Of a stretch of 64,000 bases of DNA, positions 1 through 64,000 are shown one piece after another. The first letter of the stretch is position 1; every line of letters starts with the position of its first letter. The notes under the pieces are model-generated. The model searched no databases, had not been told where the DNA came from, and saw only the letters and a program-made list of their open reading frames with translations. Both the position numbers and the translations under genes were made by a program. This DNA comes from an uncultured cyanobacterium. GTDB lineage: Bacteria > Cyanobacteriota > Cyanobacteriia > Cyanobacteriales > CAWUOF01. The stretch is taken from assembly GCA_963744145.1 (NCBI GenBank), contig CAVUSO010000001.1:6784001-6848000 (forward strand). Reading direction: 5' to 3'.

Positions 1-450
1 TTACCTTTGTATCTCAAAGGTCAGAATCAAACTCGGCTGAATTTACAACAGTGGGTAACTTTGGCGAGTATTGTGGAAAAAGAAGCGGTAGAAGCGAAGG
101 AACGTCCAAAAATTGCCGGGGTGTTTGTGCGACGTTTACAGGAAGGAATTGCTTTAGGTGCCGATCCTACGGTTGAATATGGTTTAGGACTTAAACAAAC
201 TCCTGATCAACCTCTGACGACAGAGCAAGTGAAAACTCCTTCGCCTTATAATACTTATATAAATGTGGGTTTGACACCGACACCGATCGCGAGTCCCGGA
301 CTTGCTAGTTTGGAAGCAACTCTCTATCCAGAAAAAACCGATTATCTTTATTTTGTAGCCCGTTATGATGGGACTCATGTATTTAGTCGGACTCTGGCAG
401 AACATGAGGCGGCTCAAGCTAAAATTCAAGATGATCGCAAATCCCATTGA
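1..450 (+). CDS. mltG: Endolytic transglycosylase MltG (YceG family), 3' part; gene starts before window
   Basis: LASIVEKEA, L.ADPTVEY, SPYNTY..GL.PTPIASPG, YLYFVA...G.H.FS motifs. Confidence 0.92.
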   Translation, partial: LPLYLKGQNQTRLNLQQWVTLASIVEKEAVEAKERPKIAGVFVRRLQEGIALGADPTVEYGLGLKQTPDQPLTTEQVKTPSPYNTYINVGLTPTPIASPGLASLEATLYPEKTDYLYFVARYDGTHVFSRTLAEHEAAQAKIQDDRKSH

Positions 451-493
451 GCTGGCGATCGCCGGGTCAGATTATTTGTCAATAGGATAATTT

Positions 494-949
494 ATGGGTC
501 GGTTATGGCAATTTGTCCAAACTGTGATGGGGATAATTTTTCGACATCCGCTCACAGGTACTAGTATCATTCCGATTTTACCAGATGGTCAAATTGTGTT
601 GATTCGTCGTCGAGATAATGGTCTCTGGGGATTACCAGGAGGAATGGTGGAATGGGGTGAAGATGTGACTACCTCAGTCCAGCGCGAATTAACAGAAGAA
701 ACTGGTTTAGAATTGGTGAAAATTCGGCGGTTAGTGGGAGTTTATTCTGCACCCGATCGCGATCCGAGAATTCATTCTATTTGTATCGTGGTAGAGGTGG
801 AAGCTCAAGGGGAAATGCAGGTGCAGGATACCCTGGAGATTATGGAAGTTCAAGCTTTTCCTCCCCATTTGTTACCCCAAGGTCAATTATCCCATGACCA
901 TGATCAACAATTGCAAAATTATCTCAATGGGTTGACTACTCTGGCATAA
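494..949 (+). CDS. NUDIX hydrolase
   Basis: Nudix box GGMVEWGEDVTTSVQRELTEETG. Confidence 0.9.
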   Translation: MGRLWQFVQTVMGIIFRHPLTGTSIIPILPDGQIVLIRRRDNGLWGLPGGMVEWGEDVTTSVQRELTEETGLELVKIRRLVGVYSAPDRDPRIHSICIVVEVEAQGEMQVQDTLEIMEVQAFPPHLLPQGQLSHDHDQQLQNYLNGLTTLA

Positions 950-997
950 TCTGACATGGATGATTTTATCTCTAACCGTTCCTAATTTGCCAATCGG

Positions 998-1810
998 ATG
1001 TCTCTCATACTAAGCAATTCTCGGGTTAAACTGTCTCAAGGTTCTATTTTCTGGCACGAAATTGGTCAAGGTCCGACCCTAATATTTTTACACGGTTCTT
1101 GGCAGCATAGTGAGCAATGGATGTCTGTGATTACCAGTTTAAGTCCAGATTATCATTGCTTCGCACCAGATTTACTTGGTTTTGGCGAATCTGACCAACC
1201 TAATATTCATTATTCGGTTGAGTTAGAAGCAGAATCAATTGCGGAGTTGATTGAATTTGTAAAATTACCCTCGGTGTATTTAGTTGGTCATTCTTTGGGA
1301 GGATGGATCGCTACTAATTATGCTCTCAAACATTTAGACAAAGTTCGAGGTTTAATTTTAATCTCTCCGGAGGGTGTAGAAGCTCAAGGGAGTAAGAATT
1401 CTTGGGGATGGGCAAAATTATTTTTGGGTTTACCCCCAATTGTGTTTAAATTCTTCAGAAAAGTTTATCCTGTTTTGAAATTGATTGGATTAAGTAAACA
1501 AATAGATCAAGTGCTTTTACTAGCAGAAACACCTGTTGCTTGTCAATTGTTATTTAAACGTCGTCGTGCAGAAATTAAAGCAGAGTTGTTGAATGACCGT
1601 TTACAGGAGTTGACTATTCCCAGTTTAATTTTGCAAGGACAAAAAGATCGAACAGATGCGATCGCGATGAGTCAAACTTATAGTCATTTATTACCAAAAG
1701 CTCATTTAGAAATTATCCCTTTAGCTGAACATAATTTACCCGAAGAACAACCTGATGTGGTGGTGCAGTATATTCGTAATTTTTGCCAAAGAATTGAAAA
1801 TAAAACGTAA
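998..1810 (+). CDS. Alpha/beta fold hydrolase
   Basis: FLHG, PDLLGFGES, nucleophile elbow GHSLGG, C-terminal His. Confidence 0.9.
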   Translation: MSLILSNSRVKLSQGSIFWHEIGQGPTLIFLHGSWQHSEQWMSVITSLSPDYHCFAPDLLGFGESDQPNIHYSVELEAESIAELIEFVKLPSVYLVGHSLGGWIATNYALKHLDKVRGLILISPEGVEAQGSKNSWGWAKLFLGLPPIVFKFFRKVYPVLKLIGLSKQIDQVLLLAETPVACQLLFKRRRAEIKAELLNDRLQELTIPSLILQGQKDRTDAIAMSQTYSHLLPKAHLEIIPLAEHNLPEEQPDVVVQYIRNFCQRIENKT

Positions 1811-1815
1811 TCAAA

Positions 1816-3036
1816 ATGCTTTCGTTCCTACAAAGAATCAGTCAGAATTTTATCCACAAATCAACTTATCTTCGGCAAACACCTCTGAACCGAGTGAGTC
1901 TGGTTATTCTCATTCTCATTGATATCTTTGTTCTAATTAATGTTTTTAGCGGTTTAAATAGTATTGCGGATTTTCCCCTAAATCCTACTGAAGAATTTCC
2001 TTGTTTTTCAGCTTATGAAACCTATCAAACAGCTAAGGATAAAGGAACTTTTGCCTATAATGTTAGCACGATTGAAAATTTGATTCAGTTAAATATATCT
2101 CCCAGTTCTTTTGTTGATCATACACCAAGATTGGGTCAGATTTCCAATTTATGTGCAAATTATCAGCGATCGTCTCAGGGAATTAAAACTCCTGAAACTG
2201 TCAAATTACAATCTCAAGTTGAGAGTTTAAGAAAAGAAATTTCTGCCCTAAAAGGAAATAATCAAACCTTAGAAAGTCAGTATAATTCTACTTTATTAGA
2301 AAAAATAGCAGGTCAAGCTCCAGAAAAATCAATCAATCAAGTAAGAGCAGAGCAAGTTAAAGCAAAAATTGACAATAATAAAACCCAAATTGCCAATAAA
2401 GAAAAACAAATCACCGAACAACAAACTAAATTACTAGAATATCCAAATATTCAGGATTATTTAAAGTTGCTCAATAATAATGCTGAATATGAAGTAATCA
2501 AAAAATCTTATGATTCAGCCGAATTTTGGTATCCAAATAAGATCCTACTCTTACAAACTTTATTTCTGTTACCATTAATTATTATCTCCTACTTTTGGCA
2601 TACTATATCAATTAGCAAAAATTATGGATTACCAGCTTTACTGGCTTGGCATTTACTTTTAATATTTTGTTTACCTTTATTGATTAAAGTTTTTGAATTT
2701 CTGCAATTTGGGAATCTATTTGCGATCGTAATTGAATGGATTGTCAAAATTTTCGGTGGGTTAAGATTTATTGCGAGTTATGCGTTGATTGTAGTAATTC
2801 CTTTGGTGGGATTAGGTTTAATTAAAGTTTTGCAAGTCTGGTTATTTAATCACCGAGTTCAAGCAAAAAAGAGGATTGCTAAAGTTCGTTGTATTAATTG
2901 TAACTATCAACTACGTTTAAGTGATGAATTTTGCTCGTCTTGTGGGTTTAATCAGTATGTAGATTGCCCAAATTGTCATCAGAAAACCTATCAGCTTAGT
3001 AATTATTGTCGTCACTGTGGTCATAAAATCGAGTAA
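1816..3036 (+). CDS. Membrane protein with coiled coil and C-terminal double zinc ribbon
   Basis: Hydrophobic helices; four CxxC pairs at the C-terminus. Confidence 0.7.
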   Translation: MLSFLQRISQNFIHKSTYLRQTPLNRVSLVILILIDIFVLINVFSGLNSIADFPLNPTEEFPCFSAYETYQTAKDKGTFAYNVSTIENLIQLNISPSSFVDHTPRLGQISNLCANYQRSSQGIKTPETVKLQSQVESLRKEISALKGNNQTLESQYNSTLLEKIAGQAPEKSINQVRAEQVKAKIDNNKTQIANKEKQITEQQTKLLEYPNIQDYLKLLNNNAEYEVIKKSYDSAEFWYPNKILLLQTLFLLPLIIISYFWHTISISKNYGLPALLAWHLLLIFCLPLLIKVFEFLQFGNLFAIVIEWIVKIFGGLRFIASYALIVVIPLVGLGLIKVLQVWLFNHRVQAKKRIAKVRCINCNYQLRLSDEFCSSCGFNQYVDCPNCHQKTYQLSNYCRHCGHKIE

Positions 3037-3080
3037 GATAGTTTTTGCTCTAACTTTCTAAATCAACCCAAACCAATTCT

Positions 3081-3933
3081 ATGAAATTAAAAAAATCAGC
3101 TCCAGTATGGGTTCATACTAACTTGTTTAAGTTTTTAGCTTGCCTTTTACTTGTCTTATTCACTGGATCTTGGACGCTAGCTAATGAAGTATCCCCGAGT
3201 ATAGAGGTTGATGATATTACAATTCAAAGAATAGTCAATAGTAATCATCGGTCTGAACAGAATCGGAGTCGAGACAAGTATCGTCATCCGGTTGAGACCC
3301 TAGAATTTTTTGGATTGCACTCAGATATGACTGTAGTTGAACTCTGGTCCAGGGAATGGTTGGTATACGGAAATTCTTGCCCCATTTCTAGCCTCAAAAG
3401 GACAGCTAATTGTCACTAACTTTGATCCCACAAAAAACAAGCGAGCTCAAGATTTTCAAGCAAAATTAACCGGTAATCCAGAAATTTTTGGTAAGGTGAA
3501 AGTTGTTGAAATTAATCCTCCCAATCAAATAAATCTCGCTCCAGATAATTCTGTGGATATGGTTCTAACTTTCCGTAATATTCATAACTGGGTTATGGCG
3601 GGTTATGAAAAGCAGGTTTATGCTGCGATTTATAAAGCTTTGAAACCAGGAGGAATATTGGGGATAGAAGAACATCGTGCTAAAGATAATTCTGTGCTAG
3701 ACGATGGTAAAACTGGTTATATTTCGGAATCTGGGTTGATTAATACTCTCTCAAATATGAAATTCAAGTTGGTGAGCAAATCAGAAATTAATGCTAATCC
3801 TAAGGATACTAAGGATTATCCAGGAGGTGTCTGGACTCTGCCCCCAGTTTTAAGTCAAGGTAATCAGAATCGACAGCACTATTTGGATATTGGAGAGAGC
3901 GATCGCATGACACTAAAATTTGTCAAGTCTTAA
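3081..3933 (+). pseudogene. Secreted-type class I SAM methyltransferase, frameshifted by one extra base at ~3348
   Basis: ORFs 3081-3419 and 3337-3933 join as MTVVELW-PGNGWYTE if T3348 is removed (TGG T CCA GGG); RDKYRHP.ETL.FFG, DMVLTFRN.HNW and IGESDRMTLKF motifs. Confidence 0.8.
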
Positions 3934-4125
3934 GTTGTTTATTCTGGTCATAAAAAGTATCCCATCAGCGATCGCTGTAAATATCTCTGAACTTACTGTG
4001 GACTATTCGATGTGAATGAGATAACATGAAATTTCATGACTATTCTAGGGAGAGTTAAACTCTGTCCACAGAATCTCAAGCTCACGAGAGGGTCAAAATA
4101 TTCCTAATTGAGCAGAGGAACTTAA

Positions 4126-5406
4126 ATGGCAAAAATAGAAGGATTTAGGGTAATAAATTACCGATCGCTGCGGGATATTACTATGGGAAAACTACCGAAT
4201 ACACAGCAGGGCAAACCCCTAACTCCAATGACAGCAGTTATCGGTAAAAATGGTGTGGGAAAAAGTACACTTTTCGATACTTTTGGCTTTCTAGCAGATT
4301 GCTTGAAAACCGGAGTAGAAGAAGCCTGTGATTTGCATGGACGTGGAGGTTTCGAGAGAATTAGATCACAAGGACAAAAGGGTTGTATAGAGTTTCAGAT
4401 TTACTATAAAGAAGATCATAATACTCGACCAATTAGCTATGAGTTGGCAATAGATATTGACAATGATGGCAGACCTTATGTAAAACGAGAGAGACTTAGA
4501 CAAGCTAGAAAAGGACAAACGAGAGGGCGATTATTTTATTTTTTGATTTTAAACGAAGGTCAAGGTATAGCATGGAAGGGTGAAGAGGGAGGTAAGGATT
4601 TTGATGAAGATAAAGGAGAATTTAATCTAATTAATTTAATTAAAAAAATTCAGCAAAAGGAGAGTAAAGAAACTGAGTTAGTTGAACTTGACGATAAGCG
4701 AAAACTTGGAATTGCAACTTTAGGAGCTCTTAAACAACACCCAAGAATTTCCGCATTTCGGAGATTTATTGAAGGATGGTATCTCAGCTACTTTACACCG
4801 GATGCTGCAAGAAGTTTACCTCTAGCTGGACCTCAAAAACATCTGAATATTCATGGAGATAATCTGGGAAATGTAGTTCAGTTTATGGAGAGAGAGCATT
4901 CCGATAATTTTAAATCTATTCTGCAAAAAATCTCTAGTAAAATTCCAGGTGTGGAAAGTATTAGCACTGAAAGAAGTTCAGATGGTAGACTTTTACTTCG
5001 ATTCAATGATAAAGGTTTTCAAGACCCATTTTATGCTCAACAAATGTCAGACGGAACCCTAAAAATGTTTGCCTATCTTTTGCTTTTAGAAGATCCTTCA
5101 CCACCACCATTTTTGTGTATTGAAGAACCAGAAAATGGACTTTACCATAAACTTTTAGAAACTCTGGCGCAAGAATTTCGAGAACAAGCTACAGGTCGAA
5201 AAAATGGTTCGCAAGTATTTGTTACAACACATCAACCTTATTTTGTAGATGCTCTTGATCCTGAAGAGGTTTGGGTACTTGAGAAGGGAGAGGATGGTTT
5301 TTCTACAATCAGACGATCTAGCGAAGATCCTCTGATTAGTAATCTTGTTGCTGAAGGATTACCCCTTGGTGGACTTTGGTACAGTGACTACTTGGATAAA
5401 AGGTGA
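4126..5406 (+). CDS. ABC-type AAA ATPase (AAA_21-like)
   Basis: Walker A GKNGVGKS, signature MSDGT, Walker B IEEPENGL, TTH switch. Confidence 0.88.
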   Translation: MAKIEGFRVINYRSLRDITMGKLPNTQQGKPLTPMTAVIGKNGVGKSTLFDTFGFLADCLKTGVEEACDLHGRGGFERIRSQGQKGCIEFQIYYKEDHNTRPISYELAIDIDNDGRPYVKRERLRQARKGQTRGRLFYFLILNEGQGIAWKGEEGGKDFDEDKGEFNLINLIKKIQQKESKETELVELDDKRKLGIATLGALKQHPRISAFRRFIEGWYLSYFTPDAARSLPLAGPQKHLNIHGDNLGNVVQFMEREHSDNFKSILQKISSKIPGVESISTERSSDGRLLLRFNDKGFQDPFYAQQMSDGTLKMFAYLLLLEDPSPPPFLCIEEPENGLYHKLLETLAQEFREQATGRKNGSQVFVTTHQPYFVDALDPEEVWVLEKGEDGFSTIRRSSEDPLISNLVAEGLPLGGLWYSDYLDKR

Positions 5407-5410
5407 ATAA

Positions 5411-6079
5411 ATGCACTTTGAGATACTTGTCGAAGATATTTCTGGAAAGACTGCTCTTGAAATTCTTGTACCTAAGATTATTAACGTTGAACAACACACA
5501 TTTAAGATCCATTCTTACAAAGGAATTGGGCGTATTCCTAAAGATTTAAAATCTCCTTCTGAGGCTAAAAAAAGAATTTTGCTAGATCGACTTCCCGAGC
5601 TTGTTAAAGGTTACGGTAAAACATTCTCTCGATATCCTCCTAACTGTCCTGCTGTGCTGATTGTTATTTGCGATCTTGATGATCAATGTCTCAGTAATTT
5701 TCGTAAAGAACTACTCGAACTTGTGCAAAAGTGTAATTCTAAACCAAAGACACAATTTTGCATCGCGATCGAGGAAGGTGAATCATGGTATTTAGGCGAT
5801 GTAGCAGCAATAAAGGCAGCTTATCCAAAAGTAAAGGAAGCCGTTATAAATTCCTATAAAAATGATAGTATCTGTGGTACTTGGGAAAAGTTAGCTGAGG
5901 CGGTGTTTTCTGGTGGAGCTAAAAAATTGTCTGAAGCAGGTGGGCAAGCAATTGGTTTAGAAAAGACTAATTGGGCTAAGAATATACCTCCTTGGATGGA
6001 CGTGGAAAATAATTTGTCACCGAGCTTCTGCTATTTTCGAGACAAACTTCGAGACTTAAGCGATCGCTGTTATGATTAA
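5411..6079 (+). CDS. DUF4276-like (TOPRIM/OLD-related) partner of the ATPase
   Basis: ILVED N-terminal motif, DLD, EEGESWYLGD, N.SPSF; 4 bp downstream of the ATPase. Confidence 0.72.
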   Translation: MHFEILVEDISGKTALEILVPKIINVEQHTFKIHSYKGIGRIPKDLKSPSEAKKRILLDRLPELVKGYGKTFSRYPPNCPAVLIVICDLDDQCLSNFRKELLELVQKCNSKPKTQFCIAIEEGESWYLGDVAAIKAAYPKVKEAVINSYKNDSICGTWEKLAEAVFSGGAKKLSEAGGQAIGLEKTNWAKNIPPWMDVENNLSPSFCYFRDKLRDLSDRCYD

Positions 6080-6189
6080 TCTCTAGTAGCTATCAAAATT
6101 GGTTAAATAGTAGCAAGGCGATCGCCAACAATTAAGATTAATTCTTGCCATAATAATTCGATAATTTCTAAATCTAAGGTAGAGAAAAT

Positions 6190-6936
6190 ATGCAAGTCCA
6201 ACTCAACCAAATAATCCTCCATCCTGGTCAGCAACTCTTGATGAAGAATGTCAGTTGGCAAATGTATGAACAACTGCTAGAGGAGTTCGGTGAAAAACGC
6301 GGAAGTCGAATTAATTATAGTCAGGGAGTTTTAGAAGTTATGGTGCCTCTACCCGAGCATGAAGATGATAAAGTTATTATTAGCAACTTGGTGGAAATTT
6401 TGCTAGAAGGACTAGAGATTGAGTTCAGGAATCTCGCTTCTACCACTTTTAAAAATGAAACTATGAACCAAGGTCTAGAAGCGGATAGCTGTTTTTATAT
6501 TGAAAACGAAGCAGCAGTTAGGGGGAAACTTGTGTTGAGCGTTTGTCCTGAGTGTTCCCTGAGCGCGTGCCCTGAGCGAAGTCGAAGGGTAGTCGAAGGG
6601 CGGAGTCGAAGGGTAGTCGAAACAAAGCGGATTGATTTAACTGTAGATCCACCGCCAGATTTAGCGATTGAAATTGATATCACTTCCCGCACGCATTTTA
6701 ACAATTATGAAGCGTTAGGAGTCAGAGAACTATGGCGCTTTAATGAGACAAAATTAGAAATTAATGTATTACAATCTGGTCAATATATTCAGGTAAATGA
6801 AAGTCCTCATTTTCCAGGATTTCCTCTGATTGAGGTAATTCCTAAATATTTAGAATGTAGTAAAATTGAGGGCAGAAATAAAACAATGAAAGCTTTTCGT
6901 ATTTGGGTGAATGGGCAGAAAATGCAAATTGAATAA
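6190..6936 (+). CDS. Uma2 family (PD-(D/E)XK) endonuclease carrying a 96-bp in-frame insertion
   Basis: SWQ.YE.LL, G.LE.M.P..EHE, EAD.CFYI, PPPDLAIEIDITS, Y..LGV.ELWR. Confidence 0.88.
   Translation: MQVQLNQIILHPGQQLLMKNVSWQMYEQLLEEFGEKRGSRINYSQGVLEVMVPLPEHEDDKVIISNLVEILLEGLEIEFRNLASTTFKNETMNQGLEADSCFYIENEAAVRGKLVLSVCPECSLSACPERSRRVVEGRSRRVVETKRIDLTVDPPPDLAIEIDITSRTHFNNYEALGVRELWRFNETKLEINVLQSGQYIQVNESPHFPGFPLIEVIPKYLECSKIEGRNKTMKAFRIWVNGQKMQIE
6529..6624 (+). mobile_element. Four nested 24-nt small dispersed repeat (SDR-like) elements
   Basis: Parses exactly into four related 24-mers of type NNNNNCCTGAGCGNAGTCGAAGGG, each inserted in the previous one. Confidence 0.85.
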
Positions 6937-6937
6937 T

Positions 6938-7150
6938 ACCAATTCACGCGCTTAAGATACATTAATAAGATTGATCTGTGGGGGAGGGTGGGTTTTGATG
7001 ATTAGTAGGTAAGTCTCAAAAATATCGGTGAACCCACCCCTACAGAAATCCGCAAATTGAGGGTAAAATTGGTAGGGGCAGGTTCACCAATCAATTCTGT
7101 CACCAACAGATAACTATGATAAACCTGCCCATAGCTAACAGATCAATCTC
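6938..7150. repeat. REP/REPIN- or MITE-like element, copy 1
   Basis: GTAGGGGCAGGTT...AAACCTGCCC and GGGTGGGTT...AACCCACCCCTAC hairpins; similar to 25075-25193 (reverse) and 26780-26856. Confidence 0.7.
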
Positions 7151-7193
7151 AGATTAAGTGCAATTTCATGGGTTATTGCAACGATCGATGGGA

Positions 7194-8627
7194 TTAAATT
7201 TCTGTCTTCTGTGCTTGATAGAGTTGTTTAAACCTACGCTGCTGCTGATTATGATCGACAATTGGAGCGGGATAATCTAAAGCTTGACGTTGTAATGGAG
7301 TAATATTTCCACTTAATAAAGAAAGAGTATCTAAACCAGCTAATTCAGGCAACCATTGACGGATATAATTAGCTTGAGGATCGAATTTCTGAGCTTGAGT
7401 TGCTGGGTTAAAAATTCGCAATGGTTTCGGGTCCATTCCACTCGAAGCACTCCATTGCCAACCTCCATTATTAGCAGCTAAATCCCCATCATATAGAGTT
7501 TGCATAAAATATTTTTCTCCCCATTGCCAGTTAATAATTAGGTCTTTGGTGAGAAAACTAGCAACAATCATTCGACAACGATTGTGCATCCATCCAGTTT
7601 GGTTTAATTGACGCATTGCTGCATCAATAATTGGATAACCGGTTTTTCCTGTACACCAAGCTTGAAAGTGTTCCTGATTATGATCCCAAGGAAAGTTTTG
7701 AAAAACTGTACGATAAGCACCATCAGCTAATTTTGGAAAATTATAAATAGCGTGTTGATAAAATTCTCTCCATGCTAATTCCTGTTGCCAAGTCTGAATA
7801 TTTTTACGTGATTCATCAGTAGAAGATTTGGTTAAAGCTTTACGAGTAGCATCCCAAACTGTACGAATTCCAATTGTGCCAAATTTGAGGGGCGCACTTA
7901 GTAATGATGTACCGTTAATCCCGGGAAAGTTACGTTGTTGATCATAATTATAGATCGCATTTTCACCAAATTCTTCTAACTTTATTTGTGCTGCTTTTTC
8001 TCCAGGTTCTACTAAGAATGGGTGTTCCCACACCAAACCTAAATCTTTTCCTGTCGGTAACGCGATCGCACCTGTTTGATGAGCTAGTTCTTGTTCAATT
8101 TCACTTAATCCTGTGAGCTGTTGGATCGGTTCTATTGGTGTTGTTTTACTATGACTAATCCAATTTTTCCAAAAGGGTGTATAAACTGTATAGGGTTGAT
8201 TAGCTCCACTGCGAATTGTCTCGGGTGGGTGTAAGAGTTGATCCCAAAAATTTTTGACTTCAATTCCGGCGGTTTTTAGAGCATCAGTAATTAAGCGATC
8301 GCGCTCTCGAGCATAAGGTTCGACATCAAAATTCCAGTAGACAGCTTGAGCATTGAGCGCGATCGCTAATTGGGGAATTGCGATTTGTGGATCATTGTAA
8401 AGAATCAACAATTGACTTCCGAGTCGAGCATAACTTTGTTGAAGTTCTTGTAAACAACCGAGCATATAAGCAACTCTTGCTGGTGCAACATCATCTTTTT
8501 TAAGAATATTTGGATCTAAACAAAAGACACCAGTAATTTTTGCTTTACCTTGATTTGCGGTTGCGATTCCACTCTGATCAGCAATCCGTAAATCACGTCG
8601 ATGCCAAAATAGAATTAGATTAGACAT
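7194..8627 (-). CDS. phrA: Deoxyribodipyrimidine (CPD class I) photolyase
   Basis: [60 protein letters not shown]. Confidence 0.93.
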
Positions 8628-8941
8628 TGATTAATTTTGTTGTATTTACACTCACCAGTGTATTTGATTAAAGATTATAAATCAATCATCATCATTTTAG
8701 CTACTTTTATAGCAAATTTTATTTTTTCATCATTAGTTCTAATCTTAAAATTTTCAACAAAGTTTAACTTATCTTAACCTGTAAATATCGGGGTTAAGTT
8801 AAAATAGCAATGTCCACTCTTAATATCAACAAGCCCGACCATGATATTAGTAATATTACGGAGATGAGTTGATCTAAGTTTTTGGAAATCTAGATTAATA
8901 TTGAGAATTATTACTAATTTAGAAAAAAAACCAAGATTATT

Positions 8942-11452
8942 ATGAACCAAAAAATATCCCGTTATACTCCCCTGTGGTTAAGTTTATGTGTGGGGATTGG
9001 ACTATCAGCGATCGCTGGAATTACCGTAGGGAAATTAGACCAAGCTAGTCAAATTGCCCGTTTTGTACGGGAAGCGGATATATTAACTTTAACTTTGCAA
9101 AGACAAGTAAGGGAATATTTTCAAGCGACGATCGCTTTAGGGGCTTTTTTTGATAGTAATAAACAAGTAAATCGAGGAGTATTTCACCAATTTACTCAAC
9201 CATTAATAGAAAGATATCCGGGAATTTATGGGATGGCTTGGATTCAACCTGTAACCAGTCAAGAACGTGCAAATTTTGAGAAAATTCAGTCTCAAGCAAT
9301 CCCCAATTTTCGGATTTTTGAACGTAATGTAGACAACCAACCGATTCCAGCTCAAACCCGTTCTGAATATTTTCCGATTACCTACGGAGAACCTCCCCAA
9401 TCTTATCAAAATATTTTAGGTTTTGATTTTGCGGCAAATGAGAATTTTTTCAAGCCCCTTAAACAAGCGCGAGACTCAGGCAAAATCTTGATCAGTCATA
9501 AAATTAAACTGACTAAACCAGATGGAAAGACTGCGATTGGGTTGATTGTTTATAATCCTATCTATTATCAGGAAACTCCCCCATCTACAGTAGCAGAACG
9601 CCAAAAATATTTTCAAGGAATTGCCTATACTATTTATGAATTAAAAGTTGTGTTTGAATCAGCTTTAGCAGGAATAGACAAACAAGACTTAAATTTTTCC
9701 TTGTTTGAGACCTTAGAAAATAATCAAACACAATTAATAGTTACTTATGATCCAGTCACCAAACAAGTTATTGAAGATAGTAATCAGATTTCCGCCTCAA
9801 TTCCCCAATCTAATAACGACTTTTGCCCGGTCGCAATTAAATGCAAATATAATATAAATTTAGGCGATCGACAGTTGCTACTGGTAATTTTACCGAATCA
9901 ATCTTTCTGGCATTTTAGCTGGATATCTTTAGCTACTGTTGGGAGTGGATTACTTTTTACTATATTATTAGTATTATATCTGTATTTATCTTTAAGAAAA
10001 ACTCTCAAAATTGAACAACTAGCAGTTGAATTAGCCCAAGCAAAGGAAACTGCTGATGCTGCTAATCAAGCGAAAAGTGAATTTTTGGCTAATATGAGTC
10101 ACGAATTACGCACACCCCTGAATGGTATCCTTGGTTATGCTCAAATTCTCCAACGAGCTAAAGACTTAAGTCCAAAACACCGTCAAGGGGTGGAAATTAT
10201 TGAGCAAGCTGGTTCTCATCTACTCACCTTAATTAATGATATTCTGGATTTAGCCAAAATTGAAGCCCGCAAAATGGAACTTGCACCCAAAGATTTCCAT
10301 TTTCCCTCGTTCTTATCGGGAGTAGCAGAAATTAGTCGAGTTCGAGCCCAAGCAAAAGATCTTAATTTCTATTATCTACCTGAACAGAATTTACCAACAG
10401 CAGTATTTGGTGATGATAAACGATTGCGTCAAGTTTTGATTAATTTGCTAGGTAATGCGATCAAATTTACAGAACAAGGTCATGTTACCTTCAAAGTAGA
10501 AATCTTACAACAATCAGCAGAAACTACGAAAATTCGATTCAGTATTATTGATACGGGTGTGGGTATGAGTCCAGAACATTTAAGTAAAATATTTTTACCT
10601 TTTGAACAGGTAGGTAGTTCCTATAAACGGACAGAAGGAACTGGATTAGGATTGACAATTTGTCGTCAATTAATCTCCATGATGAAGAGTGAAATTCAGG
10701 TGAGCAGTATCTTGGGTGAGGGGAGTACCTTTTGGTTTGAAGTGGACTTTCCTATTTCTCAAGAGTGGATCAGTACAGCAACAATAACAACGGGTAAGAA
10801 AATTATCAGTTATACAGGTAAACCGCGCAAAATCTTAATTGTCGATGATAAAGAAGTGAACCGTTTAGTGGTTGCAGAAGTCTTACAAAGTTTAAATTTT
10901 GCGATCGCTCAAGCAGATAATGGTTCTACGGGACTAGCACAAGTATTCGAGGTCAAACCAGATTTAATTATTACCGATATTGCCATGTCTGTGATGAATG
11001 GTTATGAGTTTACCCAGAAAGTACGTGAGCTATATTCCCCAAATATTCCCATTCTTGCATCTAGTGCTAGTGTTTCTGGATCGGATCAAGGAAAAGCGAT
11101 CGCTGCGGGTTGTAATGATTTTCTCCCCAAACCAGTAGAAATGGAGCAACTATTCGGAAAATTGCAAAAATTCCTAAAACTAGAGTGGGTATATGAGGAA
11201 ATAGAAACAAAACAGTCAATTCTAGAATCCTCAGCTTTAGAAATGATTATCCCTCCACTAGCAGAATTAGAACAATTGCAGCAAGCGATTAAAATAGGAG
11301 ATATCGATCTTGTCCAACAAGAAGCGCGACGGATTCAAGAAATGGCACCTGAATATGGTATTTTTGCGAAACAGGTGTTAAAATTAGCTGAGGAATTTAA
11401 TGAGCAAGAAATTCTCAAATTGTTACAGCAATCAGAGTTAGCAAAAACCTAA
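8942..11452 (+). CDS. Hybrid histidine kinase: CHASE-HisKA-HATPase-REC
   Basis: TM-CHASE-like-[32 protein letters not shown]; receiver LIVDD...DLIITD...KP. Confidence 0.9.
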
Positions 11453-11514
11453 TATGGTTAGTAGTAGGGACTTCAGTCCCTCAATCAAACTATGAATGAA
11501 AGATCATAACCCCT

Positions 11515-14247
11515 ATGAAGAAAACTCATCCTGATCAACCTAAAAAAACAGCTCAAAAATTTCCCCTTAACCTAGTTTTAATAATACCATTTCTGTTAGA
11601 AATTTTTGCCGCAGTTGGATTAACAGGTTGGCTATCATTAAGAAATGGAAAAATTGCTGTTAATGATTTAGCTACCCAATTAAGAAATGAAGTTAGTGCC
11701 AGAATTGAACAACACTTAACAAATTTCTTAGCTTTTCCGAAAATGGTCAACAAAAATATCTTAGATGCGATCGAATTTGGCTGGTTAGATTTAGAAAACC
11801 CGCGTAGTATGGAGCGTTTTTTTTGGAAACAATTGCAACTATTTCCAACTGTTAGTTACGTTGAGTTTGGTAATGAAAAAAGACGATTTTTGGGTTTTGA
11901 AAGATTAGCTAATGGTAAATTTAGTATTGATATAGCTGATGAGGTCACCGATTATAACTATAATACATATTCTACCGATCAGCAAGGTCATTTAACCAAA
12001 CAATTATTAAATATATCTCCCAACTATGATCCGCGACTTCGTCCTTGGTATACTCCGGTTCTTAGCAGTGGTCAATCTACTTGGGGAGATATCTATACCT
12101 ATTTTTCCGATAAAAATAAGCTCGCAATTACCTATTCAACTCCAGTTTATGATCACAATCACAAATTGTTAGGAGTGATTGGTACAGACATGATTTTATC
12201 AGATATTAGTAAATTCTTAAGAACTTTAAAAATTGGCAAAACTGGGCAGACTTTTATTATCACTCGGACGGGAAAATTGGTAGCTAGTTCTCAAACAATA
12301 CCATCATCTCCACCGAATCAAGTAAATAATTCTGCCCATCAGCTTATTCAAAGTACCACTCAATACTTAAGTAATCAATTTGGTAATCTCAATCAGATTC
12401 ATCAACTACAACAACTAGAATTCATCTTTCAAAAGCAGCGAGAATTTTTGCAAGTATTACCTTATCAAGATCAGTTGGGTCTCGACTGGTTAATTGTCGT
12501 AATTGTCCCAGAAGATGACTTTATGGCTCAAATTGATGCTAATACTAATAGTACCATCATTTTGTGTATTTTAGCACTAGCGATCGCGACAGGTTTAGGA
12601 GTTCTCACAGCTCGGATTATCCAAAAACCGATTTATCGATTGAGCGAAGCATACCAAGCTCTTGCGGATGGTCAATTAGACCAAAAAGTCTCCGGTTCGA
12701 GTATCCAGGAATTAGAAAAATTAGCCCTTTGTTTTAACCAAATGGCTGACAAATTACATGAATCATTTAATATCTTAGAACAAACTAATTCGGAGTTAGA
12801 AAGTCGGGTATCTGAACGTACTATTGAGTTACAAAAAGCCAAGGAAGTTGCAGATTCTGCTAATCAAGCCAAAAGTGAATTTCTAGCGAATATGAGTCAC
12901 GAATTACGCACACCTCTAAACGGTATCCTTGGTTACGCCCAAATTCTCCAACGGGCTAAAGACTTAAGTCCAAAACACCGTCAAGGAGTGAATATTATTG
13001 AGCAAGCTGGTTCTCATCTACTCACCTTAATTAACGATATTCTAGATTTAGCGAAAATTGAAGCTCGCAAAATGGATCTGGCACCGAAAGATTTTCATTT
13101 CCTCTCGTTTTTAGCAGGAGTAGCAGAAATTAGTCGAGTCCGAGCCGAAGCAAAAGATCTTAATTTCTATTATCTACCTGATCAGAATTTACCAACCGCA
13201 GTGTTAGCTGATGATAAACGATTGCGTCAAGTTTTGATTAATTTGCTGGGTAATGCGATCAAATTTACGGAACGCGGTCACGTTACTTTCCAAGTAGAAG
13301 TCTTACTACAAACAGCCGAAACTACCAAAATTCGCTTCAGTATTATTGATACGGGTGTAGGGATGAGTCCAGAACACCTGAGTAAAATATTTTTACCTTT
13401 TGAACAAGTAGGTAGTTCCTATAAACGGACAGAAGGAACTGGATTAGGATTGACAATTTGTCGTCAATTAATCTCCATGATGAATAGTGAAATTCAGGTC
13501 AATAGTGAGTTAGGTAAAGGTAGTACATTTTGGTTTGAAGTGGAGTTTACCATTTCTCAAGAGTGGATCAATACAGCAACGACAATGACGGGTAATAAAA
13601 TTATCGGTTATACAGGTAAACAGCGGAAAGTTTTGATTGTTGATGATAAAGAAGTCAATCGTTTAGTAGTTGTAGAAATCTTAAAAAGTTTAGATTTTGC
13701 GATCCTTGAAGCGGACAATGGTTCTACGGGACTAGCACAAGTATTCGAGGTCAAACCAGATTTAATTATTACCGATATTGCGATGCCCGTGATGGATGGT
13801 TATGAATTTACTCAGAAAGTACGTGAGTTATACTCCCCAGTAATTCCGATTATTGCATCTAGTGCTAGTGTTTCTGCATCTGATCAAGGAAAAGCGATCG
13901 CGATCGGTTGTAATGATTTTCTGCCCAAACCGCTAGAAATGGAGCAACTATTTATGAAGTTGCAAAAATTTCTAAAACTAGAGTGGATCTATGAAAAACC
14001 CGAAAATCCACCATTGATTATCCCATCCTCATCTTCAGAACTAATTATCCCTCCAGCAGCAGAATTAGAACAATTACAAGAAGGGGTTAAAATTGGTGAT
14101 ATTGATTTAATTGAACAAGAAGCGCGACGGATTCAAAAACTTGCTCCTGAGTATGTAACTTTTGCTAAACGAGTGTTAGCATTAGCTCAGGAATTTGATG
14201 AACAAGGAGTTCGGGAATTACTTCAGCAATCAGGACATAGTTGTTAA
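11515..14247 (+). CDS. Hybrid histidine kinase: dCache-HAMP-HisKA-HATPase-REC
   Basis: YDPRLRPWY Cache motif, HAMP (EL..LA..FNQMA), kinase/receiver module near-identical to the upstream gene. Confidence 0.9.
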
Positions 14248-14253
14248 ACCGGA

Positions 14254-15653
14254 TTAATCAGCACTAGTTTTGGCAAAATGTTCTTGCAATAAAGGATGAA
14301 TAAAACGATAACTGCGATCGCTATGTTGCAACATCAACCGTTGGGTCGCATAATTGAGAAAACGTTCATAATTCCAGGGAATATAACCGCGCCACGCCAA
14401 AATTAAGCGTAGGGTTAGATTGTCTATAGAAGGAATACTAGGAATTAAAATACCGATAATTCCTGCTATTAGCCCGATGATTATTCCTAACATTAATCCG
14501 CTCAACAATCCAAAAATTACACAAGTAACCAATGCCAAAGCTAAGGATTTAATTAATTTCCGTCCCAATTCATAAATCTGAACATCTGTGGGAGTTTGTA
14601 ACCAACTAGCAGGTAATTGATCAATCACCAACTCTTCGCTTAAATCTGCTTTCATTCTTTGAGCTAACCAAGCTAACCAAGCACGAGTTTGTTCTAGACT
14701 AGGTTCCTGACCTTGCTCATACCACGGCTGACTAATTTCGCGATTTAATTCTCTCCGAATATAAGCATTTAATAAATATCTAAGTCGTTCTTCCTCAGAT
14801 TCAAACCGTTTCCAAGAGTGAATTAAAATTTCTTCGTATGCTAGCACCATCACATTCAGCAACAATGGTGTTTTTGCCAAGTCTAATAAATTTAGATCAT
14901 CCTGAATATTTTCCCATAATTCTCGTCTTCTTACCTCAATTAAATAATCGCGAATTTGTTTTTTATTGAGAGGGCGTAACCGGATTACTCCTTTGAGTTG
15001 AAATCGCGAATGGCAATTTTTGTATTCTTTAAGATTAGCACAGATCATCAAATGTAACGAACCTTTAAATGATTGCAGTAATTGATTAATTGCTTGAATA
15101 CATAATTCTTGCCGATCTGGGGTTAATTCATTCAGTCCATCCAAAAGTAGTAAGAGTTGATTAGTTTTCAACCAATTTTTACTAATCTCATGCTCAACAC
15201 CATATTTTAAATTCAGTTGATCTACTAACCAGTCAGCTATAGGTTGGTGATCGTTTTTCCATGTAGATAAGTTAAGTAAAACTGGAATCACTGCACTTAG
15301 ATCTTTTCGGCCAGAATAGCCAGCTTTTTAGTTATTTTTAGGAGAGCGGTAGTTTTACCTGCCCCCTGTTCACCAACTATTAATAGCTTACCGCTAGCTT
15401 GCTCGAATACTTCAATGACACTCTTCTCAGGGGGCAGAAAGAAATTGGGTAATTGAGGGATCTTCACTTCTATGTCCCCCAATCGTCCGCTCCCCTGTGG
15501 TTTTTCTCCTTGGAGTAAATTCAGACGTACAGCTTTCTGTAAAGAGCTTTGTAAGCGTTGTTTGGCTTCATTTTTCACCTTTGTCAACAAGAGTTGTCGG
15601 TGGTGAGGAGGAATTGTTGGGCTTTCAGACCCATGATGAGGAGAAATTACCAT
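14254..15653 (-). pseudogene. NACHT-domain NTPase with C-terminal TM region, frameshifted near 15305
   Basis: Walker A GEQGAGKTT in ORF 15297-15653; IPVLLNLS.W, LLLDGLNE, PLLL, YRFIH.LLQEHFA in ORF 14254-15291; adding one A to GAAAAG gives AEKDLSAVIPV. Confidence 0.8.
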
Positions 15654-15925
15654 GGTGATGAACCCCTACCAGAGTGCCAAAGGCTTGTAAAATAAAGCAT
15701 TTGTTTAATTGCCATGACGATCTTTTGCCTTTTCTTTCATCCTATCATCACTAGATGTCACCTCTGTTAATCATTGTCAATTACCTGCGATGATCAGTTA
15801 AATTGCCTATTTGATGTCAAGTTTCAGGATTGGATTAGGTGCAGTTTGAAATTAAATTTAGTTAGTGGCTGAAGATTTGATTGTCACAATTATAAAAGCT
15901 TTATTTTTGTCTACGGGTTTAGGAT

Positions 15926-16792
15926 ATGAAATTTGTTCAAAATTTTCGGTTGGTTGTTGGCTCGGTTGAGAGGGCTAAAGCGCAACTACATACTTCTGGT
16001 AATTCCCTACTGGTGGTTACGGTTTTGGTCGCGATCGCTTGTGGATCTTGTTCTTCCACTCCTCCTCCACCACCGGTTAATTCTAGTACCACTCCACCAA
16101 CTATTTCTCCATCAGCTCCATCGACTGTTGTCCCTGCTACACCTATTCCTAGTTCTGCTCCAGCAGCTTCCTCTATTGTCCCTAATCAACCAGATAGTGC
16201 GACCGTTCCTCCAGCTCAAACCGCGACTGGGAATATTACAGCAGAGCCGATTGTGATTACACCACCAACCGATGGATGTAAGATTACATCAGCAAGGATA
16301 GATGATCCTAACCCACCGGTCAACGTTCGCTCTAGTCCAAAAGTAGATCCAGGTAATATCGTCGGTAAGGTTGATAATGGACAAGTAGTTGGGGTAACTG
16401 AGGAACAAAATGGTTGGTTCCAAATTGTTCAACCCAAAGGATGGATTAATAAAAATCTTACCCAAACCAGTTGTTCTCAAGTAAATCAACGCATTACTTT
16501 TGCTCCTCAAGGTAATTCGGCGATCGTTAAAGGTCAGATTATTGGTGGTGGTAGTCATAAATATGTGATTAGTGCTAACCAGGGTCAAATTATGACTGTG
16601 ACCAGTAATCAAGGTCCTTTACCATTTGTCTTTGCTCCTGGTGATGTTAATCAGCAACAAGACCTAACTCATATCGGTGGTAATAATCATGCCAATTGGA
16701 GCGGTCAGTTACCTGCTACTGGTGACTACACTATTCTATTTGATTCTAACTATAAAGGCTTTCAGTATGAAATTTCTATTCAAGTGAAATAG
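15926..16792 (+). CDS. Exported/lipoprotein with Pro/Ser/Thr linker and bacterial SH3 domain
   Basis: Hydrophobic stretch plus Cys, P/S/T-rich linker, VNVRSSP...GWFQI...GWI. Confidence 0.72.
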   Translation: MKFVQNFRLVVGSVERAKAQLHTSGNSLLVVTVLVAIACGSCSSTPPPPPVNSSTTPPTISPSAPSTVVPATPIPSSAPAASSIVPNQPDSATVPPAQTATGNITAEPIVITPPTDGCKITSARIDDPNPPVNVRSSPKVDPGNIVGKVDNGQVVGVTEEQNGWFQIVQPKGWINKNLTQTSCSQVNQRITFAPQGNSAIVKGQIIGGGSHKYVISANQGQIMTVTSNQGPLPFVFAPGDVNQQQDLTHIGGNNHANWSGQLPATGDYTILFDSNYKGFQYEISIQVK

Positions 16793-16827
16793 ATTGCACT
16801 GGCAATTTCATCAGGATTAGCTTGGGC

Positions 16828-17097
16828 TTAAATCCAAGCATTTGCTAAATCACTTGCAGTTAAAGTGGGATAGTCATAGAGAAGTTGAGACTCACTAATA
16901 CCTATATTACGAGCATTTACTAATACCCAAACAGGAATCCGAGTTCCAGCAATACAAGCATCACATCCACAAACATTTCTCGTTTTAGTAATTCCACGCC
17001 AATTGGGATTCAAACTGTGAGATAAAATGTGAATTGCTGCGCTTTTTTCTGTAGGAGATGAGGCAAGTAATTGTGTTTCTAGTTGTTTGATAGTCAT
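16828..17097 (-). pseudogene. DUF433 family antitoxin-like protein, probably truncated by a nonsense codon
   Basis: VCG.DACIAGTRIPVW.L, YP.LT..DL; after the TAA the frame continues AQANPDEIASAI, suggesting NAWI(Y)AQ. Confidence 0.7.
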
Positions 17098-17128
17098 ATA
17101 TATTGATTGGTTGTCATGGTGGTTTTAG

Positions 17129-17527
17129 CTAGTCGGCGATCGCCTTCAGAAAATTAATATCTATCTGCCAATTCTCATCTAAAAAATCCAGATTTTCATT
17201 ATAAATTAGATTGATTTCACCAATTTTTGGTGTTCTTTCATACTTAGGTGAATTTTCCAAAGCTATCTCCTCAATTTTGAGGATAAATTTCAGTTTAATC
17301 CATCGTTTCATCCCTTCCATACCAAGGTCGCTACTGACTAACTCAGCAGATAGGGAACGAGGTAAGGTAATTTCTTCATAAAATTTATCCTGTTCATCCC
17401 AGTAACCACAGATTTTATAATCACATGATTCTAAATGTTCGGTTACTAGAGCATTGGTATTTATATTTTCCAATACTTCAGTTAAATCTTGCCAAATTCG
17501 ATGATTTTTTAATTCTAGCTTTGTCAT
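17129..17527 (-). CDS. Acidic hypothetical protein, possible antitoxin/immunity partner
   Basis: 132-aa ORF directly downstream of the pseudogene at 17541-17849. Confidence 0.55.
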   Translation of the reverse strand: MTKLELKNHRIWQDLTEVLENINTNALVTEHLESCDYKICGYWDEQDKFYEEITLPRSLSAELVSSDLGMEGMKRWIKLKFILKIEEIALENSPKYERTPKIGEINLIYNENLDFLDENWQIDINFLKAIAD

Positions 17528-17540
17528 CGCTAATTTCTGA

Positions 17541-17849
17541 TTAATGTTCTGTTACAAAACCCGGAAAATGTAATACTCCGTCTAGGATTTTAGCATGAAA
17601 TCGGCGATCGCCTCCTTTACCTAGCACTTTTGATTTAAAATCGTAATCTGCTAATTCAGAAGGAACAAGACCCATATTACCACGCGGGGGAACAATTCCT
17701 TTTTCAATCGCTTTTAAATGTTTATTATTTTGGTCATATTTTATCCCCAGTTGAATTTGATCTTTGCTAAAAGATACTCACTGACCGTTAGTTGTTTGAT
17801 AAATTAGATCAGGCTGAATTCCATCCCAGCTATTCGGTAGATTTTCCAT
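17541..17849 (-). pseudogene. Unlisted ~102-aa ORF with internal TGA at codon 24; toxin-like C-terminus
   Basis: Manual translation MENLPNSWDGIQPDLIYQTTNGQ*VSFSKDQIQLGIKYDQNNKHLKAIEKGIVPPRGNMGLVPSELADYDFKSKVLGKGGDRRFHAKILDGVLHFPGFVTEH. Confidence 0.6.
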
Positions 17850-17894
17850 TTGATTTGTTGCTGAGATGACTGGGTATAAGCGATCGCTACAACT

Positions 17895-18529
17895 TTAGCC
17901 ATTATTCACCTGTCCCAATTTCTTTAAAATTTGTAGCACTTCAGACAACTCATGTCGCCGAGGAAATAGGGAAAATTCCCGTGACACATCATAATGTAGT
18001 ATTCCCTGATGAGTAAGTTTAATAAAAACAAAACTATCCCCATTAGTTGCCATACCAAAAGTTGATTGCTCCTGGTTAGAATTTGCCATCATATCAGCTA
18101 AAATTTGTGGTAATGCTGAGGTAACAGGAATACTGGTACGTTTTGATTCTATGACTAATATCCATAAATTTTCCTTGACCACTAAAACATCTATTAATCC
18201 CTTAATCACAGTCTGATCTGGGTCTTCAATCATTAATTCTACTGATTCAGGAGACTTAATTCTAAAAGGTGGATCTAAAAAACCTGCTACTTCTAATAAA
18301 GGAGAAACTACCACTAAATTAATGGTTCCTTCTAATAATGGTGAATATAAACGATGATAATCATACCGCTGTTTAATGCGCTCTAAAGCCGTTTTTTCTG
18401 CATCATTAATTTCTGGTAGATTATTATACCATTCTGGGAAGAAATTATCATCTTCAGTCTGAGTTAAATTAAATTTAGTCTGTAAATCATTCAAACTTTT
18501 AATCGTTTCACGAACACCAATTGTTGTTA
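17895..18529 (-). pseudogene. HsdR N-terminal-like PD-(D/E)XK nuclease; start codon (20113-20115) separated by an IS630 insertion
   Basis: G.IDVLVV...W.LVIESK, ALPQ.L..M, G..TNG motifs; removing the IS restores ATG GTA ACA ACA (MVTTIGV). Confidence 0.8.
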
Positions 18530-20109
18530 AGTAGTCGGACAAAAGTAATAGGTACTGTATTAACTTTTGTAAAACGTATGGGTCAAGCAATAAGCTGGAC
18601 AAAGTCATCGAAAAATTAGTCCAATCTGGGGAAGATTGGCCAAAGAAGTGGCTGGACAATGGGAGCAAAAAATTAGACTTATTTTGGTAATTAAGGGGAT
18701 AAGTGAGGTCGATTTTAGCTTCAAAAAAAACACCCTGATTGTGAAATAATTATAGAGCTAACTTAAAAGTTTGAAGAAAATGTCATCTCCTCCTTTGAGA
18801 ATATTTTTAACATCTGCGGAAAATCAAACCTTATGGGAATTAAATAGAGCCGAGGGAGTTCCACTAAGAACAAGAGATCGGGCTGCGAACTTGAGATTAT
18901 CATCAATGGGATGGAAAGTGGAACAGATCGGCAAGTATCTGAACTGGTCAATTAAGACAGTGAGAGCCACAATACATCGTTGGGAAAAACAGGGATTAGC
19001 AGGATTATGGGATGCGCCTCGTCCGGGCAGGAAAAGAAAATGGAGTCAGGCAGATTTGGCAGAAATTGAAAAAAAACTAGAGACAGAGGAACGAGCTTAT
19101 AATAGTCGTCAGTTAGTGAAATATCTAGCCCAGGAAAGGCAAGTAAAACTGAGCCAAAGACAGTTGCGTCGAATCCTCAAAAAAAACTATCGGTGGAAAA
19201 GAACGAGAACATCTCTAAAAGGAAAGCAAGACCAGGAAAAAAGAGCAACTAAAAGAAATGATTTAGAGATGTTGGAATTCGCGGCAGCCGCGGGTGAAAT
19301 ATGTTTAAAATATTTGGATGAATCAGGATTTAGCCTGTGGGCTGAACCTGTATATACCTGGGGGAAAATCGGCCAACAGAAACAGATCAAACAGCCTAAA
19401 AAGAAAGGGAAAAGATTAAATATATGTGGATTTTTGGCCGTGGGAGAAAGCTTTGAATATGGATTAAGTTTTAAGAGTTTTGACAGTAAGAATTATATCA
19501 AATTAATGGATTGGCAAGCCGCGCAAGCGGAAACTAGATTGAAAGAAACGGGCAAAATAACTGTAATTGTCCAAGACCAATATTCCGTTCACGTAAGTAA
19601 ATTGACGAAGAGCAACTATGATCAATGGGAAAAACAAGGATTATATATATTCCTATTATCCAGTTACTCTCCCGAATTAAATCTGATTGAAACGGAGTGG
19701 GAAAGAATCAAAGAAGATGAATTAGCTGGTCAAATGTTTGAGAATGAATATGAATTAACCATCGCGGTAAGAGCAGCAATCGAAGCTCGTCAAACTAGTA
19801 AGGGCTTAGAAGTAAAAAGATTTAGATTTGGTGGTCAGCCTAGCCAGGATGAACAAAAATCCTAATCGGGTTTATTCTAGTTCTAGTCAACCGGAAAAAT
19901 TCCATTAATTGTTTAATGAGAGGCTGAGGCAAAACTGACCATATTTATAGTTAATAGAAAATCTGGAAATGCAGTTTTCTTACTCTCTAGTGAAACCTAT
20001 TCAGTTGGACGGAGGGAATACTTTTATATGCTTTTCTCTGGTAAATTTGTGGGTCAAATTTACTCTTAAATAAAGTTAACATAGTTAACTTTATTTATGT
20101 CCGACTACT
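18530..20109 (+). mobile_element. IS630-family insertion sequence with terminal inverted repeats and TA duplication
   Basis: Ends AGTAGTCGGACA.../...TGTCCGACTACT; flanking TA at 18528-18529 and 20110-20111. Confidence 0.92.
18771..19865 (+). CDS. IS630 family DDE transposase (single continuous ORF)
   Basis: HTH region GL.GL.D.PRPGR; YLDESG, VQD...H, YSPELNLIE..W. Confidence 0.92.
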   Translation: MKKMSSPPLRIFLTSAENQTLWELNRAEGVPLRTRDRAANLRLSSMGWKVEQIGKYLNWSIKTVRATIHRWEKQGLAGLWDAPRPGRKRKWSQADLAEIEKKLETEERAYNSRQLVKYLAQERQVKLSQRQLRRILKKNYRWKRTRTSLKGKQDQEKRATKRNDLEMLEFAAAAGEICLKYLDESGFSLWAEPVYTWGKIGQQKQIKQPKKKGKRLNICGFLAVGESFEYGLSFKSFDSKNYIKLMDWQAAQAETRLKETGKITVIVQDQYSVHVSKLTKSNYDQWEKQGLYIFLLSSYSPELNLIETEWERIKEDELAGQMFENEYELTIAVRAAIEARQTSKGLEVKRFRFGGQPSQDEQKS

Positions 20110-20317
20110 TACCATGATTAAGTCACTCAATATAATCCACAAGACTGCCTAGCGATCGCACTTGACAAAGCTCTCAAAATTTGATATAATGAGGGTGATA
20201 AGGAAGAATTATCTTGCTAATAAGAAATAAATTTGGGTAGTTAGAGCAAAGAAACTGTTACCATTAACATATATTAACAGCAAGTTTAGAGATTACCTCT
20301 CCCCAGGAGCAAAAATT

Positions 20318-21640
20318 ATGGGAATGACCCTGACTGAGAAAATTTTAGCCAGAGCCTCGGGTCGAACACAAGTCCAACCGGGAGAAAATATCTGGGTTAA
20401 TGCGGATGTGTTAATGACCCACGATGTTTGTGGACCAGGAACAATTGGTGTGTTCAAACGGGAATTTGGTGAGGATGCTAAAGTTTGGGATCGGGAAAAG
20501 ATTGTGTTGATTCCTGATCACTATATTTTTACAGCCGACGAACGTGCTAATCGTAATGTCGATATTTTAAGAGAATTTGCCCAAGAACAAGGGATTAAAT
20601 ATTTCTACGATATTATCGATCGCTCGAATTTTAAAGCTAACCCTGATTATAAAGGTGTTTGTCATATCGCTTTAGCCCAAGAAGGACATACTCGTCCGGG
20701 AGAAGTGCTATTTGGGACTGATTCTCATACTTGTAATGCTGGTGCTTTTGGAGAGTTTGCAACCGGAATCGGTAATACTGATGCCGCTTTTATTATGGGT
20801 ACAGGTAAACTTCTGATTAAAGTACCCGCAACCATGCGTTTTGTCCTGGATGGGGAAATGCCTAATTATTTACTAGCTAAAGACTTAATTTTGCAAATAA
20901 TTGGCGATATTACGGTGGCTGGTGCTAATTATCGGACAATGGAATTTGCTGGTGAAGCCGTAACCAAGATGTCGATGGAAGACCGGATGACCCTTTGCAA
21001 TATGGCGATCGAAGCTGGGGGTAAAAATGGGACGATCGCCCCAGATGAAACTACGTTTGAGTATGTTCGTCCCCGGACTAATCAAAGATTTGAGCCAGTC
21101 TATAGTGATCCTGATGCCGCATTTTACAGCGATCGCCATTACGATGTTTCTCAATTAGAGCCAGTTGTTGCTAAACCCCATTCACCAGATCATCGTGCTT
21201 TAGCCAGAGAATGTAGTGATGTCAAGATTGATCGAGTCTATATTGGCTCCTGTACTGGTGGGAAAACTTCAGATTTCCAGTATGCAGCCCAGATTCTGAA
21301 AGGTCATCAGGTGAAAGTTCCCACCTATTTAGTCCCAGCAACCCAAAAAGTCTATGAAGATTTATTTACCCTGAAATATGAAGGACAAACTCTGTCCGAA
21401 ATCTTCTTAGCAGCAGGTTGTATTGAACCTGCTGCTCCTTCTTGTGCAGCTTGCTTAGGTGGTCCAAAAGATACCTTTGGTCGATTAAATGAACCAGAAA
21501 TCTGTGTTTCTACCACTAATCGCAATTTCCCCGGACGGATGGGTAATAAACAAGCTCAAGTTTATCTAGCTTCACCTTATACTGCCGCCGCGTCTGCCCT
21601 AACTGGTTATGTTACTGATCCGCGTCAGTTTCTAGGTTAG
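20318..21640 (+). CDS. leuC: 3-isopropylmalate dehydratase large subunit (aconitase family)
   Basis: MTLTEKILA, DSHTC..GAFG, IGSCT, CAACLG, STTNRNFPGRMG. Confidence 0.92.
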   Translation: MGMTLTEKILARASGRTQVQPGENIWVNADVLMTHDVCGPGTIGVFKREFGEDAKVWDREKIVLIPDHYIFTADERANRNVDILREFAQEQGIKYFYDIIDRSNFKANPDYKGVCHIALAQEGHTRPGEVLFGTDSHTCNAGAFGEFATGIGNTDAAFIMGTGKLLIKVPATMRFVLDGEMPNYLLAKDLILQIIGDITVAGANYRTMEFAGEAVTKMSMEDRMTLCNMAIEAGGKNGTIAPDETTFEYVRPRTNQRFEPVYSDPDAAFYSDRHYDVSQLEPVVAKPHSPDHRALARECSDVKIDRVYIGSCTGGKTSDFQYAAQILKGHQVKVPTYLVPATQKVYEDLFTLKYEGQTLSEIFLAAGCIEPAAPSCAACLGGPKDTFGRLNEPEICVSTTNRNFPGRMGNKQAQVYLASPYTAAASALTGYVTDPRQFLG

Positions 21641-22037
21641 TTGACACTCCCACGCCTAAAGGAGTGGGATTCTTGAATCAACGACCGTGTACGGGCGTAT
21701 TGCAATACGCCCCTACAACCCTAATTGCTTAGAATTAGCCAGAGGCCCAATCTCCTCAAGCGTATAAATTCCGGCGTGCCCCGCCGTATTTTTTTAACAA
21801 CATTTGATTAGTTGTAGATTATCGATGGGCAATCGGATCGTTAGATCCTAAAATTACGCCGTGCGACGCTTGCCGCAATTTTCAGCGTTGCCACCGATTG
21901 ATACTAATATCGCGTATTTTCCCAAGAAAATACGCGATTAAAATATAATCTAATAATTAATTTTCACGGCTCCTAAGCCAACAGCTATCCGATTCATCCC
22001 GACCCCTGAAAGGGGTGGGCTTTCTCGGTGACTACTT
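21641..22037 (-). mobile_element. Non-autonomous IS200/IS605-family derivative lacking tnpA/tnpB
   Basis: Minus strand: TTAC | left-end hairpin CCCACCCCTTTCAGGGGTCGGG ... tnpB-tail-like KNTAGHAGIY ... right-end hairpin (CCCACTCCTTTAGGCGTGGG) ending TCAA. Confidence 0.72.
21689..21716. repeat. REP-like palindrome GGGCGTATTGCAATACGCCC
   Basis: Same core at 58737-58762; variants at ~39912, ~40044 and ~62275. Confidence 0.75.
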
Positions 22038-22079
22038 GTAAAACCAAAAAATATCCGAGGTAGTAAAGGCTCGACTTTG

Positions 22080-23060
22080 CTACCTGATAGAATTTTCAGC
22101 TAAAAAAACAGCCACTTCATCCCCTGTTGGTTGGGAAGCGATCGCCCCTGGTTTGGTACTGGTCAAAGCAGCAACTGCACTAGCGTAAGTGATTATATTC
22201 TTAGCTATTTCTGCCTGATCAAAATTGGCAATTCCCTGTTGACATAATTGATGGATAAATCCAGCCACAAAGCTATCCCCAGCACCAGTAGTATCTACAG
22301 CTTTCACCGCAAAAGCCGGCATTTTTCCTTCTGTTTCTCCTAAACAATAGGCACAACCCCGATCACCTGCGGTCACGATTACCCCTTCCAGATCACCAAC
22401 TCGATGGGCGATCGCCCCGGGATCGGTAGTGCCAAATAACCAATCAGCTTCTGAATCTGAAAGTTTTAAAAAATCTACTTGTTTGAGCAATAGCTGAATT
22501 AACTGGGTTGCCAAGGCTGGAACTGGCCAAAACATCGGTCGCCAATTAACATCTACTAGAATTTTCACATAATGTAGTTGTGCTAAATGAACCGCTTGGG
22601 CGATCGCTGCTTGACTAAGAGGATAAGCCAGTTCTAGAGTGCCGATGACTAGAAAATCAGCCTCTTGAAACAGTTTTACTGGTAGAGTTTGGTGTTGCAA
22701 ATAGGTATCAGCAAATTCAGTCGTGGGAGTATCACCAAAACCAGCAAAAGTGGGCACACCAGTTTCGGAACGTAATACATAAACTTGACGTGTTTTTGCT
22801 TGAGGATGACGCTGTACCCCCGTGCGATCGACACCGAGATCATCCAGCATTTTGATCAGGGTATTACCCGGTTCATCTTCACCTACACAACCAATAAATC
22901 CTGCTGATGTTCCTAACTTCACTAAACCACAAGCCACATTAGCTGGAGCGCCACCAGGATAAGATGTCCATGACTCCACTTCTGCTAACGATCGCCCAAC
23001 TTGATCTGCCAAACGATCAAATAAAATTTCACCAAGACACAATACGCGGGGATAGGGCAT
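22080..23060 (-). CDS. PfkB family carbohydrate kinase (fructokinase-like)
   Basis: PGGAPANVA..L..LG, DVNWRP, VDTTGAGDSF. Confidence 0.92.
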   Translation of the reverse strand: MPYPRVLCLGEILFDRLADQVGRSLAEVESWTSYPGGAPANVACGLVKLGTSAGFIGCVGEDEPGNTLIKMLDDLGVDRTGVQRHPQAKTRQVYVLRSETGVPTFAGFGDTPTTEFADTYLQHQTLPVKLFQEADFLVIGTLELAYPLSQAAIAQAVHLAQLHYVKILVDVNWRPMFWPVPALATQLIQLLLKQVDFLKLSDSEADWLFGTTDPGAIAHRVGDLEGVIVTAGDRGCAYCLGETEGKMPAFAVKAVDTTGAGDSFVAGFIHQLCQQGIANFDQAEIAKNIITYASAVAALTSTKPGAIASQPTGDEVAVFLAENSIR

Positions 23061-23185
23061 AACCGCATTTCCTGATTAAATATGAGGACAAAAAGTTGGG
23101 GGAAATTCACCGATAGTTTGTTGCATTGATGGCTAAGATAGCATTAAAATTCGGATTAGGTAGATATACAGATACAGGAAGGTGT

Positions 23186-23458
23186 ATGACTGTTGGCAAG
23201 TTTCAGAACCCCTCCCTTTCAGACCGAGAATTGCAAGTAATCGAACTGGTGGCGTCTGGATTAACCAACCAGGAAATTGCTGAAAAACTGGAAATTAGCA
23301 AACGCACCGTAGATAACCACATCAGCAATATCCTCACCAAAACGGCAACAGAAAACCGTGTCGCTTTGGTCCGCTGGGCTTTGCAATGGGGTAAGGTATG
23401 TATCGATGATGTCAATTGTTGTCCACTCCCAATTTCCAGCAACGATTTAAATAATTAA
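23186..23458 (+). CDS. pedR: Small LuxR-type redox-responsive regulator PedR
   Basis: LSDRELQVIELVASGLTNQEIA..LEISKRTVDNHISNIL.KT, WGKVCIDDVNCC. Confidence 0.85.
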   Translation: MTVGKFQNPSLSDRELQVIELVASGLTNQEIAEKLEISKRTVDNHISNILTKTATENRVALVRWALQWGKVCIDDVNCCPLPISSNDLNN

Positions 23459-23466
23459 CCTGGATC

Positions 23467-23745
23467 ATGGAAGAGAGAAAAGACCATTACTTGAGATCTG
23501 AAATTGCCTTCCCGACAATGCCCTTAGCGGTATATCGGGAATTAGCGGCAATAATGCGCCAAGTTGAAGGTGTAGAAACGGGACTGCTGCCCCAGCAGTC
23601 TCACTTTTATGATTACAATCAAAGTCAAGTTGGTGGCTTATGGATTCAGCATGATTTAGAGCTGGCTTCGATTCATCGCCAAAGATTAGAGCAAATTTTG
23701 AGTTATTATGGCGATCGCTATGGCCCTTGGCAAAAAATCAATTAA
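23467..23745 (+). CDS. Hypothetical protein, cyanobacterial-type
   Basis: 92-aa ORF between pedR and hisS; PLAVYRELAA..RQVEGV. Confidence 0.65.
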   Translation: MEERKDHYLRSEIAFPTMPLAVYRELAAIMRQVEGVETGLLPQQSHFYDYNQSQVGGLWIQHDLELASIHRQRLEQILSYYGDRYGPWQKIN

Positions 23746-23793
23746 TTGTTCTCCTATCGAACAGTTAATCAGTATGTGATTGGATGTGAGTGA

Positions 23794-25071
23794 ATGGGTA
23801 CAATTAAAGCATTACGAGGAACAAGGGACATCTTGTCCGATGAAGTGGGTTATTGGTTTCGGGTGGAAACCGTAGCTAGAGAAATTCTAGCCAAATCTGC
23901 TTTTAGAGAGATTCGTACTCCCATCTTTGAAGAAACTACTTTATTTGAAAGGGGTATTGGCACAGCGACTGATGTCGTTGGCAAGGAAATGTATACCTTT
24001 AAAAGTAGGGGAGATAAGTATTCTATTACTTTACGTCCAGAAGGAACCGCAGGAGCAGTCAGAGCTTATATTGAAAATGGTTTATATGCTCAAGGTGGTG
24101 TCCAACGGATTTGGTATACGGGTCCGATGTTTCGCTATGAGCGACCCCAAGCAGGAAGACAAAGACAATTTCACCAAATTGGGGTGGAGATTTTAGGGAG
24201 TGCTGATCCTCGAGCTGATGTAGAAGCAATTGCGATCGCGACAGATATTCTTCAGACTCTAGGTTTACGAAATCTCCATTTAGCCATCAATTCTGTCGGA
24301 GTTCCTGCCGATCGTCAACGTTATCGTCAAGCTTTAGTTGATTATTTAACTCCTTACCAGCAGGAATTAGATCCAGATTCTCAAGATCGGTTGATTACTA
24401 ATCCTTTACGGATTTTGGATAGTAAAATTGAACATACTCAGGCAATTACTAAAAATGCACCGATTATTTTAGATTATCTCAGTCCAGATTCTTTACGTCA
24501 CTTTGAACAAGTCCAGCAACTATTAAAAAATTTAGGGATTGCTTATGAGTTAAATCCGCGTCTGGTTCGTGGGTTAGATTACTATACACACACAGCTTTT
24601 GAAATTCAATCTGATGATTTAGGCGCTCAAGCAACTGTTTGTGGTGGTGGTCGTTATGATGGATTAGTCAAGGAATTGGGTGGACCGGAAACTCCAGCTA
24701 TCGGATGGGCGATCGGCTTAGAAAGGTTAATTTTATTGCTGCAAAAATTACAACCAGCACCAACCTCAAAAATTGACTTTTATGTAGTGTCAAAAGGCGA
24801 TCGGGCTGAAGCTCAAGCTTTATTATTAGCTCAACAACTACGTCATTTAGGTTTTCAAGTTGAATTAGACTTAAGTGGAAGTGCTTTTAGTAAGCAATTT
24901 AAACGGGCCGATCGCAGTGGTGCTGGTGCTTGTTTAATTTTAGGTGATACGGAAGCTGAAAGTGAAACCGTTCAATTAAAATGGTTAGCTACCGGAGAAC
25001 AAATGGCGATCGCTCAAGCTGATTTATTCTTAAAAACTGATGAGTTCCGTCATCGGTTAAATTTACGTTAG
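23794..25071 (+). CDS. hisS: Histidine--tRNA ligase
   Basis: RGTRD, LRPEGTA, FRYERPQAGRQRQFHQ, LVRGLDYY, GGGRYDGL. Confidence 0.97.
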   Translation: MGTIKALRGTRDILSDEVGYWFRVETVAREILAKSAFREIRTPIFEETTLFERGIGTATDVVGKEMYTFKSRGDKYSITLRPEGTAGAVRAYIENGLYAQGGVQRIWYTGPMFRYERPQAGRQRQFHQIGVEILGSADPRADVEAIAIATDILQTLGLRNLHLAINSVGVPADRQRYRQALVDYLTPYQQELDPDSQDRLITNPLRILDSKIEHTQAITKNAPIILDYLSPDSLRHFEQVQQLLKNLGIAYELNPRLVRGLDYYTHTAFEIQSDDLGAQATVCGGGRYDGLVKELGGPETPAIGWAIGLERLILLLQKLQPAPTSKIDFYVVSKGDRAEAQALLLAQQLRHLGFQVELDLSGSAFSKQFKRADRSGAGACLILGDTEAESETVQLKWLATGEQMAIAQADLFLKTDEFRHRLNLR

Positions 25072-25074
25072 TTT

Positions 25075-25193
25075 GAGTCTGATCTGTTAGATCGGGGCAG
25101 TTTTATGATGGTGATCTGTGATTGACAAAATTGATCGGTAAACCTGCCCCCACAGATCAATCTGATATTGAATATATCTTCATTGTGAATTGG
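25075..25193. repeat. REP/MITE-like element, copy 2 (inverted), overlapping the stop of the next gene
   Basis: Reverse complement matches 6938-6990 and 7073-7150. Confidence 0.65.
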
Positions 25194-26514
25194 GCTGAGA
25201 ATCTGATTGATTTAAACGACGCTCCCATTCAGCATCAATTTTATCTGCTTGCTCTATTTCTTGCTGAACGACATCTTTTTCTGTAGTATAAGCAAGGTCA
25301 TTAGTACCAATTACCTTTTCGGCTGCAAATTGACGAGCATAATCAATTTTCTGCTGCAATTGAGGACTTAACTTGTTTAAATTATCTGCTCGTTTTAAGC
25401 GATCGAGATTACGTTTTTCAATTCGGCTATTTTGGAAATTAATCCAGAAATAACGAATTAAAGGTACTGTTAAAAAAGCAATTCCATAACCTAGTAAAAG
25501 CCAGAAAATTGACTGAACAAAAGCAACTAAACCACCTAATTTTGCGGCGGTTCCACCTAATAATAGATGACGGAGAATAAAAGCACCAATAATATTTAGT
25601 GTACCCAATCCCCCAGCGAGAAATAGCTGACCAGAATTAGCTTCACTAAAACGCCACAATTTTTCCCGGAGATAAGCAGAAACAGATTGAGGATTTTGCT
25701 GATTGGCTGTGCTTTGTAAATCGGGAAAATGATAAACTATTTGTCCATCAGGACTGACTTCAGGACGACCATTAAAACGAGTCAGTGCAGGTAACATATA
25801 TTCTTCATATTCTTGAGTATATCCCTGACCGACCTCATCCAGATAAGGACTAATTTGTTCAGCAACTACAGCACCTTGATGATTCCGAATTACCGTCGCG
25901 ATCGCTTGCCAACGACGTTCTTCTAAATTAGCATTAGGATTACCATCGCCAAACAGGAAGGAAAAAACTGCTTCCAGGAAATTCATCTGATTTTCTTTGG
26001 AAGTAGCAACTGATTGACGACGTTCAGATCTAGGTCGGTCATAGTCCCAGTATAAAAACCAAAACCAATCTGAACCAAACCAGTGATAGGGTATAAATAC
26101 CACCCCACTACTGTTAGAACTCCTGCTACTATTATTATCGTTATCTCGACCAGAATTGCTAGCCGTGAGAATAATAAAAATACTGACAAAAATTAGCACA
26201 ATCGAAACCAGTAGCAAAATGCCAAAGGAAATCCGAATTAGATAAAATAAGACTCTCCAAACCTTTTCCCACCATTCCTGTAGTTGCAACCAGAAGAACT
26301 TATTACGCAGAATTGAGCGAAAATCTTGGGGAAAGAGGTAGACAATCTCACCAGACTCTGCTACCTGTAAGTGACCACCAGCATCAGCAGCGAGAACTAG
26401 TAGTCCTTTTTCCGCTAGACTGATATTCAATCCAGCCTTAGTAGATACATCTCCGACCGTAACACGGTAGCCTAATTGCTCGACCGCTTGCATAATGCTA
26501 GGATCTAATTCCAT
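25180..26514 (-). CDS. Conserved cyanobacterial/plastid-type membrane protein of unknown function
   Basis: VTVGDV, L.V...G.I.Y.FP, FSFLFGDG.PN..LEERRW, F.G.PEV...G.I.Y.FP. Confidence 0.75.
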   Translation of the reverse strand: MELDPSIMQAVEQLGYRVTVGDVSTKAGLNISLAEKGLLVLAADAGGHLQVAESGEIVYLFPQDFRSILRNKFFWLQLQEWWEKVWRVLFYLIRISFGILLLVSIVLIFVSIFIILTASNSGRDNDNNSSRSSNSSGVVFIPYHWFGSDWFWFLYWDYDRPRSERRQSVATSKENQMNFLEAVFSFLFGDGNPNANLEERRWQAIATVIRNHQGAVVAEQISPYLDEVGQGYTQEYEEYMLPALTRFNGRPEVSPDGQIVYHFPDLQSTANQQNPQSVSAYLREKLWRFSEANSGQLFLAGGLGTLNIIGAFILRHLLLGGTAAKLGGLVAFVQSIFWLLLGYGIAFLTVPLIRYFWINFQNSRIEKRNLDRLKRADNLNKLSPQLQQKIDYARQFAAEKVIGTNDLAYTTEKDVVQQEIEQADKIDAEWERRLNQSDSQPNSQ

Positions 26515-26573
26515 GTCTTTTCCTTATCCCAAGACTCTGTTGCCATCTTTACTTTAATCAATTTTAGGTCGAT

Positions 26574-26926
26574 ACAGCCTATTCCAGGTTTATGAAGTTC
26601 ATCAAGGTGATCTGTGGGGCAGGGCGGGTTCATTAAGGTTATTTGTGTGTGGCAAGTTCATCTGTGAACCCGCCCCTACAGGGATTCACCAAAAAATCGA
26701 TCAGGATTAGAGGATGACAAGATTAACAGGATTTGTAGGGGCAGGTGAATGAATTTATGATCACAATCAACCAGGATTTGTAGGGGCAGGTTCACCAATC
26801 AATTCTGCTCCAAACAGATAACTATCATAAACCTGCCCAATCAACACAGATCACTCACCAGCGACTTTAACTGATCGCTATTCATGCCAAATCTTACTGT
26901 ACTTCATCAGCCACCGAATCCGCTGT
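26574..26926. mobile_element. MITE-like element with imperfect TIRs enclosing several REP-like hairpins (copy 3)
   Basis: Left ACAGCCTATTCCAGGTTTATGAAGTTCA vs right (rc) ACAGCGGATTCGGTGGCTGATGAAGTACA; internal CAGGATTTGTAGGGGCAGGT occurs twice. Confidence 0.62.
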
Positions 26927-27070
26927 CAGGAATCTCTCAAAGATTGTGCTGATGCTGCTGGACATTCAGGCTGAGATGAGAGAGCTGCGGCGATCGCATA
27001 TACATATAATGTACAATAGGTAGATAATATTTTATAGTTCAAACAGAATTAAGATAATTTTTCAGCCCAG

Positions 27071-28345
27071 ATGATGCAACTTTACTCTCTTAGACAGAAA
27101 GCGATCGGCTTAATCCAACGTAATCCTTTAAATCTATCTCATTCGGTATTAATTTGGGTTATAGTTGGCACGGTAAGTGGTATTTTCGCCGGATTATACT
27201 GGAATTTATTAGAGTTAATTACCGCTCAATTAAAATATTTTCAGGGTGGATATGTACTATTTTTAATGCCTTTGGCTGGTTTATTAATTGGCTTGATTAT
27301 TCTTTGGTTTGGTAATCCTGGTGAAATTGGTACGATTGTCAATAACATTCATTTTCGTGGAGGACGTTTAGATCTTCATCAGAATCCTGCGATGATTCTT
27401 TCTTCTTTAGTCAGTATATCTGTTGGCGGTAGTGCTGGACCAGAAGCACCTTTAGTCCAAGTGACAGGTTCTTTTGGTACTTGGGTGGCTGATCGATTGC
27501 ACCTCAAGGGTGAAGATGTCAGATCAATGAGTTTAGCTGCAATGGCTGCGGGTTTTACTGCTTTATTCGGTTCTCCTCTGGGGGGTGCGATGTTTGCTTT
27601 GGAAATTTTGCACCATGAGCATATTATCGAATATTATGAGGCATTAATGCCTGCTTTAGTTTCTAGTTGTGCTAGCTATTTAGTCTTTGCAACTATTACC
27701 CATTTAGGAATTGCTCCAACTTGGAATTTTCCTACTTATAATTTAAGTAATAATATTGATGATTATATTTTAGCCATATTATTTGGCATAATTGGTGCGA
27801 TCGCTAGTTGGATTTTTATGATGATTTTTCAATTTTGTCATCGGTTTTTTACGCAACTTAATCAACCAATTTATGTCAAAACAACTCTGGCTGGTTTTGG
27901 ATTAAGTATCCTCACTATCTTTGAGCCATTAACGCGTTATTTTGGACATGAAGAATTAAATGAAATTGTGCAGGGAGAATTGACGACTATAATCCTAATA
28001 GCGATCGTAATTACTAAAATGGTAGCAATTAGTATTACTGTCACAGGTGGCTGGCGTGGTGGATTTATTATTCCGCTCTTTTTCACTGGTGCTTGTTTAG
28101 GTAAAGCGATCGTGATATTGCTCCCAGGAATTAATCCTGCTTTGGCGATGATTTGTACTATGGCTGCGCTTAATGCTGGAGTTACTCGGACTCCAGTTAG
28201 TACGACTCTATTATTGACAAAACTTACTAATGTCAGTCCTTTTACGCCAATTTTATTTGCTAGTTTAATCGGGTTTTTCTTATCGCCAAAAATACCTTTA
28301 ATTGCTTCCCAACTAAAATCTCATCCCCACCGTATTTCTGACTAA
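27071..28345 (+). CDS. ClC family chloride channel/transporter
   Basis: GGSAGPEAP, F.SPLGG..FALE, GG.RGGFIIPLF..GA. Confidence 0.9.
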   Translation: MMQLYSLRQKAIGLIQRNPLNLSHSVLIWVIVGTVSGIFAGLYWNLLELITAQLKYFQGGYVLFLMPLAGLLIGLIILWFGNPGEIGTIVNNIHFRGGRLDLHQNPAMILSSLVSISVGGSAGPEAPLVQVTGSFGTWVADRLHLKGEDVRSMSLAAMAAGFTALFGSPLGGAMFALEILHHEHIIEYYEALMPALVSSCASYLVFATITHLGIAPTWNFPTYNLSNNIDDYILAILFGIIGAIASWIFMMIFQFCHRFFTQLNQPIYVKTTLAGFGLSILTIFEPLTRYFGHEELNEIVQGELTTIILIAIVITKMVAISITVTGGWRGGFIIPLFFTGACLGKAIVILLPGINPALAMICTMAALNAGVTRTPVSTTLLLTKLTNVSPFTPILFASLIGFFLSPKIPLIASQLKSHPHRISD

Positions 28346-28547
28346 GCCCACCAAATGCCCATATAAATTTTTGTAACTAAAATCCTATTATTTTCTAATT
28401 TGAAATTGGCTAAGTGTTACTAAACATTGATCTAGTATGGTTTTTGGACTTGAGCCAGATCTGGAAAATTCAGTAAAATTACTGACTTATAGGTATTTAT
28501 ACTCTTTGCAAAACATGGAATAATATGATGTATTAGATCTAAAGCAA

Positions 28548-28778
28548 GTGGAGAAAACCGTGATGACCAGTTTTAGCTTTTCTAAGTATGAACGACCTAC
28601 ATACATTTCTCTGATGGAAGTATTTAGTAATGTGTTTCGGAATGGTTTGATCACTTCTGAAGATCGAATTAAATTAAAAGAAACACTTTTGGAAGAGTCG
28701 GTTACTAAAGAAGATTTATTGATTGTGAATCGCTTGATCTATGCGGTACGTCGCAAAATGCTAAAACTGGGAAGTTAA
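28548..28778 (+). CDS. Small hypothetical protein
   Basis: 76-aa ORF ending I.RL.YAVRR, resembling small cyanobacterial proteins. Confidence 0.55.
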   Translation: MEKTVMTSFSFSKYERPTYISLMEVFSNVFRNGLITSEDRIKLKETLLEESVTKEDLLIVNRLIYAVRRKMLKLGS

Positions 28779-28849
28779 TTTTTTACCAATGGCGAAGCAT
28801 TCCCCGGGAAAATGGATGATATAATGGAAAGTCATATTTGGAGAATGCT

Positions 28850-29305
28850 TCATCGAGTTCCCGCGACAATACCAAAATTTCCCAAATCTAACGGCTCTAA
28901 ATTCCAACCTAAGCCAATAGCGATCTGAGCCGCAAGTGACGCTGGAGCAAGAGGATTGACAACGACTGTAATTACTTGATATTTTTGCAAGTAATTAGGT
29001 TGCAGTTCTACCCATTTCCCTCGAAAAATTAGCAGCACAACAGGAATTAATTTAGTGAGAGGTTGTATTCTGAGTTGTTTAAGAAATATCAATCCATCGA
29101 TTTTACGGATGGAGTCATCTAAGATAATTGCATCTGGCTGCTCGATTTTAGCTTCCTGTAAACCAGCGAAAATCGAATTAGCAACTTGAACATCCCAACC
29201 AGCTAAATCAGTTAAACATGCTTTGACTACCTCCTGCATATTTTGTTCTTGATGAATCAGTAAAATTTTTTTCGCTCTAACTTCCATTAATGATAGTGCA
29301 TTCAT
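28850..29305 (-). CDS. Stand-alone, atypical receiver-domain protein (start uncertain)
   Basis: KILLIHQE (no acidic pair), PDAIILD, DG..F...LR..P.T..IPV. Confidence 0.7.
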   Translation of the reverse strand: MNALSLMEVRAKKILLIHQEQNMQEVVKACLTDLAGWDVQVANSIFAGLQEAKIEQPDAIILDDSIRKIDGLIFLKQLRIQPLTKLIPVVLLIFRGKWVELQPNYLQKYQVITVVVNPLAPASLAAQIAIGLGWNLEPLDLGNFGIVAGTR

Positions 29306-29511
29306 TTTCTTAGTGTTTGACAATAAATTTCTTACCAATTTATTCCAATTCTCGCTCAAGATGCCAAAAATAAAGCTTTGGGAAATTAATCCCATTCATT
29401 GAGAATTAAATCATCACAAGTCAAAGCAAGAATTAAGTTAGTGCAAGTATATTCCTAATTCTGGTTGGCTTTGTTGATGCAAATCCTCTCTGATTGACAC
29501 TGAGATTATTG

Positions 29512-29970
29512 TTAAATACACATTTTTGAGGATGGACGCGAATTGGCTGGTGGGACTTCAATCCAAACTTTAGGTAGTTGAGTTTTTAAAAGTTTAGCAA
29601 GCTGAATGATCACTCCATCAACATGGATCTGAGCTGAACAGGTTTCTGGTTGGACTGGTTGTGGTAAAGGAATCAGATTGGCAAATCCACTCGGACGAAA
29701 ATAACCTGGTACAATTATTGCGTCTGTTGGTTGACCTTGAACCAGAACAGTTTCTGGTGTGATTTGGAGTTCTAGCTTCAACTGGTGAATATCAGAAATA
29801 TAAAGTTTCAAGATCAGTGTTGTCTTGGTTTCGTGAGTCGTAATGGCTGTAATTGGTGTTTCTTCTCTATTCCCAATCCAAAGTGTCGATTTCTGACCAG
29901 GGTCGGACCAACGAGAAAATGACTTCTCAAGATTCTCACTCACATTATTTGATCCCTGAAAATCATTCAT
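29512..29970 (-). CDS. Hsp20/alpha-crystallin-like protein
   Basis: ET...LIL, F...IPLP..V.P....A....GV..I.L.K. Confidence 0.6.
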   Translation of the reverse strand: MNDFQGSNNVSENLEKSFSRWSDPGQKSTLWIGNREETPITAITTHETKTTLILKLYISDIHQLKLELQITPETVLVQGQPTDAIIVPGYFRPSGFANLIPLPQPVQPETCSAQIHVDGVIIQLAKLLKTQLPKVWIEVPPANSRPSSKMCI

Positions 29971-30090
29971 TTATTCTCCTCCGATTCCAAGATCCTAATA
30001 TCTGCATACCGTGAAGATAAATAACAACCGTAAGGAATTGGTAAAGATCGAATTTTCGTTACAAAACTTTACCAAAATCAAAGAATTAAT

Positions 30091-30469
30091 TCAACCCCAT
30101 CCTAAAATCTCTGCTACTTCCTCCATCAAGGTTGTGGGTTCAATTGGTTTGGAAATTACTCCTGTCACACCCATTTGGGCAAATTTAGCCCGATCGCTCG
30201 GTAAAACTTTTGCTGTCAACAGAATTACTGGTATAGATCGGGTAAGAAGATTGGACTGAAGTTGCTCGTATAATTTAATCCCATCCATTCCCGGACATGG
30301 ATACATCGAGTAAAATAGCATGAGGGTGTTCAGTTTTTAACATTTCTAAACATTCTTCTCCTGAAGCTACCCCAAATGTTTCCCATCCTCCTAAATCTTC
30401 TAAGCATAATTGCACCAATTCTCGGAGGTGTTCTTCATCGTCAACTACTAGAATGGTTCTCTCTGTCAT
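30091..30469 (-). pseudogene. CheY-like response regulator, frameshifted by one extra base at 30295
   Basis: ILVVDDE...ILLDVSM joined to PGMDG...ILLTAK...KP; ATG T CCG GGA ATG. Confidence 0.82.
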
Positions 30470-33400
30470 ACACAATCACTTCCGATGGTAAAGGTAGGGT
30501 AAAGAAAAAAGTGCTTCCTTCACCTAATATACTCTCAACCCAAATTTTGCCACCATGTTGCTCAATTATACTCTGACAAATTGCTAATCCTAATCCAGTG
30601 CCCCCTTTTTCACGAGAATCAGAAATATCGACTTGCTGAAATCGTCCAAAAATCAGTTCTAGCTTATCCTGGGGAATTCCTCGTCCCCGATCGCTGACTT
30701 GGAATAACACATAGTCAGTCTGTTTTTGGGCACTTATACAAATAGTCGAGTAATCTGGGGAAAATTTAATCGCGTTACTCAGTAAATTGATCAAGATTTG
30801 GATAATCCCATCTCCGATCGCCCAAACTTCCACATCAGTAGGAGTAATCACTAGGTCGATCTGGTGTTGAGTCGCGATCGCTTGGATTCCATTTACTGCT
30901 TGCTGAATTAAATCTACTGCTTTACAGATGGTTTTGTCAATCATCGCGCGTCCAGACTCGAGCCGTTCTAAATCTAAAATATCATTCACCAAATTTACCA
31001 AACGATTAGTATCGAGGAAGGCAATTTCAATCAGTCGGCGAAATTTTTCTGATTTTTGAGCATAAATTCCTGTATTTAATAATCCCAGCGACATTTGAAT
31101 TGCTGTCAAAGGAGTCCGAATTTCATGACTAACAATACTAATAAATTCATCCTTAATTTTTTGAATTTTTTGGCGTTCGGTAATATCTTCACCAATGCTA
31201 ATAGTACCAATAATGTTTCCCATTGAATCTTGCAGTCTAGTATTATTCCAAGCAATGAATATTTCCTCACCTGATTTCTTTAAAATTGGATTCTCATCAT
31301 AATTATTGCTGTTATTCAAAACTTCCAAGAAAGTTTCTGTACTTGATTTTTGATGAGAAGAAGGTATGAATTTTTCAAACCAATTCTTACCGATAACTTC
31401 GTCGTTAGTATAACCCGTGATCCTTAAGAAAAAGGGATTAATGTAGTTGATATTTCCCCATTGATCTAGTCCAACAACAATTAAATGCACATGATCCAAT
31501 AGCGATCGCCAACGTCGTTCCGCTTCGCGAATAATCGCTGTAGATTGCTCACGTTCTTGCAATTCTATCTGGAGTTGGTTATAGAGTTCAGCTTGGTAAA
31601 TAGCGATCGACAACTGACTAGTAATTTGTTTAATTAATTCCACTTCCCAGGATTGCCATTGACGAGCTGTAGTATTTTCGTAAATACCTAGTAAACCCCA
31701 AAGATTTTCTCCGGAAAATATGGAAAAAACCACATAACTTTTGACTTGAAATTGTGCCAATAATTCGATATGACAGGGTTGAAGATTTGCCTGGTAAATA
31801 TCATTAACCACAAAAATTTCATTAGTACGAAAACGACCTCCTTGAGTTTCTTGGAGATAGGTATCGTTCCAAACTTTTGGCAGATCAGACTCTACCAATT
31901 TGAGCCAACCATTACCAACAGACTCGACGACAAAATCACTACTCCAGTCAAGATTAAAGCGGTAAATAGCAACTCGATCAGTTTCTAAGATCTGTCTAAT
32001 TTCGGTAACAATAGTATTCAAAATAAGATTTAGGTCTAAAGATTGATGAATCGCTTGAGTAATATTCCACAGCAACTGTTCCTGTCTGTGTTTATTTTGT
32101 AAAATTGCTTCTGTCTGTTTGAGATCGCTAATATCATTATTAATCTCTAGGATCTTAATCACCTTACCCATCTGATCTTTTTCTACTACCCAACGACTAA
32201 ATACATTAATCTGATGCTCCTTCCGACTGAAGTGAATTAGTTCTCCTTCCCAATAACCTTGAGCAAATAATTCTGCTTCAATTTCTGCTAACGGTTGAGG
32301 AAATTGGGTTTTTAACAACCGATGAATTTTTTGACCTAATGCTTCCGCTTTCGTCCAACCATAGAGCGACTCAGCTCCCTGATTCCAAAAGGTGATCATT
32401 GAGTTTAAATCCCAGGTAATAATACTGTCATGGGCTAAATCTAGGAATTTTGCTTGTTCCTCTATTTGTTGATAGGCTTGTTCTTTTTCTGATAAAGTAG
32501 CTGATAGGCAATAGTTGACTTCGGTCAGTTGGGCAGTTCTTTCTATTACCCGTTGCTCGAGTTCGGTATTAAGTTCTTGTAGAGCTATTTGTACTTGTTT
32601 GCGTTCCTGCAATTCTGTTTGGAGTTGTTGCACCAGTTCGGCTTTTTCGATCGCAATTCCGGTTTGAAGTGCGATCTGTTCTAACAATTCAATTTCTGCC
32701 GATTGCCACTGACGGGGAGCCGTACAATGATGAGCTACCAATAATCCCCACAATTCATCTTTTTTGATCAGGGGAACTACTAAATTTGCTCGGACTTGCA
32801 AACTTGCTAGAAATTCCCGATGACAAGGGCTAATTTGTGCATCATAGATATCAGATTTTGCTGTAATTAAACCTTGTTTGAATGCTTGAACGTATTCTTT
32901 ACCAATACAAGTATCATAGAGCTGAAGTGGGAAAATAGCTAGACGATCATCAGCTACGGACTCGACTAGCACTGTTCCACCCCAACTAGGTAAAAATTTA
33001 AAGATAATGACCCGATCGCACTCAAGAATATTTCTGACTTGATTGACCGTAGTCTTGAGAATATCTTCTAATTTGATTGATTCCCGAATCGCTAGTGCAG
33101 TTTGAGCAATGAGTTGCTGTTGCTGCTGTTGCCATTCCCGTTCACGAATGAGTTGATTGTAGTGTAGGATATATTTAATAGAGTGATGCAAAATTTGAGG
33201 GGTAATTTTACTTTTGTCTAAATAATCTTGAGCACCACTTTTAATTAAATCAACGGCAATTTCAGTATTTCCTTGACTTGTCAGTATAATCACTGGAAGG
33301 TGTTCTCTTCCTGTCTGTTGCCGAAGTTGCTCTAAAAACTTTAACCCATCTAGATCGGGTAAAAAATAATCGAGGAGAAAAATATCTGGTAATTGTTGCT

Positions 33401-33665
33401 GACACCATTCTAATCCTGCTTCACCATGATCAAATTCCACAATCTGATAAGTTCGTTCCTGATCTTCTAACAAAAATCTATGGTAGATATTGCGATCGAC
33501 TTCCGAATCATCCACTAACAAAATTGTATAATACTCTTTTGCTGGCACAGTTGTTCCAGTTAATTGGATCGGCGATCGCTCCTTCTTTTTGAGCGCGTTT
33601 ATTTCTCCCCTTAATAACTCTAATTCTGCGATCAATTGTTCTTTGGTTTTTAAGTGATCTTCCAT
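30441..33665 (-). CDS. Cyanobacteriochrome hybrid kinase: REC-GAF-PAS-GAF-PAS-HisKA-HATPase
   Basis: GAF1 DTCI...PCH, GAF2 WNDTYLQETQGG...PCH; SHEIRTPLT, NAIKFS, GGTGLGL. Confidence 0.9.
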   Translation of the reverse strand: MEDHLKTKEQLIAELELLRGEINALKKKERSPIQLTGTTVPAKEYYTILLVDDSEVDRNIYHRFLLEDQERTYQIVEFDHGEAGLEWCQQQLPDIFLLDYFLPDLDGLKFLEQLRQQTGREHLPVIILTSQGNTEIAVDLIKSGAQDYLDKSKITPQILHHSIKYILHYNQLIREREWQQQQQQLIAQTALAIRESIKLEDILKTTVNQVRNILECDRVIIFKFLPSWGGTVLVESVADDRLAIFPLQLYDTCIGKEYVQAFKQGLITAKSDIYDAQISPCHREFLASLQVRANLVVPLIKKDELWGLLVAHHCTAPRQWQSAEIELLEQIALQTGIAIEKAELVQQLQTELQERKQVQIALQELNTELEQRVIERTAQLTEVNYCLSATLSEKEQAYQQIEEQAKFLDLAHDSIITWDLNSMITFWNQGAESLYGWTKAEALGQKIHRLLKTQFPQPLAEIEAELFAQGYWEGELIHFSRKEHQINVFSRWVVEKDQMGKVIKILEINNDISDLKQTEAILQNKHRQEQLLWNITQAIHQSLDLNLILNTIVTEIRQILETDRVAIYRFNLDWSSDFVVESVGNGWLKLVESDLPKVWNDTYLQETQGGRFRTNEIFVVNDIYQANLQPCHIELLAQFQVKSYVVFSIFSGENLWGLLGIYENTTARQWQSWEVELIKQITSQLSIAIYQAELYNQLQIELQEREQSTAIIREAERRWRSLLDHVHLIVVGLDQWGNINYINPFFLRITGYTNDEVIGKNWFEKFIPSSHQKSSTETFLEVLNNSNNYDENPILKKSGEEIFIAWNNTRLQDSMGNIIGTISIGEDITERQKIQKIKDEFISIVSHEIRTPLTAIQMSLGLLNTGIYAQKSEKFRRLIEIAFLDTNRLVNLVNDILDLERLESGRAMIDKTICKAVDLIQQAVNGIQAIATQHQIDLVITPTDVEVWAIGDGIIQILINLLSNAIKFSPDYSTICISAQKQTDYVLFQVSDRGRGIPQDKLELIFGRFQQVDISDSREKGGTGLGLAICQSIIEQHGGKIWVESILGEGSTFFFTLPLPSEVIVYDRENHSSS

Positions 33666-33667
33666 AT

Positions 33668-34123
33668 TTAGGATAATTTTGGTAAAATTGACAACTCAAA
33701 CCAGTATCGAAATAAGGTGTCTAATGTACTAGTTAAAGCCGATAAACCCATTGGTTTTAAAATATAACCGTTCACACCTTTGTTATAGCAAAATTTGACA
33801 TCTTTTTGATTAAAAGAAGTAGTAAAAACAATTATAGGAATTAAGTTAAATTCTGGCTTTCTTCTGATAGTTTCTAATACTTCTCTTCCATCTGTGCCTG
33901 GTAAATTCAAATCCAAAAAAATTAAATTAGGACTAGGATTTATCACTCCTTCATCAGCATCTCCTTCCTGAAAAATAAATTCTAAAGCTTCATCACCATC
34001 CTGACAACGATAAACAGATAAGGCAACTTTAAGAGTTTTAATCACTCTAATGAAAGCTTCATAATCTTCATCACTATCTTCGATGACTAATATATTTATA
34101 TGTTTGTCCTCATGATTTTTCAT
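33668..34123 (-). CDS. Rcp1-like phytochrome-associated response regulator
   Basis: ILVIEDS, LDLNLPGTDGREVL, IPIIVFTTS, Y..G.N.YI.KP, YW. Confidence 0.85.
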   Translation of the reverse strand: MKNHEDKHINILVIEDSDEDYEAFIRVIKTLKVALSVYRCQDGDEALEFIFQEGDADEGVINPSPNLIFLDLNLPGTDGREVLETIRRKPEFNLIPIIVFTTSFNQKDVKFCYNKGVNGYILKPMGLSALTSTLDTLFRYWFELSILPKLS

Positions 34124-34126
34124 TTT

Positions 34127-34741
34127 CTAAGCTGGTCTTCGGTGGGGAAAGGGTAAAATAGAACGTTCCTCTTTATATTTTGATTCTAGCCAAATTTGTC
34201 CTCCATGTCGTTCAATTATTTTCTTAACAATTGTTAATCCTGCTCCCGTACCCCCTCCATATTTATTTTGAGAATGTAACCGTTTAAAAATCCGAAAAAT
34301 TGGATCGAAATGTTTTTCCTTGATCCCAATTCCGTTATCTTTGACATAAAAGACTGGTAAATCTTGGTCAAAACCAGGATGATCGATCAATGACCAATCT
34401 GGTCGGGCCATTACGCAACCAATTTCGATCCGTTTTTCTGGTTGATCGTTATATTTAATAGCATTATTAATTAAATTAACAAAAATTTCTTCAGTTAACA
34501 AGCGATCGCCCTTAATTATTGGTAAAGGTTGAGGAATATGGAAATTAATTTGAGCGTCTGCTTGGCTAATTTTGATCATCTGGATCACATTATTATCACT
34601 AACTTGTAAAATTTGCCAATTTATTTCATTAAAAATCATTAAAATTCCATGGGGCTGAATAGCATTAGGAATATGAATTGGTTCTAAATCGCAATTGGTT
34701 AGAGTAATTGGCTGATTAAAAATATAATTTGGAGAAACCAT
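34127..34741 (-). pseudogene. Phytochrome remnant: N-terminal PAS start fused to HATPase; GAF/PHY/HisKA deleted
   Basis: LTNCDLEPIHIPNAIQPHG then NLINNAIKYN, YVKDNGIGI, IFKRLH, GTGAGL; final GTFYFTL in a shifted frame. Confidence 0.85.
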
Positions 34742-34806
34742 GAGCTGATGTTAGGTAGTTTTTAGCTATTAATTGCAAATATCTTTTCACCAATCATGAT
34801 AAACCA

Positions 34807-34933
34807 TTAGACAAGAAAGCAAAAGTCATGTTGATCGATTTATTGGACAGGCAAGATGCCTGTCCCACAAGAGTCTTTTTTGGTTGTGGGACAGGCATCT
34901 TGCCTGTCCTAGTTATTTTTGCAAGAAGTCTAA
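34807..34933. repeat. REP-doublet/MITE-like element with a perfect 26-bp inverted repeat
   Basis: GGACAGGCAAGATGCCTGTCCCACAA (34845-34870) and its reverse complement (34884-34909); ends TTAGAC.../...GTCTAA. Confidence 0.8.
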
Positions 34934-37809
34934 TCAAAATTCGTTCTCGGGATAGTAAAGAAAAAAGTAGTACCTTCACCCAACTTACTTTCAGCCCAAA
35001 TTTTACCACCATGTCGCTTAATAATACTCTGACAAATGGATAATCCTAACCCAGTACCTCCTTTTTCACGGGAATCGGAGAAATCCACTTGTTGAAATCG
35101 TCCAAAAATCAGTTCTAGTTTATCCTCGGGAATACCCCGTCCCCGATCGCTCACTTGGAATTGCACAGAGTCGGTTTGGTTGTGAGCACTCAGATAAATA
35201 GCAGAATGAGCAGGAGAAAATTTTATAGCATTACTAAGTAAATTTGTCAAGGTTTGGATCATGGCATCTGGTGCAGCCCAAACTTCAGCATCGGTAGGAA
35301 TAATAATTAAAGAGATTTGTCGTTGCACAGCGAGAGGTTGAACTCCCTCTACTGCTTGTTGCATCAAATCTACTGCTTTACAGATAGTTTTCTCTAGCAC
35401 TGCACGTCCAGAATCTAAGCGTTCTAAATCTAAAATATCATTTACCAAATTCACTAATCGATTAGTATCAAGTATCGCAATTTCAATCAGTCGTCGAAAC
35501 TTTTCTGGTTTTTGATCGTAAATGCGCGTATTTAATAATCCCAAAGATATTTGAATCGCGGTCAAAGGAGTGCGGAGTTCGTGACTAACAACCCCAATAA
35601 ATTCATTCTTAATTTCTTCCAGTTTTTGACGTTCCGTGATATCTTCTCCAATACTAATTGTACCAGTAATTGTCCCATCATAGTTTTGGAGTGCCGTATT
35701 ATTCCAAGCAATAAATCTTTCTTCACCTGACTTAGTTACAATCTTATTACGCTCATGGGGATAAGTTTGGTGGTTTAAAACTTCCAAAAAATTGACATTA
35801 ATATCTTTTTGAGGAGATGGTGGTAAGAAATTTTTTAACCAGTTCTTACCCAAGACTTCTTGCTGAGTATATCCTGTCAATTTTAAAAAGAAAGGATTAA
35901 TATAATTCACATTTCCCCATAGATCCAGTCCAACCACAATCAACTGCACATTATCCAATAGCGATCGCCAACGTCGTTCCGCTTCTCGGATCGCTTTAGT
36001 AGCTTGTTTGCGTTCTTGTAATTCGATCTGGAGTTGGGAATAGAGTTCAGATTGGTGAATTGCGATCGACAATTGACTCGCAATTTGTTCCAGCAATTCA
36101 ATTTCCCAAGATTGCCATTGACGAGCAATCTGATTTTGATATACTGCTAATAAACCCCACAAATTTTCTCCGGCAAAAATCGGAAAACAAGCATAACTTT
36201 TAGCTTGAAATTGTTCTAATAACCGAATATGACAAGGGTGAAGTTCAGATTGATAAATATCATGAACCACAAAACTTTTATTATAACGGAAACTACCTCC
36301 TTGAGTTTCTCTAAGATAGGTATCTTGCCAAAATTTTTGGTAATCAGAGGTTACTAATTTGAGCCAATTTTGACCAACTGACTCAACCACAAAATTGCCA
36401 CTCCAATCAAGATTAAATCGGTAAACCGCAGTCCGATCAGTTTCTAATGTTTGTCTAATTTCTGTAACCGTAGTATTCAAAATAGTATAGAGATTCAAAG
36501 ACTGACGAATCGTTTTAGTAATATTCCAAAGTAGCTGATCCTGTCGATATTTTTGTCGTAAAGCTGATTCAGCTTGTTTGCGATCGGTGATATCCTCAAC
36601 CATATAAGAAAATCGAGAATATCCACTCGGACTAACTGTAATCGGACAAACACTTCCTGATAACCAGTATTGTTTTTTCGGAGTAATATGAAGATATTCA
36701 AACCTAACGGTCGCTTGATTTCTCGCGGCTTTTTGATAGTAACTAATCCAGAGTTGGATGGTAGGTGGTGGTACTCCTAAAGTGCTAGCAAACTGATTTT
36801 GCATAGCTTCAATCGTCCTACCGAAAAAATTAGCTGCTGCCCAATTATCGGAAATATGTAAAATATCTCCGTGATGAACTTCCACAATTCCCATCGGGAT
36901 AATTGCACTATTAAAGAAACTTCTCAGAGTCGATTCACTCTGCTGTAAAAGTTGCTGTGCTTGTTGTTTTTCTAATAAAGAAGTTAATAAGCGATCGTTG
37001 ACTTCTGTTAGGGCTGCGGTTCTTTCTAATACTCGTTGTTCAAGTTCCGCATTCAAATTTTGCCTAGCTATTTCTGCTTGTTTGCGATCGTCAATATTCA
37101 TTAGCGTTCCGGTAATTAACATGGTTTTATTTACACCTTGCTCAAACCAGTGTCCTCGGGATTCGAGCCAATGAATGCTACCATCTGACCAAATCACCCG
37201 AAATTCGTGCTGATAGGTACTCTTGATTTGTAATGCTTCCTGAATTGCCTGATTTAAACCTTGACGATCATCAGGATGTACATAACTATTAAAGGTGCTA
37301 TATTTACCATCAAAACTACCAGGAGTTAGCCCAAATAAACGCTCAGTTTCTGATGAGCAATTAATTTCTTCTGTGATCAGATTCCATTCCCAGATCCCCA
37401 TTTGTGATGCGGCTAGAGCCATGGCTAATTGTGCGCTATTTTTCTGGATTAATTGTTGAGTTAGTCTCACCACTTTCTCTTTACTTTCTTTGAGGTCACT
37501 AAATAGTAGATTAATGAGCAGAGCAATGATTAGGAAAAAAAATAACTGGAGTAAATCTACTACTGAATCAAACTGAAAAAGTTGATGGATCGGATTAATA
37601 AAAAAATAGTCAATTGCTAATGTGGAAAGAATAACTGCCAACATTCCCGCTTGAAAATTACCATACCAGACCGTGGCAATAATCGCTACATAGAAAAATC
37701 CTCCCATCGTTTTCGACATCGGAACTTTTAACCAGAAGGTGAGTAAAAGCGCGATCGCTGTTGAGATCATAGCAACTCCATAGCTGAAAAATCGCTGATA
37801 GAGTTTCAT
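34930..37809 (-). CDS. Membrane sensor kinase: DUF4118-like TM, PAS-PAS, cyanobacteriochrome GAF, PAS, HisKA-HATPase
   Basis: Four TM helices, VHPDDR PAS, WQDTYLRETQGG...[12 protein letters not shown]. Confidence 0.88.
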   Translation of the reverse strand: MKLYQRFFSYGVAMISTAIALLLTFWLKVPMSKTMGGFFYVAIIATVWYGNFQAGMLAVILSTLAIDYFFINPIHQLFQFDSVVDLLQLFFFLIIALLINLLFSDLKESKEKVVRLTQQLIQKNSAQLAMALAASQMGIWEWNLITEEINCSSETERLFGLTPGSFDGKYSTFNSYVHPDDRQGLNQAIQEALQIKSTYQHEFRVIWSDGSIHWLESRGHWFEQGVNKTMLITGTLMNIDDRKQAEIARQNLNAELEQRVLERTAALTEVNDRLLTSLLEKQQAQQLLQQSESTLRSFFNSAIIPMGIVEVHHGDILHISDNWAAANFFGRTIEAMQNQFASTLGVPPPTIQLWISYYQKAARNQATVRFEYLHITPKKQYWLSGSVCPITVSPSGYSRFSYMVEDITDRKQAESALRQKYRQDQLLWNITKTIRQSLNLYTILNTTVTEIRQTLETDRTAVYRFNLDWSGNFVVESVGQNWLKLVTSDYQKFWQDTYLRETQGGSFRYNKSFVVHDIYQSELHPCHIRLLEQFQAKSYACFPIFAGENLWGLLAVYQNQIARQWQSWEIELLEQIASQLSIAIHQSELYSQLQIELQERKQATKAIREAERRWRSLLDNVQLIVVGLDLWGNVNYINPFFLKLTGYTQQEVLGKNWLKNFLPPSPQKDINVNFLEVLNHQTYPHERNKIVTKSGEERFIAWNNTALQNYDGTITGTISIGEDITERQKLEEIKNEFIGVVSHELRTPLTAIQISLGLLNTRIYDQKPEKFRRLIEIAILDTNRLVNLVNDILDLERLDSGRAVLEKTICKAVDLMQQAVEGVQPLAVQRQISLIIIPTDAEVWAAPDAMIQTLTNLLSNAIKFSPAHSAIYLSAHNQTDSVQFQVSDRGRGIPEDKLELIFGRFQQVDFSDSREKGGTGLGLSICQSIIKRHGGKIWAESKLGEGTTFFFTIPRTNFD

Positions 37810-37826
37810 GGCTGTGTTCTCTCCAT

Positions 37827-39686
37827 TTATAGTAAAATGCGTCCTCGGGTCCGCTCGATTCGACTAATTACTCTTGTTACCAGTTCTATTCCTAATACGG
37901 GTTTAGTGATAAAATCATCAGCTCCAGCCGTAAATGCTTGATTGAGTGAGTCTGGATCAGTATGAGCTGTCACAACTAAAATTGGTAAGTCCCCCCACTG
38001 GAGATCTTGTCGTACTACTTGACATAAGTCGAGTCCGCTGATCTGTGGCATTTCTAAATCTAGGATGATTAAGTTCGGGGAAGTCTGTTGTAGCACTTCC
38101 CAAAATCTTTGTGGTTCGCTTAAATTGATTACCTCTAAACCCCAAGGTGTTAGTAAAGTCGATAAGTAAGCTAATACTGCTTCGTCATCATCCACTATTA
38201 AGATTTTAGCGGGTAATTCTGCTGGTTTAGTTAATATTCGCGATATAGCTCGAAAAATTTGCTCGGTGGTAGCTGGTTTATGTAAAAACTGTTTCGCACC
38301 TAAACGCGATACAGCCAAACGATCAGCCAGGCTATCCTGTCCCGTAAAGACAATGACGGGTAAATGGGGCGATCGCTCGGTTAATTCTTGGAGTAGGGTT
38401 AATCCATCTTCCTCGGTTCCTGGAAAACTTAAATCTAGTAAGATCAGATCGGGTTTTGACCAGGACAGGTGCGATCGAGCTAGACTAACATTGGACGCAA
38501 CTTTAATTCGCAACCCCCAAGCTGGTGCTTCTGCTTGTAAGCATTCTGTTAATACTAGATCGTCATCAACCACTAACACCCGATGGGATAAAGCTCTTTT
38601 TACTGGTAAAGTGGTTAATTTCTTGACCGGTGGTTTGGCTAACTCCTGCTGTAATCCGGTCACAATTTCTGCTAATTCGGTGATTTCTTTAGGAGTAAAA
38701 GGATGATTACCTTTGAGTAAATGTTCTGCCGATCGCGCTAATTTTGAGCCTTCGGTATATCCAAAAGATGCCATTGAACCTGCCAATTTATGGGCTTCCT
38801 GTTTGGCATTTTGTTGTAGTTCTACTGCTAAATTACCTTCGATTAAGGCAATTTTTGCCTGTTCGATTACGGCAACTTGTTGGTGAAAAACTCCCCAAAA
38901 CTTCTCCAGTAATTTATTGATTGCTGCTAAATTATCTTTGGAGATGCTATCTGGATCAGCTTGATTTAAACTAGAAGACACTATTGCTGGAGCTGGTCTC
39001 AGCCGATATCCCATCCCATAAACTGTCTCAATAATTTCTTCTGTTAAACCACCAGCTCTCAGTTTTTTGCGGAGATCTTTAATATGGGTAACAATGGCTC
39101 GATCTGTTGGTGCATCATCAAATCCCCACAGACGATCAAGGATAGCACTACGACTAAAAATCCGATCGGGGTTTCGCAAAAATAATTCCAGGAGATTATA
39201 TTCTGTTGCGGTAAGGGAAATGACTTGTTCGACAAAGGTAACTCGACCAGAATCAAAGTCTAGACAAAGATTACCCCAAGTTAAGGTCGCAGATGATTTT
39301 TTCTCATTACTCGCCAGAGAAAATGCTAAACTGCGTCTTAATAAAGTCCTGATCCTGCCTAACAATACTTCCGGGACATAAGGTTTACTGATGTAATCGT
39401 CAGCTCCAGCATCAAATCCTGCTACTACATCTGCATCTGAGTCCTTAGCTGTGAGGAGTAAAATTGGTTTACTGTAGCCTTGCGATCGCAGTTGTTGACA
39501 TATGCTAATTCCATCTAGTTTGGGCACCTCTATGTCTAGCAAAATTAAGTCATATTCAATGATAATGGCCAAATTTAGTCCCGTTTCTCCATCTAGTGCC
39601 ACATCAATCCGGTAATGATGTGCCTCCAATATCTTTACCAGTGCTGCACTCAGTAATTGATCATTTTCGACAAGCAGAATTTTCAT
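37827..39686 (-). CDS. RcaC-like multidomain regulator REC-wHTH-Hpt-REC-REC
   Basis: OmpR-type N-terminus, IETVYGMGYRL, Hpt AHKLAGS, two C-terminal receivers. Confidence 0.85.
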   Translation of the reverse strand: MKILLVENDQLLSAALVKILEAHHYRIDVALDGETGLNLAIIIEYDLILLDIEVPKLDGISICQQLRSQGYSKPILLLTAKDSDADVVAGFDAGADDYISKPYVPEVLLGRIRTLLRRSLAFSLASNEKKSSATLTWGNLCLDFDSGRVTFVEQVISLTATEYNLLELFLRNPDRIFSRSAILDRLWGFDDAPTDRAIVTHIKDLRKKLRAGGLTEEIIETVYGMGYRLRPAPAIVSSSLNQADPDSISKDNLAAINKLLEKFWGVFHQQVAVIEQAKIALIEGNLAVELQQNAKQEAHKLAGSMASFGYTEGSKLARSAEHLLKGNHPFTPKEITELAEIVTGLQQELAKPPVKKLTTLPVKRALSHRVLVVDDDLVLTECLQAEAPAWGLRIKVASNVSLARSHLSWSKPDLILLDLSFPGTEEDGLTLLQELTERSPHLPVIVFTGQDSLADRLAVSRLGAKQFLHKPATTEQIFRAISRILTKPAELPAKILIVDDDEAVLAYLSTLLTPWGLEVINLSEPQRFWEVLQQTSPNLIILDLEMPQISGLDLCQVVRQDLQWGDLPILVVTAHTDPDSLNQAFTAGADDFITKPVLGIELVTRVISRIERTRGRILL

Positions 39687-39840
39687 ATCAGATTGAATCT
39701 GGGTAATTATGAAGCTTTTCTTCAGATATTATCTCTGGGAAACTAATTTGGGCTTTTGACCTGCTCCAACTAATTCCTGTGGAGCTACTATTTTTCCGAC
39801 CTAACGATTGATTAGCCAAAATAAATAAGAGTAAATCCGA

Positions 39841-40097
39841 ACCGATCGGTAGGGATAACCCATCACTCCGATGTACCTGCTTTGATTTCTTGGCTGCTAA
39901 GTTCAATTTATGTACGGGCATATTGCTTTTGCGCCCTTTCTTAACTAACTATATAGTATATTTAAATTCCCCACCGCTCGGTAGGGATAACCCATCACTC
40001 CGATGTACCTACTTTGATTTTTTGGCCGCTAAATTCAATCTATGTACGGGCGTATTGCTTTTGCGCCCCTTCTAATTATTATATCTAAATTCCCCAC
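39841..40097. repeat. Tandem ~132-bp direct repeat (2 copies) with hairpin potential
   Basis: TCGGTAGGGATAACCCATCACTCCGATGTACCT...TTGCGCCC starts at 39846 and 39978. Confidence 0.9.
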
Positions 40098-40215
40098 TTA
40101 ATCATAAAATTTTGGGCAGGCTGGTGGTTGGTCACCAAAATTCTCTGCTGTTGTTCATGATACCTGTTCAGCCAAAGTATCAGATTTCTTTAAACACTAT
40201 TGCCAAATTTGTAAT

Positions 40216-40242
40216 TTATGTAGTATAACGTATACTACATAA
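40216..40242. promoter_or_regulatory. Perfect palindrome, putative operator upstream of the RNA ligase
   Basis: TTATGTAGTATA-ACG-TATACTACATAA, 22 bp before the ATG. Confidence 0.6.
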
Positions 40243-40264
40243 CAATAACTAATTTTCCTTTCCT

Positions 40265-41254
40265 ATGCGACAATTAGCTAGTATTCAAAAAATTAAAGCC
40301 CTTGAGCCGATTGAAAATGCTGATACAATTCTGAAAGCCACAGTATTGGGTTGGCAATTAGTGGTCAAAAAAGATGAATTTCAAGTTGGGGATCTATGTG
40401 TTTATTGCGAAATTGACTCAGTTATGCCCGATCGCGAAGAATTTCAATTTCTCAAACCCAGAGGAATGAGAATTAAAACTATTCGTTTACGGGGACAGAT
40501 TTCTCAGGGGATTTGTTTTCCTCTGTCTATTTTACCTGAAGGTGTGACCATTAGGGAAAATATAGATGTAACAGAAATCCTGGGGATTACTAAGTATGAA
40601 CCACCCATTCCGGTTAATCTAGCTGGAATTGTCCGGGGAATATTTCCGTCTTTTATTCCCAAAACTGATGAAACTCGAGTCCAAATTTTACAGGATTTAA
40701 TCGATAAATATCAGGGGGAATTATGTTATTTTACCGAAAAGTTAGATGGTGCTTCAGTCACCTACTATCTCAATCAAGGTGATTTTGGAGTTTGTAGTCG
40801 TAATTTAGATTTACTAGAGACTCCTGACAATACTTTATGGAAAGTTGCCAGAGAGTTAAAAGTTGAAGAAAAATTGCGCTCATTAAATGCTAATTTTGCG
40901 CTCCAAGGTGAACTTATTGGAGCTGGAATTCAAGGTAATAAATATAAATTATCTGGTCAAACTGTCTATTTTTTTAACTGGTTTAATATTGATGAATCTC
41001 GGTATCTTGATTTTACCGATTTTGTGAATCAGGTGCAAAGTTTGGGCTGGAAAACTGTGCCAATTCTACATGAAAACTATCCCTTGGAGAATGATATTAA
41101 TCGTTTAGTAGCTTTATCAATTAACCGCTCTGTCTTAAATCCTAATATTCAGAGAGAAGGAATTGTCATTCGACCATTGCAAGAAAAATATGATCTAACC
41201 GGAAGAGTTTCTTTCAAAGTTATTAATCCCGAGTTTTTATTAAAATATGAGTAG
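40265..41254 (+). CDS. ATP-dependent RNA ligase, DRB0094/Rnl5-type
   Basis: N-terminal MRQLASIQKI..., LRGQISQG, FIPKTDE.R.Q, motif I TEKLDGAS, QGEL.G.GIQ.N.Y, REGIV, SFKVI. Confidence 0.88.
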   Translation: MRQLASIQKIKALEPIENADTILKATVLGWQLVVKKDEFQVGDLCVYCEIDSVMPDREEFQFLKPRGMRIKTIRLRGQISQGICFPLSILPEGVTIRENIDVTEILGITKYEPPIPVNLAGIVRGIFPSFIPKTDETRVQILQDLIDKYQGELCYFTEKLDGASVTYYLNQGDFGVCSRNLDLLETPDNTLWKVARELKVEEKLRSLNANFALQGELIGAGIQGNKYKLSGQTVYFFNWFNIDESRYLDFTDFVNQVQSLGWKTVPILHENYPLENDINRLVALSINRSVLNPNIQREGIVIRPLQEKYDLTGRVSFKVINPEFLLKYE

Positions 41255-41283
41255 GGAGGTATAGTTATTAATCCTGCGATCGA

Positions 41284-44232
41284 TTAAGAAGTATGAAGAG
41301 GAATTTGAATCCAAAACTCAGCACCTTTTCCAGGTTCAGATAGACACTTCAAAATGCCCCCATGTTTTTCCACCACAATTTGATAACTAATCGATAATCC
41401 CAAACCAGTACCTTTACCTACAGGTTTAGTAGTAAAGAAAGGATCAAACAAACGCTTTCTGACATCCTCTGACATTCCTGGTCCGTTATCGCGAATCCGA
41501 ATTAATACAGAGGAGACCGATTCTATTTCCCATAAACCAGGAGGGAAAGCAGCTTCCATCGGATCGTGAGGTTGTTCAGTTTTCAGCTCTGTCGAGATGG
41601 TAATAATCCGAGGTTCTGGTTGATTTTCTAAAGCATCCATCGCATTTACCAAGACATTCATAAAAACCTGATTAAGTTGTCCAGCATAACACTCAATCAA
41701 TGGTAATTCCCCATATTCTTTGACAATATTTATGCCAGAATTAGAATTTTTAGGTTTTAAACGATTCTGTAAAATTAGTAAAGTATTATCTATCCCCTCG
41801 TGAATATCAACGGGTTTCATTTCCGCTTCATCTAAACGAGAAAAGTTGCGTAAGGACAAAACAATCTGACGGATACGTTCAGCTCCAATTTGCATCGAAG
41901 ATAGTACCTTTGGTAAATCTTGACTGAGAAACTCTAAGTCAATTGCTTCTAATTCATTATTAATTTCGAGAGGAGCATTAGGATAATGTTTTTGATAAAG
42001 AGCAACCAGTTCCAGTAAATCTTGAATGTAATTATTAGCATGGGTAAGATTACCCGTAATAAAGTTAACCGGGTTATTAATTTCATGGGCAACACCAGCT
42101 ACTAACTGACCGAGACTAGACATTTTCTCAGTTTGAATCAATTGTGCCTGGGTTTGCTTCAAATTATGTAAAGCTCGCTCTAACTGATGGGCTTGAGTTT
42201 GGGCCGCTAAAGCCGCCGCATGAGTTTGAGCATACAGTTCCGCTTGATCAATCGCGATCGCTAACTGATCTACCACCGCTTGCAACAATTCTACCTCACT
42301 ATTGCTCCAAGGTCGAGGACCGCGACAATGACTACAAATCACTGCTCCTAATTGACCTGCTCGGGTTTGGAGCGGTAGGACTAATCCAGAATTAATCCCT
42401 AAACGGATAGCGACCAAGCGATTTTTCTCATCTAAACCGGGTTCATTTTCCAGATCATCAATCCGGATGATTTCGTGATTCCGAATCTTTTCCCCTAGGG
42501 GAGCAATTGTACTTGCTTGCCAGTCATTCAGTAAACTGGGCAGACTTGGGTGTCTAGCTTCGTGAGAAACCATTAAACTTGGTTCACCCTGGGTGGGTAA
42601 ATACCAGAGGAAATGACATCGATCAATTGCTAATAAACTGCGAATTTCATGGACCGCAGTTTCCAAAATCGTATTAAGGTCAAGGGAATTCCGAATTTGA
42701 TTAGCCAGACGGAATAATAACCCTTCGCGACGAGACAACAGCGCTTCTCTAGCCCAGGCTCGGTCGATCGCAATCGCAATCCCATTAGCAACCCACTGTA
42801 ACATCCCGTGAATTGTTTCACTATAAGCTGTACAGCTCATGATCGTCATTACCCCCACCAGACGTTCTTCTACGATCAAAGGATAACCAGCAAAAGCTAC
42901 TACCTGATGATGACGTACCCAATCCTCACTCGCACCAATCCAACTCGCATTTGGGACATTGCTGAGATAAGGTTGACGATTTTGAGCGATCGCACCAATA
43001 ATTGAACGACCCAGGGGGATTGGTTCTTGCAGCTCTGCTAGTTCCAGAGACCCCGTGTGGGCTTGCATTTCCAATTTATTGCTAACCTGATTAAATATCC
43101 AAATACAAGCATCCGCAGCTTCAAGGTGCTGAACTAGAGCGGTGGTACAACGTTTGAGAATTTCTGGTAAAGTGCCACTTTGGCCCAAAGCAATGCCCAC
43201 CGCTGCCCCCAAAGCTGATAAATGTGATCGCTCGAGCAGCATCGCCTCAGTTTGTTTTTTCAGGGTAATATTTTGACAATAAACAGATAATCCGGTAGGA
43301 TGGGGGTAAACTCTTACTTCCAGCCACATCCCCAAACTGGGATAAAATTCGGTAAATTCTGCGCTGATTTGATGAGCGAGTACCCTAGCAAATTCTGTTT
43401 CTGGACGCACTAGCTCCGGCAACTGCTCCCAAATGGACTTACCGATTAAATTAGCTTTGGTGTTTAATAAAATTTGTTCAGCTCGAGAGTTAATGTAGGT
43501 AAAACACCAATTTTGATCTAAGGCAAAATAAGCATCGCTAATGTTTTCTAAAATATTATCGATCGGCAATTCAGATTTTTCAGAGACCTGATTTTCTAAT
43601 AAATCGGCGGATGCTTTTTCCTGTTTATGTTTGATTTTTCTCATTAGTAATTCTAGTTCAGCTATACAAACCTGGCTTAAAGCTTGCAACCCTAACATTG
43701 CTGTCTGATTTAATTCGCGAGGTTGATAATCCATCACACCTAGCACTCCCAGCGCTATTCCCCGCGAATAAAGAGGAATCCCAGCATAAAATTCAATTTT
43801 ATTTTCACCATTATTCAAAGACTTGACGGCAAATTCTGGCTCTAATTTTAAATCAGAAATAATAAATAAACCTTTAGTTTTAATGGTATAATTACCTAAA
43901 GAACTATCCAGGTTTAACCCATTTCTCTGTAAGCCAAATTGAGATTTGATCTCAAAACTATCACCGTCAAATAGGCTAATTAAAGCGATCGGAGTATGAC
44001 AAATTTTCGCAGCTAAATCAGTCAGATCATCAAAGGTGATTGCCAAATCAGAGTCAAAAAGTTCTGCGTAATTAATCGGGGTAATATCGATTTCTGCTGA
44101 GGGAATATATAAATTCAGCTCTTGATCGATCGCTAATGTCTGGTCATACTCATTCACTTGTTGGCTTGGTAAAGGTGCTTTCATATCTAAGTAACCTAGT
44201 TCTAAATAAATCATCGCCGTAGATTTGGCCAC
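41284..44232 (-). CDS. Multi-GAF/PAS sensor histidine kinase (start uncertain, possibly ~44182)
   Basis: GAF-PAS-GAF-GAF; EKMSSLGQLVAGVAHEINNP, FDPFFTTKPVGKGTGLGL. Confidence 0.88.
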   Translation of the reverse strand: MAKSTAMIYLELGYLDMKAPLPSQQVNEYDQTLAIDQELNLYIPSAEIDITPINYAELFDSDLAITFDDLTDLAAKICHTPIALISLFDGDSFEIKSQFGLQRNGLNLDSSLGNYTIKTKGLFIISDLKLEPEFAVKSLNNGENKIEFYAGIPLYSRGIALGVLGVMDYQPRELNQTAMLGLQALSQVCIAELELLMRKIKHKQEKASADLLENQVSEKSELPIDNILENISDAYFALDQNWCFTYINSRAEQILLNTKANLIGKSIWEQLPELVRPETEFARVLAHQISAEFTEFYPSLGMWLEVRVYPHPTGLSVYCQNITLKKQTEAMLLERSHLSALGAAVGIALGQSGTLPEILKRCTTALVQHLEAADACIWIFNQVSNKLEMQAHTGSLELAELQEPIPLGRSIIGAIAQNRQPYLSNVPNASWIGASEDWVRHHQVVAFAGYPLIVEERLVGVMTIMSCTAYSETIHGMLQWVANGIAIAIDRAWAREALLSRREGLLFRLANQIRNSLDLNTILETAVHEIRSLLAIDRCHFLWYLPTQGEPSLMVSHEARHPSLPSLLNDWQASTIAPLGEKIRNHEIIRIDDLENEPGLDEKNRLVAIRLGINSGLVLPLQTRAGQLGAVICSHCRGPRPWSNSEVELLQAVVDQLAIAIDQAELYAQTHAAALAAQTQAHQLERALHNLKQTQAQLIQTEKMSSLGQLVAGVAHEINNPVNFITGNLTHANNYIQDLLELVALYQKHYPNAPLEINNELEAIDLEFLSQDLPKVLSSMQIGAERIRQIVLSLRNFSRLDEAEMKPVDIHEGIDNTLLILQNRLKPKNSNSGINIVKEYGELPLIECYAGQLNQVFMNVLVNAMDALENQPEPRIITISTELKTEQPHDPMEAAFPPGLWEIESVSSVLIRIRDNGPGMSEDVRKRLFDPFFTTKPVGKGTGLGLSISYQIVVEKHGGILKCLSEPGKGAEFWIQIPLHTS

Positions 44233-44720
44233 ACCGAGTCAGCGATCAATGTCTGGTCATAAATTGTCATTTTTTTTGAGAAATTTGGTATTTTCCTATT
44301 TATATAGTTCCCAACAACTGTACTTGACTATCGCCAAGTTTTTCGATTTTGTTTAAATTTGCTAAACAAAATTGTAAGTATATGGTTATGAATAAAAATT
44401 TTTCATAATTAATTAAATTTTAACATAATGTTCTGGATCTCCACCAGTCAGAAAATTAATTATATGTGTAAGCTGTAATTGATGCAAGGTTGTTCTCTAA
44501 AAGCTCGGATCGGGGTTATGAATGAAAAAAACTTAAGACAGGATAACAAAAATTTGTACTTGGGCATTCTGAGGGTACATAGTTAAGATCAAGGTTTTTA
44601 CGAGGAGAGAAAGGGAAGGGTGATGTCCAATCAGGAGCGCCAAACCAGGCAACAGATGGCCGTTAAGCGGTGTCTAGCTGGCAGAAACTACAATTTTTAG
44701 AGAAGACTGGGGAGAAAAAT

Positions 44721-45128
44721 ATGGCTTCAAGTTTAAGTCATTTACCAACAATTTTAGCTGTAGATGACAGTCCTGTAATGCAAAACTTAGTAAAAAAGGC
44801 CCTAGATCAGGAATATCGAGTGTTAGTTGCAGATAATGCCGTAGATGCTTTATCAGTGATTTATCATGAGCAAGTATCTATTTTGTTACTGGATGTTTCT
44901 ATGCCAGGAATTGATGGCTTGGAACTATGTCGTACAGTCCGCAACTTACCTCAATTTCACGATTTAACGATCATTATGTTAACAGCAAGGGATGGACTGT
45001 TCGACAAGGTTCAAGGTAGACTAGCTGGGGCAACCGAATATTTAACCAAACCATTTGATGCTGAACAGTTACGTCAAGTGGTGAGTAAGTTTGTCAGTCC
45101 CAAACTGCCAGACGAAGTTTCACACTAA
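44721..45128 (+). CDS. Single-domain response regulator
   Basis: ILAVDDS, LLDVSMPGIDG, MLTARDG, YLTKPF; GGAG RBS before ATG 44721. Confidence 0.87.
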   Translation: MASSLSHLPTILAVDDSPVMQNLVKKALDQEYRVLVADNAVDALSVIYHEQVSILLLDVSMPGIDGLELCRTVRNLPQFHDLTIIMLTARDGLFDKVQGRLAGATEYLTKPFDAEQLRQVVSKFVSPKLPDEVSH

Positions 45129-46267
45129 ATAAATAAATGGGAAAGGAGATAAGGGGCGATCGCACCCAGGGGCAGAATATGCTGCACCACACCTAAAGCG
45201 ATCGCTTCTTTGGGCATCCCAAAAATGACACAGCTAGCTTCATCTTGAGCAATTGTTACTCCTCCTGCTTGGGCGATCGCGGCCATTCCATCGGCCCCAT
45301 CTCGACCCATGCCCGTGAGTAAAATCCCCACTGTCGCTCGACCATAAAAATTAGCGATCGATTTCAAGGTAACTGTGACAGCAGGGCAATGTCCACCTAC
45401 AGGAACAGAAGATGAATAAATAAACCGACCTTGAGCATCCAGTTCCAAATGACGTCTTTCGACCGGAAAATAAATATGACCAGCTTGGGGAAATTCTCCT
45501 GCCATCGCAATTTTCACTGGTAGACGACATTCTAATGCCAACCAATCAATTAAACCTTGTAAAAACCCATCACTAATATGCTGCACACAAATCACAGGCA
45601 CCCCAAAATTAGCAGGTAAATGAGCGAGAATCTGGTGCAAAGCTTGGGTGTCTCCCGTAGAAGCACCAATTGCCAGGATTTTGGCGACTGGGGTATGCAG
45701 CCGGACGGGCACAACAGATTTAGGGAGAATCGGTGTCCCGCGTTGGCGATCGCGATTTGGTTCAGGAAGTATGGTTTGAGGTTTAGCAGCAATCTGGGGA
45801 ACTGGACTAGGATCAGCAATATAACTAGATTCTCGACGCCAACGAGTAAAAACAGCAACCCCAGCGAGAACTTTAATTTTATTAATTAATTCTTGCTTAA
45901 TCGATTCATAATTTGAGTCCAACCCAGCGCGGGGCTTAGGAAAAACATCAACAGCTCCTGCATCTAACATCCGAAAGATATTTTGAGTATCATCCTTCTG
46001 AACTGAGGCACTAATTACCAGAATCGGACGGGGAAATTTCCGCATCACTTCCTTGGTAAATTCTAGCCCATTCATCTGGGGCATATAGAAATCAGTACAA
46101 ATTACTGTTGGTTGAAGTCGAGGAATCAGTGCTAATCCTTCTTTACCATTTTGAGCAGTACCAACTACTTCAATTTCTGGTGTCGAGCTAAAAATTCGTT
46201 TCAGAATGAGCAAAACAACTGGTGAATCCTCTACCAATAAAACTCGAATGGGAGAACGTGAAGTCAT
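45125..46267 (-). CDS. cheB: Chemotaxis methylesterase CheB (REC plus methylesterase)
   Basis: IGASTG, VQHI, LLTGMGRDGA, QDEASC.IFGMP. Confidence 0.9.
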   Translation of the reverse strand: MTSRSPIRVLLVEDSPVVLLILKRIFSSTPEIEVVGTAQNGKEGLALIPRLQPTVICTDFYMPQMNGLEFTKEVMRKFPRPILVISASVQKDDTQNIFRMLDAGAVDVFPKPRAGLDSNYESIKQELINKIKVLAGVAVFTRWRRESSYIADPSPVPQIAAKPQTILPEPNRDRQRGTPILPKSVVPVRLHTPVAKILAIGASTGDTQALHQILAHLPANFGVPVICVQHISDGFLQGLIDWLALECRLPVKIAMAGEFPQAGHIYFPVERRHLELDAQGRFIYSSSVPVGGHCPAVTVTLKSIANFYGRATVGILLTGMGRDGADGMAAIAQAGGVTIAQDEASCVIFGMPKEAIALGVVQHILPLGAIAPYLLSHLFI

Positions 46268-46298
46268 AGCAAGGGAAATCTCTTGGCATCACTAATCG

Positions 46299-48740
46299 CT
46301 AAATTAGTCTTTTTAAAGTCTCTAACAGCACCTCTTGATTAAAAGCGCCTTTAGTAATATAAGCATTTGCACCGGCATCTGCACCCCTTTTTTTATCTTC
46401 ATCCGCAGCCAAAGATGTCACTAAAATAATAGGTAGCTCTCGATATTCTTGATGCTGGCGAATTTTTGCTGCTAAACTTAAGCCATCTAAATTTGGCATT
46501 TGCACATCAGAGACAACCGCATCAAAAGCACGAGTTTTTAACTTATTATAACCATCTAATCCGTCCACGGCTGTGACAACTTCATAACCTGCACCTTCCA
46601 AAATCCGTTTTTCTTGAGTCCGAGTCGCAATTGAATCTTCTACCAGGAGAATCACTTGCTTGCGTGAACCTAAATTGGGCGGCAATTTCTCAGCGATGGA
46701 TGTGGTAACCTGATGAGAAACATTTTGTTTCCGGACTGATTTAAGTAAATCGCTGGGATTTAAAACCATGCAAACTTCACCAGTACCCAAGATTGTGGCT
46801 CCAGATACATTCCGCACCCGTTTGAGGAGGTGACTGGCAGGTTTAAGAATAACATCTTGTTCGTCAATTAGAGCATCAACAAACAAGCCCAATTTTTCTT
46901 CGCCAACCTTTAAAATAATACAAGGGTTAGCTGCTATTTCCAGATTTATATTGGCATCTTGATTTTTGGCTTTGATCTGAGAATTGTTTAATTCCAGTAA
47001 ATCTGCTAATTTGGCGACGGAGACAGGTTGACCATTCCAAATAATTGTATCTCTTCCTTCGATCGCAAAAATCTCAGTTGAAGCGACCAGACGAGTTGTT
47101 TGGACAAATTCAACTGGTAGGGCATAGGAAATCCCATTGGTAGCTACAATTAAAACATGAGCTGTGGATAGAGTTGTGCCCAAATGAATGCAAAAGGTAC
47201 ATCCTTGTCCCAGTATCGATTCTACCTGAAGAGTCCCTTTGAGACGTTCAACATTATTCCGCACCACATCAAGACCAACTCCTCTACCCGAGACTTCGGT
47301 CACCAAAGCACGAGTAGAAAAACCAGACTCGAAAATCAGGGAATAAATTTGGCGATCAGTCATCGTCGCGAGTTCTTCTGGTCGCACAATCCCTCGTTTG
47401 CTCGCAGTTTGTTTAATTTGTTCGAGATCTAAACCGCGTCCATCATCAATGAGTTCAATGACCACTTGACTCGCACTTTGATATCCACGTAGACGAATAA
47501 CTGCTAGGGGTGGTTTACCCAACTGTAGTCGTTCAGTCGGTGTCTCAATCCCATGATCGATCGCATTACGAATCATGTGCATCAAAGGATCTTTCATTTC
47601 TTCTAAAATCCTTTTATCTGCCCGAGTTTCACCACCTTCAATCAGTAAATCTACTTGTTTACCTTGACTTTTCGCCAAATCTCGCACCATGCGAGGAAAC
47701 AAATTAAAAATTGTAGATAATGGTAATAAGCGCAGGGTGCGGATTCCCTGTTCTAATTCATCAGCAATGATATCTAACCGAGCTGTATCCTCATAAACCG
47801 AACTTCTCAAACGGTTAACCAAATTGCCCAATTGTTCTAAACGCTCTTCATGCCGATGATGCAAATTCTGGAATTTTAACAACATTCCGTTATTATAGTC
47901 GAATTCATTTTGTTGGCTAAAAAAAATATGATTAACCAAGCTATCGCGACTCCATTCTTCCCATAAACTCACAATTTCTTCAATTTCTGTTAATCGACGA
48001 GCGATCCGGAGTTGGGTGACCGTTAGTTCCCCAGTTTGAGTCATTAACGCATCCAGGTTACGTGTTTCTACTCGAATTGTTTCGATCCGATAGGTTCCTT
48101 CTGAGGTGGTTTCTACTGGTGGCTGAGTTGGGACAATCTTACTAGAATGCTTGTGTGTTTCCACTAGCTCTAGTTGAGTTGGTTTTGTAGTCAGAGTAGC
48201 TAGCTGGGAATTATCCTCAACAGTTGGAGTAGATGGTGCGGATAAAGATAATTTTGATGATAATTCTTGTTGGTCTTCCGACTCAGTTAATTCTCTATTT
48301 ACTGGTTTTTTCGGACTAACCTGATCACCAGTATTAACCTGGGCTGAACTAGAAGTATCGGCTCCCATCATGTGAGCTAAAGCATAAAACGTATTCACTC
48401 CACTAGGTTCACCAGTAACCGCTTCTTTCACCAATTGACGAATTGAGTCTAATCCTTTATATAAGCGATCGATAATTTCCGGTGATAATCCAATTTCACC
48501 ACGTTTAATCGTACCGATAATATGCTCCCACTGATGAGCTAGAGTCGCAATATCTTTGACTCCCAGCATTCCTGCGTCACCTTTGAGACTATGAGCTTCC
48601 CGTAATAACTCCTCTAATTTAGACTGATCCCCAGGGTTTTTTTCTAACAGCAACAAACCCTGATCAAGTTTTTGTAAATGTTCTTCGCTAGCGATTTTAA
48701 AAGTATCGCGCAGCTCTTCATCTTCTATCATTAGGGTCAA
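46299..48740 (-). CDS. cheA: Hybrid CheA (Hpt-dimerisation-HATPase-CheW-REC)
   Basis: REAHSLKG, RNAIDHGIE, SGRGVGLDVV, CheW domain, C-terminal receiver. Confidence 0.92.
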   Translation of the reverse strand: MTLMIEDEELRDTFKIASEEHLQKLDQGLLLLEKNPGDQSKLEELLREAHSLKGDAGMLGVKDIATLAHQWEHIIGTIKRGEIGLSPEIIDRLYKGLDSIRQLVKEAVTGEPSGVNTFYALAHMMGADTSSSAQVNTGDQVSPKKPVNRELTESEDQQELSSKLSLSAPSTPTVEDNSQLATLTTKPTQLELVETHKHSSKIVPTQPPVETTSEGTYRIETIRVETRNLDALMTQTGELTVTQLRIARRLTEIEEIVSLWEEWSRDSLVNHIFFSQQNEFDYNNGMLLKFQNLHHRHEERLEQLGNLVNRLRSSVYEDTARLDIIADELEQGIRTLRLLPLSTIFNLFPRMVRDLAKSQGKQVDLLIEGGETRADKRILEEMKDPLMHMIRNAIDHGIETPTERLQLGKPPLAVIRLRGYQSASQVVIELIDDGRGLDLEQIKQTASKRGIVRPEELATMTDRQIYSLIFESGFSTRALVTEVSGRGVGLDVVRNNVERLKGTLQVESILGQGCTFCIHLGTTLSTAHVLIVATNGISYALPVEFVQTTRLVASTEIFAIEGRDTIIWNGQPVSVAKLADLLELNNSQIKAKNQDANINLEIAANPCIILKVGEEKLGLFVDALIDEQDVILKPASHLLKRVRNVSGATILGTGEVCMVLNPSDLLKSVRKQNVSHQVTTSIAEKLPPNLGSRKQVILLVEDSIATRTQEKRILEGAGYEVVTAVDGLDGYNKLKTRAFDAVVSDVQMPNLDGLSLAAKIRQHQEYRELPIILVTSLAADEDKKRGADAGANAYITKGAFNQEVLLETLKRLI

Positions 48741-48772
48741 CCTTATAATATTTATAATTGATCATCAGTTAA

Positions 48773-49765
48773 CTAATTAACTATTCTCCCATCAGGCATA
48801 GTTGTACGTTTAAAAATCACACCAGTTAAATTTGCACTACTAATTTCTGCCATAGCTAAGTTGGCACCAGTTAAATTTGCACTAGTTAAATCTGTGCGAG
48901 CAAGATAAGCTTCAACTAATTCTGCATCAGTCAAGTTTGCTTCGCGCAAATTTGCCCGACTCAGGTCAATTTTTATCATTCTCGCACCACTTAAATTCGC
49001 TTTAATTAAGTTAACTTTACTTAAATTTGCATTAGGCATGATCGCTAACTCTAGATTAACATTTTCCATATTAGCATTCTGACATTTTGCTCTTTCTAAT
49101 TTAGCTCTACTTAAATTCGCATTTTGCAGATTGACTTCATTCAGGTTAGCATCTGTGAGGACTATACTAATTAAAATACTATCACCTAAATTAGCATTGC
49201 TCAAATCTGCATCCCGGAGATTTGCTTCACTCAAATTAGCACCACTAAAATCAACTTTAGATAAATCTGCACCAGTTAAATTAGTACCCCGTAAATCAGC
49301 TTTTCGTAAACAAGCACCGCGTAAAAAAGATTTATAAAATCTCTTTTCTTCCCGTAAGTTAGCACCTCGTAAACAAGCACCTGTGAGGTTAGCACCATTC
49401 AAATTTGCACCCCGTAAGTCAGCATCAAGCAGGTTAGCATCGAGTAGATTAGCTAAGTTAAGGTTAGCATTACGCAAGTCTGCACCCTGTAAACTAGCAC
49501 CATGTAAGTCCGCATCTTGGAGGTTAGCACCACCGAGTTTTGCTTGATTGAGGTTAGCACCACTGAGTTTTGTCCCGATCAGATTTGCTTTGATCAAGTT
49601 AGCACGACTTAGATAAGCAAAAATTAAAGTCGCACTATGTAAATCTGCTCCAACTAGAGAAATCCCAATAATATCTGCACCAAATAAGTTTACCCCGCTG
49701 AGGTTAACCCCATTAAATTTTGTTTCTCCTGCTGCATATCTGGTAGTTAGTTCATTTGCTTCCAT
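48773..49765 (-). CDS. Pentapeptide repeat protein
   Basis: A(N/D)LxG repeats throughout; C-terminal TMPDG. Confidence 0.93.
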   Translation of the reverse strand: MEANELTTRYAAGETKFNGVNLSGVNLFGADIIGISLVGADLHSATLIFAYLSRANLIKANLIGTKLSGANLNQAKLGGANLQDADLHGASLQGADLRNANLNLANLLDANLLDADLRGANLNGANLTGACLRGANLREEKRFYKSFLRGACLRKADLRGTNLTGADLSKVDFSGANLSEANLRDADLSNANLGDSILISIVLTDANLNEVNLQNANLSRAKLERAKCQNANMENVNLELAIMPNANLSKVNLIKANLSGARMIKIDLSRANLREANLTDAELVEAYLARTDLTSANLTGANLAMAEISSANLTGVIFKRTTMPDGRIVN

Positions 49766-49797
49766 ATTTTTGTTTTTTAGGGAAAATCAATCATCTT

Positions 49798-50622
49798 TTA
49801 GAATCCGGAAGGAAGAAATTGACAAGTTTCTTCCTGATCTTCATGAAATCCAATATGATTTATTTGAGTGGTTTCATTAACTGGACGATTAAATTTTTGA
49901 GCTAGGGGGTTACGTTGGGAATAAAAAGGACTGAGAGTTTGCATAATCACCCTTGCTGTTTGACTATTTTCATCAGCAAATTGCAGAGATTTAGCAGTAT
50001 TATATAGTTTAGATTCTAGTGCATTTACGGTTTCGCATAAAGAAAATATCTTATTTAACAATTCACCCAAATCATGGGATCTTAATCTTGACCAGTCTGG
50101 TGCATCTAGATGATTGTTAATTGCTGAAAAAAGCAGGATTTTAGCTCTGAGTGGATTGGTATAGTTCATAATTTCTAACCGGACATCAAACTGATCGTAA
50201 GGAATTACTACTGATTGAGTTCGCTGGGTTAATGAAGCATGATTTGGTGGTTCAGTAGTAGGTTCATCAGCGATCGCAATTGCTGGTACAGGTGGACTAG
50301 GTATCTTGACATAAACTTGCTCTTCTTGGTCAGAATAGAGATTGGTTATTTCGTTAATTAAACTATTAGCTACGATCAAATATTCGTCTTTTTTGTTGAG
50401 ACTTTTGACGACGTTGAAAAGAGTAAATTTTAGATGTTTGAGAGTAGGATTAAAATCTAGTAACTCTGGAATTAATTCGGCTAAATTTAGTTGATCTAAC
50501 TTAGCTTGATCACTTTCCCAAGTGTTTCGACAAGCTAACAACAGCAATTTTTTGATGCGGTTTAAATTTTTATTATTTTCGAGGTTTTGGACAACTTGAT
50601 TCAGCGGTGATATGTTGATCAT
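49798..50622 (-). CDS. Hypothetical protein
   Basis: 274-aa ORF; RIKKLL..AC...WE.D and NPLRAKILLFS segments. Confidence 0.65.
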   Translation of the reverse strand: MINISPLNQVVQNLENNKNLNRIKKLLLLACRNTWESDQAKLDQLNLAELIPELLDFNPTLKHLKFTLFNVVKSLNKKDEYLIVANSLINEITNLYSDQEEQVYVKIPSPPVPAIAIADEPTTEPPNHASLTQRTQSVVIPYDQFDVRLEIMNYTNPLRAKILLFSAINNHLDAPDWSRLRSHDLGELLNKIFSLCETVNALESKLYNTAKSLQFADENSQTARVIMQTLSPFYSQRNPLAQKFNRPVNETTQINHIGFHEDQEETCQFLPSGF

Positions 50623-51162
50623 TTAATTCTCTCCAAAAAAAAATCTGATCCTTTATCCAATTTTAAAACCATTACTTTCCTAGTTCACAGGCATGAAAAA
50701 CTAATAAAAGTATTCTAATCTAAGTTAAAGGATAATGCAAGATCATTGTATCTGCCAACCTGATCGGATAGCTCTTGCTTTTCTGAGAGGTTAAATATTA
50801 TACTAAGTAGGGGATAAAAAAAATATATTTTTTAACAATTGACAAAGGACACTCAAATCATTTCAAGATAATTGTACTACTCAAGATCAACTCGGAGCAG
50901 AAAAATATGTGGCCAATCAAACGAGCGATCGCAATTCCATCTGACCGATTGACCAATCAGCAAAGGTGGATAGTGGGTCATTTGAATCTGGACGATGGGA
51001 TAAATTCCATGCTCGTCAAACTAGATGGAATCGGGACCTACTGACAGAAGACAATGATCAAGTTCCTCCCACCTGACAATTGGACAAAAGATGGAATAGT
51101 TACTTCCGGAATAACTAGGAAAGCTAGTGATGATTTACTGTAAAAGTCTCTGACTGTATAAT

Positions 51163-52488
51163 ATGAGTAATCCAATGATAAATTTATGGCGATCGCTGCG
51201 ATTCCAACTAGCTCTGAGAACAGGAAACACCCCACAAGCGGAAAAATTGGTCTTAGAAATCCAACATTCAGGAGCAAGATTATCATTACTGGAGAGATTA
51301 TTTAGAAATAAATTACAAGCGGAAAAATCTTTGCAGGAATATAAACGAGAAATTGTTGCTCTATATGAGCAAATTGAATCCTTAGAAAATCAACTAGGAA
51401 ATTTACCTCAACCACCGGAAAATTCTCCATCGGTAAGATCTACTTTAACACCCGAACCGAAGTTTGTTGATTTTATCTCAAAAAGCTTTAAACTGGTAGA
51501 GCATGATGAAAATTTATTGCAATGTACAGGTATTTTCAGACGAGTTTTTGATGAGTTAGATGCTAACCTAGCTAAATTTATTCAAGAAGAATTTAAACGA
51601 TTTAGTCGTCAAAAGAATTTTCCCGTATTATTACAGGAAGCGATCGCGGATCTCCAGAAAGTTAACCATGGACAAGATCCTGATTATAAATCTGAATTAA
51701 GTTCCTATATCTATTTACTCAGATATTTTTTAAACCAAGTTTATTGTATCTATATTGCTTGGTTTCTCATCTATCGATCTAATTTATTACCAGCAGAAAT
51801 TAAGATCCTGGATCTAGCAGCAGGTCCAGCAACAGTTGCTTATGGACTAGGATTATTACTAGAAAGTAGTAGTAGCTTTTTCGCGCTACCTCAAACCCAG
51901 ATTTGTTATTATTCGCTAGAGCAACAAAAAATGTTTCAGTATCGAGGATTACAACTATGGAGACAATCGATCGAAACTAAATCAACAATCAACAATACTT
52001 ACTTTAGATTTCATACAGCTAATATTTTTGATTACCACAATCAAGCTAGCAAAATTCCCAGCAAGTTTTTTGATTTCATTACCATTGCAGATTTTTATTT
52101 TTTCGATCCTGACCAACAAAAAAAATCCCAGGTGATTTTGAAAGAAATATTTAAAACCTGTCTCAAAGATGATGGATATGTATTACTGATCATTAAAGAA
52201 GAGAAATTATTTACCATTTCCGGAAAATATCAAAAAATTAAGAATCACAAACAGGAAAGTAATCGGGTTAGCAAATTGGTCGAAGAACTAGGATTAAATC
52301 TAGTGTGGTATAAATATCTAACTTCTACAGATAGCAGAGAACATTTTGCACCAGATATTTTAGAGAAATTTGTGCAAGAATATCTACCAAATCAAACCCA
52401 TATCAGTCCTTTGGTCCGAGAATATTGTCAATTAGACCTTGACTCTAGTTATACAGTTAATGATTATGTCATTTTGGCAAAAATCTAA
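51163..52488 (+). CDS. Hypothetical protein with coiled coil and methyltransferase-like C-terminal domain
   Basis: ILDLAAGP SAM-binding-like motif; FDFI; L...GY.L.I. Confidence 0.6.
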   Translation: MSNPMINLWRSLRFQLALRTGNTPQAEKLVLEIQHSGARLSLLERLFRNKLQAEKSLQEYKREIVALYEQIESLENQLGNLPQPPENSPSVRSTLTPEPKFVDFISKSFKLVEHDENLLQCTGIFRRVFDELDANLAKFIQEEFKRFSRQKNFPVLLQEAIADLQKVNHGQDPDYKSELSSYIYLLRYFLNQVYCIYIAWFLIYRSNLLPAEIKILDLAAGPATVAYGLGLLLESSSSFFALPQTQICYYSLEQQKMFQYRGLQLWRQSIETKSTINNTYFRFHTANIFDYHNQASKIPSKFFDFITIADFYFFDPDQQKKSQVILKEIFKTCLKDDGYVLLIIKEEKLFTISGKYQKIKNHKQESNRVSKLVEELGLNLVWYKYLTSTDSREHFAPDILEKFVQEYLPNQTHISPLVREYCQLDLDSSYTVNDYVILAKI

Positions 52489-52501
52489 GTAAAACTAGAA
52501 T

Positions 52502-53365
52502 ATGCAGAATTTCTCTGTTAGCAAAAAAACCAGCGAAACTGGGTGGTATGGTCAGCTAAAGATGATATTTAGCGATCGTCAGGGAATCACCCAGGTAATT
52601 AGCGATCGCGCTCAAGCACCATTAAAAGTCCAAAGACCATTTTATCCAGACAATTCCGGGATTTGTCATAGTATAATTTTACATACAGCTGGGGGATTAG
52701 TTGGGGGAGATGTACTAGATTTAAACTTTCATCTTCACCCAAAAGCTAAAACATTAATTACCACAGCAACAGCAAGTAAAATTTATCGTAGTAATCAGTT
52801 ACCAGCTCAACAAAATATCGAAATTTTCATCGATTCAGAGGGATATTTAGAATGGTTTCCCCAAGAAACCATAATTTTTAATGGAGCAATTTATCAGCAA
52901 AATTTACAAGTTGAATTAGCGATCGGAGCGATTTGGTTAGGATGGGAAATCACCCGTTTTGGACGTAGTGCTAGGGGAGAAAGATTTCTGACAGGAGCAT
53001 GGAAATCCTATACCGAAATTTCGCAACAAGGAGTTCCACTTTGGATCGACAGACAATATTTACCAGGAGGAGAAGAACTACTTAATAGTCCCCACGGTTT
53101 AGGTAGACAACCAGTGATCGGGACTTTGAGCTGGGTGGGAAAATCCGTATCTCCAGAAACAGTTACCCAAATCCGAAAGAGTCTTTCTTCATGTTTTGAT
53201 GACAAAACGGTGGGAAAAATTGGTGTAACTCGTCTCCCAAAAGGATTATTATGTCGATATCTTGGTCAATCTAGCGCGGAAGCGAAAAACTGGTTTATCT
53301 TAATCTGGGATCTGCTTCGACGATCTCATTTAGATTGTCCCAGTTGTCCTCCTCGTGTTTGGTAA
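52502..53365 (+). CDS. ureD: Urease accessory protein UreD
   Basis: PLKVQRPFYP, HTAGGLVGGD, TTA.A.KIYRS, LEW.PQETI.F. Confidence 0.93.
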   Translation: MQNFSVSKKTSETGWYGQLKMIFSDRQGITQVISDRAQAPLKVQRPFYPDNSGICHSIILHTAGGLVGGDVLDLNFHLHPKAKTLITTATASKIYRSNQLPAQQNIEIFIDSEGYLEWFPQETIIFNGAIYQQNLQVELAIGAIWLGWEITRFGRSARGERFLTGAWKSYTEISQQGVPLWIDRQYLPGGEELLNSPHGLGRQPVIGTLSWVGKSVSPETVTQIRKSLSSCFDDKTVGKIGVTRLPKGLLCRYLGQSSAEAKNWFILIWDLLRRSHLDCPSCPPRVW

Positions 53366-53383
53366 ATTAATCCGGAGCAATTC

Positions 53384-53686
53384 ATGCAAATATCACCCCA
53401 AGAAAAAGACAAACTTTTAATCTTTACAGCAGCTTTATTAGCAGAAAGACGGAAACAAAGGGGATTAAAATTAAATTATCCTGAAGCAGTTGCTTATATT
53501 TCTGCGGCAATTTTAGAAGGTGCTAGAGATGGACGTACTGTATCAGATTTAATGAATTATGGTACTACTTTATTAACCCCAGATGAGGTGATGGAAGGAA
53601 TTCCGCAAATGATCCATGAAGTCCAAGTTGAAGCTACTTTCCCAGATGGGACTAAACTGGTGACCGTACATAATCCGATTCGTTAA
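53384..53686 (+). CDS. ureA: Urease gamma subunit
   Basis: [26 protein letters not shown]. Confidence 0.97.
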
Positions 53687-54267
53687 TGAGAATACTTATG
53701 AAAATTGGGTTTATCATCTATGAGGGAATGACAGCTTTAGATTTTATCGGGATGTACGATCCAATCACGCGATTAAAAACCATGGACTTTATCCCAGACT
53801 TAGAATGGGATATTTGTGCGATCGCTCCCCAAGTAAAAGATCAAAATGGATTAACTTTTATTCCGACTAAAGTCAACCCACTCCTAGCAGAATATGATGC
53901 GATCGCTGTTCCTGGTGGAATTAATGCTAACTTAGATCGACTCATTGCAACTAGCAACTTCATTCAATGGTTAAAAACCGCTCAAGATTGTCATCTAAAA
54001 ATTTCTGTATGTACGGGGTCATTATTATTGGGAGAAGCAGGATTTTTAACAGGTAAAAAAGCAACAACCCATCCAAATTCGTTGACTAAATTGAAAAAGT
54101 ATACCAATGATGTTCTTGATCACAGAATCGTTGATGAAGGTGATTTAATTACAGCTAGAGGTGTAACATCATCCATCGATCTAGGTTTATATATTTGTGA
54201 GAAATTGGTAGGAACAGAGACTAAAGAAAAAATTCGGGAAAGGATGGATTATCAAACGGATATTTGA
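53686..54267 (+). CDS. DJ-1/PfpI family protein inside the urease operon
   Basis: VPGG, SVCTGS..L..AG.L.GKKATTH, TA.GV.S.ID. Confidence 0.88.
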
Positions 54268-54293
54268 TTTTCAAAAATCAACTAGGAGGAGAC

Positions 54294-54602
54294 ATGATTC
54301 CAGGAGAAATAATTGTTGGTACGGGAGAAATTGAGCTTAATTCTGGACGTAAACTGCTCAGATTACAAGTAGGAAATAAAGGTGATCGACCCATTCAAGT
54401 TGGTTCCCATTACCATTTCTATGAAGTCAACGAAGCTTTAGAATTCGATCGCGAACTAACTAGAGGAATGAGATTAAATATTCCTGCTGGGACCGCAGTT
54501 AGATTTGAACCAGGTGATGAAAAAGAAATTGAATTAGTACCTTTGACTGGTAGTCGTCAAGTCTATGGATTTAACGGCAAAATTAATGGTAAATTAGATT
54601 AA
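54294..54602 (+). CDS. ureB: Urease beta subunit
   Basis: [38 protein letters not shown]. Confidence 0.97.
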
Positions 54603-54617
54603 TTAGAGGAAATCACG

Positions 54618-56330
54618 ATGAGTTATTATATGGATCGTCGCGCTTATGCGGAAACCTATGGACCAACGGTGGGTGATCGCGTTCGTTTAGCTGATACAGA
54701 ATTATTTATTGAAGTTGAACAAGATTTAACTACCTACGGAGATGAAGTAAAGTTTGGAGGTGGGAAAGTTATTCGAGATGGGATGGGACAATCACCAATT
54801 TCTAATGCTGATGGTGCAGTAGATCTGGTAATTACCAATGCTTTAATTTTAGATTGGTGGGGAATAATTAAAGCCGATATTGGGATTAAAGATGGGAAAA
54901 TCCAGAAAATTGGTAAAGCTGGTAATCCTTATATTCAAGATCAGGTAGATATTATTATTGGTCCGGGAACCGAAGCAGTAGCTGGGGAAGGTATGATTAT
55001 TACTGCTGGAGGAATTGATACTCATATTCACTTTATCTGTCCCCAACAAATCGAAGTCGCGATCGCATCGGGAATCACCACTATGATCGGTGGAGGAACA
55101 GGTCCAGCTACAGGGACTAATGCAACTACTTGTACTCCCGGACCTTGGAATATCTATAGAATGTTACAAGCTAGTGACGCATTTCCAGTTAATCTCGGAT
55201 TTTTAGGGAAAGGAAATAGTAGTCAACCCCAAGGATTAATCGAACAAATCCAAGCTGGTGCAATGGGATTAAAATTACATGAAGATTGGGGAACTACACC
55301 AGCAGCGATCGATACTTGTTTAAGTGTAGCAGATCAATATGATGTGCAAGTCGCAATTCATACAGATACTTTAAACGAAGCTGGATTTGTCGAAGCAACG
55401 ATCGCAGCTTTTAAAGGTAGAGCAATCCATACTTATCATACCGAAGGAGCAGGAGGAGGTCATGCACCAGATATTATTAAAGTATGTGGTGAAAGTAATG
55501 TTTTACCTTCTTCAACTAATCCCACTCGACCATATACAGTTAATACTCTCGATGAACACTTAGATATGCTCATGGTGTGTCATCACCTTTCCCCCGCGAT
55601 CGCAGAGGATGTAGCTTTTGCGGAATCAAGAATTAGAAGAGAAACGATCGCAGCTGAAGATATTTTACATGATTTAGGTGCATTTAGTATGATATCTTCC
55701 GACTCTCAAGCAATGGGAAGAGTAGGAGAAGTAATTATTCGGACTTGGCAAACTGCCCATAAAATGAAATTACAAAGAGGTGTTATTAGTAATAGTCACA
55801 TGAGTTTAGCAGATAACTTTCGAGCTAAAAGATATATAGCAAAATATACAATCAATCCCGCAATCACCCATGGAATTTCTCAATATGTTGGTTCCGTAGA
55901 AGTAGGAAAATTAGCAGATTTATGTCTATGGAAACCAGCATTCTTTGGAGTCAAACCAGAATTAGTGATTAAAGGAGGTGCGATCGCGTATGCTCAAATG
56001 GGAGATGCTAATGCTAGTATTCCCACCCCACAACCAGTCCATAGTCGTCCCATGTTTGGGAGTTTTGGAGGTGCGATCGGTGCTACTTCTTTAACATTTA
56101 TATCCCAAGCAGCATTAGAAACCGATATTCCGAGTCAATTAAAATTACAAAAACCAGCGATCGGAGTGTCGGGAACCAGACAAATAACTAAAAGAGATAT
56201 GAAATTAAATGATGCTTTACCTCACATAGAAGTTGATCCAGAAACTTATGAGGTAAAAGCTGATGGAGAATTACTAATCTGTGAACCAGCAACTATCTTA
56301 CCAATGGCACAAAGATACTTTTTATTTTAG
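54618..56330 (+). CDS. ureC: Urease alpha subunit
   Basis: [45 protein letters not shown]. Confidence 0.98.
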
Positions 56331-56333
56331 CAT

Positions 56334-56990
56334 ATGTTTATGGTTTATACCTCGGCAACTGATCTATCTGAATTACAGCGATCGCTTATTCCAGAAAACC
56401 GTGTGTCTCTTCATGTCGATTGGGAGGGTTATCAAACAATCCGTAAAATTTTAGGTGAAAACCGATCGGCTCATCTGACCTACTACAATGGTATTCTGGA
56501 GATTATGACTCCCTTAGAACTACATGAAAATTCCAGTGGGTTAATTGGTCAATTTATCGAGATTTTAACTGAAGAATTGAATCTCAACATCAAAAGCATG
56601 GAATCAACCACCCTCGATCGTCCTGGACTAAAAGTAGGAGCTGAACCCGATCAGGGATATTACATTATCAACGAACCTCTAGTCAGGGGTAAAACCGTCG
56701 ATCTCAACATCGATCCACCACCGGATTTAGTAGTAGAAGTTGACATCACCCACACCAATATCAACAAGAATATGCTTTACGCGGAGTTAGGAGTCCCTGA
56801 ATTCTGGCGCTATAATGGCAAAATTCTCAAGATTTATCATTTACAAAATGGTGAATATCAAGAAGTCCAAAGAAGCCCAACTTTTCCTAATGTTCCCAAA
56901 GAGCAACTTTATGAATTCTTGCATAATTGCGCTCAAAAAGGAGAAACCCAAGCAAAGCGAGACTTGAGAGTGTGGATTCGTAATATCTAA
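56334..56990 (+). CDS. Uma2 family endonuclease
   Basis: G.LEIMTP...HE, EPD..YYI, PPPDLVVEVDIT, YA.LGVPEFWRY. Confidence 0.88.
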   Translation: MFMVYTSATDLSELQRSLIPENRVSLHVDWEGYQTIRKILGENRSAHLTYYNGILEIMTPLELHENSSGLIGQFIEILTEELNLNIKSMESTTLDRPGLKVGAEPDQGYYIINEPLVRGKTVDLNIDPPPDLVVEVDITHTNINKNMLYAELGVPEFWRYNGKILKIYHLQNGEYQEVQRSPTFPNVPKEQLYEFLHNCAQKGETQAKRDLRVWIRNI

Positions 56991-57003
56991 GTGGATAATA
57001 GCT

Positions 57004-58131
57004 ATGCTGAAAAAAATTCAAATAAAAGGTTACAAATCCATTCGAGATATGGATTTAGAATTAACGGCTCTTAATGTTTTAATTGGTGCAAATGGAGTCG
57101 GGAAATCAAATTTTATTTCTGTTTTTAAATTACTCCGCTGGATGTTACAAAGTCCTGGACAATTACAAGTATTTATTGGTCAATCTGGAGGTGCAAACGC
57201 TTTACTGTTTGATGGAGCAGATATTACTCCCCAAATCCAAGCCGAATTAAATTTTGACACAGATGCCGGAAAAAATGATTACTTTTTTAGGTTGTTTCAT
57301 GCTGCTACCGATACTTTCATCTTTGCTGATGAAAAATATCGTTTTTCTCGTTCAACCTTTGATGGGTTAGCAGATTGGCAATCTTTAGATGGGGGTCATA
57401 AAGAATCTAAATTAATTGATTTAGCAAATCTTGGTACTTCTACGACTGCTAAAGTAATTTTAAAGTTACTTCAAAATTGTGCAGTTTATCAGTTTCATAA
57501 TACGTCAGAAACGGCGCGAATTAGACAAAAATGGAATATTGAAGATAGCCGTCATTTACGAGAAGATGGAGCCAATTTAGCTCCGGTACTTTTGAGATTA
57601 AAAGAAACAGCACCTCTTTATTATCAAAGAATAGTAGAAACCCTTAGGCAAATTGCACCATTTTTTCTAGATTTTGTCTTAGAACCGCTAAATTATTCGG
57701 TAATTTTACAATGGAAAGAACGTAATACCGATTTGATTTTTAGTTCTCATCAAGCTTCCGATGGTACATTAAGAACTATGGCATTAGTTACCCTTTTATT
57801 ACAGCCAGAAAACGATTTGCCTGATGTATTGATTTTAGATGAGCCAGAATTAGGATTACATCCTTATGCGATCGCTATTATTGGTGGCTTAATTAATAGT
57901 ATATCTCATCATAGTCAAGTAATTTTAGCGACTCAATCAACCTTATTAATTGACTGCTTTGAACCCGAAGATATTATTGTAGTTGAAAGAAAAGATCGTC
58001 AATCTAATTTTAAACGATTAGATTCACAAAATCTTCAAGATTGGTTAGAAGAATATTCCCTATCTGAATTATGGAATAAAAATATTATTGGTGGAAGACC
58101 TCAGAGGATGAGAAAAGTGTACAAAAATTAG
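57004..58131 (+). CDS. ABC-type AAA ATPase (AAA_21-like)
   Basis: GANGVGKS, SDGTLR, LDEPELGLHP, ATQS, LW.KN..GGRP. Confidence 0.88.
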   Translation: MLKKIQIKGYKSIRDMDLELTALNVLIGANGVGKSNFISVFKLLRWMLQSPGQLQVFIGQSGGANALLFDGADITPQIQAELNFDTDAGKNDYFFRLFHAATDTFIFADEKYRFSRSTFDGLADWQSLDGGHKESKLIDLANLGTSTTAKVILKLLQNCAVYQFHNTSETARIRQKWNIEDSRHLREDGANLAPVLLRLKETAPLYYQRIVETLRQIAPFFLDFVLEPLNYSVILQWKERNTDLIFSSHQASDGTLRTMALVTLLLQPENDLPDVLILDEPELGLHPYAIAIIGGLINSISHHSQVILATQSTLLIDCFEPEDIIVVERKDRQSNFKRLDSQNLQDWLEEYSLSELWNKNIIGGRPQRMRKVYKN

Positions 58132-58346
58132 TAGATTTTTGTAAAAAATATTCATCACCTGAATTGATTAACGATGGAGAAACCACTGCACCTTCTAAGC
58201 GAATTATTCAATTTATTCCTAGTTATAAAGGTGCCAAAGTTTCGGTAGCCCCTTTAATGGTTGAAAAAATTGGCTTACCAACAATTAGAAGTCAATGTCC
58301 TCATTTTGATGAATGGCTTATTCAGTTAGAAAAATTAAATAATTAG
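58104..58346 (+). pseudogene. C-terminal remnant of a DUF4276 family gene
   Basis: EDEKSVQKL...SPELINDG.TTAPSKRI...Y...K...IGL.TIR.QCPHF..WL; no start codon or N-terminal part. Confidence 0.72.
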
Positions 58347-58379
58347 TAAGAACGACATTGGTATCAATCAAAACTCGCA

Positions 58380-58604
58380 TTACTGATATTTCTCGGTAAT
58401 ATAAGTCAGGTAATCCTCTTTAACGCTAGCATCCCCCCCTATTAGCACCGAACTTTTTGCAACTCCTCTTAGCTGAGACAGGTTGCCCCGTTTTAACTTG
58501 GGATATGTTTCCCGTTTTAGCGATTCCAAAAGAGTTTGCACCAACTGCCAACGATCGCTGGTAGACAGCTGCAATGCTTGTTTTTGAACTTCTTGTAATG
58601 TCAT
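58380..58604 (-). CDS. Small antitoxin-like protein
   Basis: MTLQE...AL.LS..DRWQLV..LL, LRG.AK, Y..Y..EKYQ pattern. Confidence 0.55.
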   Translation of the reverse strand: MTLQEVQKQALQLSTSDRWQLVQTLLESLKRETYPKLKRGNLSQLRGVAKSSVLIGGDASVKEDYLTYITEKYQ

Positions 58605-58649
58605 CTTTGTAAAAACGTAGGTTTAGACTAAATTTGTGACTTATTAGCT

Positions 58650-58726
58650 TCATCTAATAATACCACCAAGTAACACATCTCCATCATGCCAAACTGCTGC
58701 TTGTCCAGGAGTAATCGCAAACTGAG
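58650..58726 (-). pseudogene. Isolated 3'-tail fragment of mnmA (copy A)
   Basis: QFAITPGQAAVWHDGDVLLGGII resembles the MnmA C-terminal TPGQ.AV.Y....LGGG.I motif. Confidence 0.72.
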
Positions 58727-58736
58727 TGGTATTTGA

Positions 58737-58762
58737 TAGGGGCGTATTGCAATACGCCCCTA
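58737..58762. repeat. Perfect REP-like palindrome
   Basis: TAGGGGCGTATTGCAATACGCCCCTA. Confidence 0.8.
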
Positions 58763-58849
58763 CCAAATACCATGATATTCTGTCGCTAATAATACATAAC
58801 GCTCTTGATAACGTTAACTTAAGTTTGACAATCATAGGGATAACTATAA

Positions 58850-59186
58850 TCAAGCAACTCCATATCCTGTATAAGGACGTTTATAAGGAGGATGTAAGCC
58901 CAAGACAATATCCTCTTTAGATACTCCCATCTCCACTAATGCTTGTCCAATATCTATTTCAGTCATATTGCGCTGAATCCAGAATCTTGTCATTCTTAAT
59001 ATCTAAATGAATAAAGCAGTTATAAACTCGCTTAAGACCATCCCAGCCCACATCTAATAACTGATAGTGGTCATGTTCTAGATCAAAAATTCGTTGGCAT
59101 TCAATGTCTGGATTTTCTTCTGCCATCATTGCTTGTTCATTGAGCAGTTGACGAATACATTGACGGTAATGTTCTAATCTCTCCAT
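58850..59186 (-). pseudogene. xisI: XisI protein, frameshifted by one extra base at ~58983
   Basis: FD...DHYQL..VGW...RVY.C.IHLDIK.DKI joined to WIQRNMTE.DI...LVEMGV.KEDIVLGLHPPYKRPYTGYGVA. Confidence 0.85.
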
Positions 59187-59211
59187 TCGATAATTACCTC
59201 CTATAAAAGGA

Positions 59212-59502
59212 TCATAGTAAAATACAATCTTTTAGCACTTGAGCGCGAATCCGGGATTTTAACCCAGATTCTGTGACTACATCTACTTTCCGCTCTAACA
59301 ATTGCTCTAAATCATCAATCAATCCTGTCGGAAACCATGATGAAATTTTTTCGATATCATAATCAATTAAAAGATCAATATCGCTATCTTCTGTTTCTTC
59401 AAACCTAGCTACGGAGCCAAATACTCGCACGTTAAATGCCCCGTGTCTTGCTGCTACTGCTAAAATTTTATCTCTTTTTTCGGTCAATTGTTCCAACAAC
59501 AT
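59212..59502 (-). CDS. Minimal nucleotidyltransferase (MNT-type antitoxin)
   Basis: VRVFGSVAR.E....SDIDLL, LE.LL.RKVDVV. Confidence 0.88.
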   Translation of the reverse strand: MLLEQLTEKRDKILAVAARHGAFNVRVFGSVARFEETEDSDIDLLIDYDIEKISSWFPTGLIDDLEQLLERKVDVVTESGLKSRIRAQVLKDCILL

Positions 59503-59576
59503 GATGATATTCTCCCCAAAGTTAATCAACTGTTACTAATAAGTTAACTCAATAATTACCTCCTTTTGAGGGTCAT

Positions 59577-59690
59577 GATCCTGTTCAATAATTCCATCAC
59601 CAATTAGGATATCTCCATCCTACCAAACTGCTGCTTGTCCAGGAGTAATTGCCAACTGAGATTCATCGAAAGCTATTTGTACATTCGGGC
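59577..59690 (-). pseudogene. Isolated 3'-tail fragment of mnmA (copy B, with a TAG)
   Basis: VQIAFDESQLAITPGQAAVW*DGDILIGDGIIEQ; 46/50 nt identical to copy A. Confidence 0.75.
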
Positions 59691-59778
59691 GATAATTTAT
59701 CACTTAAACTTTCACCCTTCTTCCAGAATCTCCCAAAATATCCTTAACTGAACCGGATTGAGTCCTAAATTATTAGAA

Positions 59779-60991
59779 CTAGAGCAAACCAAGTCTTTTC
59801 AAAGCATCTTCAGCTGCAAGTTTTTCAGCTTTCTTTTTACTATGATCTTTACCTCTACCATATTCATTACCAGCAACGTAAACTACAGCCGTAAATTCTG
59901 GATCATTATCAGTTCCACCAGAGCGAGTGGTTTTATATTCAGGAGGTTGACGGTTGGGATTACCCGAAAAATTGGGATCTAAAACGACTTGTTGTAACCA
60001 ACCTTTCACATCATCGTTAATTTTAGGTATCGCATCTTGGGTCGTAGGTAAATCGTTGACTACTGCTGCAAAAAAGGGGTTAATAAAATCACTGACTGCT
60101 TCAATTCCTGAATCTAAATAATAAGCACCAATCACTGCTTCAAATACATTACTGAGTAATGAGGTTTTCTGAACGTCCTCCACTCAGCTCTTCACCTCTT
60201 CCCAATCTCATCCATTTTCCCAGCTCTAATTCAGTAGCAAATTTGGCTAATTGAGGAGCATCAACTAAATTTGAACGTAAAACAGTCATTTTTCCTTCTC
60301 TTAAATCTGGATGATATTTATATAAAAAATCACCACTGATAAAAGTGAGTAGAGCATCTCCCAGAAATTCTAACTGTTCATTATCATCACCTTGATTGGG
60401 ATTTTCATATTTATAGGAAGTATGGGTTAAAGCTTGATTGAGCAAATAAGCATTTTCAAAAGGAATACGCTTCAATAGCTGTTCTAGTCTCTCTCTACTC
60501 CGAGCTTCCTCCGCTGAAGAAACAGTTCGAGAACGGTTTTCATGTCTGACTTGCTCTTGAGCTAAAAGACGGAGAACATCTTGTCGCTGTTTTTCGACAT
60601 CTTCCACTTGAGGAGCAGAAATAGATTTCAAGAACCGCAGCACACTATCGATCGCTCTATAGGTATCATCAGTGGAAAAATCAGATTGATGTGCCCACTG
60701 ATTTCGGACTGCAATTAACTCCTTCACTAGAGCTTGATCAGACTGACTCAGATGATTTTTGAAAACTTTGTCCTCCCGATTGACAATAGTTAATAATACC
60801 GACACATCCTCACGAATAATCTCATCGGTTTTTCGTTTCGATTTCTGCTGATTTTTAAAATATGAATTATCTATTTTTTTGATCCAATCTTTGTCATAGA
60901 CTGATGACATTTCTTGGTCAACATATTCATATAAACCTTGTCGCAAATGCTCTAAAGCTTTGCCAATTCTCTCCTTATTATTAATTCCCAT
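59779..60991 (-). pseudogene. Swt1-like HEPN domain fused to RNase III and dsRBD; one-base frameshift at ~60172
   Basis: RNQWAH (RxxxxH); ALTHTSY, NEQLEFLGDA, FEAVIGAYYLDSG; K..LQQ, P.Y, F...V.V, G...SKK.AE..AA..AL. Confidence 0.8.
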
Positions 60992-61247
60992 TAATTTACT
61001 CCAGCATAGTTGAGTGACTAACTAAATAGATGATCCTGGTTTGCTACGACAAGATTACCTTAACTATACTAATATATCATAAGTAAGCTCATAGTAGTGA
61101 GGCTGACCCGGTTTTAGCCGATCGCCCTGAACTACTTCTAGTTTAGAATATCTTGATCTAGTCTTTACAAATTCTTTATTTATCGATGATATTTTTTACA
61201 GAACAAAAAAACTTTTGCTCGTCTTCTCAGAACCATATTTGATGGTT

Positions 61248-61325
61248 GTCTAGAACAATAGCATCTGTAATAATACTGAGCATAATGGGCTAGTCTAGAG
61301 CAATAGCATCTGTAATAATACGGAG
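61248..61325. repeat. 33-bp direct repeat (period 45) upstream of a small secreted-protein gene
   Basis: GTCTAGA(A/G)CAATAGCATCTGTAATAATAC(T/G)GAG at 61248 and 61293. Confidence 0.8.
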
Positions 61326-61394
61326 ACAGATGGCATCAAACATGATGGAACTAAAATAGCTTTGTGGTAGTCTAAAAAAGTGTTGAGTTGAAAT

Positions 61395-61706
61395 ATGCTA
61401 TTTATGTTGAAAATAAGTGGATTAAGTCTCACTATCATTGCTGCTGCTGTTATGCTTCTACCTACTACCGCTCGTGCTGGAGAAGTCCTCGATCGAGAAA
61501 TTGATCAACAACATCGAATCGAGCAAGGAGTACGGAACGGTACTATTAATCGTCAAGAATATCGCAATCTTGAACGCCGCGAGGCATCAATTAACAGACA
61601 ACGACTGTATGATGACCGTCATGGGATGACACCAGCAGAAAGAGAACAGCTCAATCAACGCTTGAATCATCTTTCTCACAGTATCTACGAAGATAAACAC
61701 AATTAA
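61395..61706 (+). CDS. Small secreted helical protein
   Basis: Signal peptide ending ARA; RI.QG...G.I...E...L..R....; I...KHN. Confidence 0.75.
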   Translation: MLFMLKISGLSLTIIAAAVMLLPTTARAGEVLDREIDQQHRIEQGVRNGTINRQEYRNLERREASINRQRLYDDRHGMTPAEREQLNQRLNHLSHSIYEDKHN

Positions 61707-61752
61707 TTATTTATCTCATTTTTTAAATAGGTTTTTCTGTATATTCGTTAGC

Positions 61753-61795
61753 GATCGCGATCACCTGAGGATATCGGTGATCGCGATCTTTTTTT
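61753..61795 (+). terminator. Intrinsic terminator built on HIP1-like arms
   Basis: GATCGCGATCACC-loop-GGTGATCGCGATC followed by a T run. Confidence 0.75.
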
Positions 61796-62047
61796 CAACA
61801 TCGTCAATTAAGTAATGTCCCTCTGCCTAGATCGGGACAAAAAATGGTCAGCTTTCCCTAGCTAACCATTGGAAATTTTTGTTGTGTATTTTCTCTATTG
61901 GTAAAAACCCCAGACTGCACGTTCCCAAACTAGCAGTCAGTTTTAACCATACCTTCTATTCTAATAAAAGTGTAACACCAAACACTAAATTTTTGTTATA
62001 AAACTTAACATATATTGATCAGGAGAGACATAAATTTCCCTAATGAG

Positions 62048-62346
62048 ACGTTAGTTTGACGGACTGAGAAAGCTGAAAAAAAGCTGAGACTAGATTTTAA
62101 GAATTACGTCTCAGCCATGAATAACATTATATCACGTCTCGATATTACCCGAATATTTGATGCCGTAGACTATTTCTGTACATATTTTGAGCGCTATTAG
62201 CAAATTTTTTGGTCAATTTGCTAGCAGGACTAATTGCTTATACCTAGCAAGAGAAAAAAACAGAACTGGACTTGCTAGGGGCATACGCCCGTACCAAGGA
62301 TTACCAGCTCTACCTCCTGCTATCTTTTAGCTAAGTCAAATTGACT
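62048..62346 (+). mobile_element. Internally deleted IS982-family remnant
   Basis: Degenerate TIRs ACGTTAGTTTGAC / GTCAAATTGACT; transposase start MNNIISRLDITRIF..VD.FC joined to end NFLVNLLAGLIAYT*QEKK. Confidence 0.68.
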
Positions 62347-62382
62347 TCTATTTAGGCTGAATCGCCAACAGCTTTAATTTAT

Positions 62383-62976
62383 ACTGAACTTACCCCTATA
62401 AAAATGTACTAAATAGACATCAAATGCTTGTATAGAAAGCAATGCCGGATTTTGACCCTGCCCTAATTGTACACAGGCTTTTCGGAGTTTAAAAACTGTG
62501 GATTTAAAAATTAGACCAATTTATCATTATACAACTGCCCGAGTAAAATCTCATGTATTTCTATGTATGTTAGCTTACTATGTAGAATGGCAGATGCGTT
62601 CTCTTTTAGCGCCGATTCTGTTCGATGAAGATGATTGGGAAGATGCTCGACTTAACCAAAAATCTATTATTTGTGCTGCTGTTAGTAATTCAGCTAAAGC
62701 TAAGGCTAGAACTAAGGGCACGAAGGATGATCTACCTGTTCATAGCTTTCAAACTTTGTTAGCCGACTTGGGGACAATTGTGAAAAATAAAATTCAATCA
62801 ACTCTACAAGGTGCAAATTTTGTTTTTGACAAAATTACTGAACCTACTAGAGTCCAACAAAAAGCTCTTGATTTGCTTGGTATTTCCCTAATTTGTACCC
62901 ATTAAATCGATCCTAAAAATCTTTCAAACCCAAGCTAGTCATAGCAGATGGCTTTTGTCAAAGTGGGAAATTCAGG
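62383..62976 (+). mobile_element. Internally deleted IS1634-like element; transposase C-terminus at 62498-62905
   Basis: AFRSLKT.DL.IRPIYH....RV.SHVFLCMLAYYVEW; PT..QQKAL.LLG; ends CTGAACTTACCC / GGGAAATTCAGG. Confidence 0.75.
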
Positions 62977-63070
62977 TTAAAAACTTAGTTGTAGTATGTC
63001 TGAAGTGCGAAAAGTGGGTTAAAAAAGTAGGGACTTCAAAAACTGTTCGCAGCGCTGGTAATTGGCAACC

Positions 63071-64000
63071 CTAATCCTCTTTCTTACAAGCGTCAACCAG
63101 ACAGGACAGTACATTATTTGCAAGAATCTCTATCGTATCCCGACTGATTGAAGGTTCAGAAAATATGAAATTCAAAAGCATTTTTTCCTGAAAGGTTATG
63201 ACGGCAGCACTAAGCATTCCTCCAAACACAGCCAGTGCTGGAACATAGCTGATTTCTTCTAGTTTAAAGGAACCGTAACCTGTAGGAATATTTACTCGCC
63301 CAACGTTAGTTATTACTACTGTTACAGGAACTTTATTAGGTCTGGATATCAGAGACTCAAATATTTTTTTACCCATTAACACTGTACTAAAAATATCGTC
63401 TCGTTCCAACCCAACTTTTAACTGCTGTGTTACATCTTGCGCTAAATCCCAGAATGATGTACTTTTTCGTATACTGTGAAATGAAGTTAAGCTTGAAGCC
63501 AAAACCCCCAATGGTTCATCGCTCACAATCGGTTTTAGACGTCTCCGCAAATCAACATACGAGCGACAACTAACCCGGATTACATCTGTTTTTTTAGAAC
63601 CGGCAATTTTGGGAAATACTACCAACATTAATGCCGCGCATAAAGCACCTTGCATCGTTGCATTTTTTTGTCTACATAAATTTGCAAGTTGTTGAGTCAA
63701 AGTTTCATCTAGCTGTCTGCGAACGAACCCACAATAACGTAAACTAATAGGTACACATTTTTCAAAATCCATTGTTTTCGGTTGGTTCCAGATTAGCTGA
63801 AACTTAAGTTTAAACAAAAATAGTACACCTTTAATTTTACCTTTAATCCCTTTCATCGATTCAGGTAGTAATTCTTCAAGTGATGGAAGTGCAGGTAAGC
63901 TATCAATCTTGGTAATTTGTTCGCCCTCCACAAGTTTTTGACAGTAAGTAAGTAGCTCTGAATGCAGTCGAATGCTTGATAATCCATCAATTATAGCGTG
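63071..64000 (-). CDS. Condensation-domain / PapA5-like acyltransferase; 5' part outside window
   Basis: Frame is open to the window edge, beginning HAIIDGLS (HxxxDG); VDLRRRL.P, ITNVG. Confidence 0.75.
   Translation of the reverse strand, partial: HAIIDGLSSIRLHSELLTYCQKLVEGEQITKIDSLPALPSLEELLPESMKGIKGKIKGVLFLFKLKFQLIWNQPKTMDFEKCVPISLRYCGFVRRQLDETLTQQLANLCRQKNATMQGALCAALMLVVFPKIAGSKKTDVIRVSCRSYVDLRRRLKPIVSDEPLGVLASSLTSFHSIRKSTSFWDLAQDVTQQLKVGLERDDIFSTVLMGKKIFESLISRPNKVPVTVVITNVGRVNIPTGYGSFKLEEISYVPALAVFGGMLSAAVITFQEKMLLNFIFSEPSISRDTIEILANNVLSCLVDACKKED

Follow-up and report, generated by a model that had tools for sequence, protein, structure and literature searches.

The window, as we call the whole stretch of 64,000 nucleotides of cyanobacterial DNA that was analysed, carries on its minus strand, at 60991..59779, a gene that encodes a Swt1-like HEPN domain, an RNase III catalytic domain and a double-stranded RNA-binding domain (dsRBD) in that order, as seen from its open reading frames and a Pfam search. 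We consider it somewhat probable that the product is a constitutive, homodimeric dual endoribonuclease that acts alone, rather than a toxin gated by the neighbouring minimal nucleotidyltransferase (MNT). The gene in the window is probably an ordinary member of its family that is intact in the organism, and a toxin-antitoxin account of it is not supported.

Layout of the fusion gene

As assembled, the gene is read as two overlapping frames, ORF A and ORF B, which meet at GGA GGA CGT [T] CAG AAA (Table 1). The sequence-only reading had called all three domains and had placed a one-base split at CGT T CAG; Pfam matches to HEPN, RNase III and dsRBD bear out the domain calls, and both the position of the base and the coordinates of the gene proved exact. 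The HEPN profile PF18731 aligns with ORF A over its full length (profile positions 1-115 of 115) with 109 bits, where the cut-off is 27.5. Against the RNase III model TIGR02191 the two pieces, scored separately, reach 110.8 bits (ORF A, model positions 7-106) and 85.4 bits (ORF B, positions 103-219), each under the equivalog cut-off of 166.25 bits. ORF A and ORF B are a single RNase III gene cut in two, and its start (MGINNKERIG) and end (LKRLGLL) agree with those of intact homologs. In the AF2 model of one of these, the 403-aa protein P0002, the linker region consists of a helix at residues 129-149, a stretch with pLDDT below 50 at 149-154 and a second helix at 159-175, and the dsRBD appears as an alpha-beta-beta-beta-alpha element at 328-399.

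Table 1. Features of the fusion gene and of the neighbouring MNT gene, in window coordinates
Feature	Position	Strand	Details
Whole HEPN_Swt1-RNase III-dsRBD gene	59779..60991	-	~403 codons if read through
ORF A	60991..60149	-	280 aa; HEPN_Swt1 and RNase III signature
ORF B	60183..59779	-	134 aa; remaining RNase III domain and dsrm
Swt1-like HEPN domain	60617..60961	-	ORF A residues 11-125; PF18731, E 2.1e-31
RNQWAH, HEPN Rx4H catalytic motif	60689..60706	-	ORF A residues 96-101
Helical linker, then short low-confidence stretch	60467..60616	-	Residues 126-175
RNase III catalytic domain, N-terminal part (to ...SGGR)	60173..60466	-	PF14622, E 1.2e-23; PF00636, E 2.5e-14
NEQLEFLGDA, RNase III signature	60353-60382	-	ORF A residues 204-213
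Extra frame-shifting base	60172	-	One A of plus-strand AA; one T of coding CGTTCAG
RNase III catalytic domain, C-terminal part (QKTSLLSNVFEAVIGAYYLD...)	60076..60171	-	PF14622; ORF B residues 5-36
SNVFEA, second catalytic site of RNase III	60136-60153	-	Within ORF B
dsRBD	59791..59955	-	ORF B residues 77-131; PF00035 dsrm, E 1.3e-15
MNT gene	59529..59212	-	Same strand as the fusion, 250 nt downstream; no DUF86 partner beside it

Conservation of the catalytic residues

Intact full-length homologs of about 400 aa are plentiful in many cyanobacteria, the closest being 402-415 aa long and up to 75% identical to the window protein. Among 105 of these homologs the RNQWAH motif is conserved almost throughout (R and H in 103 each, W and A in 104 each, N in 102), and neither its R nor its H varies in alignments A1 and A2. 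The acidic residues of the RNase III domain are equally constant: the first E of the signature is found in 104 homologs, and its second E, its D and the E of the FEA site in all 105. At the Asp position preceding FEA the fusions have N in 96 cases, S in six, D in two and G in one, so that four of the five RNase III catalytic residues are canonical; in E. coli RNase III the five are E38, E41, D45, D114 and E117. The titles of PDB entries for the D44N and E110K/Q mutants of Aquifex RNase III are consistent with a catalytic D and E. The sequence-only reading had singled out the N of SNVFEA as a departure from canonical Rnc; the N is indeed present, but it marks no special defect of this copy. We reject the idea that it inactivates the RNase III domain, as the substitution is a trait of the lineage: besides the 96 fusions with N, the rnc1 of the source genome itself has S at this position, and three of 14 outgroup rnc genes have N.

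The frameshift at position 60172

In metagenome run X1 we found a contig of 155 nt (60128-60283, depth 2.5) that lacks the extra base and is otherwise identical to the window. This contig may stem from the sample used for the genome assembly. The window copy keeps 78 of the 79 columns that are conserved at 95% or more in the family, where the median intact homolog differs at one, and neither half of the gene contains a stop or another frameshift. Given the in-frame contig and the conserved columns, the break probably stems from a faulty assembly or from a very recent change, and we conclude that the gene is probably not a fixed pseudogene but one split by an assembly error or a polymorphism.

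The alternative, that the frameshift is real and the gene a true pseudogene decaying in the source genome, whatever the family does elsewhere, we regard as rather unlikely, although several observations speak for it. The extra base is present in the assembly; a Trp that 103 of 105 homologs retain (W73 of P0002) is missing from the window copy, and this deletion is probably real, because an X1 contig of 562 nt that spans the stretch agrees with the window without a difference; and neighbouring genes are broken too, XisI by a one-base insertion and HEC-01B by reduction to its last 60 residues. Against decay stand the otherwise identical contig without the extra base, the conserved columns, the two halves free of further lesions, and the model of the window's own HEPN part, which has a pLDDT of 91.5. 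A programmed frameshift was rejected, since all 105 full-length homologs read in a single frame. The XisI gene lies 0.6 kb off, and its one-base frameshift, near 58980, is compatible with an error-prone assembly or with local gene decay.

Distribution of the fusion and its relation to cyanobacterial rnc1

Among 401 genomes of the order we found the fusion in 34, in a patchy pattern; of 83 HEPN match rows 70 were considered, the other 13 having frames of 229-672 aa. A pattern search with the RNase III signature over the genome contigs returned at least 598 relatives, nearly all of them canonical rnc, and among the matches listed only one (L006) is a fusion. With the HEPN part as query, a representative library yielded 1252 clusters at E 0.001, and an RNase III module is present in 11 of the best 150. 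The window gene is not the only rnc of its genome, which carries two further canonical rnc genes elsewhere. The intact fusions of 31 other genomes reach 188-234 bits against TIGR02191, above the equivalog cut-off, and the fold of the fusion RNase III matches 1o0w, 7r97 and 2ez6.

A quick tree places the RNase III modules of the fusions together with the cyanobacterial rnc1-type genes and away from rnc2 (SH-aLRT 85 and 100). The modules of two genomes, G007 and G370, are 74% and 73% identical to the rnc1 of the source genome, which is the level of stand-alone orthologs, and that of G007 is sister to an rnc1 of the same family (support 98, quick tree). Our best reading of these sequences is that the fusion descends from a cyanobacterial rnc1-type gene and would be a third, accessory paralog with an added nuclease head. 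A canonical rnc1 lies directly beside the fusion in six of 31 loci and two genes off in one more; the earlier remark that there are no housekeeping rnc neighbours is thus true of the window but does not extend to the other genomes. A stand-alone rnc1-type gene is absent from 11 of the 31 fusion-bearing genomes. Within one family (f36), seven of eight fusion genomes lack it, and 10 genomes not called fusions carry one. We stress that such absence is weak proof of replacement by the fusion, because an rnc1-type match at E 1e-40 is lacking altogether in at least 98 of the 401 genomes. A long branch (0.48) leads to the sub-clade of the window, whose four genomes have all retained a stand-alone rnc1.

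Predicted structure and dimerisation of the HEPN head

The AF2 model of window residues 1-160 is all helical (pLDDT 91.5, pTM 0.83). Its top structure in VIA-align is the C-terminal domain of yeast Swt1 (4pqz; 123 of 136 residues aligned, rmsd 3.3 Å, 9% identity), with a Z of 8.2 that is within reach of unrelated helical bundles; other HEPN chains (8vz6 AbiF, 2hsb, 4rgp Csm6 and 1wwp) follow at Z 6.3-7.2, a range that unrelated helical bundles also occupy. A Foldseek search with the model returned nothing at E 0.001 or better, and a sequence search of the PDB with the HEPN part gave a best E of 0.058, in rows that are unrelated.

Prediction of two copies of residues 1-150 as a homodimer, from an alignment built in this analysis, gave an ipSAE of 0.47 as compared with 0.02 for the best control, with 100% agreement of contacts between runs and a partner pLDDT of 89; among proteins solved as pairs 20 of 30 attained that ipSAE mark, and among those solved as single chains one of 23. 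The predicted interface comprises residues 82-94, 108-119 and 137-147, the last of these in the linker helix, and flanks R96..H101. As a prediction, the model supports self-association of the HEPN head with the linker helix rather than showing it.

Proposed function and alternatives

RNase III domains form homodimers. We hypothesize that the fusion protein dimerises both through its RNase III domain and through the HEPN domain with the linker helix. To judge from the motifs, the RNase III-dsRBD body would bind and cut double-stranded RNA, and the paired Rx4H motifs of the HEPN dimer would cut single-stranded RNA nearby, so that one enzyme could make several cuts in structured or duplex RNA. 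Such an enzyme would work constitutively and alone in RNA processing or turnover, and its substrates may be host RNAs or those of mobile elements and phages. It would need no antitoxin, and would therefore not be a growth-arresting toxin restrained by the neighbouring MNT.

Across 29 annotated homolog loci no partner gene is conserved. Within lineages the synteny is stable and involves ordinary genes (HisK-Uma2-fusion-RR at five loci, MurE-Glrx-fusion at three, ValRS at two). An Rfam search over 55000-64000 found nothing near the fusion gene, a promoter scan returned nine promoter-like sites where 9.5 were expected, a terminator scan returned none, and a GC content of 0.34-0.40 over 50-64 kb outlines no distinct island. 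Two copies of a 33-nt repeat lie upstream of the gene (61248-61325) and the repeat is found nowhere else in the genome; upstream repeats far above shuffled controls were seen at two of the 29 other loci (L128 and L162), with unrelated sequences. The 33-nt repeat is thus not conserved, and a type III toxin-antitoxin system, in which an RNA repeat is the antitoxin, was rejected.

A defence role has some support from the immediate surroundings of the window gene, whose neighbours include the defence candidates HEC-01A, the HEC-01B remnant, PDC-S09 and PDC-S17; its closest relative among the genomes (L123) adjoins an intact HEC-01 pair. A resemblance of the HEPN head to DUF499 ATPases, asserted by the sequence-only reading, is borne out by 36 match rows, with frames of 1031-1179 aa, that are 38-47% identical to it, one of which (L169) was verified as HEPN_Swt1+DUF499. 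According to the passages of PMC3710099 on these ATPases, they are encoded in operons resembling restriction-modification systems, and having them as the nearest relatives of the head points to defence. We consider a role in RNA-level conflict plausible for the sub-clade of the window, which always occurs with a stand-alone rnc1 and often amid defence candidates.

For the family, one form of such a role, put forward in the sequence-only reading, would be a dsRNA-sensing toxin, in which the RNase III-dsRBD part senses long dsRNA of phages or mobile elements and switches on the HEPN domain, leading to abortive infection by broad cleavage of single-stranded RNA. We hold this to be unlikely. The kinship of the head, the patchy distribution, the candidates beside the window gene and L123, and the long branch of a sub-clade that retains rnc1 all agree with it. 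However, PADLOC-DB 2.0 contains no family matching ORF A, ORF B or the intact homolog P0002 at E 0.001, the fusions sit in stable synteny amid ordinary genes, 11 of 31 genomes have no rnc1-type enzyme besides the fusion, and the HEPN domain is predicted to form dimers unaided, with no trigger. Less probable still, in our judgement, is a self-contained sensor-effector of RNA immunity, in which an RNase III-dsRBD dimer on long dsRNA of phages or mobile elements would position or activate the HEPN dimer for cleavage of the surrounding single-stranded RNA; the rnc1-type body would then be a chassis with swappable single-strand nuclease heads (HEPN_Swt1, NYN) that replaces the plain enzyme in some lineages. 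If this is true, bacteria would have, in one protein, a counterpart to dsRNA-triggered RNase systems.

We think it very unlikely that the head is no nuclease at all and serves only as an additional module for dimerisation or RNA binding, through which an otherwise ordinary RNase III acquires a different choice of substrates. The predicted HEPN-HEPN interface could by itself stabilise a dimer, and the passages of PMC3710099 on eukaryotic Swt1 state that its HEPN domain is inferred to have lost the catalytic motif and perhaps only binds RNA; but the near-invariance of Rx4H among the homologs is hard to explain without catalysis, and the fusion of one genome (G189) has its RNase III core deleted yet retains the HEPN domain (E 4e-38) and the dsRBD.

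The sequence-only reading had suggested that the MNT gene downstream of the fusion might encode its antitoxin. A pairing of the two genes as a type VII toxin-antitoxin system like HepT/MntA, with the MNT neutralising the HEPN head, draws on their closeness and common strand, the missing DUF86 partner, the known theme of HEPN-MNT pairing and the HEPN-MNT complexes 6m6u and 7ae9 among weak fold-search rows, but we find it scarcely credible: an MNT lies within three genes at one of 29 annotated homolog loci (L141), where it is convergent, on the opposite strand and also solo, the HEPN head is of the Swt1 and not the DUF86 type, and the window MNT scores 39.8 bits, under the MntA cut-off of 60, and matches the PADLOC single-gene candidate PDC-S09 (E 3e-36), so that this type of MNT is on record as a stand-alone gene.

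Significance

Few RNA-processing enzymes have been studied as thoroughly as RNase III, and many defence and toxin systems have HEPN domains as their RNase heads. Our literature search found no experiments on a HEPN-RNase III fusion, of which a prediction has been in print since 2013. New here are the rnc1-type origin of the fusion and its frequent adjacency to rnc1, its standing as the only rnc1-type enzyme in about one third of the carriers, and the parallel fusion with an NYN head. RNase III leaves 5'-phosphate ends with a 2-nt 3' overhang, and HEPN nucleases leave 2',3'-cyclic phosphate. Confirmation at the bench would mean that RNase III has been extended in bacteria by a second nuclease of different chemistry, and would provide a tractable model for the coupling of dsRNA recognition to cleavage of single-stranded RNA.

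Comparison with known systems

The architecture was termed a "two-headed RNase" by Anantharaman, Makarova, Burroughs, Koonin and Aravind in 2013 (PMC3710099), with gi 119489560 of Lyngbya as the example; in the passages of that paper devoted to it, active HEPN and RNase III heads are predicted to make multiple cleavages in dsRNA targets, and these passages give no experiments, distribution or link to rnc1. The gene in the window has the same three-domain order and comes from the same phylum, and differs in being split by one base and in lacking one conserved Trp. Nothing essential differs, and we therefore regard it as another member of the two-headed RNases.

With canonical Rnc (TIGR02191, rnc1-type) the fusion shares the E..E...D signature, the FEA site and the dsRBD that follows, whereas it has about 175 additional N-terminal residues, made up of HEPN and linker, and an N before FEA, a position occupied in many Rnc by D and in the rnc1 of the source genome by S. 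The HEPN_Swt1-DUF499 ATPases (the Ava_2192 family) are alike in the head, over some 145-161 residues and with the same RNxWAH, but continue into a C-terminal DUF499 AAA+ ATPase of about 950 residues in place of RNase III-dsRBD. Yeast Swt1, the best structural match to the HEPN model, joins its HEPN domain to a PIN nuclease, where the window gene joins it to RNase III. The HepT/MntA systems of type VII are similar in that the gene of a HEPN-superfamily RNase stands beside that of a minimal nucleotidyltransferase; HepT, however, is a DUF86-type HEPN protein of about 130 aa, in contrast to a Swt1-type HEPN domain fused to RNase III. Finally, the NYN-RNase III-dsRBD fusions of other cyanobacteria (L170-L173) have the same rnc1-type body behind an N-terminal head of about 150 residues, which is in their case NYN (PIN-like), a nuclease type for single-stranded RNA, and in the window gene HEPN.

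A fused RNase III gene divided by one base

The two overlapping reading frames at 59779-60991 carry a Swt1-like HEPN domain, an RNase III domain and a dsRBD, and the domain order and three motifs named in the sequence-only reading were all found as claimed (see table). Against the NCBI RNase III equivalog model (TIGR02191), ORF 1 spans positions 7-106 and ORF 2 positions 103-219. The junction reads GGA GGA CGT [T] CAG; because the frames meet at CGT [T] CAG, a single surplus base at 60172 divides a gene of about 403 codons, which bears out the one-base split that had been proposed.

Features of the fusion gene and window, and NYN fusions at other loci
Feature	Position	Strand	Remarks
ORF 1 of fusion	60991..60149	-	280 aa; overlaps ORF 2
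ORF 2 of fusion	60183..59779	-	134 aa
Swt1-like HEPN, full-length	ORF 1 residues 11-125	-	PF18731, E 2.1e-31
RNase III domain, first two thirds	ORF 1, after HEPN	-	PF14622, E 1.2e-23
RNase III domain, last third	ORF 2	-	Pfam
dsRBD	ORF 2	-	PF00035, E 1.3e-15
RNQWAH	60689-60706	-	motif in HEPN part
NEQLEFLGDA	60353-60382	-	RNase III signature
SNVFEA	60136-60153	-	second RNase III site
AAA_21 ATPase (PADLOC HEC-01A), then HEC-01B remnant	57004-58346	+	E 7e-140 (HEC-01A)
NYN-RNase III-dsRBD fusion	L170:2882-4042	-	four L170-L173 frames, 386-436 aa
NYN-RNase III-dsRBD fusion	L171:2641-3801	+	one of the four
NYN-RNase III-dsRBD fusion	L172:2799-4109	-	one of the four
NYN-RNase III-dsRBD fusion	L173:2965-4125	-	one of the four

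We consider the frameshift at 60172 to be probably an assembly error or a polymorphism (the assembly comprises 7.7 Mb in 4 contigs); that it marks a true, very young pseudogene seems unlikely. A soil metagenome stored as contigs (X1) covers the fusion stretch without base differences, and one of its contigs (155 nt, 60128-60283, depth 2.5) lacks one base at 60172; given this low depth, and since X1 is possibly the source sample of the genome, the in-frame contig is a hint rather than independent proof. Over the 79 columns that are at least 95% conserved in 105 intact homologs (from the best 120 of 306 matches), the window copy has one mismatch, as does the median intact homolog. The mismatch is a deleted Trp, present in 103 of the 105, and this deletion is probably genuine, since a 562-nt X1 contig across the stretch is identical to the window. 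The predicted fold of the window HEPN part is confident (pLDDT 91.5, pTM 0.83).

Homologs and catalytic residues

With the 280-aa ORF 1 product as query, 306 proteins were matched at E 1e-5 or better. The named ones among the best 120 are cyanobacterial (Anabaena, Cronbergia, Nostoc, Microcoleus, Leptolyngbya and others) and are annotated 'ribonuclease III' by their sources; the closest intact homolog among the matches listed has 75% identity. Intact full-length homologs, sought on the suggestion of the sequence-only reading, number 105 (370-430 aa) among the best 120 of 306, and residues were counted in these, the 15 shorter proteins being omitted. The RxxxxH motif proved to be conserved, R and H each being found in 103 of the 105, while the E, E and D of the RNase III signature and the Glu of FEA are present in 104, 105, 105 and 105, respectively. 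Both heads look catalytically competent.

The residue three positions before the FEA Glu, described earlier as N where canonical Rnc has D, is indeed N in the window; it is, though, no peculiarity of that copy, since N is found in 96 of the same 105 homologs, the others having S (6), D (2) or G (1). Of the canonical RNase III genes in the window's genome, that of rnc1 type has S here and that of rnc2 type D; where the site pattern matched in the rows of the tree described below, nine rnc1-type genes have S and six have D, and three of the 14 outgroup rnc genes have N. On these alignments, the N-for-D substitution is a lineage trait.

Distribution and relation to rnc1

The possibility that the fusion is its genome's only, housekeeping rnc falls away, as two more RNase III genes there, at 225.6 and 183.8 bits, exceed the equivalog cut-off; the genome's single HEPN_Swt1 domain is that of the fusion. 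A 170-residue HEPN query, run at E 1e-20 or better against 401 genomes of the order (the window's own included), matched 80 genomes in 83 rows. An intact HEPN-RNase III ORF was verified in 31 genomes other than that of the window and, together with three partial cases (the split window copy, a contig-end fragment in G026 and a 328-aa variant in G189), the fusion is present in 34 of the 401. Another 36 rows have frame lengths of 1031-1179 aa, and one of these was verified as HEPN_Swt1+DUF499; 13 of the 83 lie outside both the fusion and the DUF499-sized counts. The window's own family is represented by one other genome, which gave no HEPN match.

In the G189 variant (L168:7913-8899, - strand; HEPN_Swt1 E 4e-38, motif RNNWVH), an in-frame deletion has removed about 75 RNase III core residues (…LEFLGDAVFLDSG…) and the dsRBD is retained. 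No stand-alone rnc1-type gene was seen in that genome either.

The RNase III-dsRBD parts were placed in a quick maximum-likelihood tree of 61 rows, namely 60 of 123 distinct ORFs and the window copy (with X at the break); the 63 ORFs omitted comprise 5 that are fragments or duplicates, together with the non-cyanobacterial rnc genes outside a hand-picked 14, and the G370 fusion is also absent. All fusions group with cyanobacterial rnc1-type genes (SH-aLRT 85), and rnc2-type genes are placed among the outgroups (100). A Nostocales rnc1 clade (100) is nested among the fusions, the G007 fusion has as its sister a stand-alone rnc1 of the same family (98), and the window copy joins three other fusions (100) on a long branch (0.48). 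As the tree has no bootstraps and its outgroup is not one clade, we read it only as assigning the fusion's RNase III body to the rnc1 type. The G007 and G370 fusion bodies have 74% and 73% identity to the rnc1 of the window's genome, which is the level of stand-alone orthologs.

Counted by frame length, model span and score, stand-alone rnc1-type genes are missing from 11 of the 31 fusion carriers. In family f36, 7 of 8 carriers lack one, and ten genomes not called fusions have one (two of these ten have HEPN rows outside the fusion count). The fusion occupies the place of plain rnc1 in a third of its carriers, with the caveat on replacement that at least 98 of the 401 genomes have no rnc1-type match at E 1e-40, so that the plain enzyme is dispensable in the order.

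Predicted structure

In the AF2 model of an intact 403-aa homolog (22-row alignment; pLDDT 86.5, pTM 0.46), residues 5-123 form the helical HEPN domain and 129-149 a long linker helix; a low-confidence hinge (149-154) comes next, and then RNase III and dsRBD. Foldseek placed the fusion body on the solved RNase III structures 1o0w, 7r97 and 2ez6. Among 48,161 representative chains, the best match to the window HEPN model was the C-terminal domain of yeast Swt1 (4pqz), with Z 8.2 and an rmsd of 3.3 Å over 123 aligned residues; an AbiF dimer (8vz6) came next at Z 7.2, ahead of further HEPN chains, all with Z within the chance range of helical bundles. Predicted pairing of two copies of HEPN residues 1-150 scored 0.47 against 0.02 for the best control, with contact agreement of 100% and partner pLDDT of 89; of the proteins solved as pairs, 20 of 30 attain this mark, as does 1 of 23 solved as single chains. 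The predicted interface comprises the helix leading into R96..H101, the following helix and the linker helix. The prediction supports a putative HEPN homodimer, and the protein is expected to be dimeric at two levels.

Gene neighbourhoods

Across 29 Pfam-annotated fusion loci (three genes per side in 20, two in 9) there is no conserved partner gene. In 9 loci Uma2 is at most two genes from the fusion, 7 of these loci being from f36 and showing two syntenic contexts, and XisI or XisH is close by in 3. A canonical rnc (227-256 aa) adjoins the fusion in 6 of 31 loci and in one more is two genes off, with an NYN gene between. At L123, from the closest genome relative of the window, an intact HEC-01A/B pair is directly upstream. 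Elsewhere the fusion sits among ordinary genes, with synteny inside lineages: HisK-Uma2-fusion-response regulator (5 loci), MurE-glutaredoxin-like-fusion (3) and ValRS (2).

In the f36 loci (L126, L127, L130, L165 and L166; L128 and L134), Uma2 (PF05685; PADLOC PDC-S17 type) immediately precedes the fusion on its strand, flanked either by HisK/response regulator genes or by ABA4-like/GGDEF genes, as if Uma2 and the fusion travelled together.

Several further observations concern the window. The HEC-01B remnant (DUF4276 type) consists of the last 60 residues only (profile positions 172-227 of 230) and looks truncated. XisI (58850-59186, - strand), 0.6 kb downstream of the fusion, is broken into ORFs of 75 and 47 aa by a one-base insertion near 58980 (…AAG ATT [C] TGG ATT CAG…, the reference being the intact L125 XisI), a second single-base shift less than 1.2 kb from that of the fusion. 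A 33-nt direct repeat occurs twice, 45 nt apart, at 61248-61325 (+), between the fusion and a divergent gene at 61395; its core has no other copy in the 7.7-Mb genome, and the repeats are not conserved across homolog loci. A 29-nt stretch (76% identity) is common to 59174-59202 and 59536-59564, just upstream of the XisI and MNT starts, and ends in AATAATTACCTCCT (+ strand), an AGGAGG ribosome-binding-like site on the coding strand. At 55000-55059 (-), where the range searched begins, a partial Rfam 5_ureB_sRNA match (38.8 bits, gathering score 40) sits inside the urease alpha-subunit gene and may be mere coding-sequence conservation.

A proposed constitutive dual endoribonuclease

From the competent-looking heads, the two-level dimer, the lack of a conserved antitoxin, sensor or partner and the occupation of rnc1's place, we lean towards a constitutive dual endoribonuclease rather than a caged toxin: the RNase III head would cut dsRNA and the HEPN head the ssRNA alongside. 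A role in defence strikes us as rather doubtful. Its case is strongest in the window's fast-evolving sub-clade, where rnc1 is always present too and 3 of 4 cases lie among toxin-antitoxin-like or defence-candidate genes; in the window, MNT matches PADLOC PDC-S09 (E 3e-36) and Uma2 PDC-S17, and the fusion itself matched no PADLOC model. The earlier suggestion that MNT is the antitoxin of the fusion is highly improbable, MNT being near the fusion at only one of the 29 loci (L141), on the opposite strand and without a DUF86 partner.

Other fusions and comparison with known RNases

The rnc1 query also matched frames 388-440 aa in length from 12 genomes belonging to family f38, together with a 394-aa frame from G299. 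The four NYN-RNase III-dsRBD frames in the table were drawn from these, and Pfam confirmed NYN in two (E 6e-24 and 5e-27). At L133 and L161, free-standing NYN genes adjoin rnc and the HEPN fusion. In six genomes (G239, G253, G225, G089, G202 and G148), the match to the RNase III model (positions 8 to 140-145, 95-106 bits) is confined to the first ~140 residues of 403-441-aa frames; these may be yet another RNase III-domain architecture.

A review of cyanobacterial RNases from 2022 (PMC10989914) names, in the text retrieved, no RNase III genes of the model strains beyond plain RNase III and Mini-III, and there makes no mention of the HEPN fusion; a literature search on alr1158 gave nothing but this review, and one on HEPN-RNase III no relevant paper beyond Anantharaman et al. 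2013 (PMC3710099). The latter, in the portion retrieved, places the architecture among 'two-headed RNases' and proposes multiple cleavages of dsRNA targets. The HEPN-RNase III-dsRBD architecture is therefore already known, as a prediction, and without a bench test as far as the literature search reaches. The NYN fusion is a second kind of two-headed RNase III, so that cyanobacteria combine one rnc1-type body with two different nuclease heads.
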